Source of the DNA: Dimorphilus gyrociliatus
Taxonomy: Eukaryota; Animalia; Annelida
Length of the DNA: 64,000 bases
Assembly (NCBI GenBank): GCA_904063045.1
Contig: CAJFCJ010000002.1
Location: 1,262,422 to 1,326,421, forward strand
Direction of reading: 5' to 3'
The translations under genes and the position numbers were made by a program. Position 1 is the first letter of the stretch; every line of letters begins with the position of its first letter. Positions 1-64,000 of the stretch are shown here, one piece after another. The notes beneath the pieces were generated by a model. It worked only from the letters and a program-made list of their open reading frames with translations. It searched no databases and was not told where the DNA came from.

Positions 1-2
1 AT

Positions 3-557
3 ACCGAATTTGCACCTCAGACTACTAATAGAAAGTTAATTAATCCGGAAGCAGAAGAAATAAGTAAGGAAGAAGAAGAGGAAGAGGATTTGGTTGAAGA
101 AAATGATGAATACGAGGGTTTTGTCTCCGAATCGGAAGATGAATTTGGTCAACCGAGAGAAAATGAATTACCAAAAGTTCGATCGGCTGTTCTCATCCGA
201 AGTAAAGTTCCGTGGGAACATCGCCGCCTGCGAAAAATGTTCGACAGACGGTGTATGTTTCCAATACGTCCTCGCCCTGAATTCAAAGAAATAGAGGAGA
301 ATAATGAAACGGAAGACGTGACCCAAAGAGTTGAAGTTGCTGATTTAAGAGAAAGGATCAATAGAAACGCGCAAGAAAAGACCAAAGAGCCACTGCCTAT
401 AAGAGATAATTCTAGAAACGAGGAAGAAAAAACTATTGAACAGGACGTTCAGGTAAAAAGAGAAACAAAAGACTTGGAAGATGAATTAGACTTTGAAGAG
501 GAATTATTAGGTGACTTTGACTTTACAAAAATGAGCGAAACTCAATCAGTGGATTGA
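3..557 (+). CDS. 3' end of an unidentified acidic (E/D-rich) protein, truncated by the window edge
   Basis: The frame of ORF 90..557 is open back to position 3 (TEFAPQTTNRKLINPEAEE...). Stop at 555-557. No recognisable domain. Confidence 0.7.
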   Translation, partial: TEFAPQTTNRKLINPEAEEISKEEEEEEDLVEENDEYEGFVSESEDEFGQPRENELPKVRSAVLIRSKVPWEHRRLRKMFDRRCMFPIRPRPEFKEIEENNETEDVTQRVEVADLRERINRNAQEKTKEPLPIRDNSRNEEEKTIEQDVQVKRETKDLEDELDFEEELLGDFDFTKMSETQSVD

Positions 558-1558
558 AACGTGATCTAAGCTTCTTATTCGTGCAAGAGATTTTTTTGTT
601 ATAATGTCAATTTATATAAATCTGTACTGTCTTATTTTTACAATATAAACCATACAAAAAAGAAAGAAACAATACCAAATTTTTTTACTAAATGATATAT
701 TGTTTGTGAAGTAAGATCCACGATACGATAAAATAAGGAAAGAAAGAGAAAAGACGGAGACAGACAGAGAGAAAATATTATAAACTATTCCTTATGTTTA
801 AGACTTACAAGATTCATAGTAAAGCTTATTAGTATCTTCGCAAACGAAAAGCATTTAAATCTCATTCTGTTTATAGGATAAAGGTAAGAGGCTTTCGTTT
901 CCTTTATCTCTCATTGGAAGTTTGAATGACGGGCTATTTTCATGTTTCTATTTTTAATTATTTTTCCTTTGTACATATGGGCATAAAAAAAGCTTCTCAT
1001 AAAAAAAATAAAGAATTTATCAGGTAAGAGACGCTAAATTTCCATCGAATTCATTAAATTCTATAAAAGACTTAAAATATGTATAAACAATTTCGTTGTT
1101 TTCATATAATACGAAGAACCTATATTATTCTTACAATGTTTTCAATTAGTAATTACTATTGTTATTGTTACAAATATAAAATATCAACTAATTTACCGTG
1201 GTGTTATTCTAAAAAAAATATCAAAAGGTTAAAAGCGATTTTGTTTTTCCTTTATTAAAAATTCACAAGATTTCTGATGCGAAAATCATTTATGTAATAG
1301 AATTAGAAAAAAGAGATAATTAAAAACCGTATTATACTTTTTTATCAAGGTTTTAATTTGTACTTTTTAATTAATTTTCTTTTTTAAAAGCCTAATTTTT
1401 CATACGTTGTGATGGCAATTGAGAAAATATATAATATACATACTGTATATATATATATATATATATATAACTATAACTGCAAATTTTTAGTTAGAAAGAA
1501 AGATGATAGATAGGTCCTTTAAGATAAAATAACAATTAGAATGGAACGTGTTATTGAA

Positions 1559-2664
1559 CTAAATAAAAGTCTTTAAGGCTTGCACCACTCTAGCGGTAAC
1601 TTCCTCCTGTGATCCGTTGGCGTCAACTTCTATTACGCCAGGATTACTCATACGTCTGTAGGATTCCGCAATCCTATAAAATGGAGGTGATAAAGCATTG
1701 AAGTACTTGAAGATAATATATCTCATTTATACGTACAAATCTATACTGTTTAATAAGTATACGTTATATAAATCAGTATATATATATACTTACATATTTC
1801 TAAAAAGAGAATTTTTAGATATTTGACTCTCCTCCACAGTTATATTGTCGCCATCTCGAGAGTAGATACGTCTTAAACGTTCCTCCTCCGATACCTTTAG
1901 GAATATGACCGCTGTAGGCTTTAGAAGATCTTCGGGCCAGTTGTAAATCTCATCACCAGGTTCGGGAAGTTCTTCCTGCTTTGAAAAGCAGGTTTCCGAA
2001 ATAGTATAAGCGGCAGTACTGTGCCAAAATCTGTGTAAATTGCTCTTCAATTACCGGAAAATTACAACACTGAAGACTCATTTACCTATCCATCACAACG
2101 ACGCGTTCTTGGCAAAGTTGTTGTAGGTAATGGGCCGTTAAATAATTACCAGTCGAATAGTAAGCTCTTTTAAGTTGAGTATCCAGTTTGTCAAAAGTTG
2201 ATCGAATTTCAAGTAAGTTCGGTGGAGGAGTTTGTGCACCTGTTGCATTCAAGTCTTTACACAAACCTTTTACAACGGTTGATTTTCCAGTCCCGTCTAA
2301 GCCCTCAATTACAAAAAATGGATGGGATAATGAAGAAATAGTGGGTTTGTTTCCGAAAGCTTTTTGCGCTAAGTCTAGCAATTTGGACACTCCTATAACT
2401 TCTGAATTCTGAATAAATTAATAACCTCAATTGAACTCTGAATAGAGAACGATTCTTTACAGTATGACATTTTAGGGCTATTTGTAATCATAGTATTGAA
2501 ATGCTATTATTCTGAATTTAACAACAAATACCCTATATATTATTGTTGTTGTTACTGCAGAATAGTTACAAATTGTAGGAACTTACCAGGTGAAGAACTT
2601 CTTTCGTCTTTTCCCAAGATTTACAAACAAGATACTTGGATTCCTGCATGTTCGATCGTCTCAT
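1559..2664 (-). CDS. CMPK2: UMP-CMP kinase 2 (thymidylate-kinase fold), 4 exons
   Basis: Exons 2664-2587, 2408-2086, 2030-1794, 1673-1559 with GT-AG sites in phase. P-loop IEGLDGTGKST; motifs RAYYSTGNY, DRFWHSTAAY, YNWPEDLLKP are typical of CMPK2. Confidence 0.93.
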
Positions 2665-2732
2665 TCTATCAGAGTGTTTCGGAATCTGTTTATACTGTGC
2701 AGTTTGTAAAGAGAGTTTAGAAAGTAATAGCT

Positions 2733-2770
2733 TTCCGGGAATTTTAGTTTCGATTTTCAGAAACTAAACT
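2733..2770. promoter_or_regulatory. Bidirectional promoter cluster: GAS (TTCCGGGAA), kB-like GGGAATTTTA, two opposed IRF/ISRE-like motifs
   Basis: TTCCGGGAA at 2733-2741; GGGAATTTTA at 2737-2746; AGTTTCGATTTTC at 2746-2758; GAAACTAAACT at 2760-2770. All lie between the CMPK2 ATG (2664) and the viperin ATG (2859). Confidence 0.6.
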
Positions 2771-2858
2771 TCCATCACATGATCGAAACAAGAATATTTA
2801 TATATATATGTATATTGTACAAGTTAGTAACTCATTATCTGACAATCACTATCGCACA

Positions 2859-3892
2859 ATGGAATTCTTCAGTATTTTAATACTATTATCACCCATTGGC
2901 TTTTTGTATGTCTTTAAAAGAATATTTCGAAAGGCATACTTAAAATCTAAATCCGACAAAGTTATACCGCTGAGTGTTAACTATCATTTTACTAGGCAGT
3001 GCAATTACAGTTGCGGTTTCTGTTTTCATACTGCAAAAACATCTTACGTACTTCCATTGTCGGAGGCAAAAAAAGGACTACGAATGTTGACTGACGAGGG
3101 TATGGAAAAGATTAATTTTAGTGGTGGAGAGCCGTTCTTAAAAGATAAAGGAAAATATTTGGGCGATTTGGTGAAATTTTGTAAAAGCGATCTGAAAGTT
3201 CCCAGCGTTACTATCGTGTCAAATGGTAGCTTAATTACGGAGGAGTGGTTCCAAGAATATGGCTATTTCTTAGATATATTAGCTATAAGTTGCGATAGTT
3301 TTAATCCTGAAACGAATGATAAAATTGGCCGTCGAGCAGGGAAGAAGTCTCATTTAGACAGTTTAAGGAAAGTTCGAGAATGGTGTATTCAATATGGGGT
3401 TGCTTTCAAAATCAATACAGTCGTAAATACGTATAATAAGGATGAAGATATGACAGAAGAAATATCTGTTCTAAATCCCGTTAGATGGAAAGTTTTTCAA
3501 TGTCTCATTATTGATGGGGAGAACGCAGGTCAAGATGCGTTACGTAACGCTGAGAAATTTGTTTTGAGTCATCAAGAATTTGAAGAGTTTCTCAAGCGTC
3601 ACTCATCAGTAAAGTGTCTTGTTCCAGAGAACAATGACGCGGTTTGTCATTTTAATTTTTTCTCTTAGTCATCATTATATTTTTGTTATTATTTAAACAG
3701 ATGAGAAGCTCTTATCTAATCCTAGATGAATACATGCGATTTTTGGACGGGGCTAAAAAGACTCCTGGAAAGTCTCTACTTGATGTTGGGGTTCAAAATG
3801 CCATAAATCATAGCGATTTTGATGAGAAAATGTTTTTTAAAAGAGGTGGAAAATATATATGGAGCAAGGCAGATCTTAAACTGGAATGGTAG
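2859..3892 (+). CDS. RSAD2: Viperin (radical SAM ddhNTP synthase), 2 exons
   Basis: [18 protein letters not shown] (CxxxCxxC), FSGGEPFL, C-terminal [17 protein letters not shown], hydrophobic N-terminus. Intron 3642-3700 (GT-AG, phase 0). Confidence 0.97.
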
Positions 3893-4261
3893 TAGTAACT
3901 GGAATGCAGTTAACAATTTTATTTGTTTACCTTGAGTTAAAATATCCTAATTTTCTCTTGATACGTAGAATATTTTTTTATCTCTACCTCCAACAAGCTT
4001 TCTGCTAGTTTCTGAAAAATGTAGTTTTGTAAATTTTATTTGATTGTTCTATTAATAACTTTTCTGTTTACGGTGAATAATAATTGACATTCGGATACTA
4101 TAAACTAACTGAACACAATTCGATCACATTTTTTTGGCGCCAGTTTAGTTCCTATGTACTCCAGTAGGTGCCACTGTGTGTATGTTATATTTCGTAACGT
4201 TCTTCAAATCATAACTTTTTGCTTCCTGATTTTTTTCGTGAACACGTTTGCCTAATTGAAA

Positions 4262-4736
4262 ATGTCTCAAAACAATACAATGGTAAATTATGCGAATTTA
4301 GTCCATTGCAAAACAAAAGCCTTCTAAACTCTTGCAGAATGAAATAAAACCATTCGACTATGCCGAAAAACTAAAGGAATGTTCCATTATGGAAGCCGAA
4401 TTGAACGATATTATGGATCAAGTTCGAAATCATACAAGTAAATGTTTTGTTTAATATTATTTTACAGATAAACTAATTATAACTTTATCAGAAAGTAATA
4501 TAGATGTTCAACTTCGGATTGCAAATATAAACACTACAACAATTGCATCTGGCTATAAACTTTTAGATGTTGTTGGTAAACTTGACGAAGAATATGGGCA
4601 TGTAAATGACTTACAAAAGCAGATTTTGAAAACTATGCATTCGTATGAAGGCGAGATGAAGAAAGTTCAAGAAAATCTATTAAAACGCATGGAAAAGCCT
4701 ATGGCTGTTTTAGAGGGCGAAACGGAGGAGTCATAA
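4262..4736 (+). CDS. Small coiled-coil protein, possibly BORCS6/lyspersin-like; 3 exons; absent from the ORF track
   Basis: Exons 4262-4282, 4338-4437, 4468-4736 join in frame (~129 aa). IASGYKLLDVVGKLDEEYGHVNDLQKQI fits my recollection of the BORCS6 C-terminal pattern. Family call unverified. Confidence 0.55.
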
Positions 4737-6770
4737 CATAGCGCCATCTGTAGGGACAATGTTTATTTTTTGTTCTCATCTCCGTTAATAAATCATCAGA
4801 CGCTTTAAAACAGATATACAAATTTAATGTAATAACCCTGAATGGCTTCCTCGAAAAACTAATAATTCAGCTGATAATAATGTAACGCCATCTAGGTGGT
4901 ATGCACTTACGACTGCAAATTGATAAATTCAATACGTATCTCGGGCTTTATTTAATCAGTTGGCAACACAGCGTATAGGGAGAATTGCGGTGTTGCAGTT
5001 GGACAATGCAGCATGGCGTTTGTCGCACTAGCTTCCCAGATTAAATTTGCATTTGCTATGTGAGGCCGCATATCAATGCAGTATAGCGCAAATAAGTGTT
5101 GTATTCGACGCCAATTTTTCACACGCAAAAGCGAACGATTCTGAAATTTCTATTGTGTTTAGTTTTTTTCTACGTTGTATAGAACTAGATTTGAATAATG
5201 TACATGGCGTTAAGTCCCACTGATCGACCACCAGTTCAATAAGAGTGCGTTCATATTGTGCAGACGCCGCATCCATCACCATTAGCCTATTCCCGACTGG
5301 GACGTTTGTTGTCATAGCGACCCGTCCCGAACTGCTCTCTGCTGTAGTAGCATTGCGTTAGGAGAAAAAAAGACAAAATATCGTGACTCAGACGGTGCGC
5401 CTGATCAAAGACGCAATCAATCTGAACGCATTCATAAAATTGCAGTAGCGCAAGTTGCGCACTAACGCTTATACACGCCACGTTCTCGTTTTCTCCAGTA
5501 ATACAGCATTGATTTTGTACTTCCAATAGCAGAAGCTATCGATTCACTTTGTACTAGGCAAAAATTCGTTCCTCCTAGCTTTTTTACTGCCTTAATTAAT
5601 GAACACCTGTAATAGACGGACATTCGATATCGGCCTGGGAATGGCAGCAATTGAAAGAAAGCGAACCGCAAAGATTGATTACAATTCTTAAGCGTGTGGT
5701 CTGAAGGAAATAAGCAATTACAGTGGCGAATATATTCCCAATTGCTGCCGACAAGAAAACTGCATCTAGGCTAAAACAAAGAAGGCGGTAGTTAAACGCG
5801 AGTAAACATTTTGCAGTTGGGTATACGATCAATCAATCTAACGTTTGTACGTAGGCTACCATAACGGCGCTCTTCGCCAGCTGTACCCCATAGCTGCAAT
5901 AAAGGTTAGTGAGATGTTGCGAGAATGTCAACGTTCGACGATGATTAGACTCTCTGTATTCGAATTTCGAGTATATATGTTAAAACTACATAAAAACACA
6001 ACAATGTCGAGATCATTGCTGCAGTAAACTGTACAATTTTATTTCGTAGCTCAATGAGCACGCTAAGCAACGAGCATTCTATATCGAACATATAAATTAA
6101 TTGATTTATAAAATTAAAGAGAAAGATGCTTCGAATGCGCGTTGCCAGGCATACAATTCCCACATATACACATATATAGAGACAGCAGCGCGGAATCACA
6201 GTTTGGGTAGGCGGCAGCAGTCCGTTGAGTATTCGATGGAATGTTCGTTGCAAAATCGATGCTTGTGGAAGAACGTCGAAAAGGCTGCGCTGTGCGAGAA
6301 CGAAGCACACAAGAACTAAACCTTAAAACTGAAAACCGGCCACTGACTCGCACGACGAATTCGAATTTATAAGTTAAGGCAATAATCATAAAATAAACAA
6401 GAGAAAAAACAAACAAATATACTGGCAGTTAAACACACACAACGTTGACTAGTAAGGGGGAGGGCAAAATCGTAACGAGTCTGAATTAATAAAGAAAAAC
6501 GAAGCAAAAAACGCAAAGCGTGAGACAACGAGAGCAGATAATACAAATCCTAATAAATTTCACAACGAAAGACCGGCAAAAAACAAACAAGCACGAAATG
6601 ATTTCAGTGCTGTGCGAATACACAACTAAAACGACGAATATAGTCTTTAAATAGATACGTCTTATAAATAGAAAGCGAGAGAGATAGAGAGGGCCAGAGA
6701 GCAGGATAGGGACAAAGAGAGCGAGATATAAAGAAGACGAAAAAATGAGGCTGAAGAAAAAAAACTTGCG

Positions 6771-8182
<1,412 letters not shown>

Positions 8183-10023
8183 CTACATTTTAGCTTAATG
8201 TTCGATTTGTATGCGACACACTCTGATCAACGCTAACATCAAGCTTTGTACGTCACTATCGTCGAGACGCTGCATTGGGGCGTCCAGCGTCGATATGTAA
8301 ATGAGGTTGCGCGTCAACGTTGACTTTCTATATTGCCTGCAATCAACTTCCTATTTTTCCCTAAAATTGCCCATTTCTTCAATTTCTTTAAAAACAAGCT
8401 TCTTAGCAATTTTCCCCCCTTGAAATAAGAAATATTTCTAATACGTAGGTAATAAAACATGCACCACAACGTACATATTCTTGTACCAGTAGTTTCCATG
8501 GTTACGCTATGTACCCTTGCTCAGCGCACTCTACTTTGTATATAAATGCATGCAGTTTGTCATTTCTGCGAGATGCTTTTTGTGTTGTAGAAGAGATGGG
8601 ATTTTATAAATTATTGCCAAAAAAAATTAATAATTACATACCCATTGACGTTCATTGTTATAGTAGTCCATTCTGCCTTCAAGCTGCAAAAAGAAGATAG
8701 TTTGAATAAAATGTAATATTATAGGGCAGTTATGTAACCAACACAATAAACATTTGGAGACAAGAATATAAGAATGACATTGTGTGTAAGAGTAATAAAA
8801 AGTATACAGATGGAAATCCCCGATATAATAGATACCTGTATATACACATGAAAAAATAAACACCAGGCCTATCAAGCAATCACCTTAATGAGTAGTTTTT
8901 TAATGAAAAAAACGCCATTATCACAACGCCGCCGCCTGCCAGAAAGGACGCTTCCTTTTTTTATCGAGTAACAACACGCCCACGGTAGCTTATCTTATCG
9001 GCAGCCAACTGCAAAATGCCTCTTATTTCAATTACCTTAGTAGTGCAGTAGCACAAGAACTAGACTATAGAAAACCTCAAGTATGTAGGCCTAGCCAATG
9101 GTTAGAACATATCAAAAATAGTCATATAGCAGTTTTATACTTGTATATAGGGTAAATCGAAGAGTACTTTCACCCGTTAGAATTTTATGATTGAGATGTC
9201 TTTCTATATGGGAGTTTTTTGCAAAGAGAACCGGACGAAACAGCAATAATGCATGAAAGAATTCTCGATACATAAAGAAAATGCTTACCTCGAAATATAT
9301 AATTAAAAAATCGGCTTTCTAGTATCGAGCAAATAATAAATCGAGAGAACGATGTAAAAAAGATACCAAAGCCAAATTTTCTTCTAAATTTCTTCCAAGT
9401 GAATATCGTAGAATATTGACTCGGTGCACAAAATTGACAATCAGTTTGCAATCGAACCGAAGATGAGAGTAGACTAAATAAAAGTGTACATAAACAAATA
9501 AACAAACGAAAGAAAAGAGTGAAGAGGAAGGCAGAAAATTCGTCAAACTGCAATATGCCCTTCCTCTCTCTACGCGTTCGTTTTGCAACCAAAAGGAAAA
9601 ATAGCGCGCAAGAACGTTCCTACAGTTTGCCAATACTCCACTTATCATTAAAACTCTCTTAAAAGGACGATACGTACATTAATATTTTATTAATATTACA
9701 ATTAATAATAAGCAAATATTTTTATTTTTAAAATCCGATCAATTAGCGCTAAAATTAGGCCAAATTGCTAGGAACTATTTTTCTGGGCGTAGTGTTATTT
9801 CTAGGAAGAGATAAGTGGACGTTATGCGTCCTCATGTAGGAATTAAAATTCGATTTTATTGAGTAGAACAGTATTCTTTGGTTGGCGACTTGAAATGATA
9901 TTGTTGATTTTAATTACATCAGCCATTTGAAGTTATTTTTTTGGAGTAACAAAAACTCAAATTACTATAAATCGACTATAAAACTATTGACAGCTGACTG
10001 GTGGGCATTGTGGGCCATTGAAT

Positions 10024-13000
10024 ATGGCGGATAAAAACGAATCTGGTAAATTTTTATTTGTTTAATGTCGTATTTTCTCATAAGCCTACAAAATATTCTC
10101 CTCTTTCGCTAACATAATTTTACACAATCATATTAAGCGAATCGATCAGTATCCTTGACAACAGTTTACAGTCTATATTAAAAGAGATGTTTAAGAAATT
10201 GTTATTTCTCTGCGTTATCGCTCACCGCGTGTTTTCGTTTCTTTGGTAACTGATGTAACCGATCGGATGAATGTATTATTTAGAGATAGTTGACATTCAA
10301 TCCCTATTCAATGATTTCAAGTATTTTATTTACGATAATTAAGAATTGTTGTCATGTTTTAAATGGTGAATAGTGACGTTATTTGGTTTGTAAACTGAGA
10401 AGAATTCGATAATTATTGGTTTAAAACTACGTTGCTATTAGGCAAACCGACCATAATATGTTGATATATGCACTCTACTTAAAAGTCTTGCTTCAGGCAG
10501 CGAATCCGAAAGTCAGGAAGAAACAGTCGTAGGCAATCTGCAAAAGTTTGCAGTCACACCCCCAGGATACACAGGAAAACCGAAAAAAGGACATTTGGTA
10601 TTTAACGCATATTTCGAGTCAGGTAGAACAATCTGTTCCTCTATTAGGTCTATCCTATAAATATATATTACTATAGGAAATCTCGGGAGAGTCGATTACA
10701 TCAGCGATATAGAGTATGATCTATTCATCCGTCCTGATACATATAGCCCTCGATTCAGGGTTTGGTTTTACTTTACAGTGGAAAACGTAAAAGCAGATCA
10801 AGTATAACAATACTTGCATAGTATCATTGCAACATTTACATTATATACTATCTTTCAGAGGGTCGTCTTTAACATAGTTAATTTCTCTAAAACAAAATCA
10901 CTCTACAGAGATGGTATGTCACCAGTTGTAATGTCAACTAGCCGACCTAAATGGTAATGGCTTTTCGTTCTTTTCTTTTTCATTCGCACTAAATGTGGTT
11001 ATCTTCGCTTTAATTGAATACAATTATAAAATTAGGGTAAGGATTCCAGCGAAACAAGTTTACTATTATCGATGCCCGGATCATAGGAAAAATTACGTTC
11101 TATCCGTAACTTTTATGTTTGATAAAGAAGACGATGTTTATCATTTTGCATACTGCTATCCTTATGATTATACTCGTCTGCAAAACTATTTGGATGCAGT
11201 AGAACGTAAAAACTACAATTTCTTCAAACGCGAACTGCTTTGTCTGACTGTAGTAAGTAGAAAAGAATTTTTCTCTGAAATGATATACTAAGCCTATAAT
11301 AATTTATATATCGTTGGCACTAAATAGCAAGAGAGACGGGTGGATATTTTAACCATTACTCATCCACGAAATGTCCCGAAAAATGACCAGGAGAAGAAGA
11401 AGGTTATTTTCATAACAGCAAGAATTCATCCAGGCGAAACACCGTCATCCTTCGTCTGCCAAGGTTATTGGCATATAATCTTATAATATGCTCTTATATG
11501 CTGCAACGTCTCTTCTACATTGTTGCAGGTGTTATTGATTTTCTTGTCTCCAGTCATCCAATAGCGAAGAGTCTCCGGGAGCATTTAATATTTAGAATTG
11601 TACCCATGTTAAACCCCGATGGAGTGTATTTGGGAAATTATAGGTGAGCGGATTACACAACTTTTATAATACGCCCAATTGACTAGTTTGAATAGGAGTT
11701 CGTTGCGTAAATAGGTGCTAATTTTCTTGTAAGATTCGATCGAATTATTTCTCCTTAAGTTCGTTTTGCGTAAACACTGAGAACGCTCGAACAATAAAGC
11801 AACTGAGTGACCCATTTAATGATTTTGAAAGATCGAAGTAAATTAGAAAAATGATTATGAACGTATAAAGGAATAAAAACGACGCAAAGCCAGTATTAAA
11901 TCGGGACGCATATTTGCATAGTAAATAAAATAACGACGTCTCAACGCGGTATTATTGCATTACGAGCGTGGAAAAGTATTGCGTATGCGAAGCTGTCGTT
12001 CGTATATCATAAGATAAATATTGGTAAAAATTGCATGCGTTTTCTTTGTTTAGCCGAAAACGGCGATCTGTCATCGTAATGAGACGTCTGTTATGTTAAT
12101 CTTTTGTATCTTAGATGCTCTCTGATGGGTTTCGATTTGAATCGTCATTGGCAAGAACCGTCACCGTGGGCCCAACCCGCTCTTTATGCGACCAAGAATT
12201 TACTTATGAGTTATGACCAAGATAATAACATTGATTTGGATTTCTACATTGATATCCATGCCCATTCTACCCTTATGAGTGGTTTTATGTATGGAAACAC
12301 ATACGACGATGTTTCGAGATGTGAACGACAAGCTATATTCCCCAAACTTCTTTGTCAAAATGCCGAAGATTTCTCAATTCAGAACACAAATTTCAATCGT
12401 GACGCAATGAAGGCAGGGACTGGCAGGCGGTAAGTAGATTTTATAAGAAACTTACCACGTTCGAATAGATGAGACTGGGTAGTACGGGAGTAGTTGGCAT
12501 TTGTAAGGCTGGAGAGGACAGGGTGCTTTGTAGAGTCTGTATAGGTCGAACTGCTGCTGCTGCTGCCCCGTACACGCTGTTCGCGATCTGTAGTTTATAT
12601 ACGTAAACGAACGCGATATTTATTTACTTATCTTTTCCTCATCACCTTTCGACGCCCGAACGAAACCCCCGCGCCATCTCTCGCCAATTATGAACGAGAG
12701 GGTCTATGAATATCAATGCACGGTATCCATGCATTATGGATTAGGCGATTCGTCTGAGTTTTTCTCTTTTTCTTTCTTTCTATTTACAACTATATACAGC
12801 TTACTATATTATTGATGAGCATTGTTTTGTTTGCCACGAGCCTATTCGAGTGTATCGAATGTGTATGAACAAGAACGCGCCAACGGTTATATATATTTGA
12901 AAAAAAAATACCAAGTACAAGCGCATTTTTTCGCCTTATTTACTCACGGTCTAGTCTTTTTTTTGTACACGTCTTTTATCTTCCCTTGTAGCATTAATAG

Positions 13001-14040
13001 ATTTTCGCTTTGACGAGGCGATTCAGCGGCCAAGTGTATTTCGTTGTAGCAGTTGGCGAGATTGCGTGAAGATTAAACGATAAGCCATAAAGTGTGCTGG
13101 ACAAGATTTGCTCTCGATTCTTTCCAATGTTTATATTTGACTGTAGTGGTGCAGGTCGCCACTTTCTCTATTTCGCTCTTTTCATTCACCCTCTTCCTTT
13201 CTAGTCCCATCGATTTTACAGTATACGTAAAGAGAATAATTGTTCTCTGGAGTGCGTTGGCGTTGATACTTGCAGAGCTGAGATTCTCGACCGACTACTC
13301 TTAATTAGCCGTCGAGTTTGCCTTCTTCCCACCGCCAGCAAAAACTGCATGCAGCATTGATTGACTCACAGCTGTTGCTGCTGCCAAACTCTGAAAAAAA
13401 AAAGTAGTTCTTGTATATAAATATACCACTATATACAATTTTATAAGAAAATACTGACTTATAATATATAGATATACATCTGTAAGTATGACTTGTGTAA
13501 TATTATATATATATATATATGTATATATATACAGTATATACATTTGTCTATATTTATAAAAAGTCTATATATATATTAGTATATATATATAAGTCAGTAT
13601 GCGTAAAATGCCATATGGGGATATATACTGCACATGTTTCATTTTTAGATAGACGTTTCAACTCTTGGCTGCTAGAGTTTCGATTTAGACATTAATTATT
13701 ACCGGCATTAAAAGCCAATTTAGTCGCCGATGACTATCGGTTGACCTTTTTCAGACCGGTTGTGATATTTGAAGTTTGTTGCTTTGCTTTTTTCGTAGTC
13801 AGAGTCGAAAGCGCTTGGCCAAATTCATCAAGATCTTTGGGCTATATGCGCAGTATATAATACATTATACAATATATACCCTATGGTATATTCATTATTG
13901 TATAAATGTAAACGTCTATATTGACCATTGATCATACTGCTTAGCTTAGCAGACCTAAAACCGAGCTTAACTAATTGAACTAAATTGTAAACACTATTAA
14001 TGTATGTAAATATAAAAATAATAATAAATAAATAGAGAGC

Positions 14041-14082
<42 letters not shown>

Positions 14083-15898
14083 TGGAGGCAAGAGTGCCCG
14101 CACTGCAAAAAGTCGAACGAGTTCAAGTGAATCGACTTTGTATAATATGCATATATACGCGAAACATGTTGCTTTTGTAAATACGTCATCTGGCCGAGAA
14201 ATCGTCGAATATTTGCAGGCGTTCTGAGGTTAACAACTTCGTTTTCTTTCTTGTTTTTAAATTATTGTTTTTGGTTTTCTTTTTTAAAAAATAGGGAAAT
14301 AAAAAAAAAAAGAAAAACCTTTTATAGACTTTACCATATAGAAACGACGTTGTCTTACTCGGATTTCTAGAAAAAAGGAAAAAAAGAAAACCGGATATAT
14401 TCGAAAGGGCCAACGACCCGCATCGAATAGGATTAAACGGTTTTCTTTTAGGTTATAGCTAAGAGAAAGTAGAATCCAATCCAAAGAAATATACTAGAGT
14501 TTGTCTTCCCCCAGTTATATATCTTTCGTTTGATTGGTTTTGTATTTAAAATTAAATAATTAAATGAAAAAAGCGTTAGAAAGAAAAAAGATGAATAAAA
14601 AAAAATAATAAAATAAACAAAATATATCACCTTGTTTAGTTAAACTTGAGTAGAACGCTAAACGACAACGTCGATATGGAAGAATGTTTGACAAAACAAC
14701 TCAAAAACAAAACGCTTCATAAGCCAAATTAAAACGAGCTTAGTAGTTGCCGTTTTTTTTTCAACATGATATTATACTGCACGCAATATATCACTATGCA
14801 GAAGAAAAAAGTATAATAATTGTATATAGAAGATAATAAATGTTCAAACTGAAAACGGTAAAAAAAATTATTAATGGAACGTGAAGGTGAAAAATTAACG
14901 GTTTTATATTTAAATAGAAACATATATATAAACATATATTTATATATATATTTACTAAAAGAATATATATATATATATAAAGAGATGATAATAGTAATGA
15001 TAATAATGATAATAATAATAATAATAATAGATAACAAAATGTTCAAGTTAAAAAAATACAAGACATATAATATCATTTTGGTTGGTCGTGGCAAACAAAA
15101 AAATGAAGAAGAGATTCCCCCCCAAAATAATAACGTAAATAAATATCATGCATATATATTGCAATTGCTAAAGTAATAAAATTATAGTATAGTTGAAAGG
15201 CTTCATTTATTTATATATTTAGAAAGAAAGCATGCTGATAAAAACATTTTTTCCCTTTTTGTCGTTCGGGCGATAATGATTTTGGCTAGAACAAACCTGT
15301 AAATGAGCTGGCGTTAGCTTGCAAGCGGGCGGCACTTTAGGCATGGTGCGAATCGCAGAACGATCCGACGCGGAATGGCGCCGTTCAATAGACCCGCCGT
15401 TCTACTCCGATCGATAGAGTTTGTCTCGATTGTTTGCTATACTCCTTTTTCTCCCTTTCGCCGTGTGAAAGATGAGAAAAGTCAGACCGGTACATACGAT
15501 TGATGACTCTGACGAGAAATTCGAACTAGGCCCGGTTTTTTAGCACTGGCGCCGTTCCTAGAAAAAAAGTAGTTCTTGCGGCTGGCGTTGCAAGAGAGTT
15601 TTGCTTGGCAACCGTTTGACTGCAAATCGCTAACGCCATCTGTTGCAGAACTTTGGGAGGTATTTTGGATGAAAATTCCTACTGCTATACCCTGGAAGTT
15701 TCGTTCTATAGCTACACTCCTGCAAATTCGTCAACCTTACAACCCATTCCTTATACTGAAGACGCCTATCAGAAGCTTGGAAGAAATGTTGTTCGCACTT
15801 TTATTGATTACTACAAGTCAACAGGATACATTCCGACTAAACCTAGTAGTGGTTTGACGCCAAGTGATGAATTAAATTCAAGGTACAGATTGAATTAG
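10024..15898 (+). CDS. AGBL4: Cytosolic carboxypeptidase 6 (tubulin deglutamylase), multi-exon
   Basis: ATG at 10024 (MADKNES). Motifs FESGNLGRV, ARIHPGETP, NPDGVYLGNYRCSL, DLNRHW, IDIHAHS, YTLEVSFY; zinc ligands and catalytic Glu present. Large intron 12430-15648. Confidence 0.95.
12456..12587 (-). CDS. Candidate upstream ELAV coding exon nested antisense in an AGBL4 intron
   Basis: ctacag|132 nt|gtaagt, phase 0-0, no stop: IANSVYGAAAAAVRPIQTLQSTLSSPALQMPTTPVLPSLIYSNV. Phase is compatible with the ELAV acceptor at 8092. Confidence 0.6.
13370..13390 (-). CDS. Candidate 21-nt microexon (SLAAATA)
   Basis: Poly-T tract plus cag|AGTTTGGCAGCAGCAACAGCT|gtgagt, phase 0-0. Confidence 0.45.
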
Positions 15899-16345
15899 AT
15901 ATATAATATGCTCCCATATTGCTTTCTATTGGAAAGAGAAAGTAATCATTCCAATGTGCTTTATTTATTTCTTACAGAAGCTTAACCTCGAAAAATCGTT
16001 AGAAAAACAGAATAAAAAAAACAAAATTAGTCGTGATGTAATCATTGCAATTAATCTCATATTTTCTCTCCCTCTCTCCTCTCTATCTATATCTATCTAT
16101 CTATCTATACGTCAATCTTCTAATCCGTCCAATATTCCGTCCATAAAGAAAATTAAATGCAATACTGTCCTGCATCTTTCACAAATAAACTCAGCTATTA
16201 TTCACTTTTCAGTTAAAAATGTTTTCAATACAAAAGACAAACAATGCAAAATTGATTAGTAATTATGTAAATTACCTATTGTAGGGCTATATTTTGTTTT
16301 CTAAAACTTTTTTCAGATTTAAACAAAATTAAAGAAAAGCATAAT

Positions 16346-16445
16346 CCTCATAGCAGGGAATCGAACACTAGGCCGCCTGGGAACTTTAATTATAACTTTT
16401 GATTTTATAGAAAGCTGCAAAGCTTTATCCCCAGACCATCTGGGA
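16346..16445 (-). pseudogene. Degenerate tRNA-Glu(TTC) with a 27-nt insert at the intron position
   Basis: 5' TCCCAGATGGTCT, anticodon loop CTTTC, AGGCGGCC and GTTCGATTCCC are retained; acceptor and anticodon stems are broken. Confidence 0.75.
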
Positions 16446-16896
16446 TATATATTGCTTTAAAAAGTTAATTAACCCAAATTCATGTTTTAAATTGGCGAAA
16501 TAACAAACTAATAGAAGAAATAATGAACTTTTTCTAGCTGGAAAAAAATTATACTTTCAACTCAACATATCTATTTTAATTCAGCCTTTAAAAAAGGATA
16601 ACACAACGTACTTTCTAGCAAATCTTTAATTTTACGAGTAGATGCTTTTCCAATTCCAATTTAATGCCATTTCTTTGCATCTATTTATTAAACATACACG
16701 CCTACCCTTAGATTCTTAATAGGTATACTAATAAACTATACACAGTATATCTTTCTCTATTATCATAAACGAACTGCTTAAACATAAAAAGAATAAAAAA
16801 ATAGTGGCATGGCCTCGATATTTCCTTAAAGAAAATTATAGATAAATACTCTTTGAACTTTTGTATTTACGTTTCTCCAACGAAAATTAATGAAAA

Positions 16897-16946
16897 CCGC
16901 TAGAGGGCAGTCAATATCACACAATTTACTACACTACAGATGGCAC
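16897..16946 (+). promoter_or_regulatory. Tandem CTCF-like motifs
   Basis: CCGCTAGAGGGCAG (16897-16910) and ACTACAGATGGCAC (16933-16946) match the CTCF core CCASYAGRKGGCR. Confidence 0.55.
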
Positions 16947-17245
16947 TGTAAAATCAATTACAAACCGGAAATTGATTTATCAAAGTACCGAAAATGAACT
17001 TTCACCCAAAAATAAATAAAATAAACAGTAATAAAGAAATAGGTAACTCTCAGACAGAGAAAATCGAATGCGTTAGAATTTAATATGGCCTACTATTCAA
17101 GAAACGCCAATCGTTATTTTTAGCCTATAGGGGCGATTGAAATTAACAATAGCCTAACTCTCATTGATTTTCCTTATGTATAATTAAAGAGGAAAAATAA
17201 TTAAAAAGTATAATTAAAAATGTAATAATTAAGAAAAAAGATAAT

Positions 17246-17317
17246 CTCCCAGACCGGGAATCGAACCCGGGCCGCCCGGGTGAAAGCCGGGAATCCTAAC
17301 CCCTAGACCATCTGGGA
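17246..17317 (-). tRNA. tRNA-Glu(TTC)
   Basis: 72-nt cloverleaf, anticodon arm CCCGG-CTTTCAC-CCGGG, followed by a T-run terminator. Confidence 0.97.
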
Positions 17318-17677
17318 TTGTTGAAATTAGGTATTTATTTCTTATTAATAAGGCGCAATGTATAAGTGTTCTATAGGAAGTGGTGATATTCGATTAAGTA
17401 TGATTTTGAGTGAAAGGAAAGGAAAGAAAGAAAGCTCTTAGGTGTCCAAGGGAGATGTATTATAATAATCAATACGTTATATTTCCTTGTGATTCGTTGT
17501 TTATTGGACTCCATTTATATAATTCACTTTGAATTTATAAAAGGACTATTTTTTAACTGAAAGTTCAACATTAATTTAAATCAACAAGTGTGTATAATTC
17601 AGGTTATATTACTCTCAGAATTAAATAGAATTCTAAATTTTGTATAAGATATACAAATTGCCATATTATTTCAACAA

Positions 17678-17749
17678 TCCCAGATGGTCTAGGGGTTAGG
17701 ATTCCCGGCTTTCACCCGGGCGGCCCGGGTTCGATTCCCGGTCTGGGAG
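17678..17749 (+). tRNA. tRNA-Glu(TTC)
   Basis: Identical 72-nt gene followed by a T-run. Confidence 0.97.
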
Positions 17750-18292
17750 ATTATCTTTTTGTTTATTTTTTTTTATTAAGAGAATTAGAAGAGAAATAGA
17801 AAAGATGATAAAAATTAAATCTTATGCCATTCTTCTTTTAATGTCAAAGACTAATTACTTTATTTCATAGTTAGTTATTGTAATTAAATCAAAGAATGAT
17901 AGAATAACATAAAGAGAAAGATTATGATCGTTTAGAAGAATATATTTCTCTTTAAAGAAGAGAAAATGGGTTATTAGGAAATGTCTATTTAATTAGGAAT
18001 ATACTAAATAAGAATTTATACTAAGCTGTTTAGCGTTACGCTTCGTTTTAAAAAGCTATATACAGTATATATATGTATACTTATATATAATGGGGCGTTT
18101 ATTTTTCCCAGACGGGTCTAGATTTGAAACTTTCTAATTTTCCAACATGATTAAGAGGCTTTAAAGCAAGGATGTTTTTAATATAGAATCTCATTTGGGA
18201 ATCCTTCAAAGAAACCTCATCACAACAATGAGTTTTTGCGGCGATTATTGTTGATTTTTTTAATTAATCCTATTCCTTTCATGTTCTAAGAA

Positions 18293-18381
18293 TCCCAGAT
18301 GGTCTAGGGGTTAGGATTCCCGGCTTTCATATCCTATATTAAGGATCCCGGGCGGCCCGGGTTCGATTCCCGGTCTGGGAG
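18293..18381 (+). tRNA. tRNA-Glu(TTC) with a 17-nt intron (18330-18346) at 37/38
   Basis: Exonic sequence is identical to the other copies; TATCCTATATTAAGGAT is inserted after A37. Confidence 0.9.
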
Positions 18382-18489
18382 TATGTATTTTACAATTACA
18401 TTAAAACATTTCTTTTGATCTTTATTGTTTAGAGAGTATGAGTGAATGACTTATTTTATAAAGAATTCTTTGATTCTTATATGTAAGAA

Positions 18490-18561
18490 TCCCAGATGGT
18501 CTAGGGGTTAGGATTCCCGGCTTTCACCCGGGCGGCCCGGGTTCGATTCCCGGTCTGGGAG
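18490..18561 (+). tRNA. tRNA-Glu(TTC)
   Basis: Identical 72-nt gene followed by a long T-run. Confidence 0.97.
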
Positions 18562-18622
18562 ATATTTTTTTTTTTTTGCACAATTCTTTTCTTCATCTTG
18601 ATAAGACATGTATTATCATCAA

Positions 18623-18660
<38 letters not shown>

Positions 18661-19815
18661 TGTATATTTATGTCAGTAATCTTTAATTTCTTATGCTTAT
18701 CTGTATTAAACCTTGAACTATTTCACGATACTGTTGTATAAGAATAGATTTAAAGATAAATATTTGAATAATTCTAATTAATATGCAGGTAGTTTTGCTT
18801 GTAAATTGGAAAGTTTGCCGTTGGTGCAAACATAATTTATGAAATGTTAAAATTGTTTAGAATATCTATAGAGTATTTCTGTAAAATTTTGACAAAATAA
18901 ATATCAGTAATTAAAGTATGAATAACGGATGAAGCAGACTTAGTTATCAGGGCATTAACCTTGTCTAAAATGATAGACGTGTTAATTTAGAGCTCAAATA
19001 GTTTAGTCCTAGAGTTTAAAAAATGTTCTATTTAATGTACTTTGAAGTTTAAATAAGATTTTCGTATATTTACACTTTTTAATCCAGAGTTTAATTGAAA
19101 AAACTGTCAAATAATTATCATAAATGGCTATTATTATTATTATTATTATTGTTATTGTGATTTATGAATACATTTATAATAGAGTGGTTAGGGTTCAGTA
19201 ATGATTATACCCGAAGGGTTTAAGTACGAAAACATTCTTTTTTTAAAAGCCTTGACAATAATTTTTCGTTTAGGGAGGTTAGACATATAATTGGAAATAT
19301 GCGAAGTATTCAATTTCAAGCAACAACCTACCTAGCATAAATCGAAGGTCATTTGACCGAGCAGTTGATGATATTTTTCAACTGTATGACTCTCCTCCCT
19401 AATTAGGAGGGGAACTTGAGAGAGTTTGTGGTATTATTGTCTGTTTATTAGAAGAAATTTAAGTAGAAAGATCATCGCGAAATGTTAAGAAAATTCTCTT
19501 AATTACGGTATTAAGAAATTCGTACGCCTCCTAAAAGAAACAACTTTTGCTATCGTACATCACGTAATTCGCTTGAAGGGCACGAAACCCTTACTTATTG
19601 TCGTTAATGGTAAGAAATATAAATAAGGGAAACGTCGAATTTCCTCACGAGCCGGGTGAATTCGTTTTCCATTTAGAATATTACTCTTTCTTTTCGTACG
19701 TCACATTTATTACATATTTATTTCGCTAAAGTTTACGATTATACAGATGATCACATAGACCTTTATTTGAAGGCTAAATCTGGGGAATGATCTATAAAAA
19801 TAATAAACAAAAAGA

Positions 19816-20531
19816 CTACAAGCCAGACTGAGGAGCAGACGATCTAATTAGTTGTTGTATTTCTTTAAAGGAAGGATGTTCTTTATCTCCGACCAATTGT
19901 AGCAGAAGCGATTCGGCTGTCGTTACTACAGCTCCAGCTTGTCGAATTCTCTGTAATTAAAAGAAAAATAATGGGATAGAAGGCTGAAAGATGCATTTTA
20001 AGAGGAAGAGATGTCGGTCACATCGTTCTTTTTGCTCAGTGGAGCACGTTAAAATAAGGATTTGCCTACCTCTAACGCGTATTTTCTGTCAACCAAACTT
20101 CGGCTAGAAGTAGCATCGGCTACAACGTAAACTTCGTAGTTTTTTTGGAGCAGATCAATAACTGTTTGTTGTACACAAACATGTGTCTCCACACCAAATA
20201 CAATAACATGTTTCAAAGCTCCATCGCACAAATCTGGTAGTTTATGTTCCACTTCCGGAGTCAGCATACTGAATTTCGTCTTCTGAAATACACCAACAGC
20301 AATATCGGTAGCTTCTTTCAACTCATCTACAGTTTTACCTAAGCCTTTAGGATATTGTTCTGTCACAACTAAAGGTATTTTGAGAATTTTAGCCCCAGCA
20401 ACCAGACGATTTGACACTTCCAGAATATCAGCAAAATGCTTTATGGCAGGTCGAAATCTTTCCTGCATATCGCATAGAAAAAAAGCGCTTTTACCGCTTT
20501 TAACATTTCCCAATACATTTGCCAACGGCAT
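19816..20531 (-). CDS. ISOC1: Isochorismatase domain-containing protein, 2 exons
   Basis: [43 protein letters not shown]. Exons 20531-20070 and 19950-19816. Confidence 0.93.
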
Positions 20532-20843
20532 CCTGTCAGTCGTCTGCTAGGACAGTCAATCGTCGACCGCTAGATGGCAACTCTTGCGAAAATAGTTCAA
20601 TTCTTTTTAAATATTTTAATTTGTATTTAACAGCAATTCGTGCAGGAGTGAATGATAAAATTTGTGAGACATTTTTGTTTGTAAATAAATACGTCTTTGC
20701 TATATGGCACATAGTTTTTATATAATCCTAAAAGAATGTTTTTGTTTGTTTTGTTTGTTTGTTTTGTTTGTGAATAAAACAGAATGGGATGTTACGTAAA
20801 ACGAGAACAGAAAGCTACAGTTTTTTTTGTCCATTAGAATTTT

Positions 20844-23065
20844 CTACTGGTTAGTGATCATTGGAAATTGAGTATCCACATTCGCCATCTGCTGTTGATA
20901 GTGTTGCAGGAGAATTGTTGACGAGGGCATATTACTGGCAAGTAATGCTAGAGGAGTTACTGTTGCTGTGCACATTTTTTCCTTTAACTCTTTATCCATC
21001 AGTAAGCTTTCTTTGACACTTGACAAAGGTGGTGACGATAAGGCGGTTCTTAGCGCACTTTTCTTTCCATTTGATCCATCACCTCGATTAACCGAAAAAG
21101 TATTTCTTCTTTCGCCAACTGATGGTATATCATCCTTCTTCATAGAGAGAAAGGGCATTGAATATCTCCTTTGTGGTTCTGGTGACTTTTCTCTTGGTTT
21201 ATTCATCTTTAGACTATGAGCAGAACTAAGGGCTTCCAAATCATACACCATCGTCATAAGTTTATTAATAAAGTTCTCCGCGTCCATTCTAGATTTCTCT
21301 GCCGCCACGCTAAGTGCTCCAATTATTCTCTCAGATATTTTTTCCACCTGCTTTGTATTTCTAAGTTGACGTCTATTAGGAGAGATGAGCACCCGAGCGC
21401 AAAATAACGCCATTTCGCTATCGCTCAATTTCATGTTGTTTAAATTATTAGCGAAAGTGAAAGTTGAGTCTAGAAGGGAGCTACTATTATTTGGTGAGCG
21501 TTTATAAAGTTGCCCGTTTGTAAAGATCATGGTACTGGTTTTACCGTCGAATAAACATGACATTTGTACAAAAAGGACCTCCACAGTCCCTGCTTTAAGC
21601 AGTGTAACCTTGTCGTCAGGACATAGAAGCTCGAATCCGGGAATACCCTTTGCAAATTCCACTATAGATTGTATTATAGGTGTAAATGTGTCATGTAACT
21701 CTTCCCACTTTTGTAGGCTATCGAATGAGCTTGGATTTGGGTTAAGAGGGCATGCTAAGTAGGGAGGACAATGGGCGTAACTTTGCTCTTTCCAAGCAAG
21801 TTCATGTAGTCTGCGATAATGTTGACTGGTAAAGTGAGAAGATTTCAAATGAGATTCTGTTATTACTGTACCCATGTCTTCAACGTTATCTAAAGCCGAT
21901 ACGATAGCGCTGAAAATTACAATTCTTTATTAATATACTTCCGTAGCATATATGCAAACCATTGAAGAAATTGGTACCTACCTATCCTGAAATGCATTAC
22001 TCATTTTTTGCATTTGTTCCATAATTTTTGCCTTCTCTTTCTTCGGAACTCTTCCAAATCTGACGGCTGCAAAAGTTATTATTTATTTAATATTGTATAT
22101 TAATGAACAATCTGTTTAAATACCGTCTCTGGACATGCCAACGGTAACACACTTTTTCAGTCTACAGTATTGACATCTGTTTCTATTTACTCTTTGAATA
22201 TGGCATTGTTGATTTTTAATGCAGGGTCTGTATTGAATTTTCTGCTGAATAGAGCGTCTGAAGAAGCCCTAAAAGTTTTATCACTTTGAGTTAGAAGTTG
22301 CATACGTTCAATTAATTTGAAAACAAACTTTACATCCTTCACATGCATGAACACCGTAGTGGAAACCACTTGCTTTATCTCCACAAACTCGACACAATAC
22401 TGCTTCACCATCAAATTCTGTCAAAAAAAACAATTCTCTATTTATAAATTTGTCAAACATTTAGTTCATTTTTATTTACAATTCATTCAATTGATAATAC
22501 TTTAAAAAATACTGACTCTGAAATAATCTAATAGCCTGATAAGCATAATGTACCTACATTACTTCTATGAAATATAAGGGATAATCGTGACCAAAATTGA
22601 GAGCAAATAACAAAATTTAATAGAAAAAAAAAATCCATAATGACGTCACACGAAGGTGCTGTCGCCTATATGCATTTCTCCGGAAAGAAAACAAAAGCTA
22701 AGCTATGTAGAGCAAACGAATGCCTTAATTTTGAACCATGTCCGACCTTAATGTGTTCAATGATCTCTATCTATAAATAAAACGCGTCTGATTCGGGCTC
22801 GATTGAACTCGATTTTGGACACAAACAATAACGACCATTGACTCCAGAGAATTACTCATAAGTCCTGGTTCGATCCCTTCGTCTTCTTATTACTAATTAG
22901 CGCCCTGTCGCTTCTGGAATTTCTAAAGAGAGTAATTTATTTCATCACCTATTTACTTCGTTCGACAGAAAACTATGGCGAATCAATAAAAGCGAACTTA
23001 CCCAAACCATCCAGATTGGTCTCGTTACCAACCATTGTTATTCTCTTACAATTTAGTGTTGTCAT
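20844..23065 (-). CDS. E75: Nuclear receptor of the E75/Rev-erb (NR1D) group
   Basis: DBD: [46 protein letters not shown]...[19 protein letters not shown] has LACPLNP and LLKAGTVEV. Predicted first exon 23065-23002 (phase 1), less certain. Confidence 0.93.
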
Positions 23066-24203
23066 CCTTAAGTCAATCGACAGATTTCCAATGATAAAAA
23101 TTTTCTGCAGGTTAGCGTCGTCTGTCGAGAAATGCGGTCGGCTACTCTTCTTTTCAGGTCACCAGGCCGATGTAAATGTGTTCCTGCGCAATAAGTAGGT
23201 CAATTTGAGTTTTCACAGAGATAACCAATATTTTTCAACAAGATATTATCTTATAATGAATTTATTATCTATTCTTCACCAAATTTATTTAAGATAGGGT
23301 TGAGAATGATTATATTTCTACCCTTAATCCACTGATTCCTGTTAGATTTCCTGCCCTCTACCGGCCGGTTTGTTACAACGTTGCTGATTCGCGCCAGACA
23401 TAACCATTCTTCTGGCATGAAATATTTACTTTCAATTAATTTATTCAACTCTTAATATTCGTCTTCGAAGCAAGTATTTAAGTGTATTTTTCAATGCGTT
23501 CTTTTAGGATTAAACAATGCTGTACAAGCTATATTATTTTTCACATACGTATATAATATTTACAAGTTTAAATAAATCATATAAATATATGTATACATAG
23601 TCAGATATACTGCATATATACAGCCATAAGTATTTTTAAATATAGCCATATATTTACATATATATATATTATATATATATATATACTGTATATATTTATA
23701 AAATTTTAATATACATATAATATGGCATACACCACTTTTTATGTATAGCTTAATTTGTGATTTCACACACATATATATATATATACATATGTATATATGC
23801 TCTTTATGAAACAAGTTTAGGATGATGTTGCAAAGCATAATAAGTCGACATCAAAAGTGAGTCGAAACTACAAGAATAAAATTTGTACAAATACAAAACC
23901 CACAAATTAATTCATTCATAATACTGCATTTTTGCAAAACAAACAATATAAACTACAAAAAAACTAAAGAAAACTAAACAAACTAAGGGAAGCAGTAAAG
24001 AGACCCCCCCTTCCATGTTTTCCACAAAGCTACATTCACCGACTTTGCACACAGCATAAGAGTATAAAGTAGGAAAATTAGCCGTGAAAAACAAAAAAAA
24101 AGAAATAATAAATGTTCTTCATTGAACACATTAGAGGCCGAAAATGGCACACCCAGACGTCTAAAAGTGAGCAATAAAAAACTGTCTTATGCATAGGAGC
24201 AGA

Positions 24204-25721
24204 TCAACAACTTTTCCCACTTCGTAATTCACTTAACCTTCGTCTGAGTTTATTATTTTTTTCCTGTTCTTCTTTCATTTGTGCCTCTAAAGTCTCTTGC
24301 TTCTTCGTCAATGACTTACAATATTGAGCAGCAAACTTAAGTATGTTTACCTTCGACATACGTTCTTTACCTGGAGTAGGCACTAAATTTTTCAAATGTT
24401 CAAAAGACATTCTCAAGTCAATGCGTCTTTGCCTTTCCAGAGTGTTATGTTGAGCTCTTTTGCCACGTTCTTCATTTCGATTTGCACGGCGTATTTGTTT
24501 GGCAACCCTATAGAGGTCGTTAGTTGTTAGCTTGCGCCTAGATCGTTTATGGACGGGAGAAGTAGGTGAACTAAATATTTTTCTGCTAGACTGAGCTGGA
24601 CGTGTACTTCTTTCGTAGTCATATTGTAAGGCTGGTGATGGTGGCATTGACATTGCTTTTTTAGGCATTTGTTGCGTATAATTATGCATGGCAGCCACTG
24701 TTGCTGAGAGTGACGCTCCTGAGTTTGAATTCCAATCATCACCTTTTTCAAGCATATCTTCATCAACACCGTCGTTGCAGGTCACACTAACTACATCAAT
24801 TTCGTCGTCATTTTCTTCCTCTGGATCAGTGTCATAACTCTCTTGTATTGAATTTTCTGATTCAGATTCTGAAAAGTAATAAATGCAATGTAGTTTTTAT
24901 TACGCAATAAATCGACCGACCGAGATATACAGTATATAAATAAAATATATATATACATATGGGTTTCACTATAAAATTTCAGACAGGTGTCCCAGACAAA
25001 ATATGTTTAGCGGAGAATAAAGGGCCTTAAACAGGCCTATACTTGATATAATCGCCCAAGTCAAGACTTGTTCGTTGACCTCTATGGGGCAGACGACGCA
25101 CGCGTATACACATATTTTACACAGTTAACAAAACAAGCACATGCTCATCACGTGCTGTTTTATAGTAATATCGCGCGTACTAAGGTCGACACACATCGTA
25201 TCAGACGATTATATCGGTTGCACTTCTGTTATCTATGCCGACAATGAACAGTAGATAGTATTACAGTGGCGCTTACCAGAGGTCATATTCGGCGTTTCAA
25301 CATTCACAAATTTCAGAGTGAATGGTGTTCTTATCTCCGTCTTCGGTTTTTCTTGAATGCAGCACGAGGGAAACACAGCTGTTGGAGCTACACAGTTTTC
25401 TCCACTAAATGAGTAGTCTCTATTGCGTCTTGAACAAGTGCAGTTCGAACATTTAGGAGGCTCCGGAGCATCCTTCATATCTTTTTCCCAAGAAAACATA
25501 CAGTCCTTGATAATATGACCATTCTTAACACAATTTGCACACTTATCATCTTCAATTAGGAAGGTGTGGGTGAATTCTTCACCTTTCGGAGAGAGTGGAG
25601 GAGTTAGAGGTGCAACAGCTTCCATCGTTCTCCATAAATCGTACATATCGTTCGATTGCTCCCCACCATCTTCTCCGCCCAGTATACTGAACTTCCGTTC
25701 TCGGTATTCTTTTCCCAGCAT
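24204..25721 (-). CDS. Myc: Myc proto-oncogene homolog, 2 coding exons (369 aa)
   Basis: MBI LTPPLSP, MBII IIKDCMFS, MBIII-like CVAPTAVFP, acidic EIDVVSV, bHLH-Zip HNTLERQRR...SKVNILKFA. Exons 25721-25277 and 24868-24204. Confidence 0.95.
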
Positions 25722-28700
25722 TTGTTCTAATTTAACTCTGTAAAAAAGAAAAACGATGATATTACACAACTATTCGACACCACTCCTTAGCGCCATTTAC
25801 AAAATGCGCGCCGAAGCGAAAGCGTTTATATATGTTCTGTGACAGTTTTTTCCTTAATTATGCCGTAAAACATTTTTAACAGTTCATCTTTAAAAGTCCA
25901 TAATTGACTTCGATATTTTATACTTGATATTTTAATAAATTCATACTCTAACGAAAAGTATTTAACGACAAAATTAGTGTTCTTAGACGGCCGACCGGCA
26001 AGTTGAAGCACGTGATTCATATATAGTAATCCGTGGCAGCCGGTTCTAAGGTAAAAGTAATAGTTGATTTTTTTACTCACCAATTGTAGTCTAATAAGTA
26101 TTGTTTTAACAATTGTTTAGCACAATTAATTGGTAAATTAGAGATAAAATAAGCGTCAAAAACAGTAGCCGACTGAACGCCAACCGCTACGACACGCCTT
26201 CTTGTGTATTGTGTAGGCTGACTACGCAGTCTCGTTTCTAAATATTCTCGCGTAGGAATATTACTGTCTGGGTGAGTGAACCGATGAAATTTGTTTTAGG
26301 CTGATAAACAGATGTAAATCAATTAAAGAAGTTATTCTATAATATTTCATTATTTATTCTATGCTTTTTTAAAGGTATTTTTCTAAATTTCAAATATTTT
26401 TAATAAAAAATTACTTATTGCGACTTATTTAAACAAAATAGTTCCAGAGACGCTATTTTCGCTATTTTGCATATGGCGCCAAGTCTTGGATTGCTGATTG
26501 GCTGCTAATTTTCGCGATAATAAATTTGCATTCATTAACTGAATATTTATCCGTAACCCCAAAATTCAGCGTTTTTTGCGCAGGAATGCTTAGTCTGGTG
26601 ATTGGATATTCTGTACAATTCCCTATTGAGGCTTACAACCAGAAAGTTATAGGTCAATGGTCACTAGTAGTCCCGCTCATAAATTAACACACTTTCTGAG
26701 TGACCTTCACTTTACTACTGCGTAGAAAATTTTCAGACAGCAGAATTTCAGATGCGCAAGAGATAAAAAAAAACAAGGAGATATTAGGTTATCTCTTTCC
26801 ACTCTACTCTCATATTATCGATATCAAAAATCGATAGAAAATAGCATATTTCAATTTTCCCATTATGTTTTCTCCTGTATAGGCCTGATATAGGGCAAGA
26901 TTTGCCCTACTTTGAAAAAAATTTTTCTTTGACTAATCCTGACTCTGACTTCTATAACTTTAGCTTTTGCTCTTGTGTCCTTCACCCTTTTTTTAGTGCT
27001 CAGGCAGGTGCCTGCGTTCAAACTTCAGCCAGCGGTCATTGACACCGAAACAAAAGCACCTACTACGACATAAAATTGTCGTTTCATGAAAGTCCTGGTA
27101 CCCTCATGAATCTGTCATTGCGGATGCAACAGCTGACATCTGCGATGAAGGTCGTTTGTTTGTCTGGGTTAATCTTGAAATTCACCAGGTTAGTGGGGTA
27201 TAACGCTAAAGGCGTATACGCTTCTCCGACATAGTACAATAGACGAGTATATAACATTCGTTACATCATTAGTCTGTCTTTATAGGTGAATACAAAGCTT
27301 GCACATATTCGCGAAATTTATATATTTATGTTTAACTATATTTATATACTCGGGATTATATATATTTGTATATACATACTGATTAATATGAGTAGTTTCA
27401 CAGACTCATATTGTACTCTACACTATCTAGTGTTGGGTTTGTGTACTTAATGTTACAATCTAGATTATATAATAAACGTTTCGAACTTGATAACTGTTCA
27501 TAAAATAAGATATGCTGTATTATATGAACATGCACGAGTAAGAAAATTCGATATAAACATATGTATTCGCACACCTGAACAAACGAAAAACCTTTATTAT
27601 ATGGTTCAACTTGAGGCTAAGAGTAGGGTCATGACCGCGTGATTTCATGAGAGTATGTTCTTCATCGATTATCTTATTCTTTTTAATAAAAGTCGAAAAT
27701 AGATAGACGCCTGAAACATCTTTATATAACTCTTTTAATATCGATTCCTTAACATTGTAAAAGTTTATATACATAGAAAGTAGCAGTTAAATTGCAACAA
27801 ACTATCCTTTTCATCTGGAGATAAAAATAGAAAAAAGTGCTTCTTATCAATTTTTAAACGGTAGATATAGCGGGACAAGTTTGAATTTTTTGATAAGCGG
27901 TATGAATTATATACACACTTAATTCTGTAAATTGAACATATGTTTCATTTTGAAGAGATGACGAGTGTGGGTGGCTACTATTGATATAGGCCTAAATCAT
28001 ACAACTTGTGGAAAATGGGTTAGAGAATGTAGAATGTTTAGACAAACATTCTATGGCTACCTTCTTGATATAATGTAGGAGATGTATTATAAAGGAATTT
28101 GACTAGTCTGAACTTGAAGGGTAAGAAAAATTCCTTTGACATACCGACCGTGTATCCGGTGTTGAAATCACCTACTGAGTAATTCACTATAAGCTAATAA
28201 CTGCAACCTATCCGAACAAGAAAACTTGAAGGGTCATTTGTAATTGAAGGTCTGCGGAAAAGATTGTAAACTTGAGAAAATAATAGTATAAACAGAGGTC
28301 AGTTAAAGGATTTCTATTGAACAGACTTAACACCTTTTGTTAATTCTTACTTTCTATTTTGACATTCTCTATTTTTTTGTATTGTGGATATGTGTATGGA
28401 AGTTGTACAATATACTGGGAAGTGGGGGTGGAAGAGAATTTATATGAATGAAAGTTGATATTTCGCTTCCTGCGATAAACTTATTTACACGCACCGCATT
28501 GAAGTTCGACAGGAAATAAGGGCTTGGTTGTTGTATAATTATTCACAACATTTTCAATAGTTTAGTTAAATGAGAGATATTTAACAAAGGTGTACAGGAG
28601 TGCACGTGAACTTTGAATGAACGTAAGAAAGACTTTAATAAATTCCAACTGAGAAGGAAGATCGATATAATTTTTACTCTGATCATAAGTATCAGACAGC

Positions 28701-29214
28701 AGCTGGCTTCATCGTCATTTGTTTCCTTTGTCCACCATAAGGGAATATATCAAAAAAATTTTATAATACAGTCTTTATTTACAATCGATTTATTTGATAG
28801 AGAATCATAGCCATAAACCAATAGGGGTTTTTAAAACTAACCTATAGTAGATAAATTACTATGCTTTTACAATAGGAACAATCAGCCATTAACGTTTGAT
28901 GGAATGTTTATGATTAGGAGAAGTCATGGTATTGGAAATGCACTTTTCTTAGTGCAAGTTTTGATAGATAACCGAATAATGACAAGTTTACGCAGTAGAT
29001 GGCGTATCATTTCACATTAATATTGTATTGCATTATTGGGCGTATGATATTGAACTTGACTGCATGAAATGAATACTAACAAATAATACTGGTAATTATT
29101 GGACGCAATTCAAGTATGTTCTATGGAACACAGCAAATAGTAATACTTTTCTACTACAGCAAAAAGCAAAATCTGTTTAAAGCTTCAATTAAATCAAATC
29201 ACTAATGATGATGA

Positions 29215-30310
29215 TTATAAAAGATTTTCATTTTCATTCGATATTTCAGAACTTTCGAAATTCTCTTGAGATGCTCGTAGTTTATTAAGTTTTTTCCTTT
29301 GTCTAACTTCTTCAGCGTGTCTTTCCTTTGCGCGCAGACGTTCGCGCATCTCTTTCAAACGTTCGTTTTTCTTTTCATTAGCTATTTCTTCCTTACATAA
29401 AAATTCATTTTCTTTCGACTTTTGCATATCCGCGAATTTATCCAAGGCATCCTGTATGGAACTTTTCTGAGCTTTTTCTACTCTTTCCTGTTCGTTTTTC
29501 TGAATAGGAGAAAGAAAGAAAAAACATAATCGATAAGTAATAATTATATAAATTATATGTGTCGTTCTATCTTACCTTTCGGCGAAGTTCAGCTTTTTCC
29601 AATTTAGCTTTGATATCATCCTCAGTCAATTCTCTCTTTTTCTTTTTTCTCTTTTCTAATTTCATTAGCCTTGCGGGTGGTTTTCTTACATTTAATCCCA
29701 TAGCTTGCTCATCTGACACAATTTCAAATGAAAATCCACCGGCAGCTCTTGATACCGGTCTTTGAATAAGACCTTCATTCTGAAGGTTAGCGAGGATATC
29801 CCGTTCTTCTTTCCTGATTTTCTTTGTAGCACTTGAAATCCTAGCGTATGATACCCCGCTAAGAGAGAAATCTGACATATCTCTAGGAGTCTTAAAATCA
29901 TTTTCAACTCTATTTACTTCATTTTCATTTGATTCCTCTGTAATCACTTTTGCATATTCAGGATCATCAAAACCGGAATCACAGCTATGCTTCGATACTT
30001 TTGATGTAGCAGATCCATTTCTTGAATCTAATCCTAAAGAGTCTCTTGATCCAAACAATTTACTACTTCTCAAAACAGAAGACGTTCGAGATTTACTTGA
30101 TCCGTAACGAGATACACCTGAGTTTGCTCTATCAGACTTAATAGATGGTAATTCTATTCCAGCATCTTCTCCCTCGCTATCCCTATTGGGTGCAACTTGA
30201 ACATCAATCCTTTTACTCTTTCTCTTTTTCAACAGTTTTTTAGAATCGGTGGGTGGCTTTTTATTATCATCAACCGGTTGAACTTGGCGTTTACTAGCTC
30301 CACAACCCAT
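29215..30310 (-). CDS. STMND1: Stathmin domain-containing protein with an N-terminal lipidation motif, 2 exons
   Basis: Starts MGCGAS. Motifs SRAAGGFSFEIV, KPPARL, ELTEDDIKAKLEKAELRRK. Exons 30310-29576 and 29499-29215. Confidence 0.8.
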
Positions 30311-30437
30311 TATATCTTAAATCAGTAGTTAGGAAATGAGAATTTAAAGGTAGAATCTGGAACGATCCCGAGATCTCAAAGGCAAATCAAAGAATGGCAA
30401 AGAGACTGGAACGGTATTTATGGTATTTGTTATGATG

Positions 30438-30450
30438 GTTACCGAGTAAC
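30438..30450. promoter_or_regulatory. RFX X-box upstream of the stathmin-domain gene
   Basis: GTTACCGAGTAAC fits GTNRCC-N(0-3)-RGYAAC, about 130 nt upstream of the ATG. Confidence 0.5.
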
Positions 30451-32864
30451 GGACGTAGGCCTAGCAGCTAAACAACTACAAAATTTAAAAGTGTGTGGGC
30501 GCTCAAAATAATTAATAGTTTATTTCATTATAAAATAATTCTTTTACTTTCATTGAACTTGATTCAACTTTTTTAATACAATTTTAATGAATAGATGCAT
30601 TTTTTATTCTATTGTTTAAAACAAGAATTAATAGATGGCGTTAGTGAGAGATAACAAGAAGAAAGAGCGGGAAAAATTTTTCTCCGAACGGGAATTTTTT
30701 TTTGCTGGGAGCTGTCTCAAGCGCATTCTCCTTCTAAATTACGAACGAGAATGTCGAATATAAACGTATATTGGTAAAGATTTTGTTATTTGCCTTAAAA
30801 TTTACAGCCAAATTTTTTTCCACTATTGGTAAGTGTTTGACTGTCTAGCTTATCTAGTTTCTTCAATCATTTACAAGCTTTCTGCCAGGCGACGAATTTC
30901 TCTTGCATCATTAACTTTTACAACATGGAAATATCTCAGTTGCAGGAATTTATTTGAGAAAAAAGAAGAAGAAGAAGTAGAAGAAGAAGAAGGAGAAGGA
31001 GAAGTAGAAGAAAGTAGTAAGTATATTATCAATCATATGATAATCATAGTAAAAAGAAATATCATTCGATCTTCCAAACTATGATGGGGAAAGGGAAGGA
31101 AAAGAAAAGAGGCAGAAACAATAGATTTTGTCTAGTAATAAAAAAAAAAACCCATTCTTCATTTCTGATAATATTACCCCAGTTTTTTTTCATATTTATG
31201 CAAAATACGGCTAATATTTAGGTTATCTGTAATTTAGATGAGTTAATAAGTTTTTTGGCTGGTGCAAAAGTAAATTATATTTTGTATAAGTGTCTAGCTA
31301 AGCTAACATATATATATTAATATATCAATATACTAATATATATGTAGTGTTGTACGTACATAAATGTGAGCATTTTAGCCGGCTAATCAGCTTTTGAATA
31401 TTCTTGTTCCACGCACAATAGCGAGTAACAATTTTCCAATAATATACTTGAGAGGTTGGCGATAGAAAGTGCTTTTTCTTAAAATATTCACCATCAACTG
31501 TGTAAACGACGACTGGCTTACTTTCCTTATCCCATACATATCCGTTGATATTGTTGCTATGGAAATGAAGAGGTAACGCTTTTGTTTTATTCAGGTGACT
31601 ATGAGATTAAATTCAACGAATCTAACATCCAATTCTGAAAAGAATAATTTAAGACAGTCCGAAGGAAAAGAATGGCTGATAATTTGCTGTGCATTTTCAT
31701 CAATCGTTTTTGTCCTGGTTACTCTACAGTATTTAAGGTTACTTTTCTTTATAAGACAGAAAAAAACAGGAGAAGAAGAAAAAATTGCTTTTTTTCTTGT
31801 TGATTTTATATCTTGGAGCTATATGAATGAAATTTTTTTTACAGAAAATTAAGTAACTCTCCTCAAGCTAGGAGAAAGGGAAAAGCCAGGGAGGAGGTTA
31901 AAAGGAAAAGTAAGTAAGCAATAGATGGCGCCTTTATTAAACGAGTAGGAAAGAGCAAACGCAAGAGGCCTATACTCCGGACGTTTGCTTTAATTCTTTA
32001 GTCCCTACACGCGCTCTGTTTGGATGGACTGAACTGTTTTCGATCGATCGATTTATCAGGGCGTCGACCTATAAAAATCCCTGTCCAAGCGTCTCTTCTA
32101 TCTATCAATAGAGAAAATATGGAAAATCGAATCTTATATATTTTGGTTTATATATATATATATATGGTACAAAAGTATATACTATATAAATATATATTTA
32201 TATTGGTATGTTTATAAATTATATATAGTATATACAGTATATATATATATATATATGAACTTATATATATATATAATATATATAAATATATAAACATATA
32301 TACATTTATACATTAAATTAATTTTTCAAGTTATGTTTACAAACATTTATTATTAAATTCGTAATCTACATAGAGTAATGTAACCATAAAATGAATAATT
32401 TAGTACACGTAAGTTTATTATAATAACATAGTTTAGTTTTGTATGTTGGATTCTTACAGCGTTTAATCAAGGTCTCTCTCGATAAAGAGAATGTCAGAAC
32501 GACGCCTACATAATTTTACATTTTTTCTATATATATTCGCAACAATGCGATAAAATAGGCGATTTCGTATATCATTCGTCATTGATCAGTCACACTGCTT
32601 TCGATTGCTGTTGTTGCTCTCAACACTGCACTTTTCATAGGCAAGAGGGTGTGTGCCTTCATTTGTTTAATATCTCTGAGGAGAGAGCCGATTTTTTCTC
32701 AAATTCGTTCCTTTAAATAAATATTAAACGAAGTAAGGCTCCACCTGGCGTTTCGTTGACGCCATTTCTCGTCGTCTTTCTGGAAGCTCACTCAACTACT
32801 CCCACATATAATAGACTGCTTGATAGTTATAGAGGATAATTATTTGTGATGTTCTGTTGCCAAG

Positions 32865-35864
32865 TGGCTCGAGTACGTCAAATCTACACCTCCTACGTTC
32901 CTTCTTCAACAGAAAAGGAAGAAATCGTTGTGGAGAGGGTAAATCACGATGCTGATACAGTTGGGAACTTTTTGGAGTCGTACCGAAGAAAAAAGAAGAA
33001 AGGAATCATAGAAGTAGAATTTAAGGCGAGTATAGGTTATAAAAGAAAGGCAAAAGCAATAATCCGACTAGTATATGATTGATCTTATAAACACGGCCGT
33101 CTAAAGTCGATGGACTATCCCACTGTATGGTATATAAATATAAAAGATATTCTTTAGAATTTACAGATCATTTAGATTGTAGAATGATGAAGGGTGTTAG
33201 GAAAATTAATTGAAGTGCTTGCTATATTTAACCAGTTGAACGCCGCAATTCATTTCCTTTTTCTAATAGGCCTACATGTTAAATACAGGCGTTGCACAGA
33301 ATGCGAGAGGAGCGATCAACGCAAGTTGCTCTTTTAAAAGTAAATCGGCTAAAAAATAATTCTCCAGACGTTCTTCCATGTACGTACAAATTAAAAATTT
33401 CACCAAAATAAAGTGTTTATTAATAACAAAGTCTCTTTTTCTAGGCGATCATTGTAGGGTGAAATTGACTTCGGCAATTCAAGACGACGTTGGATCAACT
33501 TACATAAACGCGTCTTTCGTAGATGTAAGTTGGAGGTCCCTTTCTCAATTCGTTTACATCTTTTAACAAACGTCCATAGGCCTTCAAACGGAACAAAGCG
33601 TATATAGCCGCGGCTGGTCCGACTAAATACAGCTTAAATGATTTTTGGGAGATGATTTGGCAAGAGAACGTTTCTGTAATCGCTATGACGACCGATATCT
33701 TCGAGCACGCTAGGGTATAATAGAATAAACATAAAATATAGATATTGTATACTCTGCATACAAACATAACAGTATATATATACAATATATTTATATTATA
33801 ACGTATATACAACTTATTAGATTCTCCGCAGAATTGACAAAATATATTAAATTCTATTTATAAATATAACAGCAACAATGTGAAAAATATTGGCACAACG
33901 AACACGCAATCTTCGGACAAATCGAAGTGTGGTTAACCTCTACCGATGTTCTTTCAAATTTTACCGTTAGACTATTTCACATTAAGGATGTTAGAACCGG
34001 AAAAAAACGATATGTTAAACAGTTCCAATATTCTAATTGGGCTGAATCAGATAAACCAAACGTTTCGTCCCTATTGGAATTCCGAAGGAGAATACGGGCC
34101 TCATACGACTTGCAAGACGGGCCTTTACTTGTCCATTGTGGTTCGGGGGGAGGAAGAACAGCTACTTTTCTAGCAATAGATGCTATTCTACGAAGAGCGT
34201 CTATAGATGGTAAAATAGACATTTTCAACTATATTCGCTTCCTAATGACCTGCAGGCAGAATTTTTTTCGTCTTATGGTATTATTATGAATAACGGTTTC
34301 CGCGGTAAACCTTTTCGATAATAAATGATGTATTCTCACACAGCAACATTATGAACTGATTTACGAAGCCGTATCTATGGCATTACAGTGTGGGAGCACG
34401 ACAATTGCGGCTCCTGCCCTAGCGACAGCAGTCCAGAAGATGGCGGAAGAGGAAGAGTTTGAAAATGAATTCTCTGCGTTAAGAAAAGTCGTTACGGATT
34501 TGAGCGTAGGCGAGTGCGCCGGGGGTCATCGAGCAGAGAACAGAAGAAAGAGTAGAGATATCATGATTCAACCTCGTAAGCGAATCAATTAGTTTTCGAT
34601 TTCTTCTCATGCCTACTAACTATAACAATAAACAGCTGAAAGATCTCGTCCGTATTTGATCACCCAAGACACGAATGAGAGTACAGATTATATTAATGCA
34701 GTTTACGTCGACGTTAGTTCTTAAGTCTTCTATTTTTTTTTAGTATTATTTAGCATACTTATTTCTTTTTCATCTTCTTTTTCCTTTCTCTTTCTCTTTA
34801 CATGTTTTTCAATTAGGGCTATCGCCGCCAGAATTCTTTTATTGTTACTCAGTGGCCTTTGAAAAGTACTTGCAACGACATCTGGCGGCTTATCTACGAC
34901 TATAACATTCCCCTATTGCTCCTTCTCAACGATCCTGCCTTCAGCAGGGTAGTACTCTCAAAAAACCTTTTTTATGCACTCGAATATCATTTTTTTTACC
35001 TTTTTTTCCCTCTAATCATAACAACTAACCCAATTTCCAATTTTGTACAATTAGAGCTATCCAAGATTCTGGCCAAAAGAGAAAGACGTCGATATAGTCT
35101 ACGGGCCGTTAATCGTAAGAATGACGGAAGAAAGTAAAACTACTCACCTAATCGTCAGATTATTTAAAATAAAAAAGGTAAAGAAATACGAAAACGAACA
35201 AAAAAAAAGGAAAAAAAAAAAACAAAATATATTTTTTTTCCTTTTTTTTTTTATTGCTATTATTTATTTAATTATATTAATTTAAACAAGAATTGATAAC
35301 TGTAATTTATAACAAAAATAATGATGAAATGGTTAGGCAAGAAGAAACTTACAGAGGTTTTTTAAGGTCTGTTATTTTTTTTCCGGTACGAGATGATATA
35401 CATGTACAGTATATATATATATATAAACTGTATATGTACACTAATATTCCCCCCGCAACATTTAGACGTCTAATGGAGATGTCATTGTTTTTTTTTCCAC
35501 ATAAAAAATAAAGAAAAACCTTCACCTTCAGTATTTGTCCTTCAACTCTATCACACAGAATAGAACTAATACTATAAGTAAAATCAAAAAAAAAAAAAAA
35601 AAAAACTATACTCTATACAAAGATAAAGAATTTCCGTGACATTGTTTTCCTATATACTTTAATACAGTTGAAAAAATACGACAATCTCGCCGACGATTAT
35701 ATTCGAGCAATGGAAATCAAACATGAGTGCGAGGAAAGGAAAAACAAAAAAGTATTTAACGTATTTGGTGCATTTTCTATGTATATATAAAAATGTATAA
35801 ATATACCTAAATACATATAATATATATTTAAATATTATCTATATATTAAGTATGTATTTGTTTA

Positions 35865-35907
<43 letters not shown>

Positions 35908-38614
35908 AAATAAATAAATGTATACACACTATTAAGCATGTAACAAAAAATACATAAATAAGAGGATTTTTAAAAAAGTTTTTTTTTTATTTTGCAATTG
36001 ATCCCCCAAAGAAAATATTGTTCTGCTATTATTTTTCTGCTTAATTCCCAATTTGCTTTGTTTTTTTTTTCTTCTTCTTCTTCAAAAAAAAAAATAAAGT
36101 AAAGAGTTTAGATGTTTTCTTTTTCTTTTCTTTTTTTTTTTCGTTTTATTTTAATATATGCATGCCGAAAGAAACATACCTGACACACATTTAATATTAT
36201 GCATAAATGAGTATTATTGTTTACACTCAATATATATATATATATATATATTTTTGGCATGAAAATAATAATAGTTAGGACAGAATATTTAAATTTAAAT
36301 TTGAAAATATATTGACTATTTTCTAAAAAACAGCGTTGGAAATACACTGACGTTAATACACAGTTGTTAGAAGCTGGGGAATTAACGGTATTTAATAATA
36401 ATATCTAGATAATGCTTCTTTAATTATATTGTCTTAATATATACGCATAAGGTATATGGGAAAACTAGATTTATTTGGCATAATTTTTTAGTTGAATTCT
36501 AGTAGCATCAATCAAAAAAAGTGTATGCAGGTATACAGTACATTATATACAGTATATACAAAATATAGCTTTTAAAAGTATTTAAATAGATTCATCTCTT
36601 AAGACGAAAGATTTCTGTATTTGACTTGATGAATTAGGCGTCTATTTATTAAGTTTGTATTGTAAATATTGTGGATTTGTCAGTGTGACCGCTTTATTGA
36701 GTCTTTAATTCCTCTTGTCCAATACACTGTAGGACGATAACGAGAAAATGGAAGGAATATAAAAGTAGAGAGAGAGGAAATAAAAGAAAAAATCAATTAG
36801 ATTAATAATTTTAATATTTCTTCTTATAGTATAATATACAGCTTTCAATATAACGCTCAGTTGTTACTTCAATAATAGAAATATGTAAAATAAGATAGAG
36901 AAGAGATATTCTACATCTATAATTATATAGGAGTTTGAAGGAAAGAAAATCAATGTTGTTATTCTACGACAGGCCAATCTTGTTTTTTCTCTTTTACACG
37001 GAAAAGGAATTTTTCAAAGCTATACGCACCATCGATAGAGCTTTTAAAAGATGTAAAACTATGAGTTTTTCTTTTCCTTTCTAGAAAGAGTCTCTTCTTA
37101 GTAATTGCTCTTGCTACGAAAATAATCAATTTTTATATTCGTATTACAAATGAAGTATTTACTTTTTTCTAAAACTATGTAAGGGACCATCATAGTGAAA
37201 ATTAACAGTTGTACAGGTGGAATTTTTATAGAGTATATGCACCAATTAGATTGGAATATATAACTATACAAATATGCCTTCATGTATAATTTACTTATAT
37301 TATACATTCTCTGACATTGCAAAATGTTATATGTATGATACTATGCTGTATATACATGCACTTGTATACACTGAAAAATAGTAAGAGAAGAATAAAATGC
37401 ACATTTTAATGCACGTTTACTTTTCCTTTATCCTATTCCATCTATCCCTTTATTGAACTATTTCATTACATATATAAACATATAACTTGGTATAATAGAA
37501 CAATACATGGAAAAAGGCGTGCGAACCATAATTTATGTATTTTTTTATTATACAATGCATTAACTTTTTTCTTTCTTCTTCTATTTTCGTTTTTCTAGTT
37601 TTCATCAATTCTCTACACAACTCTCTCTCTCTCTCTCTCTCTTTCTATCTGTCTATGCATCTATTTATCTACTTTATTATCTTTAGATTATATACAGTAT
37701 ACTGTATATATATATATCTTTTTTTTCTATTGTAGCATCTATCTCTCTCTCTCTCTTTGTCTCTCTTTCTCTCTCTCCCTCTCTCTATCTCTCTCTCTCT
37801 GTCTTTAATTAAAATCCTTTTTTAAACTATATTCATGAATATTTATCACTTTTAAATGCATGCTACTCTTTCTTTATAATAGAAATGAAACCAACTTGCT
37901 TAATTAACCATTTTAAGCTTTTTAAGAGTAATTCTTTGAAATAGACTCTGGTCTCGCTGCAAACAATGGCTTCTTCGCAAGAGGATACAATCAAAACTGT
38001 TAAAACGGTCCAAGTAAAATGCTGGCCGGACTCTCACATACTTCCTCAAGTACCCACAGCCATTATAGAACTACTCGATGACATCTGCAAGTATCAATAT
38101 GAAAGTCGCCTACCAGTATGTGTTATGTCCAAGTGAGCAGACAATTTCAATTACACATAGAATTTACTAATGATTTAATTATACTGTAAAGTACATTAGA
38201 CTGATTTCAATTTATTATTACACTGTTTTCCCCACAGAAATGGAGTAAGTAGATGCGGAATTTTTTGTTCTTTGAGCATTTGCTACGATAAATTGAAAGC
38301 CGAAGGAGAGGTTGATGTGTTCTATGCAGTAAAAAATGTCAAGACAAATCGACCGCAATTGGTCGAGAATATTGTACGTTGTGTAAATTCATTTGTTCGA
38401 TTCGACAGCTAATCAATCGTTTAACTCTCAGGTTGAATATGTTTATTGTTATACTTTCATGCTTCTCCTTCTGCAATATATTTGTGCCTCCAACGTTTCA
38501 AGTATTCCCTTGGTTGAGGGTAACGGAAACGAGGCAGAGACCCTGCGAAGGCAAACAATAAGAAAGAAAAGTGGTAGGCAGATCAAATTCATCAGTGTCA
38601 CAGCATATCTATAA
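32865..38614 (+). CDS. Receptor-type protein tyrosine phosphatase-like, tandem D1/D2 domains; 5' end uncertain
   Basis: D1: DHCRVKL, YINASFVD, DFWEMIWQENV, VHCGSGGGRT. D2: DYINAVYVDG, FIVTQWPL, CWPD, NGVSRCGIFC, VDVFYAVK, EYVYCY. Last exon 38432-38614. Confidence 0.85.
35869..35903. repeat. (TA)n microsatellite; similar runs near 1446, 14047, 18628, 61900
   Basis: Direct reading; ends approximate. Confidence 0.9.
37620..37800. repeat. Imperfect (CT)n and (TA)n microsatellite tract in a PTP intron
   Basis: Direct reading; ends approximate. Confidence 0.85.
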
Positions 38615-39142
38615 TTAAATACTCATTTTTTTCATCAGGCTATAGTAATATACAACTTAATTGGTAAGTTTTTATTTCCTTACCGGATAATCTATTTTAC
38701 ATTTATATGTATTTATCTATTATTCTTCAAACTTGAAAATCATTTGGTTGAGTACTTTATCTTTTAAGTGATGCGATGCTTATATCAAACAGCTTCAAGA
38801 GGAGGGAAGGAAAAGTCTATGCAAGGCATTTAACGCCTGAAATGCGTTCCTACATTGAAGCGACAGGTGGAGAGACTGTCTGCAAATCTACCCCCTCTTG
38901 ACCGATAGCTCAATTACAAGAGATATTGAAAATATGATATTGCTTAAAGATTTAGGTTCACTTCAATTGGCTCTATGCAAAGAAAGAGGTTGTGATAGTT
39001 AAACTCTACACACTTTGAATAATTTACAATTTTGCCTGCCAAACTGTGATGTCAAAGTCTTTACCAAACAGGCCCAGTATATATTGTTATATACGAAAGC
39101 TTCAATATAAATTATAAGCGTACAAAAGAGTCAATTCAAATA

Positions 39143-41431
39143 TTAATTTGTTCCTTTCCACGATCCTGACGCGCTGGACGAGCTTAATTGATATATGCAA
39201 TCTGTGAGAAAAAGAAAAGAAATTTTATATTTCTCTTTTTACCTATTCGATTAAAAACTTAGATTTTATGTACTCTACATACTTGAGTAAATACGACAAG
39301 TTCGATCGAGTTTGGCTGGATTAAAAGCGGCTGGGTAACGGCGTCTTCTGGGGGTAGTTGTTAAAGTGACGCTTCGTTTTCCTATACAAATATATAAATA
39401 TATATACATATATATTTTTATTTCTTTATATATTAAAAAGCATTTTTTTTATTTTCGATTAAAGCAGAAATAAATAAAATACTAATAATAATCTAATTGA
39501 TATTTTTTTTTATTAACCAAAATAATCTAAATGGATGGAAAGCTGTTAAAATTTATTAGCTTAAAGCCTCTTACCTAGCTGAACTAGAGGAATTGAACCA
39601 TTTAGGCCGACGAGAATTTGTCCTCCCTGCGACACTGAAACAATTCCATGAAAATATACATATAAATAAATTGATTTCTTTTTTGCTTAATACAGATATT
39701 GTATGCATTATATATATATATCTACTGAATATATACGCTATATATATTATTAGGTATATTTACTTCGTATTTTTTGTGACGCCTACTACAAGTTTTTGAT
39801 GCTGCAATTGTAATTGCATAGGTTATCAGCAAAAAATGTTTACTCTTTTTTAAGGGCGCGACTGACCTTTTGAATAACTTTAACTGATGTTCACGAAGTT
39901 TGTACGTACAAGATGTGTTTTTACCTCCGTTCTCAGGTCTAGTCATCTTGGTCGAAAAGCAGCACTTGCAAATTGCACCCAGATAATGCCGCCCTATTTG
40001 AAGATGAAGAAAAAAAGAGGATTTGATCAAATGTTTATAGTTTTAGACAAAGTCTTTTAAGTTAAAAGAGAATATAGAAAATTTATATATTTTATTATAC
40101 TAAATAGATGGTTTACAAATCCCTAATATTACTTAAAGGTTATCATTTCTAAGAGAATGTCATGTTTCTTATTGGTCAACCCTCTGTTTAATTTTACAAA
40201 ATATAAAGTAGACAAATCATAACAACACGCTATCGACGTTTTGTTAAACAATAGTTCCTTAAATGTTGAATACTGTAATTAATAAAAGAAATCTTTACTC
40301 AAACTAAACCTCGGCGGTTCTAGAATCAGTATAATATTCTTATTCATCTTTTGATATATATTTCTATGACTATTAGATTATTGTTGACTGATGTAGCGGA
40401 GAGGATAAATAATAGAAAAAAAGGAAGAAATTTCGTTATCTGTGATCTATTGGAGTTCCAAAACGGATGGTACTTACTAAAATTTTTGCTGGAAATGGCG
40501 TAGATGAAAGGATTGGCACAACTGGAAAAGTAAACGAGAGCTTGAGTGAGAACCTCCAGCAGAATGAAGCAGAGGAAAGAAATACTTGGACTTCTTCTTG
40601 GAGAAAGGCTGTAATAGGTAATACTAATTTTGTATGAATAATAAGGAGCCCAGCAGACTAGAAACACAACCGTTACAATAAAAACCATAATTGTAACTTT
40701 TTTCAATGTTCGCTTAGTCTGTTCAGGTGGCAGCGGTTCGTCTCTTCGTCGTAGGTGCCTGATTAGCTGGAGATAACACACTATCATAACTAGCAAAGGC
40801 AAGAGAAAGCCGATCACAAAGTTCACTAATATTATATGAAAAAGCTTTGTATTCTTCTTTTCGTGGCATTTTCCGGAGGCATCTGCACTATAAATCGTAG
40901 TAAAAACAGTTTCGGGTATAGAAATAACAGCACTAATAATCCATACACAAAAACAAGTCCGAACTGCATTTTTAACCGATCGGTAACTGCAAATATACAA
41001 AAACAAATTTTCATTGTAGAAAACGGTTTGTAAAAGGTTACGTTTTACCTGCGTGATTCAAAGGGCTGAACAATAGCCAGGTATCGATCAACAGACATTA
41101 GAACCATAGTATAAGTTGAAGCGAACAAATTTACTGTATACGAGCAGTACATCAGATGACAAACAACCTTTCCAAACGGCCAAGTATCGTAGTAGGAACT
41201 ATAAATCATTAAGGGAACGCATAGAAGAAAAAAGTTATCGGCAATAGCCAAATTCAAGATGAAAGTAGTAGCAACAGTTCTAAGCTTTTTACTTTTTACG
41301 ATAACTATAATAGTCAATGTATTTCCTATCGTACCAACAAAGAAGGCAATAGAATAAATCCAAAGAGTAGCTTGCTTTGCTGCTAGCTCGAGAGAATTAA
41401 GATCTCTATTTGTTATATTCGTAGAATTCAT
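39143..41431 (-). CDS. Class A neuropeptide GPCR (somatostatin/allatostatin-C/MCH/opioid-related)
   Basis: 7TM with GN, NLAIAD, WPFG, DRY, CWAPY, NPFIY, helix 8 KNFRR and CKCC. Introns: donor 41048 to acceptor 40987, then tail exons 39993-39925, 39381-39283, 39201-39143 (all phase 1). Confidence 0.88.
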
Positions 41432-41924
41432 TTTCTTAGTTCTGTTTAAAGGGGCATATTGCTTTCCAGTTGGGTTTCCATTAGAAAATGAATTGACTTA
41501 CTAAATTTTCCAGGCAATATGTTTCTATACTAGCTATGACTTTCCTCGAAAATCTTGACATTAAAGAGGTTCTCATGAAGTTGTCGTCTAAATCACTTGT
41601 TGTCTTCAGTCTCTTCAAGACCGTTGTCTCCGATGGTTAGGCATCGAAACGCCACCTATGATAGGCTTATCTTTCAACCAATCAGATATTAGGGGGAAAA
41701 GGTGCGAATATTAATAAAAAATATTTTATCTAGTTTCACCTTGATCAAATTTCGTTGACTAAAGTTATATTTCGTTGTTTTATAGTTGAAAAGTGATATA
41801 TAATCTTTTTTTCCAGGTACTTGCTTATTTCGCAAAGTTAACTTCCTTATGCTTCACGGAACGAGAACCAGTTTATATTAGCTGTAAAAGCGTGATCAAC
41901 TCTTCATAGCTACACAAAAAAATC

Positions 41925-42462
41925 ATGGCGGACGAAGATAAAAACGTTGAAAAAGATAATGAAAATAAAGGGAAAAAGCATGATTCTGGTACGGCTGATC
42001 TCGAGAAGGTTACGGACTTTGAGGAAGAAAAGGAAATCTCTCCTCAAAGCATACAAGACGTAATTATGTTTTTAAATTAAGATCTCATTTATCGCTCAAC
42101 CGGATAAATCAAATTTAGGCTATGAAAATTGTGGCTGAAAAGCAACGAAAAGTGAATGAAGAGAAATTACTCCGAGAAAAGGAATTAGCTCGAGTCAAAG
42201 TTAATAAGGAAGACGTCGAATTAATAGTAAGTTAAACTCCAAGGTCTTCAATCCTATATATATAGGTTTATACTGGTCAACTTCAATAGATATTAAAGTT
42301 ACAATTAGTTTTGAATCGTGCCAGCAGATAATATTTTCTATTCTCATTTATATTTTGCTTTTTTAGATGAATGAAATGGAAATTTCGCGCCAGCTCGCTG
42401 AGAGAAAATTAAAAGAGCATAAAAGTGATTTGGTACCGGCTTTACGAGATTTGTTAAATTAA
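41925..42462 (+). CDS. HYPK: Huntingtin-interacting protein K, 3 exons
   Basis: KKHDSGTADLEKVTDFEEEKEI, REKELARVKVNKEDVELIMNEMEISR. Exons 41925-42059, 42119-42226, 42367-42462. Confidence 0.95.
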
Positions 42463-44887
42463 CAATCACCAGGTTGTTTCATGTTAAAATTTTAGGTATA
42501 AATTCTTAGTTTCTTTAAATTTTATAAAAATTAATAAAAAAAATAAATTAAAGAATTCAACATATGATAGTAATTTCTATTGAATCAATAAATTCTTGGC
42601 TTTTTTCTCAGAAGAGGCCTTAGGATAGTATATAATGATGTGGCTAATGCTACTCATAAATGATTGAAAGTCTTATTTAACAAACTAATAGGCTCAAAAT
42701 TGATTTATATTTATCATAGCAGAACTTTTATTTGTGCAAAAATCGCACATAAAAACTACAAACTTGTATTATTAATTATTATTTCTTCACAATTGTTTGG
42801 TGTTTTTTTTATTTACAAAAAAACCCCATTAAATACTATATTGTGATCAAAACCAATTACAATAGCATCAATGGAAAAAGATTAAAAATAAATCATCTAT
42901 TTTTTTCTTTCGCTTTTTTTATGCGAAACTTGTAAAATAGACAAAATCGATCTGAAGCGACAATGAGAAAGATGAAACGGTATATTGATCAACTAACCAG
43001 CTTCACAGTATCATTTGAAATTAACAATTTAAAACTCATTGGTAATTTGGGATCAAACGGCGACTCCCTTTAGCTATTAGGCACAAAACAACCATTCACT
43101 ATTAAGAGATTAAAAGCCAGTGACTCTTTTAAAAACTTTCCGGAGAGTCTGTAAACTAGTTCAAAATTAACACAATTATAAACAAGTAAACTAACTTGAT
43201 TGATTTCAGATTTTGATAGGAAATTTGTATGAAAAGAATTTGTTTTAAATTTTAAACAAATATTTCTTATAGATATCTGTTAATATGCCTTAGGAAAGAA
43301 GAAGGAAATATATACTACTATTAAGTCATTATCAAAATGTCAAAACGACTCTTTAGAATCTATATTCTTCTCTTGTCGTAACGCTATCTTTCCGTCGTTA
43401 ATTGCATGCACAATGCATATTAGCGTTTATTTAGGAAAATTGTGCAAAATTAAAGATTGAAAAAGGAACTCTGACAAAGAATTTGAGCTACTACTACTGG
43501 TCTCTCCGAGTAATTAGTTTCAATGTAACTATTCGTTGCTATTTGAACATCTAAATTATTCATAATGCTGCAACAGCAAAAAACGAAGAAGAAGAGAGAA
43601 TTCCGTTAATAATGATTATGCAATATTGTTGAACGAAATGCAGGTCAAGAAAATGATTTTGGAAGTTAGATAAAAAAAACAATCAACAATTATTAAAACA
43701 TTTATTCCTAACCCGTAAAAATGACGTCATGGTTTAGAATAATAGATTTCTTTTTCTTCTCTTACCTTTCTTTACGCCTTTTACCTAAATATTATAATCA
43801 AAAGTATAAACTATAATCATATGTGTTGTAAGTTTTCCCAAAGACCTTGGTTTGACGTTAATATGGCATCGCGAGAGGGAAATCTATGCTTGTTACGTCT
43901 GTTACCCAGTAGACATAAATTTTTGTTCACACTTATATTTTTTTATTAACAATTTCATAAATCGAAGTTCTTATAAGTTGTCTTTTCTTTGTTGGTTGAG
44001 GAAATCCGTCTTTCTTCCGTCTTCTATTCTTTTCCCTTTCCGTTTCGTCAATAGCAGATAAATGAAAGTATACAGGTACTGTTATTTTTAGCGCTTATAT
44101 ACTTCTTCATAATATATTAATATACTGAATATATTGTATATTTTGATATAATCTTCTCCGACTAAAATTCATTAGGTCAAGGGGATCGAGGGAAATTTAA
44201 CCTACAGTTTTATAATATTATTAAATTGAAAAATTTCATTTAGTTTTTTTACTAGTTAAATATTTTAATTAATCGAATATGAATGATGGTAAACTTTACT
44301 GTTTTCTTTTCCTATTAATTTTCTGTTTACGCCCTTGTTCTAGGAAAAAGCTGGGTATGATTATATTCTTCGAAGAAGCCGAATGAATACTGAAGAGACT
44401 GTTTAAATTTGATAATTTTTATAGATTCAATTAAACGAATCTGAGTTAATGCCTTAAAAGATATAGAAATTTCATTACATTCTAAGATTAACTAATTTAT
44501 GATTTATTTAAATGTTATCTATCTGTCTCTTCTTTTCTCTCACTCAACCTTAAAGCTTGGTTCTACATTGACCATTTTTCATTGGTTCCGAATCTCTCTG
44601 TTATTGTCATACACGTGGACAATCTCTTCTATATAACTATTTTAGTCATCGTTCTTAATACTGCCATCTAACGGGAACAATACTAAAAGAGTGTCAAAAA
44701 TGGCAGGACACTGTTTATTCTGCTAATAACTTCCGCAACCTTTTATCTATAACTAAGTGTTTAATAAGTTATATAGACATTTGTATGTATTGATAATCTG
44801 TTTAATTTTCTGTATTACCACTCTTGTACAAAAATCTAGTTAGGAAACTTTTACTTTTTCACTGAGCGATATTATATTGTTTACAAC

Positions 44888-47764
44888 ATGATATGGGTTG
44901 GTGTAAACTATGATACAAGTAAACAATTATTAAAATTCCAATCTGTAAGTTTAATTACGCATGAAATATTAGAAATCCTATTATATTAGCTATAAATTCT
45001 TCGTAATTTATCAATAACAGGGCGACGATTTGGAAGAGGTGAAAAGAGAAGCTTGTAAACTGTAAACTTTTTAATTAAAAATTAAATGGTTCGCTAATAT
45101 TTACATTAAATAACGATTTATATTAGATTTAACCTGCACGACTATGAAAATTATACATTAGTAATAGCAAGTGATAATGATGCAGAAAAAGGGATTATTC
45201 TGGATAGTGAGGTATTAGAAAAAAAAATCTAAAACAATACCATTTTGTTTATAATGTTCCATTCCATTTAAAGAACATAAAAGATGTCCAAAATGGAAAT
45301 TTTATAACAATTTTTCCGAATCATGTAAGTTCTTCTTTATTAATTTTTTAATTGCTTTTTTTTTAATTAAATGAGAAATTAATTGCAAACTTTTTTGTTT
45401 ATATTTTTTTAAAGATTCAATATGGCGAAAAAATATTAAAATTACTTAATGAGGCCATCACTGACAGGGTAAAAAAAAACCCAATTATAAACATCTTTTT
45501 AAGTCTAATAATAGAAATATATTAACTAATTAACAATTATTTTCTATTAATTATAGCATAAACATGACATAAGACAATTTATTCAATTAATTAAACAAGA
45601 AGTTTACCTTCAATATTTTCTACGAAACGAAGGATTCGATAAAACTCAAAATTGGATAATTAATAATTCCAAGTAAATAAAAAAAAGACTATTAACCTTT
45701 TTAATATTAAGCATAAATATTCATTAAAACAAATGCAGCCATGAATATTTCAATGAAGTTTTCAATTTGTTAAACGCGGTGGTTGAAAGTGATTTGATCG
45801 TTTGGTGTAAAGTAAGGGAAGAACTATTCTCGATGGTAAATACTTCTATCAAATCCGTGTTTTGTGTTGTTTTTTTTTATATCTCACCTACAGTTTTTTC
45901 AATTAATTTCACTCTTTTTCTATTTAAAAAACAGCTTCTAGAGAAAATAAAAACTATTAATGAAGGCACATTGACCTATATTGTTATGTTGACTAGAAAA
46001 TTGGATCATTTAATTGAAAAGTAAGATATAGTCTATTATTTTGTAATTAATTGACTAACTTTAAATAATATTTATCTTTTTATTAATATATAGAAATATT
46101 GACGGAGAAATAGACAAGAACGTTATCAATTTAAAGAATTTATCACTATTGATAAATTAGTATGTTATTTTTTCTTTTTATAATGTATTATATTTATTTA
46201 TTATAGCACTACGGACTCTGAAATAAAATTAGAAGCAATAAAATACTTAAATAAATGTTTGTCTCATTCAAACATAAGTTCAAAATTTAAGAAGGTAATT
46301 AATTTTATTATTAAAACTATATTAATTTTTTCATATATACAAAGTGTTGTATTTTTTTTGCAGAGCGATATTTTAAGTTTAAGAAAGTTTTCATTAGTTG
46401 AACATTGTCCTTCATCATTTATAGAACATTTAAAAACTTTACAATTACTTCTGCTCAAATTTATTTGTAGTGTTAAGATGGATAATTTTTCGGAAAGGAG
46501 AATACTTAGCTCAATCAGTGATCTTCAAAGAAAATTCTTTAATAGGGCTGAAATTGAATCGTTAAAGAACGATTACAGCTTTGAACATTGCTCAAGTCAA
46601 TACGAAGAGAAATTATTTACAACTTTACTAGTAGATTGTTTACTATTTTATGCTGAAAATCAATTGGATGACTTTCATCGGTTAATGAATGAAAAATTTC
46701 CATTTTTCTACACTTGTAAAATGTTAATAAGGAGTTTATGCGACTTTCTAGATCTATCGGAGACTGTAAAAGGTAAGAGTAGATTAAAGTACGTATATAT
46801 AATACATTAAAAACAATAACTTATCTTTATAGAAGACGGAGATGTTATTTCTTTTCAACCAATGTTATTCACTATCGAAAAACCGATTGAAGAGTTATTT
46901 TCTTTAATGATTCAAATATTCGCCAAAACATGGAAAGAAATGAAAGCATCATCCATGGGAGATGTAGGAATTGTTATTGACTTTATAACAAAACTATTTC
47001 AGAGTAGAAGCAAAAATCATATTTTAAAAATGGAAGACTTTAGATCGGAAATACTAAGATATGATTTTAAAAAGATAGAGAATGAATGGAAATTCGGATA
47101 TAGTAGTATTGTAAAGAAAAAAATGGAAAGTTCTCCTGTCAAGTTAGTTTTAATTTTCCCATTAAAAAAAAATTAACTTATATTTTCTTTTATTTTTAAG
47201 GTTTCTGCACGAAAAACTGATATCCCATTTTATAGATGCTATCAGGGAAAATCGACTTAATCAGATGCAACATAAGAAGACTTTAGCGTCAAGTTGTTCC
47301 TTTAGCTGGTCAAAAATATCTCACAATAGACGATGGATATTGACGGATCAAATGAACAGTAAGTAAAAAAGAAATTTTCCTTTTGTCGTATTCTAATGGA
47401 ATTTATTATTTTTATAGTCGAAATAAGTAAGATAGCAAGTATCTCTAGATCCGAAATACAGAGGGATACGAAAAAATCTCAACACACTAATCCTGCCTTA
47501 AAAATTAAACAAACTGACGGAACTGTTATAGATTTTATATTTACAGATAAAGAATGGTGTGATATTTGGGAAGATGGCTTGAAATTTTGTCTTATGCAAA
47601 CTCCTAATTCTGATAGATATAAGGAAGATTTGCAAGATTTAATTAAAATGGAAACACAAGTTAGAGTTTCTAGGATTGATAATATTCTTAACATTCCCAA
47701 TGGACAACCTGACCTTTCACAGCTAAAGCCTGTTCCTCTAATTAACCCACGAGACTTTCAGTAA
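44888..47764 (+). CDS. Divergent ELMO/CED-12-like protein, many small exons
   Basis: FQPMLFTIEKPIEELFSLMIQIFAKTWKEMKAS (ELMO domain), FIFTDKEWCDIWEDGL (PH domain), DLIKMETQVRV, N-terminal KDVQNGNFITI. The start exon 44888-44944 is inferred. Confidence 0.72.
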
Positions 47765-48736
47765 TATTTCAACAATATATGAAGCTATGTTTTCATATAT
47801 TGTATGAATATTTTTGTATATTATATATAAATTTCTATACAACCATAGACTGTATTAAACCGTTCTCCTTTATTTTTAATTGATATAACATCTATCTCTT
47901 ATTGTGACTAATTAAATTTCAAAGCATTTTGTTGGCTCTCCATTCAACATAGGGTATCATATTTCTATATCTAAAGAGTCTATGGTTCTCTAAGCTTTAT
48001 TCGTAGATGCTTTTGTTACGATGATTGTTTTTTTTCATAATACCTAGATAAACATTAAAAGCGTAAACACAATAGAGATGAAGATCTTACCAATTCCAAA
48101 CTGTCTAGAGTTTCTTAATGTAAAAAAGTTGTCTTTTGATAATTTAATAAATACATCACTAAATCCGTCATAATAATAAAATAGAAAATATAACAATGGT
48201 TGTTTGACTAGCAATAGAAAAGAAAACACAATTTCTCTGTCAATTCTATCAGGTCTGGATTAAATTTAGACCTAAATATACTCTTCGCTACTTCATTCAG
48301 CGAACGTAAAAAGATTAATGAATTCCCCAATAAAACATCTAAACTCGATTTGTGTCTCTTAGGAAAACGACCGATCCGAGTGTTTTATCGAATTTTCTAG
48401 AGTTATTTAGGTCAGTTATAATCGATCTTTTATGAAAAAATAACCAGATAAACAGACTAGAAAGTAAAAGAATCAAATCGAATCAAATCGATATTGGCCC
48501 TTAAAGCCAATTTACAGAGAGCCTTACAAGAATAAAAACTATTTTCTATGGACATTCGAAAGAAGATTAGAATCAAGTAGAAGAAGAACGAGAGGAGAGG
48601 GATCTAGACAGGAAAAAAAAGGGGAATTTCTCCTTAAACTTATCGATTTTCAATTTAAATGCTTTATTCCATCATTAATTTAAACATGTTTAGAGTAGAT
48701 AGAAACAAACTACTATATATGTTTGTTCTTATGTTT

Positions 48737-51700
48737 TCAACTATCGTTTAAGTTTGTTGTTGTTTTTAATCGGATATTCATTAATTCTAATTGCTGATTT
48801 CTAGATTGAAAATGTTCTTTCTCTTCAATCTCTAGTCTTGCGGATTCTTCCGCAATTTTATACAATCTTTCCATTTCCCTTAATCTTTCTTTTAAACTGT
48901 TAAGTTCATCTCTAAGTTTTGAATTTTCTGCTAGTTTTTCGTTTGCCTGACTTCGGCATGTTTCTAAATCTTGAGCTAATTTCTGCGCCGATTGAAAGAA
49001 TATAGCTCTTTCATTGCTGTATAACTGTAACTGCTTTTTCATATCTTCAATTAGTTTTCCGTCAACAATTGAGCTTGTATTCCTTCCTATGATATCTTGT
49101 TTCTTTTTAAGAGAAAAATTCTCACTCTGTAATTCAGCCAACTGCAACTCCAGGGTTTGGACATGAGCTTCCTGAGCATAGTTACTTGTTCGCATTGAAT
49201 TTAGTTCTTTTTGAAGAATAATAACCTGATCCGTTAATTGTTGCGTTTCTTTTGGGCTTTCCTTTTCGACCTGGAAGTTATCGATCGTTCTTCTTTGAGC
49301 TTCTTGCTGTTTAATTGTCTTAAGAGATTCCATGCGTTGTTCGCAAAGTTTACGAGATGACATCTCTTGGTGTAGTCTTCTCTTTAAAGCATCAATTGTT
49401 CTTTCAAAATTCTTATGCGATATCTGTATACTTTCTTTGGCTTCCTGTACAGCCAACAGAGAAGCTTCGGCCGCCTTTAATTCGCTACTACGTTGATTTA
49501 AATCGTTTCGGAGTTGCTGAATTTCTAATTCAGAATTTGAGGAGATTTGCTGAAGTTGAGTACTGAGAAAAAAAACTTCCTTCGTATATTGTTCTTTAAC
49601 AACTTTCAGTCCTTCTTTCAATTGTTGAATTATTAATTGAAGTTTATCATTTTGTTCTGTGAGCTGCTTTTGCTTCTCTATTTCTTCTTGTAAGTCAATC
49701 TTTGATTGGTTAACTACTGAAGATACTTCTCTAAGTTCAGTTTCAGCTTGCATTAGTTGGCATTCTAACTCTTTCCTGCCTTTTGCTTCAGAGTTAAGTT
49801 GCCCAATTGATTGATAACAAGATCTTAGTTGTAGCTCTTTCGCTGATAATTGATCCCTGATATCCTGGAGTTCTTCCCTTAATTTTGCAGTTCCCTCCTT
49901 AACAACTTCCTTTTCGTTATGAGCGTGTGACAAATCACTCACAAAATCCGATTTAATGTTATCAATAGTTTGTTTATATTTAGCTTGTTCGTTTAACAGC
50001 ATTTCTTCCTGATTTTCCAATTTTACATGTAATTCTCTTACTTCGTCCAATAACTGCTGATGATCATTTTTATATTGTTCGTTTCTAACTCTCTCCTCCA
50101 TAAATTTTTGCTTATAGCAAGATATTTCCAATTCATAATTCTTTATTCTATCTTGGAGATGCACTTGCTGCTTTTCTTCTAAGAGAAATTGCTCTCTTAA
50201 TGACATATGTAAATTCCTTTCTTTGTCTAGACTAGCTTGAAGAGTTTCCATTTCTGTTTTTAATTTATCGTGTGAACTGTTTATAAATGTTAATTCGCTC
50301 TTAAGGTCAGAAAACTTTTTCCTCTCTTCCTTTTTCTGAGATTGTTCCAAAGTTATCTGCTGCTTAAGATTTTGATTATCTTTTCCTAAAATTTTATTAC
50401 TTTCATTTAACTGATTTAACTTTAAAATCAAAGACTTTTTCTCATCTTCGGCAGCTTGATATTGAGCGTTAGAAAATCGTAGATCGGCTTGTAATGATAC
50501 AACCATCGTTTGGGAATTTTCATATAATTTTTCCGTTTTAATTACAGATTGTCTAGCATCGCCCAATCTTCTTCCACTTTCCGTAATATCACTTTTCATA
50601 CTTTCTAATTCTTCCGCCAATCTTTCAACATTTCGAATTAAAGCGTATTTATCCGAAAATGCTTTTTCTTTTTCCAATTTCGCTTGTTTAACATCTTCTT
50701 TTAGATTAGCGCATTCCTTAGACTTAATATCTAATTCCAAAAGAATCTTCTCTAATTCATTTCTACTTCCAATATTTTCGTCTGTAACTAATTCCAATTT
50801 TCTAGTTAAATCTTCAACTTCTAGTTTAGTCGCTTCTAAAATATTAGCTGTCTGCTCTACAGCAGAAGTTTTCGTTTCAGCTAATGATTTGGCAGCAGTA
50901 ATTTCTGTCATTAAAACGCTGATATCTTCTTTCATAATATCAATCGCCTCTGTATACTCTCGTTGAGTTTTCATCCTCTCATTTTCGCAATTAGATAATT
51001 GCTCCTTAATACTAATTATCGTTGAGTTCATATCAGATTCTGTTTGATGCAATTTATCTATGAGAACTTGTTTTTCATCTACCACCTTGGACATCATATT
51101 TTCAGCATCTCTTTTTGATTGATTAGCTTGATGAATTATATTTTTAGCAGTTAATAATTCCCTGGTCATTTCTTTAAACTGTCTTATTAGTTCAGTATTC
51201 TCCTGAACGGTATTACTCAAATTATGCTTTGCACTCTCGAAATCATGCCTTAATTTTGCATTGTCGATTTCCAATGATCTAATACGTGATTCGGCATCTA
51301 CTAATGAATTAACACTCGACCATTTACCCTCTTCCAGTAAAGCGAGGACGCCGTCTCTTAATTCGTCGTTTTTAGCTTGTAAAATACCTTCTAATTTCAA
51401 GTTCTTTTCCTCCTCCCTTTCAAGATCTGATTTATAAATACGAAGTTTTGAAATGGCAGTATTATAATCCTTTTCAAGCGTGTCAATTTTATGTTGCAAT
51501 CTAGTAACTTTCGGATTATTTAAAAGTTCCTCAGACATGGAACTTTCCGTATCAATCAACCCGCTCTTTGAAATATTTTTCTCCAATAACAATTGATCAT
51601 CTAGCTGATGATCGTTTTCGTCAACTGTTTTATTATTGTTATTATTTGTATTATCGTTGTTATTACTAGAATTTCCTTTTGACGATTGCCTAAAAAATAG

Positions 51701-52554
51701 GTCAGTTTGCGAAAGTTCTCCGTCAGCTATCGTCTCTTTTTCCTGATCAACTTTACGTAGTTTCTTTTTTAAAGAATCCATATTGCAACCTAACGTGAAA
51801 ACAGCTCTTTTAATGTCAAGTTCAAAAAGGTTAATTTCCTCCTGAGAATAGGCTAAAGAAGGTAAACTAAAATTAGGTAATTTTTCCCCTTTTTTCACGC
51901 GATCTAGCCGACAGACTGTCTCCGGTAATAATAGAAGCTTCTTTTGGACGACTGGGTCACGTAATATTTGTATAATTGAGAAAGGATTACTAAGTATTCT
52001 ACTTTCGTATTCTGGATCTGAACGTATCAGTGCAGATAGGGACGTATCGTCTAAAATCGCCTGTAAAAGTTCATGATCTCTCTCAATTACATCGATAAGG
52101 CTCGGTTCTAAGATTGTATAGACCAATAGGTCATACAACGGTATGGTTGTTTTAACTTTCTCAATAATTAATTTGTTTTGAAATTCTTCTTTACGAACTA
52201 GCTCGATAATCTTTGGTTCTTTTTCCAGTTGTTGCCTGCACTCGGTTTCTAACCATAATTGAGCGAGTAAAGTGGTATTCGTCATTAAATAGTCACGGAA
52301 TTCTTTGTCACGAAGAAGTTTATCTTTCATCTGTTCATCTTGAAGAATAATTTTCAAATTGGTTGGATCGAAGTAATTTGAATTGTTGTTTCCATTAGAT
52401 GATGAAAAAATTTCGTCTATACGATAACCGATGTTTTGTAGAGATGTCTATTATTTATTTAACTATATTAATAAACATAGAATAATATAATTAATAAAAC
52501 ATTCTAAACCTTATTTAAATTCTTTTGATCTTTCATATTGGACTTGTTTGGCAT
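48737..52554 (-). CDS. Large coiled-coil protein (~1250 aa), family not identified
   Basis: One 3.7-kb exon (52447-48737) plus a predicted 45-nt first exon 52554-52510 (MPNKSNMKDQKNLNK, phase 0). Heptad-rich from about aa 330. Confidence 0.8.
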
Positions 52555-52921
52555 TGTTGTCTTATTTAGTTATTTAGATAATAACAAACAAACAAAATCA
52601 ATAAATATCTATATGCTTTACTAACGAATATTATTAATAATTCGAAACTTAAAGCAAAAAAACAAAACGTATTGTTTTTATACTAAATAAGTCAAATGTT
52701 TGCCAAATACGCTTTTGATAAGGGAGATAAGAAAGAGATAAAACTTCCAAGACTGAAAATACAAGTTTTTTAATTTTAAATCAACGAAATGATTTCATCG
52801 TTTTCCTTTGTTTGTTTTTATTTTTTATGTTAATCATTCATTTTCAAAATACAAAAAAAAACAACTATTTATGTTAATTAGATGTAAATTATATTTCAGT
52901 TATGTTTAGATCAGTAAATTA

Positions 52922-55900
52922 TTAAATATGATTCGTATAACCTTGAACTTCCAATTGATTTTTAAATTGAGAGGTACTCCTTGGTAGACGTCCTGCGTAA
53001 TAGTAGTCAGACGGATTTCTTGAATGACCGTTCAATCGTCTATCTATTTTCTTTACTGGCTTTTGAGTATTTGTAGATATATCTTTATGCTCATACGGTT
53101 CTGGACCAATCCAACAAAGTACAATTGGTAGTAGGCATAAACCGTGAAAGAGTCCAAAGATAACAACACCTAGAAAGACCTTAAAAAACGTTTTAAATAC
53201 ATAAGATTTTGACGCCGCTAATAGGATAAAAGCGAGAAAAGTGCTAAAGCCTCCATAGAAGACTGCCGCTCCAATTGTACTTATTGTTTTTCGCACTCGT
53301 TCTAAAAATATCACATACTATTGTAAAGTTTTCGCTTTTTAAAGGAATAAACTATAAAATTCCAAATTGCCTCTTACCTTTTCGCGTTCCTTTAGAGATG
53401 AGAAAAGTATGGGCAATATGAACAGCATAATCTACCGATAGCCCTATTGATATTATTAATTGAATTGTTGTTACTGTATCAATAGTTAAATCCCAGAAAT
53501 ACATCATTCCAGCTAAATCAACCAACGTCATAATTACGCAGCATGAAACAAACAGCGAAGTCGTAAAGTTAGCCAATAAAAACAACGTTATCAAGTATAC
53601 CGCTAGAAAAGCTAACCCTATATTCCGTAATAATTCATCTTTAATAACCTTATCGGTATCGATATTTGTATAGCCTTCAGCAAACGGAAAGGAGAGCTCG
53701 GGTGGAATATTATTAGCCGCAGCAATAGACCTTAAATCTGCTAGAGCATCTATTCTTTTACTACTTGTATCTAGCCAAGTGTTTTGATATGGAATCTTTG
53801 TAGCTGTTAAATTATCACCGTTAAATACCAAATTGAAAGAATTTTCAGGTTGGTCTTTTATAAAATTTGCTATCAAAAATATAAAGTCACTTTCGGTTTT
53901 AGGTAGATTTTCATTATCTAATTTAGCTTTTATTGCGGCGTCGCTAGAGCTGTTTAAAAAAGAACGAAAGCTACGAGCCCAACAATCTAATGTTCCTTCT
54001 TTTACCCAATAGTGATTAGATACTTTATCGCATATACCTTCTAGAGATGTTAAATGAGTGTGAAAGTTTATATCTCCTACATACAATGCGGCAGGTTGTT
54101 GAGAACTTCCGCCAAAATGTCTTTCATCAGCCTTAATATATTCTGTAGCGTAAGAATCTGATGGAAAGAACCATCTCGGATCAAAATCTTGCTTTAAGCT
54201 TGTTGTTCCGTACGCCATAACCGCTAAACAACCAACAGCCATTATGACAATATTTAGTTGAGCAGGCAAGAAGGTAATAAATCTTGAGTAGTAATTTTCG
54301 AAAAATGCATGAATGAAATTCTTATTTGAGCAATCCATTGGTCTCCAATGGCTATGGATATGCATTGGAATGCAAGCGTTCTTCCTGTGAACATTTTCGC
54401 GCTTTAGGTGAGTAACTTCCGCTTGACTATTCCATAATGATCTACAAATGGGCATACCACTCCTTCTCGCTTCGTCCAACGCCATAAACGGAGTAAAAAA
54501 TATAAGTTGAAAAATAAAAAGTCCTAAAATACCAACAGCAGCGAAAACACAAAAAGATCTCAGGGCTGGCAGAATCTAAAAATAAATCGTAATGAGATCA
54601 AATGGTATTATTAGAATTGGAGAAATTGTAAATTACTGTTGACGATCCAACTGCAAAGGCAAGAACGTCCGTCAGCGAAGTAATTGTTATAGATACACCT
54701 GCGTGTTTTAACGCCAAACCAATTTTTTCATGTAACGGTAAACGTAATTGATCTCCCTTTAAGTTATCTAATGCTTGAACGATTATAAATATATCATCAA
54801 CCCCAATACCCAGAAATAGAAAAGGTAAAACATTATGTAGGCCTGTAAAATACCAATCGCCATAAGAACAAAGACCAAAACTCCATAGAATTGATAATCC
54901 TATGGTAATGATTCCCACTACACTTAACCAAACCCTATGTTGAACGCAATTTCTCTTTCCAAGAACAAATATGACAAAAGCAATGAGCAATATATATCCT
55001 CCGGCTAGTATACCTAAATCCTTTAGAATAGTACCACTTCCTTCATCTAAAAATCTAATGAAAAAAGAGGAGGTGATTAGCGACAAAAATAACATATAGA
55101 AAAGAAGTTTACGTTCTCATACTGTAATAGAATAGTGTTAAATTCTTGGAACTGTAATCTTTGGATAAATCTATAAATTTCTCTTCCCACGCAAGAGCAT
55201 TTTCATCAATCTAAAAATAAGGAGTAACGAATTGCATTAACTTTTCGAGAAATAGAAGAAAGACAAAAAAACAACCTTGCGTCCATTCTGAACGTCAGTT
55301 TCCGTAAAATTTAACGTATAGGATGTTTTTGCAGCTGTTGCTGAAGTAATTTCACCAGTTGTCTTATTTCTAATTATACCACCCAGAATTCTAGATAATT
55401 TTATTTCTCTTTTCTGATAAGGACTTATCAATACTTTCTTATTGATAATCTCTAAAATATTTTCATTAGTTAACTCAGCTATTACGGTTCGATTAAATTC
55501 CCATAATTCATTAAGACTGGTTATTGCACAATTTCCATTAACTCGCTTACATACGCTATTCCAGTCGAAATTTCCTCTTTCTGTGCCAGAAATCGATTTC
55601 ACTCTTTCTTCGAAATCATAAATTTCTAATAGGACCGAGGGTTTCAGAACATTGTCGGATTCGAATATGTTAAATTGAATTCTATCTCTTGATCCGGAAG
55701 GAAACCAAGATCTGGCTTGAGCTTTATTCTTTACAGCCTATTTAAATGAATCAGATACGAGATAATAGGTGCGAAAAGTTTAAAATGGAAGAAAAAGCCT
55801 TCTTACAATAGAGTCACTAGGTACCCAGATATTTTCAACTTCTTCCCTAAATTTCGTTAATCCTCCAATACAAATTACGGATAGAACAATAGAGAAAAGG

Positions 55901-56193
55901 ATGAAGAAGAGAGGATATGTCCCAATATATATCCCAAATCTATGGTTGTAATTGATTTGTTTTTTTTTGTATCATAAAAAATAGGTTAGAACGTAATAAT
56001 TCTTAATTTATTACCTATAGAAGAACGTCTCAAGAAAACCTGATATCCTAGTAGAAATATAAACTAAAGGATTCGTTTTTCGAGAGCATTCGTTGTTTTC
56101 ATTTTCTTTCTCCATAGTATTATTGTTTTGTCCTTTAAAATATTTATCATTATAACTATAGTCCTGACGGTTGTACTGTCCGTAAGAAGTCAT
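52922..56193 (-). CDS. Patched/NPC1-family sterol-sensing-domain transporter (PTCHD3-like)
   Basis: SSD with LPFLFLGIGVDDIFII; second repeat IGLSVDYAVHIAHTF; YGGFSTFLAF; GLFHGLCLLP. Confidence 0.88.
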
Positions 56194-56521
56194 ATTTTGC
56201 TTCCTAAAACAACCCTTATGACAACAAGTTCAACTATACTTATATTTTATTGTAACTTATAATATAAAATATTTTTTTTAATACGAATCTTATTCATGTT
56301 CAGTCAAGTGTCAAAAATTGGTATATAGGCCTAATTGGTTTAAATTATTCAATAACGAAATAGGTATGGTTTAATATATTATTTTATTACAATATATCGT
56401 TAATGCCTGGTAATAGTGCATTCACATTCAATATATATATATATATTATATATATATTGTATATATATATCCCATTTTCCGTTTATACGTCAACTAGTCA
56501 TGAAAAAACTTTTTATTAAGT

Positions 56522-59500
56522 CTATTTTTTCGATTTTAGAGCAGATTTTCTCGGTAAAGCCTTAGTTGTGTCTGTTTGTGAGGCTGCAATAGGAATTAGA
56601 TAGTTTTATTTACATTTAAACATATAAAAAGGTGTATATATACATTATATATATACTATATATACAGTATAGTATATACATCTTTACTTACATGATTCAA
56701 TCTTCTCTCCTTTTCTTACCGAAGATTTTGGTCGAGAGGTTGTAGGCCTACTGTTTCTGATACATTTGCTGTTTTTTTTTAATGAATAAAATATATTATT
56801 ATTACTATGATTAGTAATAGTTAATGATGTAATTATTCTTACTTTGATTCATCATTTTCGTCAAGAATAGTGACTATTTTGGAAGAAAAACAAATAATTA
56901 ATTATACTGTATATAGCTAGCTTTTGTTTGTTTCTATTTACCATCAACGACTGAGGATGAAAATGTTGACGCATCAACCTCATTAAGTAATTCTTCTCTG
57001 TGCAATGCATTCATATATTGGCCGTACGACCAAGACAAATGAGAAGGTACTTTGGACGAATCACCACCTTCGGCGAATGGATCAAAGTTTTCGTCTTCCA
57101 CTTCGGCTTTTCTCTTCTCAGCCGATTCGACTTCTCTTTGCTGTTCTAACTTTCTCTCTTTCTCCCTTTGCTGTTGTCGGAATTTTCTCCTATGACGCTC
57201 AATTGTTGGTATAATCTTATCCTCGGAGAGTTTTTGGCGATATTTACAAAAAGGTTCCCAATATTCAAAAAGAACTGTGCGTTAAATACCTTTTTTTAAG
57301 AATGATCTAATAAGATGAATTTGATTGAAAACGTACCTCGAAAGACGGTTAATTGAGCTTCTCTAAACAAATAAGGTCCCGCCTCATTCTTTTTATTCAA
57401 AATACGATCAGCCATCTCTTGGGGAACATCAATCTAAATTTTCAAATTATTCGTTTAGAATCTCATTTGAATGAATAGCAAGTTAATTTTCCTAATAATT
57501 AACCTGTAAAGAAGGCGGTATAGCAGAATCAATGAAACAATTAAGTATAGATGTTATCTTTGCTATTATCACATTCCTATCGCAATGATTATGGCATACT
57601 TCTTTGTATCGTTGCACCTCTTGCCAAAAGAGAACATCATTTTCCAAGTTGTCACCTTGTAAAGAGACAAACTTTCGAAATTGCAAAGAAGTTATAGGGT
57701 TTAATAAGGCTTTTCTAAAATGGAAGAAAAAAACATAGTAGAAGCAATGATAATGAGAAAAATACAAATTCTTTGAACCTGAAGACCAGAACGTCTTTGC
57801 TTGAAGAAATCCATTTGCTATCCAACATCTAAACGAAATTGATTACACGTAATTTATTTGGAAAGTTGTTTTTTTTTCTTTAACTAGTCATTTACCTTAT
57901 GGAGGGCGTTAACTTTTCTTCTTCTTTGAATGCCAAAATCTTCCGCTGCATCACTCATCCTGGTGGGAGGTCTTTGACGTTGACCAAAATCGTCTGTAGC
58001 AAGGAATAAAGGTAACCACTTTTTGATTAATCTCGTTTCTACTATTTTTTGGACATCAAGGAGTAATTGAGTCGGTGGTCTTTCGGAGAGTAACTTTCCC
58101 CAACCACCGACAGATTCCATTAATCGGTTTTGAGTATCCTTTCCAGCTGGTGAATTGACACCGAAGAAATATTTTTTATTAAGATATTTTACTCTAATCT
58201 CCTTTGCTTTTTCGTCTCTTTTCTTTTCTTCCGTATGCGGTAGACGTTTAAATGTTTCGATATCCATCCAGCACATCAGATCCATACTTGCGTAATTATC
58301 GGCAAGAAATTTCCTAAAGTATTCCAATTCAATCCGATTATGAATTAGTTTTTCGAATGAATAATCACGAAACTCCTCCGGTATTTTTTCTAAAAGCGTC
58401 TCATCATATACAGGATCAGCGTAATCGTCCATCGATATATCATCATCCTCCGGAATATCTTTTATTACACCCCGTCTTTGTAAGGCGATTAAATGTTTCG
58501 ATTTTGTGTCTAAACGTCTTGTTACCTCGATTAGTTGAACCTTCTCGAATGTTGCACAATCGTCTAATAGCATTCTAGTCCATGCGTCGAATAGAGCGTC
58601 TAAGGCCACTTCCTCTGCCCCGGCAAAGAGATCGTCGAACGGCGGATTTAGTCTCCTCTCAATATCCCTTTGCAATTGCCTACAGGCGTTTATCGACATG
58701 GGAGAACCCTCGACGATGTATTTAGCAAATAAGGCATTGGCGTGTCGTTTCAACTCGAATAAATTTAAGGTGGGGTCATCAAACATTGTTACGTAATCAA
58801 ATGATTCTTGCCAAAAGGCTAGACAATTAGACCATAGGGGATTTCCACTTTTCTCAATGAATCTTCCAAAAACACCTCCGGATCGTCTTTCGTTAACCAA
58901 CGCATTCAAAAGCCCTTGCATCCTTCGACCTCCTAACCAATCGGACTCTTCACTAAAAGCGCTCGATTTGTTAGATGCACATGATGAGGGCCTATAAGTA
59001 CTCGGTGATGATATAGCGGAGTCATTGGAACTCGTGCTTGACGTTTCATCATCGTCCTTTCTCCTTTTATTCAATTCGATCTGGTTTTCTCTTTTAATCT
59101 GTTTTTCAAATTCCTCTCTTTCTCTTCTTTCCATCCTAATTTTGGCCTCTATAAGTTGTTTTGGAGTTTTGTTATTGGCGGCCCCTCGTTGGGTAGGCCG
59201 GGCTGTTCCGGGTCTTGCTGTCGTAGGTCTACTAGCGGCTGGCCTTAAAGGTGGCATAGGCTGTCTTGCAGATTTTGGTCTTGTCAGTTCAATTACTTTT
59301 TCGGTCTCAACTGTCTTCTCTTCAGGGGCGAATGCGTCTGATATTTGGAGAGTTCTTTGCGGAACGGATGCCGATCGTCTAGGGAGTAGTGGGGGAGCCT
59401 TTGGAGTTGGTATAAATTCAGTTTTCGTTCTCGACTGATTGTACTCTAATAATTTGTTTAACAAAGAGCTTTCTCTTTCTAGCTTTTGATTTTCTTGTAA

Positions 59501-61355
59501 GAGAAATCTAGGGGCCCAGTATGTTAGTAATGGGATAACAACAAGATGTTGACATTCTAATAGGTGATCTTTGTTCCAGGAAAATGGCTGATGTAGGGTC
59601 AATTGTGTCAGCAGTTGTTCTGATAATCTGTAGGCCGCATTCTGGGCGTGATAGCGTTCTCTCATAGCTGATATGTAATTTGTCAAATGCTCCTCCGGAA
59701 CAAAGGGTAATCTATCAATATCATGCCACAAAAGCCAGTTTTTCTCACCAGCGGTGGAAGTAAGGAAATTTGCAAAAGCTCTGATTCCATTCAATTTATC
59801 TAGTGAATATGGCTTTGGCTTCCTTTTGAAAAGAGTATCGCTTTCTTCTTCATCCGATTCTAAAGCTGAATCTTTGTCATCGCCATCATCTATTTCTTCA
59901 ACTTTTTTGTCTTTGTTTTCATTCTCTCTCATTTCTGCCGCTTCCTTTTCTATTAAATCTTGCATTGCCGGTTTTTTAATACAATACACAGCACTATCTA
60001 TTGCGTTACTATCGTAATCGCAATATTTATCATTAGGATATAATTTTCTAATATTTTCATGCTTTGCAACTTGTTCTGGTTCAATGCCTAAGACATCTGC
60101 AAAAGCTTGTTTAATCGCTGTGGCAACGACAACAGCCCCAACGTCGTCCACAGATGAAAATATCAGCGGACCACTTTCTTCTTCAGCATCTTCAGTAGAG
60201 TCTGTTTCATCGGCGAATCGGACACCTGCGGATTTTGGCTGAATATAAACAACACTGCTCTTGTTTTGTAAACAAACAGGTTCTCGAGAAACATCCGGCG
60301 TTGTGACACAAATAGGATCGCTAGGTCTAGGTATAACAGGTTTTGCCGTATGTGCTCTTGAGCCTATTCCACTATCAACTGCAGACAGTGGTCTATTATC
60401 CGATTGTACGGTTTCGGTTTGAGCAACTTGAGCTTGAGCTACCCAGAGTTCAGTCTGAGTCGTTGAAGATTCTCCCAGGCTAACATAAAGGTCTTTTAAT
60501 AGACTCTGTTTAGCTCTTTCTTCCTCATCAACCTGATTAATTTCTGTATCATTAATCGGAATTGGAGATGATTCAGGAGAAGGTGGCCGAGGACGACGTT
60601 CAATTTTATAATTTAAAAACTCTTCGTTTCGTTGACCGTCAGAGAATTCTACTTGAGACAGAAGTTTAGCTAAACGGTACTCAACATAAGTGTCTGACTC
60701 GAGAAAGGCAGGTAAACGTTCGGCTTTAATCCATTCAATTCCTTGCTCTTTATTCAGTGTCTGAAAAGTTAAAAATAGAAAAAATGCATTTTATAATCCA
60801 ACATATGCGCCCTTAATTAATAAAACATTTTCCTTCTTTTCTCTCTTTCTCTCTTTCTCTCTTTCATTCATTTACTCACTTTAACGCTAAATGTAGTATC
60901 GATTTCTATTCTTCCATCATCTTTCGGCTCTTCCATGAGTAATTTTGGAAGGGGTTTGAAAGAATGATGGCGTACTGGATAAAATATTCTGCTCTTCTTC
61001 ATTCCCGATCGAATGGCGGCCTTGATACGTTTTGCAATCTCCTTCTTCTCCGTAGAGACTATCTCGAAGCCTCCAGTATCCCGATTGAAACATAACGGTT
61101 CTGGAAAAGTGGGTAACTGGAGAAATTCGTTGAAATATTCCACAAAAAGGGGATCAGTCACTAACAAATCCTCCTGTAAAAAAAAGAAATTAATTAGCGC
61201 TACTTTGTGTTGGAATATTATGATCTTCGCCTTTTATAAAAGAAATATTTGCTTGTTTTTTTGTTATTAAAATTATTATATACAAAAAATAAAGAGAAAA
61301 AGGTCTTCCATACAAATCTCACTCCTACTCCTTTAAATTCTATTAAATCAGTCAT
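56522..61355 (-). CDS. RGS22: Regulator of G-protein signaling 22-like; first and last exons tentative
   Basis: EDLLVTDPLFVEYFNEFLQLPTFPEPLCFN, EQGIEWIKAERLPAFLESD, and several RGS-like domains (FWQESFDY, DLMCWMDIETF, DVLFWQEVQRYK). One exon spans ~60760-57897. Confidence 0.85.
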
Positions 61356-63232
61356 CAAGACTTCAATTGTTATTAATTATTTTACGTTGATAATCTCAAT
61401 TTCCTTTAAATACAGCAACGAATAGTATAAACGTGAATTTGATAGACAAGTAAACTATCGTTGCTATTTGAACACGCAGGCTGTTGGCTAGCGCTTAAGC
61501 GAACTTCTGATAAATCTTATTTAAAAAAAAAATCTATTAGGCCTAAATTAAGAAGTAATTAAAAAAGTAAAGGTATTCTTCAATTTCGTTATCGACCACT
61601 TGTAGTATTTAATAATAATAAAAAAAAACGTAACACAAAGATATAAGAAAAAAAAGGAAACAAAAATGCAGGACGTATAATAGATAAAATTCCTCTCTTA
61701 TTTTTCTCTCTCTTTTTCATTTTATTATCTCCAAGATGTCTTATGAAGGCCTAGATCCATATGTATTATAATAAACTTATAATTAAGAAAGTTATTTAAA
61801 GATTGAGTGTGAGTTGTAGTGTAGGAAGGAAAGAAGGAAAGAGAGAAGAATGAGTATAGAAAGAGAGCGACAGAGAGAGAGAGAGAAAGGAAAAAGGTGT
61901 ATATATATATATATATATATATGAGTGTGAATATGAGAGAGAGAGGACAGTTATAAATATTGACAAAAGTAAATTTAGAGTAAACTTACGAAATTGTTCT
62001 TTTGAACGTCAAGTGAATCTGAAAAAATTGTAGGTTAAATATTGGTTTTGATAAAAAAAAAACACACGAACAAACACTTACCGACATACACAATTTTATT
62101 CGCCATTTCAGAAATATAAAACCTGTTTCATAGCCATTACCAACGCCAACCGATAGGTTAATCGATCGTCAATCAATCACTGCAGGGAAAAGAGAAGGTT
62201 ACAAACGGGTCAGAAATGATTATCCCGCCAAAATAGTCAGTCGTCATGGTAAAAATCTAACCTTGTCCGAGTCTATTGCTATCTGTTGAAATTAATTTAT
62301 TAAATAGATAAGGCGATTATATATCGTATTAATAATAAATGCATGAAGGATAGAGGATTAACGATATATCGCCATTTTGAATCTGCTTGGCGACAACGTA
62401 TCTTTGGTAATAAAGTTAACGTTCAATAAAAAAAAATCGAGGAGTGTATAGTAAGGTTTCTTTTGGGAATATTGTTGTTAAAAGCTAATTAAGGCGGTTA
62501 CAAAATTAATTGCCCTTTGTTCTGTCTTTTCAAATCCAATTACGAACCGCAAGACGCACCAAATCAAAGAGAAGACCTATTACATAATCTTTTTAACACT
62601 GTTCTTTGAAGGAACCGCTGTCAAAATGACGAAACGCCCCTTACATAGATCTATATCTAGTTTTCAATAATTCATACAAACTATGTTTGTATTAGCCCAC
62701 ATAAAGTACTACAAACGAGTTTAATCACGTTTTATTCCTAAGTTTTAATGATTTTTTTTAATCTTGTTTATGTTCTTTTTAATATCGATAGTTATTGTTC
62801 TCTAAATAGGTCGACTTTCGTTATCTATCTTTATCCCTTGAAAAAAATCTAATATTTTCTTTTTTGTTATAAGAAAAAGAAAGAAAGGAAAAACAAACAC
62901 TCAATGACGAAAGTAGGGAGGAGCAAAGCTTTGAAAGTTTCCCCACTGAGCTATTCATTCAACGAATGAGTTTTTGGGGGCTGGCTAACGTTAAGTGCTT
63001 TCGAAACGAACGTACTGAACATTTTCACCGATTTTCTGCGCACTCGCCTCTGACCTTTCACTGTTACATGTAACACTCAATTCACTGATACTTTCGGTTG
63101 GCAGGCCCGTCAAGCGATTTCAACGCAAGCCGAGCTGCTTCATATTTAAACGTATCAGCCACAATCGGTCACCAGTCACATACCTGACGTTCTCTCATAC
63201 GCATCTATCTCACGAGGAAAATAAGATTAATT

Positions 63233-63817
63233 ATGGATGTAAATTCGACTCTGTTAAGACTTCATAAGAGATTACAAGAAAAGAGGATGAGAAGAAGATT
63301 GAAGAGATGTAAAGATTCTCCGATGTCTGATATATTCAGATCTCCAATCACGCCTCCTTCTTGCGTGAAACTTCCTCCTCATGAACTGTCTGCCTATCTC
63401 TCTGATTCTCAATATTCTATAACACCTGAGCCATCTCCAAAGACTCCTAAGTCTATTGGAATTCGACGTACCTATACAGTCTCATCGGAAGTTGGTCCTA
63501 TACCTTTTAAAGCATTCGAAGATGAGAAAAAGCCTGGTAGCAACTCGTTCTTAGCCTTATTCCGCCATAAAATGAGAAGTCGCCGAAATCCATCAGGAAG
63601 CGATGTTAGCTTCAGTACAACTAGGACTTCTACAACGACAACAGTCCTGGACAACTCATCAGTATTAGGTGACTTTAAAAATGATAAAGAAAAGAAAAAA
63701 GGCATATTAAGAAAGCTTCGAAGAGTAGGTCGACAATTACGCAAAGCGTCTTCCACAAGGCATTCGACGCCTAAAAAATCTAACGAAGAAAATGTTGTAT
63801 ACCTTGGAGTAGTTTAG
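63233..63817 (+). CDS. Orphan single-exon basic, Ser/Thr/Pro-rich protein (194 aa)
   Basis: ATG-started 585-nt ORF with higher GC than its flanks. No recognisable domain. Confidence 0.55.
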   Translation: MDVNSTLLRLHKRLQEKRMRRRLKRCKDSPMSDIFRSPITPPSCVKLPPHELSAYLSDSQYSITPEPSPKTPKSIGIRRTYTVSSEVGPIPFKAFEDEKKPGSNSFLALFRHKMRSRRNPSGSDVSFSTTRTSTTTTVLDNSSVLGDFKNDKEKKKGILRKLRRVGRQLRKASSTRHSTPKKSNEENVVYLGVV

Positions 63818-64000
63818 TAAGATTGTTAATTTTTTTATACTTTTTTTATTGTTTGTTAATTGCTTTTTACTGCCAATGAAATTTGTTTTTTTTTCAAGTG
63901 AATAAAAAGTTGTTATCTATATACTATAGATGGCGTTTTATATCAAATATATGTCTCCATCTGATGGAAGGAGTTTTAGATCTCGCTACTCATTTACATT

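Follow-up and report, generated by a model that had tools for sequence, protein, structure and literature searches.

In the last intron of AGBL4 in the annelid Dimorphilus gyrociliatus, a 132-nt stretch of the opposite strand (12456-12587) exceeds chance in its conservation between species, in the codon-periodic pattern of its substitutions and in the strength of the 5' splice site that ends it. The reading favoured here, which we hold to be about evenly poised between right and wrong, is that this stretch is real, transcribed exon sequence of the minus strand: the single ELAV/Hu orthologue would have an alternative upstream exon, of which these 132 nt are the coding 3' end. The minus strand would then be transcribed over 12456-12587, and the GTAAGT donor at 12455 would be joined to ELAV exon 2 through its phase-0 acceptor (8093), skipping six AGBL4 coding exons, with the open frame continuing via ISPEP into the usual start MTMETTNG. 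The predicted product is an ELAV isoform with a low-complexity N-terminal extension rich in Ala, Pro, Ser and Thr. The 5' edge of the exon may be an acceptor at 12588 or, alternatively, that of a 935-nt exon running from the acceptor at 13390, and the start codon could lie in an ACCATG exon at 15344, at the ATG of codon 30 or at a non-AUG codon. Positions are those of the window, the whole 64,000-nt stretch of DNA that was analysed, and the features discussed are collected in the table.

Table. Features at and around the candidate exon, in window positions
Feature	Position	Strand	Remark
Remaining ELAV coding exons (RRM2, hinge, RRM3)	6774..7615	-	
ELAV exon 2	7757..8092	-	phase-0 acceptor, ISPEP, ATG 8077-8075, RRM1
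Second ultraconserved block	9289..9658	-	strong donor GAG/GTAAGC (9288), score 8.12
AGBL4 (cytosolic carboxypeptidase 6) exon with donor GTAAGT 12430-12435	12104..12435	+	faces the minus-strand donor
Single-copy ultraconserved block	12386..13400 (~1 kb)	-	96-100% identical to L002
5' splice site GTG/GTAAGT	12450..12455	-	score 8.61; identical in L002
Candidate coding 3' part of upstream ELAV exon	12456..12587	-	44 open codons, coding-type substitutions
Only in-frame ATG of 12456-12587	12498..12500	-	codon 30, conserved
TATATAAA motif	12594..12601	-	motif match only; could be a core promoter should 12456-12587 be a first exon
In-frame TAA stop	12624..12626	-	lies 13 codons 5' of 12587; the frame is open for 60 codons
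Possible 21-nt phase 0-0 micro-exon (SLAAATA)	13370..13390	-	or start of the 935-nt exon
Strongest acceptor of the region (T10 followed by CAG)	13391..13402	-	exon start would be 13390
Candidate first coding exon, ACCATG start	15297..15344	-	16 codons, phase 0; donor CAG/GTTTGT at 15296
Last AGBL4 coding exon	15653..15898	+	

The initial annotation described 12456-12587 as a stop-free minus-strand stretch, and its frame does read as a 44-residue peptide of the composition given above. Both borders that had been claimed are present in the sequence, ctacag before the stretch (AG at 12589-12588) and GTAAGT after it (12455-12450), and the proximity to the AGBL4 donor on the plus strand is likewise real, the two donor G's being 25 nt apart. 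A hairpin between these facing donors was not significant. The openness of the stretch carries little weight, as each of the three minus-strand frames is open over the 132 nt, which have a G+C content of 53%; given that 264 kb of the D. gyrociliatus genome contain 1598 open frames of 44-90 codons, the stop-free state is not beyond chance. Codon usage is uninformative, the score of 1.0 lying between the means of coding sequence (2.7) and of other open frames (-3.6; sd of about 5) and giving a likelihood ratio of ~1.4. The stretch is single copy in the 77.9-Mb genome, which rules out a repeat or transposon origin. The upstream TAA limits extension of the frame without splicing, and unspliced readthrough in the other direction meets a stop four codons past 12456.

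Evidence for coding comes from one pairwise alignment (5.8 kb) with L002, a contig of a sister species that is ~87% identical. Neutral intron DNA is only 53-80% identical between the two species and carries many indels, while the stretch lies within the ~1-kb ultraconserved block, whose conservation exceeds that of the nearby coding exons of AGBL4 and ELAV. In the AGBL4 exon that faces the stretch, 11% of sites and 32% of third positions differ, with 35 of the 37 differences at third codon positions. The block is contained in a 3.2-kb intron (12430-15652), the last of AGBL4 and an unusually long one. The published median intron of this genome is 66 bp, a length that introns with regulatory content far exceed (PMC7854359), and the median re-derived here from 77 inferred introns is 66 nt.

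Across 12456-12587 the two species are 94% identical without a gap, and neither has a stop among the eight differences. Retention of the open frame is weak evidence alone, a second minus-strand frame being open in both species as well. In the frame named by the initial annotation, six of the eight differences fall at third positions, two at first and none at second, leaving five synonymous and two non-synonymous codons (Leu to Ile, Ser to Pro), as expected of coding sequence. When eight substitutions were placed neutrally in simulation, the probability of at most two non-synonymous changes with no stop was 0.009, and that of at least six changes at position 3 was 0.014. Third positions differ at a rate of 13.6% compared with 2.2% in the conserved flanks (Fisher P = 0.0012), and positions 1 and 2 together at 2.3%, the same as the flank; these codon-pattern statistics describe eight substitutions in one species pair. 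The other frames look non-coding in the same comparison. Coding on the plus strand was considered for the ORF 12469-12606, which shares its third positions with the stretch, and was rejected, as the ORF has a stop in L002 and four synonymous against four non-synonymous changes. When the 5.8-kb alignment was scanned blindly for 132-nt windows that are open and whose changes are mostly synonymous, nothing emerged besides the known AGBL4 exons, ELAV exon 2 and 12456-12587. Third positions of the stretch nevertheless change 2-3 times less than those of the neighbouring exons, which indicates that other constraints overlap here.

Relatives of the peptide were sought in several collections. A phmmer search with the 44 residues against 1.84 billion representative proteins gave 0 matches, a word search among short proteins (24-77 aa) found none, a scan of metagenome contigs with the 60-codon open frame had no match, and the peptide contains no Pfam domain. 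Short, lineage-specific, disordered segments need not show relatives or a known domain. With the adjacent AGBL4 exon as query, no close species was recovered, only distant CCP6 proteins, and an exact look-up of ten ORFs from the conserved blocks and the ELAV exons found none of them in the collection. No protein derived from RNA turned up either. Rfam models matched only TA-repeat noise over 8-16 kb of the window.

It is possible, if somewhat unlikely, that the stretch is non-coding, being either the end of an ultraconserved ELAV 5' UTR leader (perhaps a 935-nt exon from 13390 to 12455) or a cis-regulatory block in the AGBL4 intron, with the open frame and the third-position bias arising by chance. 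Conservation does span the entire 1-kb block, and the flanks exceed the 132 nt, differing at 1.0-2.2% of sites with no codon periodicity. The best acceptor of the region (13390) and its best donor (12455) frame the block exactly, and the openness of every minus-strand frame, the lack of a usable upstream ATG and a peptide without homologues are all in keeping with an untranslated leader. Strongly conserved UTRs and numerous leader exons are a known trait of ELAV/Hu genes (PMC3708524), and the 3' region of the worm ELAV gene is likewise ~90% conserved over 3 kb. Against this, the synonymous periodicity is significant in a frame specified beforehand (P of about 0.01 under neutrality; P = 0.0012 against the flank), and the blind scan produced zero false positives elsewhere. 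Codon periodicity was also sought in six other conserved blocks and was found in none. Conservation above that of synonymous sites without periodicity, as expected of conserved non-coding DNA, characterizes the flanks 12588-13400 and five other blocks, with 1-2% differences, and 12456-12587 departs from it.

The two edges of the stretch differ in quality. Its donor lies at the 99th percentile of the 77 inferred introns, and 0.07% of background GT sites score as high. The acceptor proposed initially, ctacag (12588..12593, minus strand), is doubtful, with a score of 1.35 at the 6th percentile of true acceptors and matched by 60% of background AG sites; further AG sites occur at 12577 and in a (CAG)5 run. 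The best acceptor of the region has a score of 9.31, which is at the 95th percentile of true acceptors and is reached by 0.08% of background AG sites, and its position coincides exactly with the 5' edge of the block. From there a single 935-nt exon, 13390-12456, may be proposed as an alternative form. The micro-exon that could begin at the same acceptor has a weak donor, GCT/GTGAGT (2.72, 12th percentile), and its one difference from L002, TTG to CTG, is synonymous.

With regard to the start of translation, the ATG at codon 30 is the first for 140 nt on the minus strand, and no in-frame ATG lies upstream of it before the TAA at 12626-12624. Because three synonymous changes lie 5' of this ATG, a start further upstream is needed. 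A candidate is the exon 15297-15344, whose donor has a score of 7.39, at the 90th percentile of true donors and equalled by 0.6% of background sites. This exon is placed within the 200 nt of highest CpG density in the window, in a GC/CpG-dense island at 15250-15650, and lies outside the coverage of L002; about one candidate of this kind is expected by chance. Three other upstream exons with an ATG, all within the conserved block, were rejected: 12994-12947 is frameshifted in L002, 12734-12645 (which would leave a 68-nt intron) has second-position changes and an altered donor, and 13210-13190 has a weak donor and two non-synonymous changes. TATA-like motifs, as motif matches only, occur at 12601-12594 and 13423-13414. 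The former, TATATAAA, precedes a pyrimidine-purine step near 12571 by ~30 nt, and such a motif is common in the AT-rich DNA of this region.

Downstream, ELAV exon 2 begins at 8092 in phase 0, as the initial annotation had it; it follows ttttcag and reads ISPEP and then MTMETTNG, and the sole difference from L002 within ISPEP is synonymous. The stretch closes on a full codon and exon 2 is in phase 0 with five open codons ahead of its ATG, a continuity of frame expected by chance in about one case in four. Joining 12455 to 8093 would create a 4.4-kb intron, ~65 times the genome median, enclosing at least six AGBL4 coding exons (10457-12429). The alignment scan revealed no other coding-like minus-strand feature between 12455 and ELAV, and the next minus-strand gene upstream begins beyond 20 kb. 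Of the proposal that the stretch belongs to an ELAV isoform, the coding pattern, the strong donor, the phase match and the position of ELAV as the only coding-like feature downstream hold up, while the junction with exon 2, the 5' edge, where the acceptor resembles a random AG, and the start, with no ATG before codon 30, are tentative.

The region between 12455 and exon 2 also holds conserved exon-like blocks (9658-9289, 9067-8836 and 8581-8465) whose inclusion would bring in-frame stops. The first of these is probably a non-coding ELAV leader exon; conservation falls directly past its donor, and a 2-nt indel in L002 disrupts its 109-codon ORF. Among possible in-frame cassette exons, only 8683-8642 has good splice sites, and it was rejected as poorly conserved. 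A second first exon had been suggested at 8275-8222 (minus strand), where an ORF is present and conserved; coding is not supported there, as the donor AGA/GTGTGT is weak (score 2.03, 5th percentile), the lone difference from L002 changes an amino acid (D to N), and one synonymous change stands against five non-synonymous ones in the wider open window.

Translation separate from ELAV is unlikely in our estimation, whether the stretch is a uORF in a long ELAV leader or belongs, as an exon, to a separate antisense transcript or to a small gene within AGBL4, with a product unfused to the RRM protein. Such a product is suggested by the 45-codon ORF, ending at 13301, that the ACCATG exon at 15344 forms with an exon from 13390, by the intermediate conserved blocks with strong donors (9288, 8835), which could break the frame before ELAV exon 2, and by the early end of the unspliced frame. 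However, no further coding-like minus-strand window was found between 12455 and 8092, nor was an in-frame, conserved, open cassette exon, and a strong donor in phase with the open ISPEP is most simply explained by a direct join to exon 2. Finally, it is highly improbable that the stretch is neutral intron DNA whose open frame and splice-like flanks arose by chance, for although open frames of this length and AG...GT flanks are common in the genome, 94% gap-free identity within a 96-100% identical block is far from the 53-80%, indel-rich state of neutral introns.

If the stretch is indeed an upstream ELAV exon, a broader and considerably more speculative proposal, which we regard as improbable as a whole, is that ELAV and AGBL4 are interleaved. 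A promoter in the last AGBL4 intron, near 15.3-15.5 kb, would be followed by three small phase-0 exons at 15344-15297, 13390-13370 and 12587-12456, together adding ~70 Ala/Pro-rich residues. The ultraconserved 0.8 kb that separate the last two of these exons would be an intron working as a switch under regulation, perhaps through its retention or through control by ELAV itself. Shared exons and introns, and not just enhancers, would then have kept ELAV and AGBL4 adjacent since the bilaterian ancestor.

The favoured arrangement resembles that of vertebrate ELAVL4/HuD, in which upstream exons lie far 5', each donor is joined to exon 2, and most of these exons contain a methionine in frame and may provide the protein with an alternative N-terminus; eight exon-1 variants are described, most with an in-frame ATG and all joined to exon 2 (PMC3708524). 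Vertebrate ELAVL4 isoforms diverge just upstream of IISTME. Like HuD exon 2, which has its own internal start, the worm exon 2 opens a few residues before the conserved ME..NG motif, and the worm gene is similarly preceded by several conserved blocks that end in donors. Unlike those of HuD, the candidate worm exon would add tens of residues instead of a few, has no sequence similarity to any vertebrate exon 1, and lies inside and antisense to the neighbouring AGBL4, whereas the two human genes are neighbours arranged head to head.

The likeness that had been drawn to the Ala/Gln-rich head of Drosophila ELAV extends to composition, both being low-complexity, Ala-rich and ahead of RRM1, and stops short of homology, as there is no alignment and no detectable relative. 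Three invertebrate ELAV fragments (P0023, P0035, P0073) also have N-termini of this kind, as do the Ala/Gln-rich N-termini of some invertebrate ELAV-like proteins. In those proteins, however, the low-complexity segment follows the start and precedes RRM1 within the main coding exon, whereas in the worm it would occupy a separate upstream exon. The locus is also reminiscent of genomic regulatory blocks with bystander genes and of interleaved or nested antisense genes, in that conserved non-coding DNA, and possibly exons, of a developmental regulator, ELAV, lie in introns of the unrelated AGBL4. The ELAV-AGBL4 linkage spans annelid to human. In contrast to regulatory blocks, part of the conserved DNA in the worm has a coding signature and splice sites, so that the tie may be exonic and not solely enhancer-based.

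ELAV/Hu proteins are master post-transcriptional regulators of neurons. To our knowledge, the role of the many alternative first exons of vertebrate ELAV/Hu genes is not understood. If the published RNA-based annotation already includes the isoform, the present finding is an ordinary detail of a gene model. If the favoured reading is true, the worm, as a spiralian that has a single ELAV gene, a genome of 78 Mb and introns of 66 bp, would offer a compact system for alternative ELAV N-termini and leaders, a value that depends on both the ultraconserved array of donor-terminated upstream blocks and the one block with a coding signature within the neighbouring gene. Ultimately, it would show whether the sharing of exons, beyond that of enhancers alone, underlies the ancient linkage of ELAV and AGBL4.

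The 132-nt minus-strand stretch at 12587-12456 (44 codons), which lies inside an AGBL4 intron, stands about an even chance of being genuine upstream ELAV exon sequence that would lengthen the N-terminus. The features from which the initial annotation had proposed it are all present in the sequence: 44 open codons with ctacag ahead and GTAAGT behind, the opposite-strand AGBL4 donor GTAAGT (12430-12435) 25 nt from the stretch's own donor, and an ELAV exon 2 that begins in phase 0 with the residues ISPEP preceding its ATG. The likeness of the Ala/Pro/Ser/Thr-rich peptide to the head of Drosophila ELAV holds for composition but not for sequence relationship, as the peptide is without relatives in a short-protein word search, 1.84 billion representative proteins, metagenome contigs and Pfam.

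The window (contig C2, 1,262,422-1,326,421, of a 77.9-Mb assembly) has a G+C of 33% and very compact genes. Across 77 introns inferred in 264 kb of assembly sequence the median length is 66 nt, in agreement with the 66 bp already published as the median (PMC7854359). The minus-strand ELAV/Hu gene has three RRMs, and no second close ELAV orthologue occurs in the genome. A divergent ELAV-like paralogue at a second locus (L024, G000:C20:1286560-1289781, ORF 1696-2388 and upstream) is 46% identical in RRM1; its three RRM matches all fall within one 297-codon open frame, and thus this gene is intron-poor, unlike the ELAV of the window.

Features of the ELAV-AGBL4 interval (window positions)
Feature	Position	Strand	Details
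Further ELAV exons	down to 6771	minus	
ELAV exon 2	8092-7757	minus	phase 0; ISPEP, then ATG
Further conserved block	8148-8317		96-100% identical
Further conserved block	8445-8581		96-100% identical
Further conserved block	8849-9067		96-100% identical
Further conserved block	9278-9658		96-100% identical
AGBL4 (cytosolic carboxypeptidase 6) coding exons	about 10457 to 12429	plus	
Further conserved block	11895-12159		96-100% identical
Candidate first coding exon	15344-15297	minus	ACCATG context; 16 codons; phase 0
AGBL4 last exon	15653-15898	plus	

A 12.9-kb Logan contig of a sister species (L002, from SRR23372228), reached by a search with ELAV exon 2 via a 99%-identical ORF, aligns to window 13460-1505 with about 87% identity overall. 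The two genomes are well diverged: ELAV exon 2 differs at 22% of its third codon positions and an AGBL4 exon at 32%, and ordinary intron DNA is heavily gapped and 53-80% identical. Positions 12386-13400, single copy in the genome, are 96-100% identical, a conservation exceeding that of coding exons, and the array of such blocks spans ELAV exon 2 to the AGBL4 introns in a species pair whose synonymous sites differ by 22-32%. TA-rich low-complexity DNA (12-19% G+C) at 13400-13650 and 14800-15100 flanks the conserved block and gives rise to long ORFs rich in Tyr and Ile and to spurious hits to miRNA families. The DNA immediately downstream of the ELAV stop codon (4490-6770, roughly 2.3 kb) matches the sister species at about 90% of positions, well beyond what introns show, which suggests a long and highly constrained ELAV 3' UTR.

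The 132 nt differ from L002 at 8 sites, with no gaps. In the frame of the proposed peptide, six of these fall at third, two at first and none at second codon positions, so placed that five changed codons are synonymous and two are not (Leu to Ile, Ser to Pro). When 8 substitutions were placed by neutral simulation using the local non-coding spectrum, 0.9% of trials gave at most two non-synonymous codons with no stop, and 1.4% gave at least six third-position differences. The flanking conserved DNA differs at 2.2% of sites. Within the stretch, third positions reach 13.6%, a sixfold rate (Fisher P = 0.0012), and the first two codon positions stay at the flank level with 2.3%; six other conserved blocks lack this codon periodicity. 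When the whole alignment was scanned blind for gap-free 132-nt windows with an open frame in both species and a synonymous share of 70% or more, nothing but the stretch, ELAV exon 2 and the AGBL4 exons came out. A plus-strand ORF sharing the stretch's third positions carries a stop in L002. The periodic synonymous changes thus uphold the frame as coding-type, and the signal is real but small, a single pair of species supplying just 8 substitutions. Third positions of the stretch are also slower to change than those of the exons nearby, which argues that another constraint overlaps. That the stretch is instead non-coding leader or regulatory DNA, with its frame a matter of chance, is the less likely reading, the periodicity speaking against it.

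Splice sites were scored with weight matrices built from the 77 introns. With a score of 8.61 the donor at 12455 ranks at the 99th percentile of true donors, and just 0.07% of background GT sites equal it. The proposed acceptor ctacag is doubtful, scoring 1.35, no better than a random AG, under a noisy matrix that gives the genuine ELAV exon 2 acceptor a low score too. The top acceptor in 5.4 kb is a T10-CAG (exon start 13390; score 9.31, reached by 0.08% of background AG) that coincides exactly with the onset of conservation. Two architectures fit. One is the internal exon 12587-12456 of the initial annotation, ahead of which a 21-nt micro-exon in phase 0-0 (13390-13370, weak donor GTGAGT) may lie; the other is a single 935-nt exon (13390-12456) of which the last part alone would be translated. 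The facing donors at 12429-12456 make a 7-bp inverted repeat (GGTAAGT ... ACTTACC), whose pairing in AGBL4 pre-mRNA could hide the AGBL4 donor from splicing; the hairpin as predicted, at -8.5 kcal/mol and z = -1.2, is weak and not significant.

Upstream, the frame is closed by a TAA at 12626-12624, and its sole ATG, codon 30 (12500-12498), is conserved and the first for 140 nt. Three synonymous changes lie upstream of this ATG, which argues that translation enters from an upstream exon. Start exons inside the conserved block fail by frameshift, second-position changes or weak donors. The candidate first coding exon (Table), the one good candidate outside the block, has a donor, CAG/GTTTGT, scoring 7.39, and can be joined to the optional 13390-13370, the stretch and exon 2 in a frame open throughout; no other 200 nt of the window are as dense in CpG as those in which it lies. 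Chance alone would supply about one candidate of this kind, making it a lead rather than a result, and L002 ends near 13,940, so that the comparison stops short of it. It belongs to an island at 15250-15650, in the 3'-terminal part of the last AGBL4 intron, that is the most CpG-dense and GC-rich of the 64-kb window. With the ACCATG start, the 16 open codons and the strong donor on its minus strand, the island looks like a promoter together with the first exon of a transcript from that strand.

The phases of the stretch and ELAV exon 2 match, and the sole L002 difference inside ISPEP is synonymous. Between 12455 and 8092 the blind scan found no other coding-like minus-strand window, nor is there a conserved in-frame cassette; the next minus-strand gene upstream starts beyond 20 kb. 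Translation of the stretch without fusion to ELAV is a rather unlikely reading, against which the matching phases speak. Chance retains hardly any probability: open frames of 44-codon size are common in the genome and, at 53% G+C with all three minus frames open in the window, openness by itself is not evidence, but 96-100% block identity, against 53-80% in introns of well-diverged genomes, rules out a chance ORF in neutral intron DNA.

Strong conserved minus-strand donors occur at 9288 (score 8.12), directly after which conservation falls, and at 8835 (6.97), and the blocks ending there look like non-coding leader exons. A 109-codon ATG ORF (minus 9319-9648), wholly in an ultraconserved block, is non-coding, being broken by a 2-nt indel in L002. 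The second first exon of the initial annotation, minus-strand 8275-8222, fared poorly as coding sequence, with a weak donor (2.03) and a sole change that is non-synonymous; the wider open window has one synonymous and five non-synonymous changes, and this conserved segment is more likely regulatory or untranslated. Exact look-ups of ORFs from the conserved blocks and of ELAV exons were empty. In vertebrate HuD, exon 2 is spliced to exon-1 variants that number eight, the majority containing an in-frame ATG (PMC3708524), a design that the worm's upstream donor-ending blocks and exon 2 resemble. Among the search matches, vertebrate ELAVL4 isoforms diverge exactly upstream of IISTME.

Taken together, as upstream ELAV exon sequence the stretch would belong to two known kinds: the alternative 5' exons that ELAV/Hu genes carry, and genes interleaved in antisense. 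The conserved-block array resembles a succession of leader exons of ELAV, or of regulatory elements, and it may explain the lasting linkage of ELAV and AGBL4.
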